Source: Paraphysomonas bandaiensis (Eukaryota; Protista; Chrysophyceae). Taken from it: a stretch of 19,083 nucleotides of DNA. The notes under the pieces are model-generated. The model did not search any database and was not told where the DNA came from. It saw only the letters and a list, made by a program, of their open reading frames with translations. The stretch is from positions 1 to 19,083 of the forward strand of contig CBFFRP010000223.1 in assembly GCA_965644295.1 (NCBI GenBank). Reading direction: 5' to 3'. Positions 1 to 19,083 of this stretch are shown one piece after another; within the stretch, counting starts at the first letter, position 1; each line of letters opens with the position of its first letter. A program made the translations under genes and the position numbers.

Positions 1-69
1 TAATACAGGACAAGTTAGCCACTAGCGGTAGGATAATTAATACAACTTACTCTGAGTACGTACTTACCG

Positions 70-583
70 TATTTCCCTCAACATAGTCGGATTCGAACCT
101 TTTCGTGGTGTTCTGGGAAATAAGTACCGGAGATATTTCTCCGGGAAACTAACGTGAGCCGCATATATAGTCAGCTGATTGTTCTGCCACTCATATCCGA
201 ATTTTTGTATTGTACAAGGAACACTAGTAAGTGTTAAGTGCTAAGTGTCACTTGTGTAGACTTCTTTGGGCCTTGACAAATAAAAAGGCATGTGGGAATC
301 GGGAATGGGCTCCATCGCAAGCCACAAGGGCGTCTGGGGTGTTGGGGTGATGCCTGGCATCTGTTGCCTTCAGGATTTTTGAGTCCTTAAGGTGAACAGC
401 CCGGATCAACATTCTGCTTGCTCACTGCATTTGCTTTGAGTAATAGAGTTAAAGCTGAAGTGGTTGCATCTTGCATCTTGGTGCTTGCGGTGTCACACAA
501 GCAGCATTCGTAGCGTTAAATAGTAGGATATCAGAGTTAAGCTAAATTAGTTCTGACTCTTAATCTAGTCCCTAGTCAAAAAT
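70..583 (+). mobile_element. Non-autonomous repeat element, copy A (head + body + hairpin tail), SINE-like or internally deleted LINE-like
   Basis: 118-542 aligns, with gaps, to the reverse complement of 17600-17933 (e.g. AATAAGTACCGGAGATATTTCTCCGGGAAACTAAC, AAGTGTCACTTGTGTAGAC, GGATATCAGAGTTAAGC). The head (74-135) matches the reverse complement of 18756-18817 ungapped, with 8 mismatches in 62 nt. The tail (458-530) matches the reverse complement of 17995-18060. Weaker similarity to copy B continues to ~583. Element class and strand are inferred. Confidence 0.8.
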
Positions 584-1596
584 ATCTTATTTACATTGTG
601 GCATACTCTGAGCTACATCAGCTATATCTACGTAAACTAAACACTGAAATATATACGGGATTATCATTCGCAAATGATTTAGAGTCAATCTAGGTGGCAA
701 TCCGGCGGCAACTTGAGCATAACCTAAGAATAGAATTTCTTACACGAGTGCTGATACCAGAATCATTGATTCCGTAGGCTAAGTGCAATTGTATTCGTCA
801 TATTCTATCGTAATATTTTGTGCATCTCATGTGTGACCTCAAGCGCTTGCGACGTCACCTTGAGTCGTTTTCATGAAATCACTACACTCAAACGCAAACA
901 CAAAGCTATCCCAGACACTTTCACACCAACTATCAGCGATTTGTTTTAGAAGTATTATGTTGTCTTCGTCAGCATTTGTACGCTGGACATCTACTTCTCG
1001 CTCTGAAAATGTCAAAATCTGTAATTTCAGTCCTGAGTGTGATATGAATTAATGGACAGAAATTACAGATTAGGATTTTATTCAAAGCTAGCCGTAGATG
1101 ATCAAGACAGATTGTGATACCATGCATATGATATACTGTCTAACACGAGGTATTTCTCGCAGTTGGTGTGAAGAAGGATAATTCATCTTAACTAAGTGTT
1201 TGCATATGCTACAGGTATGAACAGGCAGTATGGATTGCATATATATATGAGGTTGTGTAGATGTATATTTCAACGGCTAGTACATCCCTATTCCCCTACA
1301 CATTGTATTCTAGAATATACCATCACACTCTACCATATTTTTTCGATTTCGAATTTTCTGAGAATTTAAATTTTATAAAAGTGCCATAATCGAAGTCAAA
1401 ATCGTATCTTGAAAAGACACATCACCTGAAGTATGTGAAGTGACTCAATAAGGACCTGTCAAATTAGAACATCTCTCTTTCTAGTAGATAATGACAGAAT
1501 TTTGAACTCTATTGCCATAAATTGCTAGTTAAATTGGATGATTACATAACTATAGGCCACGATACAATCATAGTTGGTCCGACTATTCGTGATATA

Positions 1597-4500
1597 ATGA
1601 TGACCCCAGATTACTCAGAACAGATGATATTACTAGCTGATCTGTCGTTATCAACTACTTCTGTATCAGATTTATTCGAAGCCATTCGATGCTCTTTGAG
1701 TTGGCAGTATGGTGAAGATAGTGTAATAAGGTCAGTCATTTTATTCGCCACGTACTCATATATCTCTGTAATGATATTTACACTCATAGTTTGAAGGCTA
1801 TCATTCTTAGAAACCCCAAGCAAGCTTTCGTTTTTCTCGACAACACTAGTATTGCTGAGCGATTGGCTTCTGAACCGATGATTCATTTGTGAGTATAGAA
1901 TTCAAGTTAGGAATACATTTTTGATGTGATATGTAGGAGTGGTCCTTTGACTGCTAGCTTTAGTCGTGTAGGAGACAAACCCACTGAGTATATATTCATT
2001 CAGTCTGCACGAGATATTCAGCTCAGCTATACGATGAGAGATATCAAAGGAATATTAAAGGACCCTGATGATGCGTCAGCATCGTTTTCATGTTCTTTTT
2101 ACTGCCGTAGGTCGAGTATTATCATTAAGCTTCCTTCTTCAGAAGTGGCTGCGAATGTACAGCAGAAGTTGTCAACTGTGAGTGGGGTACAGTCATCTTG
2201 CATAGTGACTGCGGATCGCTTTACGTGCGTAGAATGTTTCTGGAACTCCACCATTACTCTTACTGAGGCAATGAATCGCCTTCGTCGTAGTGGGCAGAGT
2301 CTGTCTGGCCTAATAGGAGGCTTCCTCTGTCTGCTGGACGAGCAGCCGTGTATTGTGGACGTAACTGTCCTCACAAGGTCTACCCAGAGCACACGACACT
2401 CCTCTCCCGATCTTGTGCTTGTGTGCTGCACAGAGAATGACGCGGATATGGTCCGAGCCTGTGGGCGCATAGAATTAGGAATGATAGGAAGCATCAGTGT
2501 TGCTAGTACACATGATATGGAGGAGAGAGGAAGTGAAAAATCTGATGCCTCTGTGCTATCTTCAGAAGGTACTATCGATACAGCCCCTCTCGCTCACATT
2601 CCAACGCCTATTTCATCGTCCCGAGGGCCCTCTATTAAAGAGTGTTACGTCTTCTGGGATATGGAGAACTGTCCATTGAGTAGTGATGATGCTGTAACTG
2701 TTAACGGTAACCTTGATGACGCATTTAGTCAAGCTGTGGGATCGGGTTGGAACGTACGCCAAATTTCCAGTACTAAGTTGGTCTTCCTTGCCCACGACAC
2801 TAGTTCTGCCTACAAACCTACGTCTAAGCAACTCAACGACTTGGTGGATATGCAGTATCGCATTATTGGTTACGTCAAGCGTAGTGGTACGGATTCGGGC
2901 ATTAAAGGTGAGGTCGATGCCATGATTCGCCGCCATCGAGGTGACGAGACGAAGCCAGCTGTGTGTCTTGTGACCGGTGACTGGGACTTCGGCCCTATGC
3001 TGAATACTCTGTTAGCAGAAGGGTTCTGTGACACACTCTTGGTGCACAGTTCTGGGTCACGTAGTGGTATAGTTTCGCTGGCCCCAAAGGCCCTTCCTTG
3101 GTGTATGGTGCGACAACTGCATCGAATGTCCCAGCAGGATCGATCTTGTGCGCTCTCATTTAATTCAAATCACCCTAATTACGAGAGACTTTTTAAGAAA
3201 TGTATAGTGGAGGGTGAGGGTTCATCATTTAATGGTACTTCTAAAGGGCTCTCCAAAGGAGTGTCCATTACCAAGAGTATTCGTGTGTCTCGCTTTTCGA
3301 TGGCCGCTCACTTGAGTAATCTGATGAAGTGGAAGGAAGAGGAATCAGCTAATGGTGGTGCTGTTGCGGGGATAGAAGAAATTGATGACAGATGGGTGAA
3401 TTCTCATGCTGACCCTTGTCACATTGAGGTGTCCATTGACCGCGACAGACGGAAACAAAAAGTGGTCATCACAGGGAACAGTGAAGAGGTGGTGAAGGCC
3501 AAGTACGATTTTGTGGAATCTACTCTGAGTACCCTCACGCATAATAGAAAGGTTCTACGTATGCATGGCTGGAAAACGCACCACAGGGAGGCCATGATGG
3601 GGTCATTGCCACTGGGTATCAAGGCCCAGGCTTTTCGAACCACTGTTGTGTTCCACGTTACGGACGGCCATATAGTCTCTGAAATGATGTCGACAAGCGA
3701 GTCTGGTTTGGCCAAAATGACTGACTACCTAAAGAACTTGGAACCTACTGAAGCGGACTGGCAGTTTGATTCGAAACACCTTATTCCCGAACCGCGCGTC
3801 AGATTCTGGAACTCACTTCGTAACAAGTATGCTGTAATGTTCGACAAAGTACTAAAAAATGACAAGTTAAATGTGAAGGCCTGGGGATTTGGAAGTATGA
3901 TGGAAGAGGCATACAATGATGTTCTGGCTGCTTCACAAGGACGACCTGCTCCCTACACAACTGCTCCGGTGCTACAGCACCCTTCGAGGAATCGTGATGT
4001 AGGTGATGAGGGGGAGCCTATACACATTGCACTCTATAGCTTTAAGGACAAGGACGCCGGACTCTTCTATATGACATATGAAGATATGTTCCAGCGGTAC
4101 TTTACACACACCTATCGTGTGTCTGTGACGCCCATTTCTTCTCCAGCTGGAGCCAGTGGTGACACCGCTAACGCTATTAAAAATGGGTATCTAGTGGTGG
4201 ACATCAGGGGAAGACAAGAGGATATAGCTGCTACTACTAGGTATATGGACAGTATGAGGGGCAACATTAACTCCCACGAGGTATATCTGTCAAAAGTTGA
4301 CTCTAAAAAATATAAAGAAATCTGCGATCTAAAGGTATAGAGTGTTTGCCGTAGAATATACATCCTGTATACATGGTGCTCAAGCAGCTGTATGTGAATG
4401 TCCATGATGCGACGTCGTTAAATTAGTTTTTTGTCTAACTGGGTCGCTTTTACTACAGGACAGCTCACTTAGTGGTCAGGTTGCTGAGGCAATCAAAACG

Positions 4501-6427
4501 TCATCTGTTAATGAAGACCCACTCGATTGCCCTGGCCTTATATGCATTCGAGTTCGACCCTCCATGCACCCTAAAGGAGTAAAGTACGTATGATCATATT
4601 AGTCGTTGTCTTACCTGTGCTATCTTCTAATACTTGCTCTACATGTGCAGGAAAATGTCGTTTCCCACTGATGTTAGTGTGTTTGTCACCGAATCTGCTA
4701 ACACAGCTGCTCTTCACGGTAGCCGAGATGGCCGCTCCCCAAAGATGGAACGGATTTTACGCAAATTCAGCGATCTTGACCTTCCTTCTCTCCATCAAGA
4801 GTCCGGGTCGTATGAGCGCCACAGCGATGACAGCTCAAGTGCGACAGGCTTTGAGACTTCAGAAGATATGAAGCTCTGGTTGTCGTCTATGTCTCAGTCT
4901 TCCTCTCCGCATGCAGCATTCCGATCTCCAGGAAGTGAGCCATACAGCGAATTTTCCCTTCCTTCTCCCCGCCTCAGCTATACTGATGCAGTGAAAGCTA
5001 CTGGCCCTCCTGGAATCGCTGGACCTTCGCCGGAGTCTGCGCCTGTTGAGCCCGTATTTAAGAAGCCTGTGCATTGGCCGCATTCCTCCTTTCGGTACAT
5101 GTTTCTGGCGGAGAGTATGAAAACGCATATTCACTCTACTGTGGATCTAATTAAAAGCAAATTTGGGGAGTCTGTTACTGTCACGTGTCCTTATCGTACG
5201 TACCACTATATGTAAAGTATAAATATTTATTCATTTGTATCTGATAGGCGACAAAAAAGACGCTTCTGTATGCCTGCTTGTTGAAGGACCTCAAGAGGGT
5301 GTTGAATTTGGTGTCAGGGCTTTCGATGAGATGCTTGCACGTGTGCTGGAAGAGTTGAGCAGTGTCGAGGTTGTGTTGTCGGATCCTCAATATGACAAAC
5401 TCACAGCGATGGATCTTGCTACCGTCAAAGCCATCCAGGGTTCGGCAGGGGTACATATCATGTAAGTATACGCGCATTAGTGTTGCTTTGTGTACGCTGC
5501 GTTCGTTTTTCCTTTCTGTCACGATGCCTTCATAACTTCATGAAATAGGTTGACTCCGTCTGCCTCCGAATTGTCTGCTGCTCCCCGTACTGTGGACATG
5601 CGGACTCTGCAACCTCGATCCGTCTGTTCCTCTGATACTATATTAGCTCGTCTACCTAGCTTCAATAAGCGACATGTGAATTTATCTGTGATTTCCACAT
5701 CTGCTGATGCGGAAGGCTGGACATGGGGGGTTAATTGCTTATTTGTCATTTTGGAGAGAGATGACGACTGTGGATTGTCTCAGCAGGAGGCAGAGAAACT
5801 AAACCATGGTGAAGTGTTAGTGACCACAGACTTTGAAAGCGGCAAGACCATTCTCAGAGCACGAGCAGCTCCCGTGATGAGGGGTCACCACGATCCATCG
5901 ATGAGTACAGAACAGCTTTTAGTAAGCGTAATTGGTAGGGGCTTGGCCCAGGCTGATATCCTGGGCATGCCTGGAATAGCTATTGTAAGTGGAGATATAG
6001 ATGCAATGAATTTTCTGATGTTGCTTTATGACAGGTGACCCCTGATCTCCTCAATGCATTTGCATCTCTCTCTACAGAACGTATTCAAAGCCTTACCGTT
6101 TCGGCGGTGGTTGAGTACATTCGCACTCACCAAGTTTTCAATCTTGATCGCGTTGTATGTTTGGACGTCATCAGAAATGACACCTCGCCATTCAAGAGTA
6201 TGGTTCAATGCTCATATATGGCGGAGTCACTATGTCGAATAGTGAAAGACGTAAAGGATTGCTCTTTCCCAGTATGCAATGACCCGGTATGTTCCCTTTT
6301 ACTTGGATCTAAGGCCCCATCATCTAAGAATAACCGAGATGCATCTGTACACTCCCTTGTCCTTAAGGGCACAGAGCCTTGTCTGAATACCGCAATTGAC
6401 GAAGTCAAAGAAGCAATCACCGCATAA
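1597..6427 (+). CDS. Multi-exon gene (~1447 aa): RRM-like repeats + NYN (PIN-fold) ribonuclease + KH-like repeats + degenerate macrodomain
   Basis: Predicted exons: 1597-1730, 1790-1888, 1937-4334, 4459-4583, 4651-5195, 5248-5461, 5549-5984, 6035-6427. All introns are GT..AG and phases join ORFs 1522, 1926, 4634, 5235, 5550 and 6035 into one frame (4344 nt). NYN motifs: VFWDMENCP, KRSGTD, LVTGDWDFGPML. The 5' start is uncertain (an acceptor at 1555 could link to upstream exons). Confidence 0.8.
1620..2510 (+). other. N-terminal RRM-like repeats (2-3) of the NYN gene
   Basis: Spliced sequence MILLADL...LKAIILRNPKQAFVFLDNTSIAERLASEPMIHLSGPLTASFSR fits the RNP2/RNP1 (AFVxF..A) and 'G.pl.vsfs' RRM pattern. 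More divergent units follow: SSIIIKLPSSEVAANVQQKL and DLVLVCCTENDADMV..GRIELGMIGSISVAS. Confidence 0.5.
2643..3110 (+). other. NYN domain (MARF1/limkain-b1/LabA-DUF88 type), acidic catalytic residues present
   Basis: CYVFWDMENCP (D..N), YVKRSGTDSGI (D), CLVTGDWDFGPMLNTL (GDxD), and TLLVH...LVSLA-like..LPW at the C-terminal end. These match the canonical NYN motif order. Confidence 0.85.
5673..6170 (+). other. Degenerate macrodomain (spans intron 5985-6034)
   Basis: LNHGEVLVTTDFESGKTILRARAAP...EQLLVSVIGRGLAQADILGMPGIAIVTP...LSTERIQSLTVSAVVEYIRTHQVFNLDRVVCLDV follows the macrodomain pattern (GevvvT..G.L..k.IiHav.P...L...cL..A...g..SIAfP...L..V.fv). The GDI, NAAN, GGGV and GxxG loops are not recognisable. 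Confidence 0.6.
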
Positions 6428-7075
6428 CGTGGGGTATGTCGTGCAAGTGACACGTCAGGCCAACAACCCATCCCCGGCCGGTTGTTCAGTGAGCAACTTC
6501 GGCTAGTAGATAGCATAATAGTATTAGTGCTGCGCGCGTATTTAGGTTTCTCGTTTCACAACAATCGCTGTATATAACATTGTGCAGCAGAATAACTTTA
6601 TATTCATCTCACAGCATCACCGTTTTTTTGAATGAGTTGCTATCATGTTTTTTGACTTGACGTCGCATACATTGTTTTGACATGATTAGCACTTCGTTTA
6701 CTTCGCAGCTTTTAATTTTTATTATTTCATGGCACTATAAAGAATTGTAACCTTAATAATACAGCTAAATTTATATAGCATCGATGATACAAATTATTCT
6801 GCAGCTAGTATGAGTGTTCTGTTGAACCCAGTTTGGGTCAAAAAAGGAGTTAATTAATTAGTAGTACTGTAGTTAGTTAAGCAAGGAAGAACATTTACAT
6901 CTCTTGGGTGAAAATTGGAACTGCCACGGAGTGAAGCCTCCCTGTGGGAGGGTAGAAAAGGTTTGCTTCCTTCTCCTCTCATAGTTCTTTCACCGTGTTT
7001 ATGGCAATAATTGTGAAGTCAGGAGTATGCATTTGTACTTACACATTACATTGTCTATGCAAAGTGAAAAAATAA

Positions 7076-7172
7076 CGATAAGTAGTAGTGAATGTCTGAT
7101 TATTTAGCAATAGGCGTTGAGACCTTGCATCAATTAGTGGCTAGAAGAATGCTAGTCATTCGATAAGTAGTA
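7076..7172 (-). mobile_element. 73-nt insertion (7088-7160) related to the repeat family's 3' end, flanked by a 12-bp direct repeat (TSD)
   Basis: CGATAAGTAGTA occurs at 7076-7087 and 7161-7172. 7083-7115 (TAGTAGTGAATGTCTGATTATTTAGCAATAGGC) is nearly identical to 17523-17554, the distal end of copy B. Confidence 0.65.
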
Positions 7173-7541
7173 AACTGTAGCCAGTTTTAGTGCCATTACG
7201 TAAAGTAACATTACTCACACATAGCATGACCCTAGACATTAGAAACATTTCATATGAGAGGAACAGCAGGTCATGAATAGCGGTCGTAATATAGAATCAC
7301 AATGAATTATCAGTATCCTAAACTACTGTCACTGATGTACACAGTGGTAATTATACATTCAGGAAATTCGGCAAAAAAATATCGTATAATGGTCCTTCGA
7401 AAAAAAAATTTAACTTCCTTCCCGTACTTCAAAATGAATAAAGAATTAATATATTACATTATACACAAATACAGTACACATGCTATTAACAATGTCACAC
7501 ACTGAGGTTAATATATAAATACTAACGACGTTGTCGTCAAT

Positions 7542-10141
7542 TTAAAGTGATTTAAATGTATAAACGAACCGCTCCTGGTCATGGTCACTTGGGATAATGC
7601 TAAGAATGTGCGTATGATAAGCACGAAGAGACGCCCTGTGGCCTACAAATAAAATAACAATGATGCACCACCCTAACAATTCAAACCATGAGTACCTACT
7701 GATAGTACGGTCGGAACAGCATCAATCAGACTAGCATAGAGCTGCCTCTCCATTTCTTCGTCAAGAGCACTTGTTGCTTCGTCTAGACACACCTACATCA
7801 TGATATTTGACATACATATAGGTTGTAGATTAGACATAAACCCACCATACTAGGAGAGGCGTACAAAGCTCGAGCAATAGCAATTCTCTGCTTCTCACCC
7901 CCAGATAGAGAATCTGGCGAGACTGTCCTCTGGGACCTTTTAAGGCAATCCAGTCCTGTTCTAGATATGATATCGGTCATTCTACTAAGAGAATCTCCAC
8001 CAGTTGGAAGCGTGGAGGGGTAACATATGTTATCTTCAACTGAACCCTAAATGTGTCAGGGTCATATTCATATCAATAGCAGGCGTTTGTCCGCAAACAG
8101 TGTCGCGATTCGATGGATGGACATACAGTGAAACACAAGCATGAGGCTACCTGTACAATATAGCACTGCTGTGGAACGAACACAATTTCTTCTTTACTAC
8201 ATGAAAAAAACACTCCGCTGCCATCACCCTGGCAACTGTATACGGGTGTTACAGATGAGTCTATCCAAAGTCCAGCCAGTATCCTGAGGAAGCTGGTCTA
8301 TACATTCATGTCAGAAAACCACTCGACAATAGAAGTAAGACTTCTCGTGCATGAATTATATAGATGCAGCCAATCGATATGCAAAGAAATATTCCCTACC
8401 TTCCCACATCCAGATGGTCCACTCAAAAGAACTCTCATGCCTGTACAGTCGACACAGTGAAAATAGATACCTATGCAATGCCCAGTGCAACGACTACCAC
8501 ACAGACAATGGCTATTAGCAAAATACAGATGCGTTACCTGAGCTTATCTGGAATGTCAAGTTTTCCAATAACACTTTGTTCGGTGCATTGTTTACAGATG
8601 GTACTTTCAACGCCAAGTTGTGCACAGACAATACTCGAGAGTTCTCTCTTGCAGTAATTAAATCAGATCCGCTCAACTCAGCCCTGGAGGTGAGCTGTAT
8701 AGTCCCCCCATCAAACCTACGAGCGTCGTGTGTATGTAGATGACGTGTGTCATTTCGAGGGGACGATACATCGTCCCCTACTGTTAGGCCATTACACTCC
8801 ACGTCCATCTGATCGGTATCAACACACTTCTGGCCGGAAGACAACTTGACATATCCTTGGCGAGACACTGGCGTCGCAAATATAGCCCTAAAAGATTCCC
8901 TACCCACTACATCCCATAATCCTGGTTTATTCTTCCATACTTCATTACGCGTGCTACCACCATGACTATTACAAACACGTACGTGACCACCACAGGTAGT
9001 TCTTTTGCTGCTATTGTTTACAACTGCATATGAACTGCTCATATTCGCCACATCACTGTCAGACACCCCACAGGCCCGTATTAACTCACATACACGGGCT
9101 GCCAAAGCCACACCCTCGGATATACCCTCGTACGTTCCCAGAAGGGTAGAGAAGGCGCTGATAAGGGACAAGCAAGCATACGAACCTTCAGCTAATAAAG
9201 ATGCGAGATCAGAAGATGATTGATCTGAATTTCGAGAGCGGGATATATACAATACCGACAGACCAACGACAGCATAATTCACTGTGTATGTCTGTTAGAG
9301 CATTCCCTAAATATATGATACGAAGATCGATTGAGGTATGCTTACCTATGGACCCCAAGTAACTAAACCAGTTAACAATGAGGTAGAGTGGCAACTGAGC
9401 ACTTATTATATCCGAAATCTTTCCTACTAATTCTTTAAAAGCCCCTGTCACCCTTTGTGCCTCTTGCCTTTCCCCTCTAAGCATAGATATTGACTCTGCA
9501 AACAGCTTCAACTTCACGTGCAGGAGTCTAAACTCTCCTTCTAAGGCCTCCTGTTCATACACCAGGGGGACTAATTTACGGGCCTGTAGGTATGTACACA
9601 CTGAGCCCACTACGAAGTATAACACACAAGCTACAGGAGCAATAAACCCAACTTTATACCACAGATACACAGAATAAAATGCTATTACGCCAGGGATAGC
9701 GACAATGTCACCCAGTACAGTTGCACACTGATTCGTTAGTCGAAATAAATCCTGTGTGATTCTCTGATCAGGATTATCTACACTTACACCATCACACACT
9801 TTATAAATAATTCCATCTGGTAGAACATAACAACTGTGAATGAAGTTGACAAGTTGTTGTCGCCATTGTAATGCACATACTTCTAAATAATAAGTTTTCA
9901 ATGATTTGAGTAATGCTACAACTGATATGACTAAAACAGACATCCACAAACACTTCACAAGTAAGTTGAAGTCTTGACTGGATACTGCATAATAAAATTT
10001 TGATATAACACTCATTATAGCGATTGAACTGATCTCAAATATGAGTGATATTACTATGAATGTGAGGATGTTGTATATCTTCCAGGTGCCTGTTATTTCA
10101 TACTTTAAACATACCCTAGCGACCATCTGTAGATCCTCCAT
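7542..10141 (-). CDS. ABCD4: ABC transporter subfamily D half-transporter, ABCD4-like (lysosomal cobalamin transporter type), ~708 aa
   Basis: Predicted exons (minus): 10141-9346, 9281-8538, 8440-8400, 8297-8151, 8046-7846, 7792-7696, 7642-7542, all GT..AG and in phase (2127 nt). Motifs: DNPDQRITQD, EAA-region EQEALEGEFR, Walker A GPSGCGK|TS, Q-loop FVPQ, signature LSGGEKQR, Walker B/D-loop VCLDEATSALD, H-loop SVGHR. YLGSIVNY and the short N-terminus resemble ABCD4 rather than ABCD1-3. Confidence 0.88.
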
Positions 10142-10647
10142 GCTACAGAGGGATTAGATGGTGAGTTGGAGAGGGTTTGATTGAGTATGTGAGGTGGGTT
10201 GGTTATGTTGTGTGACTTAACTGTTCTTATGTATGTATGTATATGTATGTATGGTGCATATGTATGTACATGGACACGTACATCTAGACTTGACATGACC
10301 ATATATGGGTGTACTGCTGTACTTGGATGGCTTCTATAGCAGTACATGTATAGGATGAACAATAAGGTATGGGATGTACTATACGACAACTCCATCTGTA
10401 CACACCCACATCAATATGTACCTATGTATTACTCGTCCAGCTGTACAACAACTATAGTATCTCTATATTCTATGTACTGTATATACAGTGCAGCAGTACA
10501 TACTATCACATCAATCCCTTAAATTCGAATACCTGAACTCTCATATCAATCCATAGCTCTGGACTATACCATAGTGTGATAGAATAGACCATTGAGTGAT
10601 ATAATCATAACAAAATGGGTACTCTCTGAATTATTAATCAAGTTTCA
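10142..10647. promoter_or_regulatory. Short (~506 bp) divergent intergenic region between ABCD4-like and KATNIP, probable bidirectional promoter
   Basis: The two start codons (10141 minus, 10648 plus) face away from each other across AT-rich non-coding DNA. Confidence 0.5.
10228..10270. repeat. Imperfect (TATG)n microsatellite
   Basis: tatgtatgtatgtatatgtatgtatggtgcatatgtatgtaca is visible directly in the sequence. Confidence 0.75.
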
Positions 10648-13600
10648 ATGGATCATGTGTCCCCTAAAGTAATATATATATATATACAGGATGATATGGA
10701 TGAGTGTGTATATACAGGGGGGAAAATCACATCTTGTCAAGAATGAAGAATATATTCAACAATTAGAAGAAAAGAATCGTTTAAAAAAAAAGATGTCTGC
10801 TAAATCATTACGAGAGAAACAAGCGGAAGAGAGAGAAAGAGGGTTTACTACACATTTCGCGGGTGCTAATAGCACTGGTAAACCTGTTAGTGTTAAACCA
10901 GTGGTTAAAGGAATGACTTTTCAGCATCTTGCATCGAAAGGTGGATCGGAGGGAAGGTAGAGGATCTTGTAGTGGGTCATTGCGTTATGTAATGGGAATT
11001 TGTAGTAGTAAGAGGAGAGGATGGGCAGCTGACGCCCCAAAGTTTATCGTAGGACAAGGTGGACCAGTGCCTATAAAGGTATGACATAAAGTACATGTAT
11101 TCTATCCATCCAGAGTAATTACACTTTTAGGTTGGGCGTGGAGGGCACGGGATATCTCCTCGCAATGCACACAACGTAGATCGGGTAAGCTACATACTAC
11201 ATCTGGATGTGCAGATTTTCTACTATTTCACGATGTATATCTGCTACACACGATAATATATGCCGAGAATATGTTGTAGATATTGTAATCCGCGCTATGC
11301 TACATTATTTTGCGTGCCTATATATGCAGACACAATGCCTATGATGTCACATGTCAACGTACACAGCAGGAAACACACTGGGATGAAGGTGGATATGACG
11401 ATGGCGACGAAGTTGACGAGGAGGAGGGCGTAAGTGGTGGTGATGACAACGAGGAATCTTTTATAATGGAAGACTCTCTCAGGGATCCTGATGATGAGGT
11501 CCTGTTTATTTTACATGATGTGCGCGTAGAATATATGTAATAGCAGAAAAAATGACGTTCAGTTTGTGTGTGAACTATTTTACTGTGTATTAGTGGGAAT
11601 ACGAGCCCATGTTATTAATAGATTGACGTGTATCTCATCTTATGAATACGCCAATGTACCTGATGTGAGCATATATGTACGCAGGATGATGATGGGGGTG
11701 ATTACGACGAGGACTTCGAAGAGGAGGATGATGAAGACTTCGATGAAAGTGAGGAAATTGGACTACGTGATCGGGTTCAGTCTGGAGGACGCTCCACCGG
11801 GTCATGGGGGACACGGCCAGTGAACAATACAACTCCTGTTAGCAAAGTACCGGCCACCAGTCCGATTACTACCCCACCTGCTAATGATATTCGGGTTGTC
11901 AGTAGTAAAGTGCAGGCTACCACCCCTCCAGTAGCGGTGCCGGCCCCATTGCGTAAGAGTGTTTCTATGTCTGATGTTGAGAGGGAAGGTGGAAGTAGTG
12001 CTCGAGAGTTAGAAGCATTGCGTTCGGAATACAACCACTCCACCAAGTCGCAGAAAGCTTTGATGAGAGATAGCCTTGAAGACTCTGTGCACCACCATCC
12101 ATCTTCTGTCAGTAATACAACAGAAAATACTGGAGACCCGTCAGTTGTTGCTTTGGCATCACGATTGGCTTCTCTTAGTGCCGCCCAACAAAACCAGCTG
12201 CTGGCTATGCTGAATAAACTTGAGTCTGGAAGTGGTGATACCCCGCTGACACCGACGCCCGGCAAGTCCACTGCTCCAACTAACACTGGCGATTTGCCGC
12301 CGTCCCCTGCGAAAAGCCCAAAGAAGAAGAAAAAGCGGTCTCCTAGGCGCAAAAAAGACAAGTCTAATCGGTCAACGGAGCTTAGCATGTCTACATCCGT
12401 GGGGGCTGTCGATTGCGAAACAGCGAATCGTACTGGTTTTTCTGTTCTCGAAGAAGATATGCAGAAGGAATGCGCCTCAGGAAACCCTCCTAGCGTTGTT
12501 TGTCCCTCTAGTGAGGACAAGAAAATTTCGGTGGGCGAGCCATGTGATAAACCGTCTACTGATTTGCCCAAGACTCCAGTGACGATAAAAATAAAGTTAC
12601 ATAATTGCTGGAAGAAAACGAGACATGGGGTACTCTCTGCTATGCGCCTTCTGGTGCGACAAACGGACACAGAAATAGACCTATCCTCGTTTACAGTTCA
12701 GGTTTCATCGGGTAACACGGTGCTACCAAAGTCCTCAGAAGTGGTGCACAGTATCCCATCTCTCATCACTCATAGTCGAGTGGTAAAACGCAAGGATTGG
12801 AGGTTTCCGGTTGGAGTAGGGATGAGCACTCAATTAGTATTTACTGGTAACATTTCAGGTAAGTCCAAGTATTGTGGCCACAACCTCATGTAGGTGTTTT
12901 TATTGTAAATACGGAATATGTTTATGTACATACACTTCTGCAATAGTATTCTGCCGCATTTTTATCACAACTTTAATAATGTCGGTTTGTAGTACCTGTA
13001 GATGACTTAGAACTACTCGTGTGGAATGGTATAGGCGATGCAACGAGCTCTCCTGTTCAAGACACGGATGTGTACGTAGATGGCTCCTTGGTGTGGTCAG
13101 GGGTTTTAGAAGAGGCGCCTAAGAGTGATGAGATGGACACGACAATTGCTTCCGATCCCCGTGGACTTAGGGGTAGAGAGCTTTCGCCGCGTCTACTTGC
13201 CTGCACTCATGGCGGTGGGCGCCCTCCCTCTAATACTATCCCTCTGTGTGCTGAACTTGCTCAATCTAAGAAGAAAACAGTGAGGACTACAGTACCACCT
13301 TTAGGTGGAATTCGTGAGTCGCGACCTGAATCGATGACTGAACAACAAAATACAACTAAAACCGATGTATCACTCAACTTCTCGGGGCTATCTTCGGCGT
13401 CATCTGTCGGTATGTCCACAACCGACTTCCTCAATATGGAGGGCACGACGGGGAAGGAAAGAGCTAAGGAGTCAATAGGAAAATCTAGTACGAAAGGCGA
13501 CCCTGACTGGTTGTCTGATCTCAAAACACCAAGAGATGGCATCGCATCTGAAAAGGAAGGTGCAGATGGTCGAAGTGTTGGAAGTGTAAGACACGTCGAC

Positions 13601-16600
13601 ATTTTTGCTGAGGACGGAATGGTTCCTTTAGGTGCGAGAGGGTCCCGGCCAGGTAGTCGTAGGAGAGGTAATGATAGTGGTGCGTCGAATGAAGTGAAGA
13701 GAACACCGAATGATGGTTTCGGATCTGACTATACTCCCCCAGACGCAGAGAGAGGAACCAACACAGAAGACAACAGTTCGAGTACCAAAAAAGCGTCAAG
13801 AGGATCTAGAAGACGGGGAGGGGGTGAAAGTGTATCGGCATCACCACCTTGTGAGTCCTTAGATGCTAAGAGAACCCAACGTCAAGATATTCATCAATCA
13901 GGAGGTAGACGTAAGAGTCGTAGAGAGACCCAGAAAGAAGAGGAGGAGTCACTCAGACAAAGTTTGGAGGCCCTGAGGAACTCCGACAGGCGCAATAGAG
14001 GGAGACTGGAGCAGGAGCTGCATACAGTTGGCGGTGGAAAGGATCACAGTAATAGTGGTACTGGTGGTATGCCACAGATTTCTGAAACAGGCGATGACGA
14101 TGGGGAGGGAGGAAGTAATGCCACTCCAGTTTCTCTGGAGTCTACCACCGCTGTAAACATTAGCAATATGCGTATGAGGGCGTTAGAGCAAGTTTCTGGT
14201 GGTGCTCTTGATAAGGAGTTGGGGAAAATGGAGGGGAATCAGAAGTCTATGCTCCGGCAACGGTCGCAACGAATTGATCAGGTACAGGAAACAGTTTCGA
14301 GTGCGCTGGCGAGTCTCGCTGGTGTTATGGCAACCTTGCCAGGGGCTCCCAAAGGAGAACCAGAACACGCTAAACTGCAACTGTCATCCTCGAGGCCCAA
14401 CTTAGATTCTGAGTCAGTGTCCATGGCCCCGCAAACCTCTAATTTGGACGTAGCGAACCCACCTGATGATCCAATGGCTAATATAAACATTGACGACTTG
14501 TTGGCGGATAGCTTTATGGAAAGCAGTGTATGTGAAATTCCAGTGATGCCTAAAGGCCGAGTATTTGAAATAGAAATACTCTCTACATGGGGTGACCCTT
14601 ACTATGTCGGCTTAAATGGAATTGACATATTCGATCATGAGGGTAATATACTTCTATTGGATGAGGATATTGTGTCGATAATGGCTAATCCCAGCGATAT
14701 TAATGTCCTTCCCGAGTATAACGATGACCCTAGAAAGGTGGAAAATATTTTGGATGGAAATAATTTTACTAGAGATGACTTGCACGTGTGGCTTGCTCCT
14801 CATGGAACAACTATGACCCCTAAGCTGACATATGCGGCTACGATTACTATTACATTCAGCAAATTTACCACACTTTCGCTAGTTCGCGTGTGGAATTACA
14901 ACAAGTCGCGTACACACTGCTATCGCGGCGTTCGTCGGTGCCGAATGAAACTGGACAGTCGGGTTATATTCGAGGGGGAGATCAGAGCGGCGCCTGGGGT
15001 AATTACGAATTCTGAGGACTGCTCTGAAGTGATATTGTTCAGTACCGACACAACTGCACTGGGTAAAATTGCCTCGTATGATGCATCCGTGGGATATTAC
15101 GTCGCGGGTGGATCGGAAGAGGAGTCCAGCCGGAAATGGCTTGAAACATTAAAGGAAAGGAAAGCTGATACCCGACCCAGAACCGCAGACAAAGGATCTG
15201 GCAGTAAGGCAGGAAATGCAGAAGTTCTTACCAGACGCAAACATGCTCCATCCAAGCCCAGTGCCCCTTTTGAAGCGGTAGTGGATCCCTCTAAGGGACG
15301 ACCCGTAACGGCCGCAGTCAGATCTGACAGTATAAGTAGTGTGTCGCCACCAGTACCATCCGTAGCGTCCCACATTGGTACGACTTTGAAATCAGAGAAG
15401 CAGTTAGAATCTGAGTCGATAATTCACGCTCCTGAGTCTAGTGTGGATGACGGCTCTCTAGTTGAGTGTCGCGTCTTAACTTTTGTTATCGAGCGCACAT
15501 GGGGAGATAAGTGCTACGTGGGTCTGGCCGGATTGGAAGTTTTGATTGGTAGTTCATGTATCGTAGCCGATATTGATCCTAAGCTCATTGATGCCAGCCC
15601 GAGAGACTTGTCTGTGATTGGCTGTTTCGATGATCCAAGAACTCCAGATAAGCTTGTAGATGGTGTAAACGACTCTACCGACGATACACACATGTGGTTG
15701 ATACCCTACTCCAAAGGATCAACTCATGAACTCAAGATAGACATGGGATCTCGGTGCAAAGTGGCTGGATTCAATGTATGGAACTACAACAAGTCTCCTG
15801 AGGATGCACTTCGGGGGGCACGTGTAGTAGCTGTGTCTGCTGATGGGGTGCCGCTCGGACGATGTGAACTCCGCATTGCCCCCGGATGCGACGGGGTAGT
15901 ATACAGGCAGCAGATAATGTTGAAAGACATCAAAGCTAATGCTCTGGTATCCCAGCACCGTGATGTCAGGTACATTACACCTTCTGTGAGGCAAGACTAC
16001 GAAGTACCAATGTTGCCATCTGGGTCCCTTTGGAGATTCAATTTGTACTGTAACTGGGGGGACGGGTACTACATAGGCCTGGATGGCTTAGAATTTCTCG
16101 ATGAGCATGGCACCCCTATCCCATTGGAGTCACCTGTTTGTCGCGTCACTGCATGTCCGCATTCCCTCTTAGATATTGGTATGGATGACTCTAGAGTTCC
16201 TTCAAATCTAGCGCGGAGCCCTATGCACGACTCCACCGGAGGAATGGCCTGGTTAGCTCCATTATCTCAATGTATGACTGAGGAAGAGAGAGTGAATTGT
16301 CTTAAGCGAGTGTCGGCGACTCAACGAACACAAGTGAAGCCAACAAAATCCCACCATGACGTATATGAAGAACATGAGCCCTTGTTTTATGACGACAATA
16401 CCCTCTTTGTCATGTTTGACAGACCGGTGACGGTGTCTGTGATACGGTAAGTGATATAACTACACCGATGCTGTTTGTATGCACTCCTATTCTCTTTTTG
16501 CATTGTTGTTGATTGGTGATGAGTGGATTGTAACTTTGAAAGTGTAGGTTTTATAACTACAGCAAGTCTCCGAAGCGAGGGGTAAGAGAAGTAGGTATAG

Positions 16601-17264
16601 ATGTAGATGGAAGCGTTGTTTTCATGGGCACTCTTCGGTCGTCCGACAGGTACATAGATTGTTCTAACGTGTTCATTTTGGCGTGTGTTTTGTGCGTCTG
16701 GTTCTTTGTTTTACATGCTGTGGCTTACATCTAACTTGTACCTAAATGTTGTGTAGTGCCGGATTCAATCCCAGCGATGGGCAGTCTGTGGTTTTCACTA
16801 ACGACCCCAAACTGACACGTCCGGAGAAGAGTAAGGTAATGCCCACCAAGTCTAATTGATACATATACAACGTATATGCAGTTATGTACCGATGTGCAAT
16901 GCTGTTATGGTTTTATCTTCTTCATAGTTTATTTATTGTGGTCAGAGTTGGTCTACATTCATTTGTGACATGATTGTACAGAGTATATACTGTGTTTGTG
17001 ATGGTGTATGAGTGGTAGCTTATATAGAAACGTGGGCTAATCTGATGGTGGGTTCAGGTGTGCTACTGTGGCTCAGGAGAACAGGACGTCTTGTGCATCA
17101 ACGAAAGACAGGTTATTGTACGATCAAAAGCTATGTACGAACAACCGAACGTTTCCACCGAAGGTATATACTCAGACCTCAGCAACAGGTTAGCCATCCT
17201 ATATCACACCGCTGTGTTTCGCTAATGTATGCATCACAGGCCAACGACATCTCATGTAACATAG
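10648..17264 (+). CDS. KATNIP: Katanin-interacting protein (KIAA0556/KATNIP), DUF4457 repeats, ~1827 aa; ciliary/basal-body protein
   Basis: Predicted exons: 10648-10668, 10718-10956, 11006-11078, 11131-11184, 11367-11498, 11685-12858, 12993-16446, 16548-16649, 16757-16835, 17058-17188, 17240-17264, GT..AG and in phase (5484 nt). N-terminal EEYIQQLEEKNRL..ERGFTTHFAGAN and RRGW motifs. Three repeats of WGDxxYvGLxGxE..DxRxPxxL..W..(W/Y)NYxKS..RG at ~14570, ~15480 and ~16030. C-terminal EQDV and RPTTS. Exon 1 and alternative acceptors (11367/11370, 12993/13002) are uncertain. Confidence 0.92.
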
Positions 17265-17520
17265 TAACACTACGGTAGCTAACAGTGCGTTACGTTTATC
17301 AATTGTAGTAGTACAGTTGACAAGATATTGCCATTTTGTTAATACCACCCCTTATCGTAATAAGTATTGTGAAACAGCAATTACGAATAATGTAGAAATC
17401 CCAGGCGGTATGGATCAAGTCGTTTGTCAGTATTTGATAACTACTTTATTGCGTACTACTTTGTTGGTATACCCCTAAAGGGTATGTTATTTTAAACGAG
17501 GACCGGAATAGTTATGTTCA

Positions 17521-17933
17521 GATAGTAGTGAATGTCTGACTATTAGCATTAGGCTTGTAAGAGCTGGAACTCATGTAGCAACAGATTTAATTTACTAGTG
17601 CTTAACTCTGATATCCTAAAATTTGGCACTACGAAAGGTGCTAGTGCTTCACCACAAGCACTAAGGTGCAACCACTTTTTCCCTCTATCCTCAAGGTGAA
17701 CTATCTCTGATGCTTGACTTCAGTAGGTAGCCCAAAACCCCCGAATGCCCTTGTGGTGGGCCCATTCCCGGATGCCTGTTCATTCGTCAAGCCCAAAGAC
17801 GTCTACACAAGTGACACTTTTTAGTGTCCCTTGTACCACACAAGCTAAAGAGGCTATGAGTGGCAGAACAATACCTTCTGACAATATATGCGGCACATGT
17901 TAGTTTCCCGGAGAAATATCTCCGGTACTTATT
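17521..17933 (-). mobile_element. Non-autonomous repeat element, copy B (5'-truncated; same body as copy A)
   Basis: The reverse complement aligns to copy A from ~118 onward, with several internal deletions. Its distal end (17523-17554) is shared with the 7088-7160 insert. Confidence 0.8.
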
Positions 17934-17994
17934 ATTTAGAATGCTAGACAGACTACTTAGACCTCTACCCATAACTAATCAGCACAAATTCTAT

Positions 17995-18820
17995 TATCCT
18001 ACTATTTAGCGCTACAGAAGCTGCTTGTGCGTCGCCGCAAGCACCAAGGTGCGACCACTTCCGTTCTTAATGTTGTTTGTGAGTTTCGCCCTGCTCGTGT
18101 GTCTTAGGACTCACTGTCGCGTGTTGTCCGGGGGTCTCCCCTTGGGATAAGGTTCCGCCAGGCTCTGAGGTACAGGGTTCTGCATTAAGGTCCTGAGTGT
18201 ACCGAGCACTAGATGTGTGTGCTGAGAGGTTGATGGTGTGGTGGAATGTGGCGTTGTCGCCGTGCAATGACTGGGCGTCAGGCATAGGTGGAGTTGCCGG
18301 AGACGGCGTCGCCGCTGTCTAGGGCCTGATGGTTTCATGCGGTCCGGTGCTATGGTCCTATGTGTATGAGTGGTGGGGTTCATATGTGCGGTGTGCGGTG
18401 TTCCAGTCTCGGTTCGTTTGTGGATTCCTAGTAATCTTAGCACCCTTGGGCGTTTCCATTTCTGTCTATGTTTTGGACGCGGTCGCGGTAGTAGCCTAGG
18501 GGGTCCTTTCTGTAGGGTAACGTATCGTCTACTTCGATTTTGGATCATTAGCTTTGCTGCGTCGAAAAGCGGTAGAAGCAATCTGATGACCGCTGATTCG
18601 ATGCTGCGCAGTGACTCATGGATGTGATCTCCAAAAACCGTCTCGAGTTGTGCAGTTGTGATGGTACCCGTCCAGAATCTCTCCACCTGTGGAACGGAAG
18701 GATTCCAGGCCCTGCTGGAGAGCCGCTGTAGTACAGTGGTGATCCATTGGGGTAGTATCTCCGGTACTTATCCCCCAAAACACCACGAATAGGTGCGAGT
18801 CCGATTTTGTTGAGGGACAA
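17995..18820 (-). mobile_element. Repeat element, copy C: shared head and tail enclosing a different ~700-nt body with a truncated, possibly LINE-like ORF
   Basis: Head 18756-18820 matches copy A 71-135, and tail 17995-18060 matches copy A 458-530. The interior is unrelated to A/B and is open in one frame from the head junction to 18111 (..PQWITTVLQRLSSRAWNPSVPQVERFWTGTITTAQLETVF..LLPLFDAAKLMIQNR..). LINE assignment is by resemblance only. Confidence 0.65.
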
Positions 18821-19083
18821 AAGGGGGGAGAATTAATAACTGTGTGAGTTCCAGTATTGATATTTAATCATCGAAATGTGTTAAATGTTGAAAGTAGATA
18901 TTAAATCAATGTTTAGGTTTAGCCTAGTTCCTAGTACTACTAACTACTAAACGCCTTGGTACATTGGTGTTATTTGAAATCTTTCTTGTGAGGTCCTTCC
19001 ATTTTCCACTGAAAAAAAAACAAGGGGGAGGGACAAGGGCGGGCCTCTTTTCTACCCCCAACCCCTGCAAGGGGCTTCTTCTC

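Follow-up and report, generated by a model that had tools for sequence, protein, structure and literature searches.

In animals and plants, multi-domain NYN ribonucleases, among them MARF1, N4BP1, KHNYN and the plant protein DNE1, play a central part in mRNA decay and in controlling viruses and transposons, and to our knowledge little is known about their stramenopile counterparts. The NYN domain of MARF1 reportedly cleaves RNA internally by means of metal-binding aspartates. N4BP1 and KHNYN carry KH-type modules and a PIN-like nuclease on one chain, and GLD-3/Bicaudal-C and vigilin are scaffolds of tandem KH-type units, some of which lack the GXXG loop that sits between the first two helices of KH domains. 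The animal proteins PARP14 and PARP9 (with DTX3L) present three RRM-type domains, a run of degenerate KH-type domains and then macrodomains, which are inserted in a split KH domain (PMC10450202). In PARP9/DTX3L/PARP14 and in GLD-3, KH-like units that lack GXXG are known to act as protein-protein modules. PARP14 is regarded as having originated in metazoans.

In our study, we analyzed a gene whose product resembles several of these systems at once. From the N-terminus onward, we read in it three RRM-like domains, then an NYN domain of the MARF1 type whose acidic set is complete, five or more degenerate KH-like units, a macro-like domain and a terminal strand-Gly-helix.

Gene structure and genomic context

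Positions 1597-6427 of the forward strand of the window (the whole stretch of DNA analyzed, 19,083 nucleotides) contain a single gene with 8 exons and 7 short introns. The exons sum to 4344 nt, that is, 1447 amino acids plus a TAA stop, the same figure as that of the one spliced frame of about 1447 amino acids proposed in the sequence-only reading of this DNA; the motifs quoted in that reading are all present in the translations, each in its place. The gene and its exons are as follows:

1597-6427, forward strand: whole gene, 1447 codons with TAA at 6425-6427 (open frames, GT..AG introns, colinear homologues)
1597-1730, forward strand: exon 1, start ATG at 1597, ending in phase 2 (N-terminus aligned with those of relatives P0001, P0014 and P0019)
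1790-1888, forward strand: exon 2, 33 codons (homology to an uninterrupted segment of P0001 and to P0018 and P0019)
1937-4334, forward strand: exon 3, 799 whole codons from 1938, encoding RRM-like domains 2 and 3, the NYN domain and KH-like units a-d (homologues, AlphaFold model)
4459-4583, forward strand: exon 4 (open frame, colinear homologues)
4651-5195, forward strand: exon 5, conserved at its start and end, with a Ser/Pro-rich low-complexity middle at about 4778-5062 (colinear homologues, family alignment)
5248-5461, forward strand: exon 6 (colinear homologues; contiguous with exon 5 in one frame in L002)
5549-5984, forward strand: exon 7 (colinear homologues, family alignment)
6035-6427, forward strand: exon 8, stop included (contiguous with exon 7 in one frame in L002 and L001)

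All 7 introns are of the GT..AG type, with lengths of 48-124 nt and a GC content of 25-41% (38-50% in the exons), and reading through them would give rise to stops in 5 of the 7. When seven exons were searched separately, colinear matches were obtained in three metagenomic eukaryote contigs, with an E value of 4e-142 for exon 3; exon 2 has matches in 15 relatives. It is important to consider that exons from two or more genes might have been joined, or that the model might describe a pseudogene, and the collections hold no transcript of this exact gene; however, several observations make such an artefact extremely improbable. All 8 exons are free of internal stops when read in the phase in which they are entered, and such an open, phase-consistent model far exceeds chance expectation. 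In P0014, a continuous homologue of 1537 amino acids, exons 4 to 8 abut with gaps of exactly one residue, as split codons predict, and the exons are also colinear in Mallomonas and P. imperforata proteins derived from transcriptomes. Several introns are missing from relatives precisely at the predicted junctions.

The gene is probably nuclear and belongs to a Paraphysomonas-type chrysophyte, a lineage supported by a neighboring gene whose product matches a protein from a Paraphysomonas transcriptome at 99.5-100% identity and whose transcript-checked introns are equally short. A human origin of the contig was rejected in view of the short introns and the Paraphysomonas match. The neighboring genes encode an ABCD transporter and a KATNIP-like ciliary protein. 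Neither protein collection contains a protein that exceeds 50% identity with the exon-3 product, although the neighbor's transcript product is present there, and the Rfam and tRNA scans of the window returned nothing.

Domain composition

The domains and conserved units of the protein are listed below, with the evidence for each of them:

1597-1888, forward strand: RRM-like unit 1 (exons 1-2), suggested by its strand/helix sequence pattern only, with no Pfam match
1977-2246, forward strand: RRM-like domain 2, exon-3 residues 14-103 (AlphaFold topology, Foldseek)
2247-2528, forward strand: RRM-like domain 3, exon-3 residues 104-197 (AlphaFold topology, Foldseek)
2634-3227, forward strand: NYN domain of MARF1/limkain-b1 type, exon-3 residues 233-430 (Pfam PF01936, Foldseek, phmmer, family profile)
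3267-3542, forward strand: KH-like unit a, strand-helix-strand-strand-helix in the model (faint KH_PARP14_3 and KH_Vigilin matches)
3549-3734, forward strand: KH-like unit b, residues 538-599, type I order strand-helix-helix-strand-strand-helix in the model, without GXXG
3744-3935, forward strand: KH-like unit c (AlphaFold model)
4023-4265, forward strand: KH-like unit d, residues 696-776, type I order in the model (faint KH_N4BP1_1st match at the corresponding position of P0014)
4528-4777, forward strand: conserved unit over exons 4/5, possibly another degenerate KH-like unit (family alignment)
5063-5357, forward strand: KH-like unit e, end of exon 5 and first half of exon 6 (strong family conservation; faint KH_PARP14_6 match in the L002 homologue)
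5358-5461, forward strand: putative N-terminal half of a split KH-like unit (sequence pattern, conservation)
5667-6181, forward strand: macro-like domain, exons 7-8 (model of relative P0004, Foldseek, alignment to the window exons)
6344-6424, forward strand: C-terminal strand-Gly-helix, putative second half of the split KH-like unit (kept in 17 of 17 long relatives)

The AlphaFold model of the exon-3 product (pLDDT 85.6) contains two RRM-like domains, one NYN domain and four KH-like units. With this model, Foldseek returned the tandem-RRM proteins NONO, SFPQ, Sxl, HuD and DND1 at probability 0.96-0.98, the KH array of GLD-3 (3n89) at probability 0.80 and, as the best NYN matches, the MARF1 structures 6fdl and 5yaa (TM 0.75-0.79, probability 1.0); against viral structures (BFVD), only generic giant-virus NYN/LabA-like proteins were obtained. 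At the sequence level, Pfam detected no RRM and no KH domain above threshold in the exons, the ORFs of relatives or 30 family members, the KH signal being limited to faint matches to KH_PARP14_3, KH_PARP14_6, KH_Vigilin, KH_N4BP1_1st and KH_1. NYN was the single family at threshold in these searches. The PARP14 KH families gave sub-threshold E values of 0.065-0.23. Chance Pfam matches to SnoaL, CinA and the HrpB connector were listed alongside.

The Pfam NYN family (PF01936) scored 24.1 bits, for a cut-off of 24.2, when the exons were searched separately, and no other nuclease family appeared at E<=1 in this search. In the PDB, a phmmer sequence search with the NYN stretch matched MARF1 alone, as did family profile A3 (E 6e-4), and profile A1 retrieved nothing real. 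Four acidic positions are intact in this domain (D241, D319, D348 and D350, exon-3 numbering); D241, D319 and D348 align with Asp358, Asp426 and Asp452 of MARF1, three of its four active-site aspartates, and the position of Asp427 is occupied by Ser.

Units b and d of the KH-like array have the type I KH fold order in the exon-3 model, and units a and c are one helix short of it. A GXXG loop is absent from every KH-like unit, the G-x-x-G pattern being found only at exon-3 residues 124, 181, 321, 689 and 738, outside their helix-helix loops; consequently, RNA binding by these units is not assured. Using hhalign, the C-terminal piece matched the C-terminal half of unit e weakly (probability 37%, E 3.6e-4), the putative N-terminal half at 5358-5461 received no support, and the comparisons among the family's own units were too weak to prove that they are mutual repeats or that the last unit is split. 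The identification of the repeats as LOTUS domains was rejected in view of the absence of a Pfam match and of their different topology.

Our assignment of the macro-like domain is based on relative P0004, whose equivalent of exons 7 and 8 is 35-39% identical to them and whose model has a pLDDT of 63, with residues 79-245 confident. Searched with Foldseek against the PDB, this model gave 146 matches at E<=1e-3; those at the top of the list are macrodomains or macrodomain-derived constructs, led by macroH2A, PARP9 MD2, Af1521 and PARP14 MD1/2, with a TM to target of 0.5-0.62. The macro fold is seen in this relative, at the fold level and in a model of middling confidence. No Pfam Macro match was found in the exons or in 30 relatives, and no glycine-rich loops are visible in the family alignment of this domain, including the regions where we presume that the ADP-ribose-binding loops should lie. 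The domain, in which such ligand loops are not evident, is more probably a structural or non-canonical ligand module than an ADP-ribose hydrolase.

These results agree with most of the domain claims of the sequence-only reading. RRM-like domains are present, as seen in domains 2 and 3 of the model and their tandem-RRM matches; four of the repeated KH-like units ending in strand-Gly-helix appear in the same model; and the NYN domain keeps its acidic residues at all four positions. The reported lack of PARP and WWE domains also holds, given that Pfam found no PARP family at E<=1 in any exon and none in the relatives, no WWE in the exons or 30 family members, and that the chain ends at 6427. The macro-like fold announced near the C-terminus was recovered at the fold level in P0004, but neither glycine-rich loops nor a Pfam Macro match accompany it, and the comparison with N4BP1/KHNYN has to be corrected as regards the nuclease, whose type is MARF1/limkain-b1 (PF01936) and not Zc3h12a.

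A conserved family in chrysophyte-type stramenopiles

The protein belongs to a conserved, uncharacterized family of chrysophyte-type stramenopiles, for which we obtained 94 cluster representatives; two relatives carry taxon labels, Mallomonas and Paraphysomonas. The order NYN, KH-like units a-d, macro-like domain and C-terminal piece is maintained in 23 of the 28 long members, and a 24th, the truncated P0109, lacks the C-terminal piece only. Conservation is highest in the KH-like and macro-like parts. Within the genus Paraphysomonas, the P. imperforata protein P0105 is about 30% identical, so that one genus holds several distant copies. All four NYN positions are acidic in 19 of the 68 aligned family members, and 23 of the 68 NYN regions, fragments missing positions included, have at most one acidic residue at these positions; P0001, for example, has lost three of the four. 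The loss of the acidic set in many members suggests that catalysis may not be the core role of the family. At the first of the four positions, Asp is almost invariant, being found in 46 of the 48 members in which that position is present. A full-text literature search found no description of a protein combining NYN, KH and macro domains, and the family is apparently undescribed. The architecture that the earlier reading had not recognized is therefore absent from the literature searched, but it is not a one-off.

Comparison with described systems

MARF1 shares with the window protein the type of NYN domain, being its closest structural match and sole PDB sequence match, and in both proteins RRM-type domains adjoin the nuclease. 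They differ in that the RRMs follow the NYN domain in MARF1 and the RRM-like domains precede it here, and in that the LOTUS/OST-HTH repeats of MARF1 are replaced by a tail of KH-like array and macro-like domain; neither the window exons nor 30 relatives gave an OST-HTH match in Pfam. The likeness to N4BP1/KHNYN consists of KH-type modules and a PIN-like nuclease on one chain, together with one faint KH_N4BP1_1st match in a relative, whereas their nuclease is Zc3h12a-type and only PF01936 is found here, they lack both RRM and macro parts, and they differ in size and in the order of their domains. Tandem KH-type units, some without GXXG, and faint KH_Vigilin matches recall GLD-3/Bicaudal-C and vigilin, scaffolds that have neither a nuclease nor a macro-like domain.

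The likeness to PARP14/PARP9 is one of domain order and fold only: three RRM-type domains, a run of degenerate KH-type domains and then a macro domain, here possibly inserted in a split KH-like unit, with the PARP14 and PARP9 macrodomains among the P0004 matches. In contrast, the chrysophyte protein places a NYN domain between the RRM-like domains and the KH-like array, has no WWE or ADP-ribosyltransferase domain, and presents one macro-like domain without evident ADP-ribose loops instead of two or three; its host is a stramenopile and not an animal. PARP14 was never returned above threshold in our sequence searches. The family represents a third way to arm a NYN nuclease, by means of RRM-like and KH-like arrays and a macro-like domain.

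Proposed function and alternative explanations

From these observations we infer, as the explanation that we hold to be on balance probable, a Paraphysomonas-type modular RNA-binding endoribonuclease of a conserved stramenopile family, which would act most likely in cytoplasmic RNA decay or surveillance. The RRM-like and KH-like arrays would hold single-stranded RNA, partner proteins or both, and would deliver the substrate to the NYN site, where the clustered aspartates, by analogy with MARF1, may bind a divalent metal and cut the RNA internally. A mainly non-catalytic ribonucleoprotein scaffold, with the KH-like array and macro-like module as its core and an NYN domain that binds RNA or is vestigial, appears unlikely: the 23 of 68 NYN regions with at most one acidic residue (fragments included), the higher conservation of the KH-like and macro-like parts and the protein-protein role of GXXG-less units in PARP9/DTX3L/PARP14 and GLD-3 speak for it, but in the window copy the acidic set is complete, and the first Asp hardly varies in the family.

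An immune effector analogous to the animal interferon-response proteins, whose arrays would sense viral or transposon RNA for destruction by the NYN domain, has in our view a small probability. Its domain list recalls PARP14/PARP9 and MARF1, and the family is divergent, with several distant copies within one genus, and its active site has been lost patchily, as happens in fast-evolving families; the absence from the transcriptome-derived collection would fit inducible expression, although such an absence has many other causes, no immune gene adjoins the locus (its neighbors being the transporter and ciliary genes), and BFVD offered no viral counterpart beyond generic NYN proteins. We consider very unlikely an ADP-ribose-coupled nuclease, in which NYN cleavage would be licensed by the macro-like domain on reading an ADP-ribose-type mark carried by RNA or protein, the array sharing its ancestry with PARP14/PARP9. 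The common domain order, the PARP14 and PARP9 macrodomains among the fold matches, the faint matches to two PARP14 KH families at corresponding unit ends and the possible location of the macro-like domain within a split KH-like unit favor this reading; against it, PARP14 is missing above threshold from the sequence searches, macroH2A and not PARP14 leads the macro matches, the glycine-rich loops are not visible, hhalign support for the split unit is weak, and PARP14 is held to have arisen in metazoans. It is also quite unlikely that the RRM/KH/macro array, its macro-like domain set within a split KH unit, shares true homology with the scaffold of PARP14/PARP9. Such an old portable reader scaffold would carry an ADP-ribosyltransferase in the animal proteins and a NYN RNase in the chrysophyte ones, and its macro-like domain would gate RNA cleavage by an ADP-ribose-type mark. 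If the likeness reflected common descent, the view of the origin of the PARP14 scaffold would change; if it reflected convergence, this module order would be a favored solution for handling long RNAs. The coexistence of intact and degenerate active sites within one family provides a natural series in which nuclease and scaffold roles can be compared.

Gene structure and continuity of the product

Window positions 1597-6427 of the + strand hold consecutive open frames separated by short, AT-richer gaps, and our splice model joins these frames into eight exons.

Exons of the splice model (window coordinates, strand)
1597-1730, +, exon 1
1790-1888, +, exon 2, matching a continuous stretch of P0001 (a metagenomic ORF)
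1937-4334, +, exon 3
4459-4583, +, exon 4
4651-5195, +, exon 5
5248-5461, +, exon 6
5549-5984, +, exon 7
6035-6427, +, exon 8

The exons sum to 4344 nt, that is, 1447 codons and a TAA stop, which agrees with the single spliced frame of about 1447 residues proposed in the sequence-only reading; all the motifs quoted there were found in translations of the region. Every exon is open in the phase in which it is entered. The seven introns (48-124 nt) all start with GT and end with AG, their GC content is 25-41% compared with 38-50% in the exons, and reading through them would bring stops in five of the seven.

Each exon was also searched separately against relatives. The exon-3 product, used as query in a word search, retrieved two metagenomic ORFs (P0001 and P0002), from the eukaryotic contigs L001 and L002/L003, and seven of the exons, searched singly with tblastn, match these contigs in gene order. 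Exons 1 to 3 form an uninterrupted stretch in L001; exons 5 and 6 run uninterrupted in one frame of L002, as do exons 7 and 8, and the corresponding introns are therefore absent in L002. In the continuous homologue P0014 (1537 aa), exons align at residues 10-42, 79-899, 909-940, 942-1168, 1170-1240, 1242-1408, and 1409-1535, with each split codon accounting for exactly one residue. Further relatives come from transcriptomes (P0019, Mallomonas annulata; P0105, Paraphysomonas imperforata). Since the homologues are colinear, continuous and transcriptome-derived, the possibility that the exons belong to separate genes, raised in the sequence-only reading as what would overturn it, does not hold. 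Intron positions vary among lineages when the window is compared with its L001 and L002/L003 relatives.

Domain composition

Pfam gave no match to PARP, WWE, Macro, RRM or LOTUS in the exons, which bears out the earlier statement that PARP and WWE domains are absent. The only Pfam match was NYN (PF01936), scoring 24.1 bits where the cut-off is 24.2. For the exon-3 product, AlphaFold gave a model from 97 aligned sequences with a mean pLDDT of 85.6; it contains the domains listed below with residue numbers, and the last three parts listed lie beyond exon 3.

Domains of the product (exon-3 residues from the AlphaFold model)
14-103 and 104-197, two ferredoxin-like, RRM-like domains
233-430, alpha/beta NYN domain
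444-535, KH-like unit a
538-599, KH-like unit b
603-666, KH-like unit c
696-776, KH-like unit d
across exons 4 and 5, conserved unit
after exon 3 and before the macro-like domain, low-complexity stretch
after exon 3 and before the macro-like domain, KH-like unit e, with very strong family conservation

In this model every KH-like unit from a to d ends in a strand-Gly-helix, and units b and d have the complete type I KH element order. The top Foldseek match in the PDB is the NYN domain of MARF1 (6fdl, 5yaa; TM to target 0.75-0.79, probability 1.0), and there are also matches to the tandem-RRM proteins NONO, SFPQ, PSPC1, Sxl, HuD, and DND1 (probability 0.96-0.98), to the KH array of GLD-3 (3n89; probability 0.80), and to secretin N-domains, which we take to be KH-like. 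The RRM-like, NYN and KH-like folds read from the sequence thus reappear at the structural level, but Pfam recognizes no RRM, and G-x-x-G, the loop consensus of KH domains, is absent from the helix-helix loop of all KH-like units in the exon-3 model. Exons 1 and 2 show what appears to be a strand/helix pattern of RRM type.

MARF1 was the sole PDB match both in a phmmer search with the NYN stretch (E 0.07) and with the full family profile (E 6e-4). Residues D241, D319, and D348 of the window align with MARF1 Asp358, Asp426, and Asp452, which are part of an acidic patch required for cleavage (PMC6294520); Ser320 aligns with MARF1 Asp427, and the window has an additional Asp at 350. The acidic residues described earlier are therefore present, three of them facing an Asp of MARF1. 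When 68 NYN regions of the family are aligned, the first Asp hardly varies (it is kept in 46 of the 48 in which the position is present); 19 regions are acidic at all four positions, and 23, including fragments missing positions, keep at most one acidic residue; P0001 has lost three. Judged by these residues, the window's copy belongs with the intact ones. Many members (P0001, P0019, P0057, P0101, and others) have lost acidic residues and still conserve the KH-like and macro-like parts, a loss that suggests nuclease-dead paralogues.

The part encoded by exons 7 and 8 was modelled in the relative P0004 (349 aa, 35-39% identical), where it is continuous. Its model has a mean pLDDT of 63, with residues 79-245 confident, and gave 146 Foldseek PDB matches at E<=1e-3 (TM to target 0.5-0.62). 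At the top of the list stand macrodomains or constructs derived from them (macroH2A, PARP9 MD2, Af1521, PARP14 MD1/2, MacroD2, YmdB, together with some proteins that are designed or fusions), and the fold of this relative is therefore macro-like but divergent. The macro-like part claimed earlier is thus seen at fold level in P0004. The family alignment conserves Gly-Trp-x-Trp-Gly-Val near the domain start and reveals no glycine-rich loops; given where ADP-ribose loops are expected in macrodomains, we infer that these are missing. Aligned relatives carry a short Pro-Pro-x-His motif with an acidic stretch behind it, once ahead of the exons 4-5 unit (window 4528-4600) and a second time just ahead of the macro-like domain (5600-5680), which hints at an internal duplication; the window's own copy is partial.

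We hypothesize that the macro-like domain lies inside a split KH-like unit, an arrangement described for the macrodomains of PARP14/PARP9 (PMC10450202). By its sequence pattern, the end of exon 6 resembles the opening four elements of a KH unit, and after the macro-like domain the chain ends in a conserved strand-Gly-helix. P0004 as modelled does not include the first half of the putative unit, and in its model the last strand is unformed. Run on the two pieces separately, hhalign aligned the C-terminal one with the C-terminal half of unit e (probability 37%, E 3.6e-4) and found no match for the N-terminal one.

Protein family and comparison with known systems

A full HMMER scan of 1.84 billion representatives yielded 94 proteins with E<=1e-3, of which 56 reach E<=1e-10 and 16 reach E<=1e-30; many are 1331-1989 aa long, and all are named "hypothetical protein" at source. 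According to family HMMs, the order NYN, KH-like a-d, macro-like and C-terminal piece is found in 23 of the 28 long members, and in a 24th, the truncated P0109, everything but the C-terminal piece is present; a subset has the RRM-like pair. The architecture that the sequence-only reading did not recognize is consequently no single occurrence. That reading would also have been set aside by an already-described family, and our full-text literature search found no description of an NYN-KH-macro family. Two members of P. imperforata type carry a bromodomain in place of a recognizable NYN. The congeneric member P0020/P0105 (P. imperforata, MMETSP0104), only about 30% identical, has its bromodomain near the N-terminus, so divergent paralogues with swapped N-terminal modules occur within the genus.

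The best-supported reading is a putative modular NYN endoribonuclease of MARF1 type, RNA-binding and with other accessory domains. Lacking LOTUS repeats, it is not an orthologue of MARF1; nor is it a relative of N4BP1/KHNYN, whose nuclease is of another type. The product resembles PARP14 in domain order and fold, and at that level the likeness is real; as common descent it is unproven. PARP14 is held to be of metazoan origin. The lack of an ART or WWE domain rules out a PARP. An immune role of this putative endoribonuclease is possible.

Neighbouring genes and lineage

Neighbouring genes (window coordinates, strand)
about 7542-10395, -, multi-exon ABCD-type half transporter, with ABC_membrane_2 (E 2.5e-39) at 9209-10141 and an ABC_tran fragment at 7798-7977
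10793-17261, +, KATNIP-like ciliary gene (DUF4457, E 1e-120), at least 9 blocks

On L001 and L002/L003 the neighbours are instead LUC7, ribosomal protein P0, NOT2/3/5, and glycosyl hydrolase 1, and synteny is therefore not conserved. The transcriptome protein P0123 (1795 aa, MMETSP1103, genus Paraphysomonas, Chrysophyceae) aligns with the window as at least 9 blocks, which span about 10793-17261 and are parted by gaps of 22-216 nt, and thus checks the short introns of this genome against a transcript product. Neither protein collection holds a copy of the exon-3 product more than 50% identical, though the neighbour's transcript product is present; the gene under study therefore has no transcript-derived entry there, and weak or conditional expression, or an incomplete transcriptome, may explain this. 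Identity to P0123 is 99.5-100% over the KATNIP-like gene (100% for the large exon 13019-16447 by BLASTP; 99.7% for block 12992-16447 by tblastn). The short introns and this near-identical neighbour protein led us to reject a human contig, and nothing viral is involved; the match names a Paraphysomonas lineage as the source.
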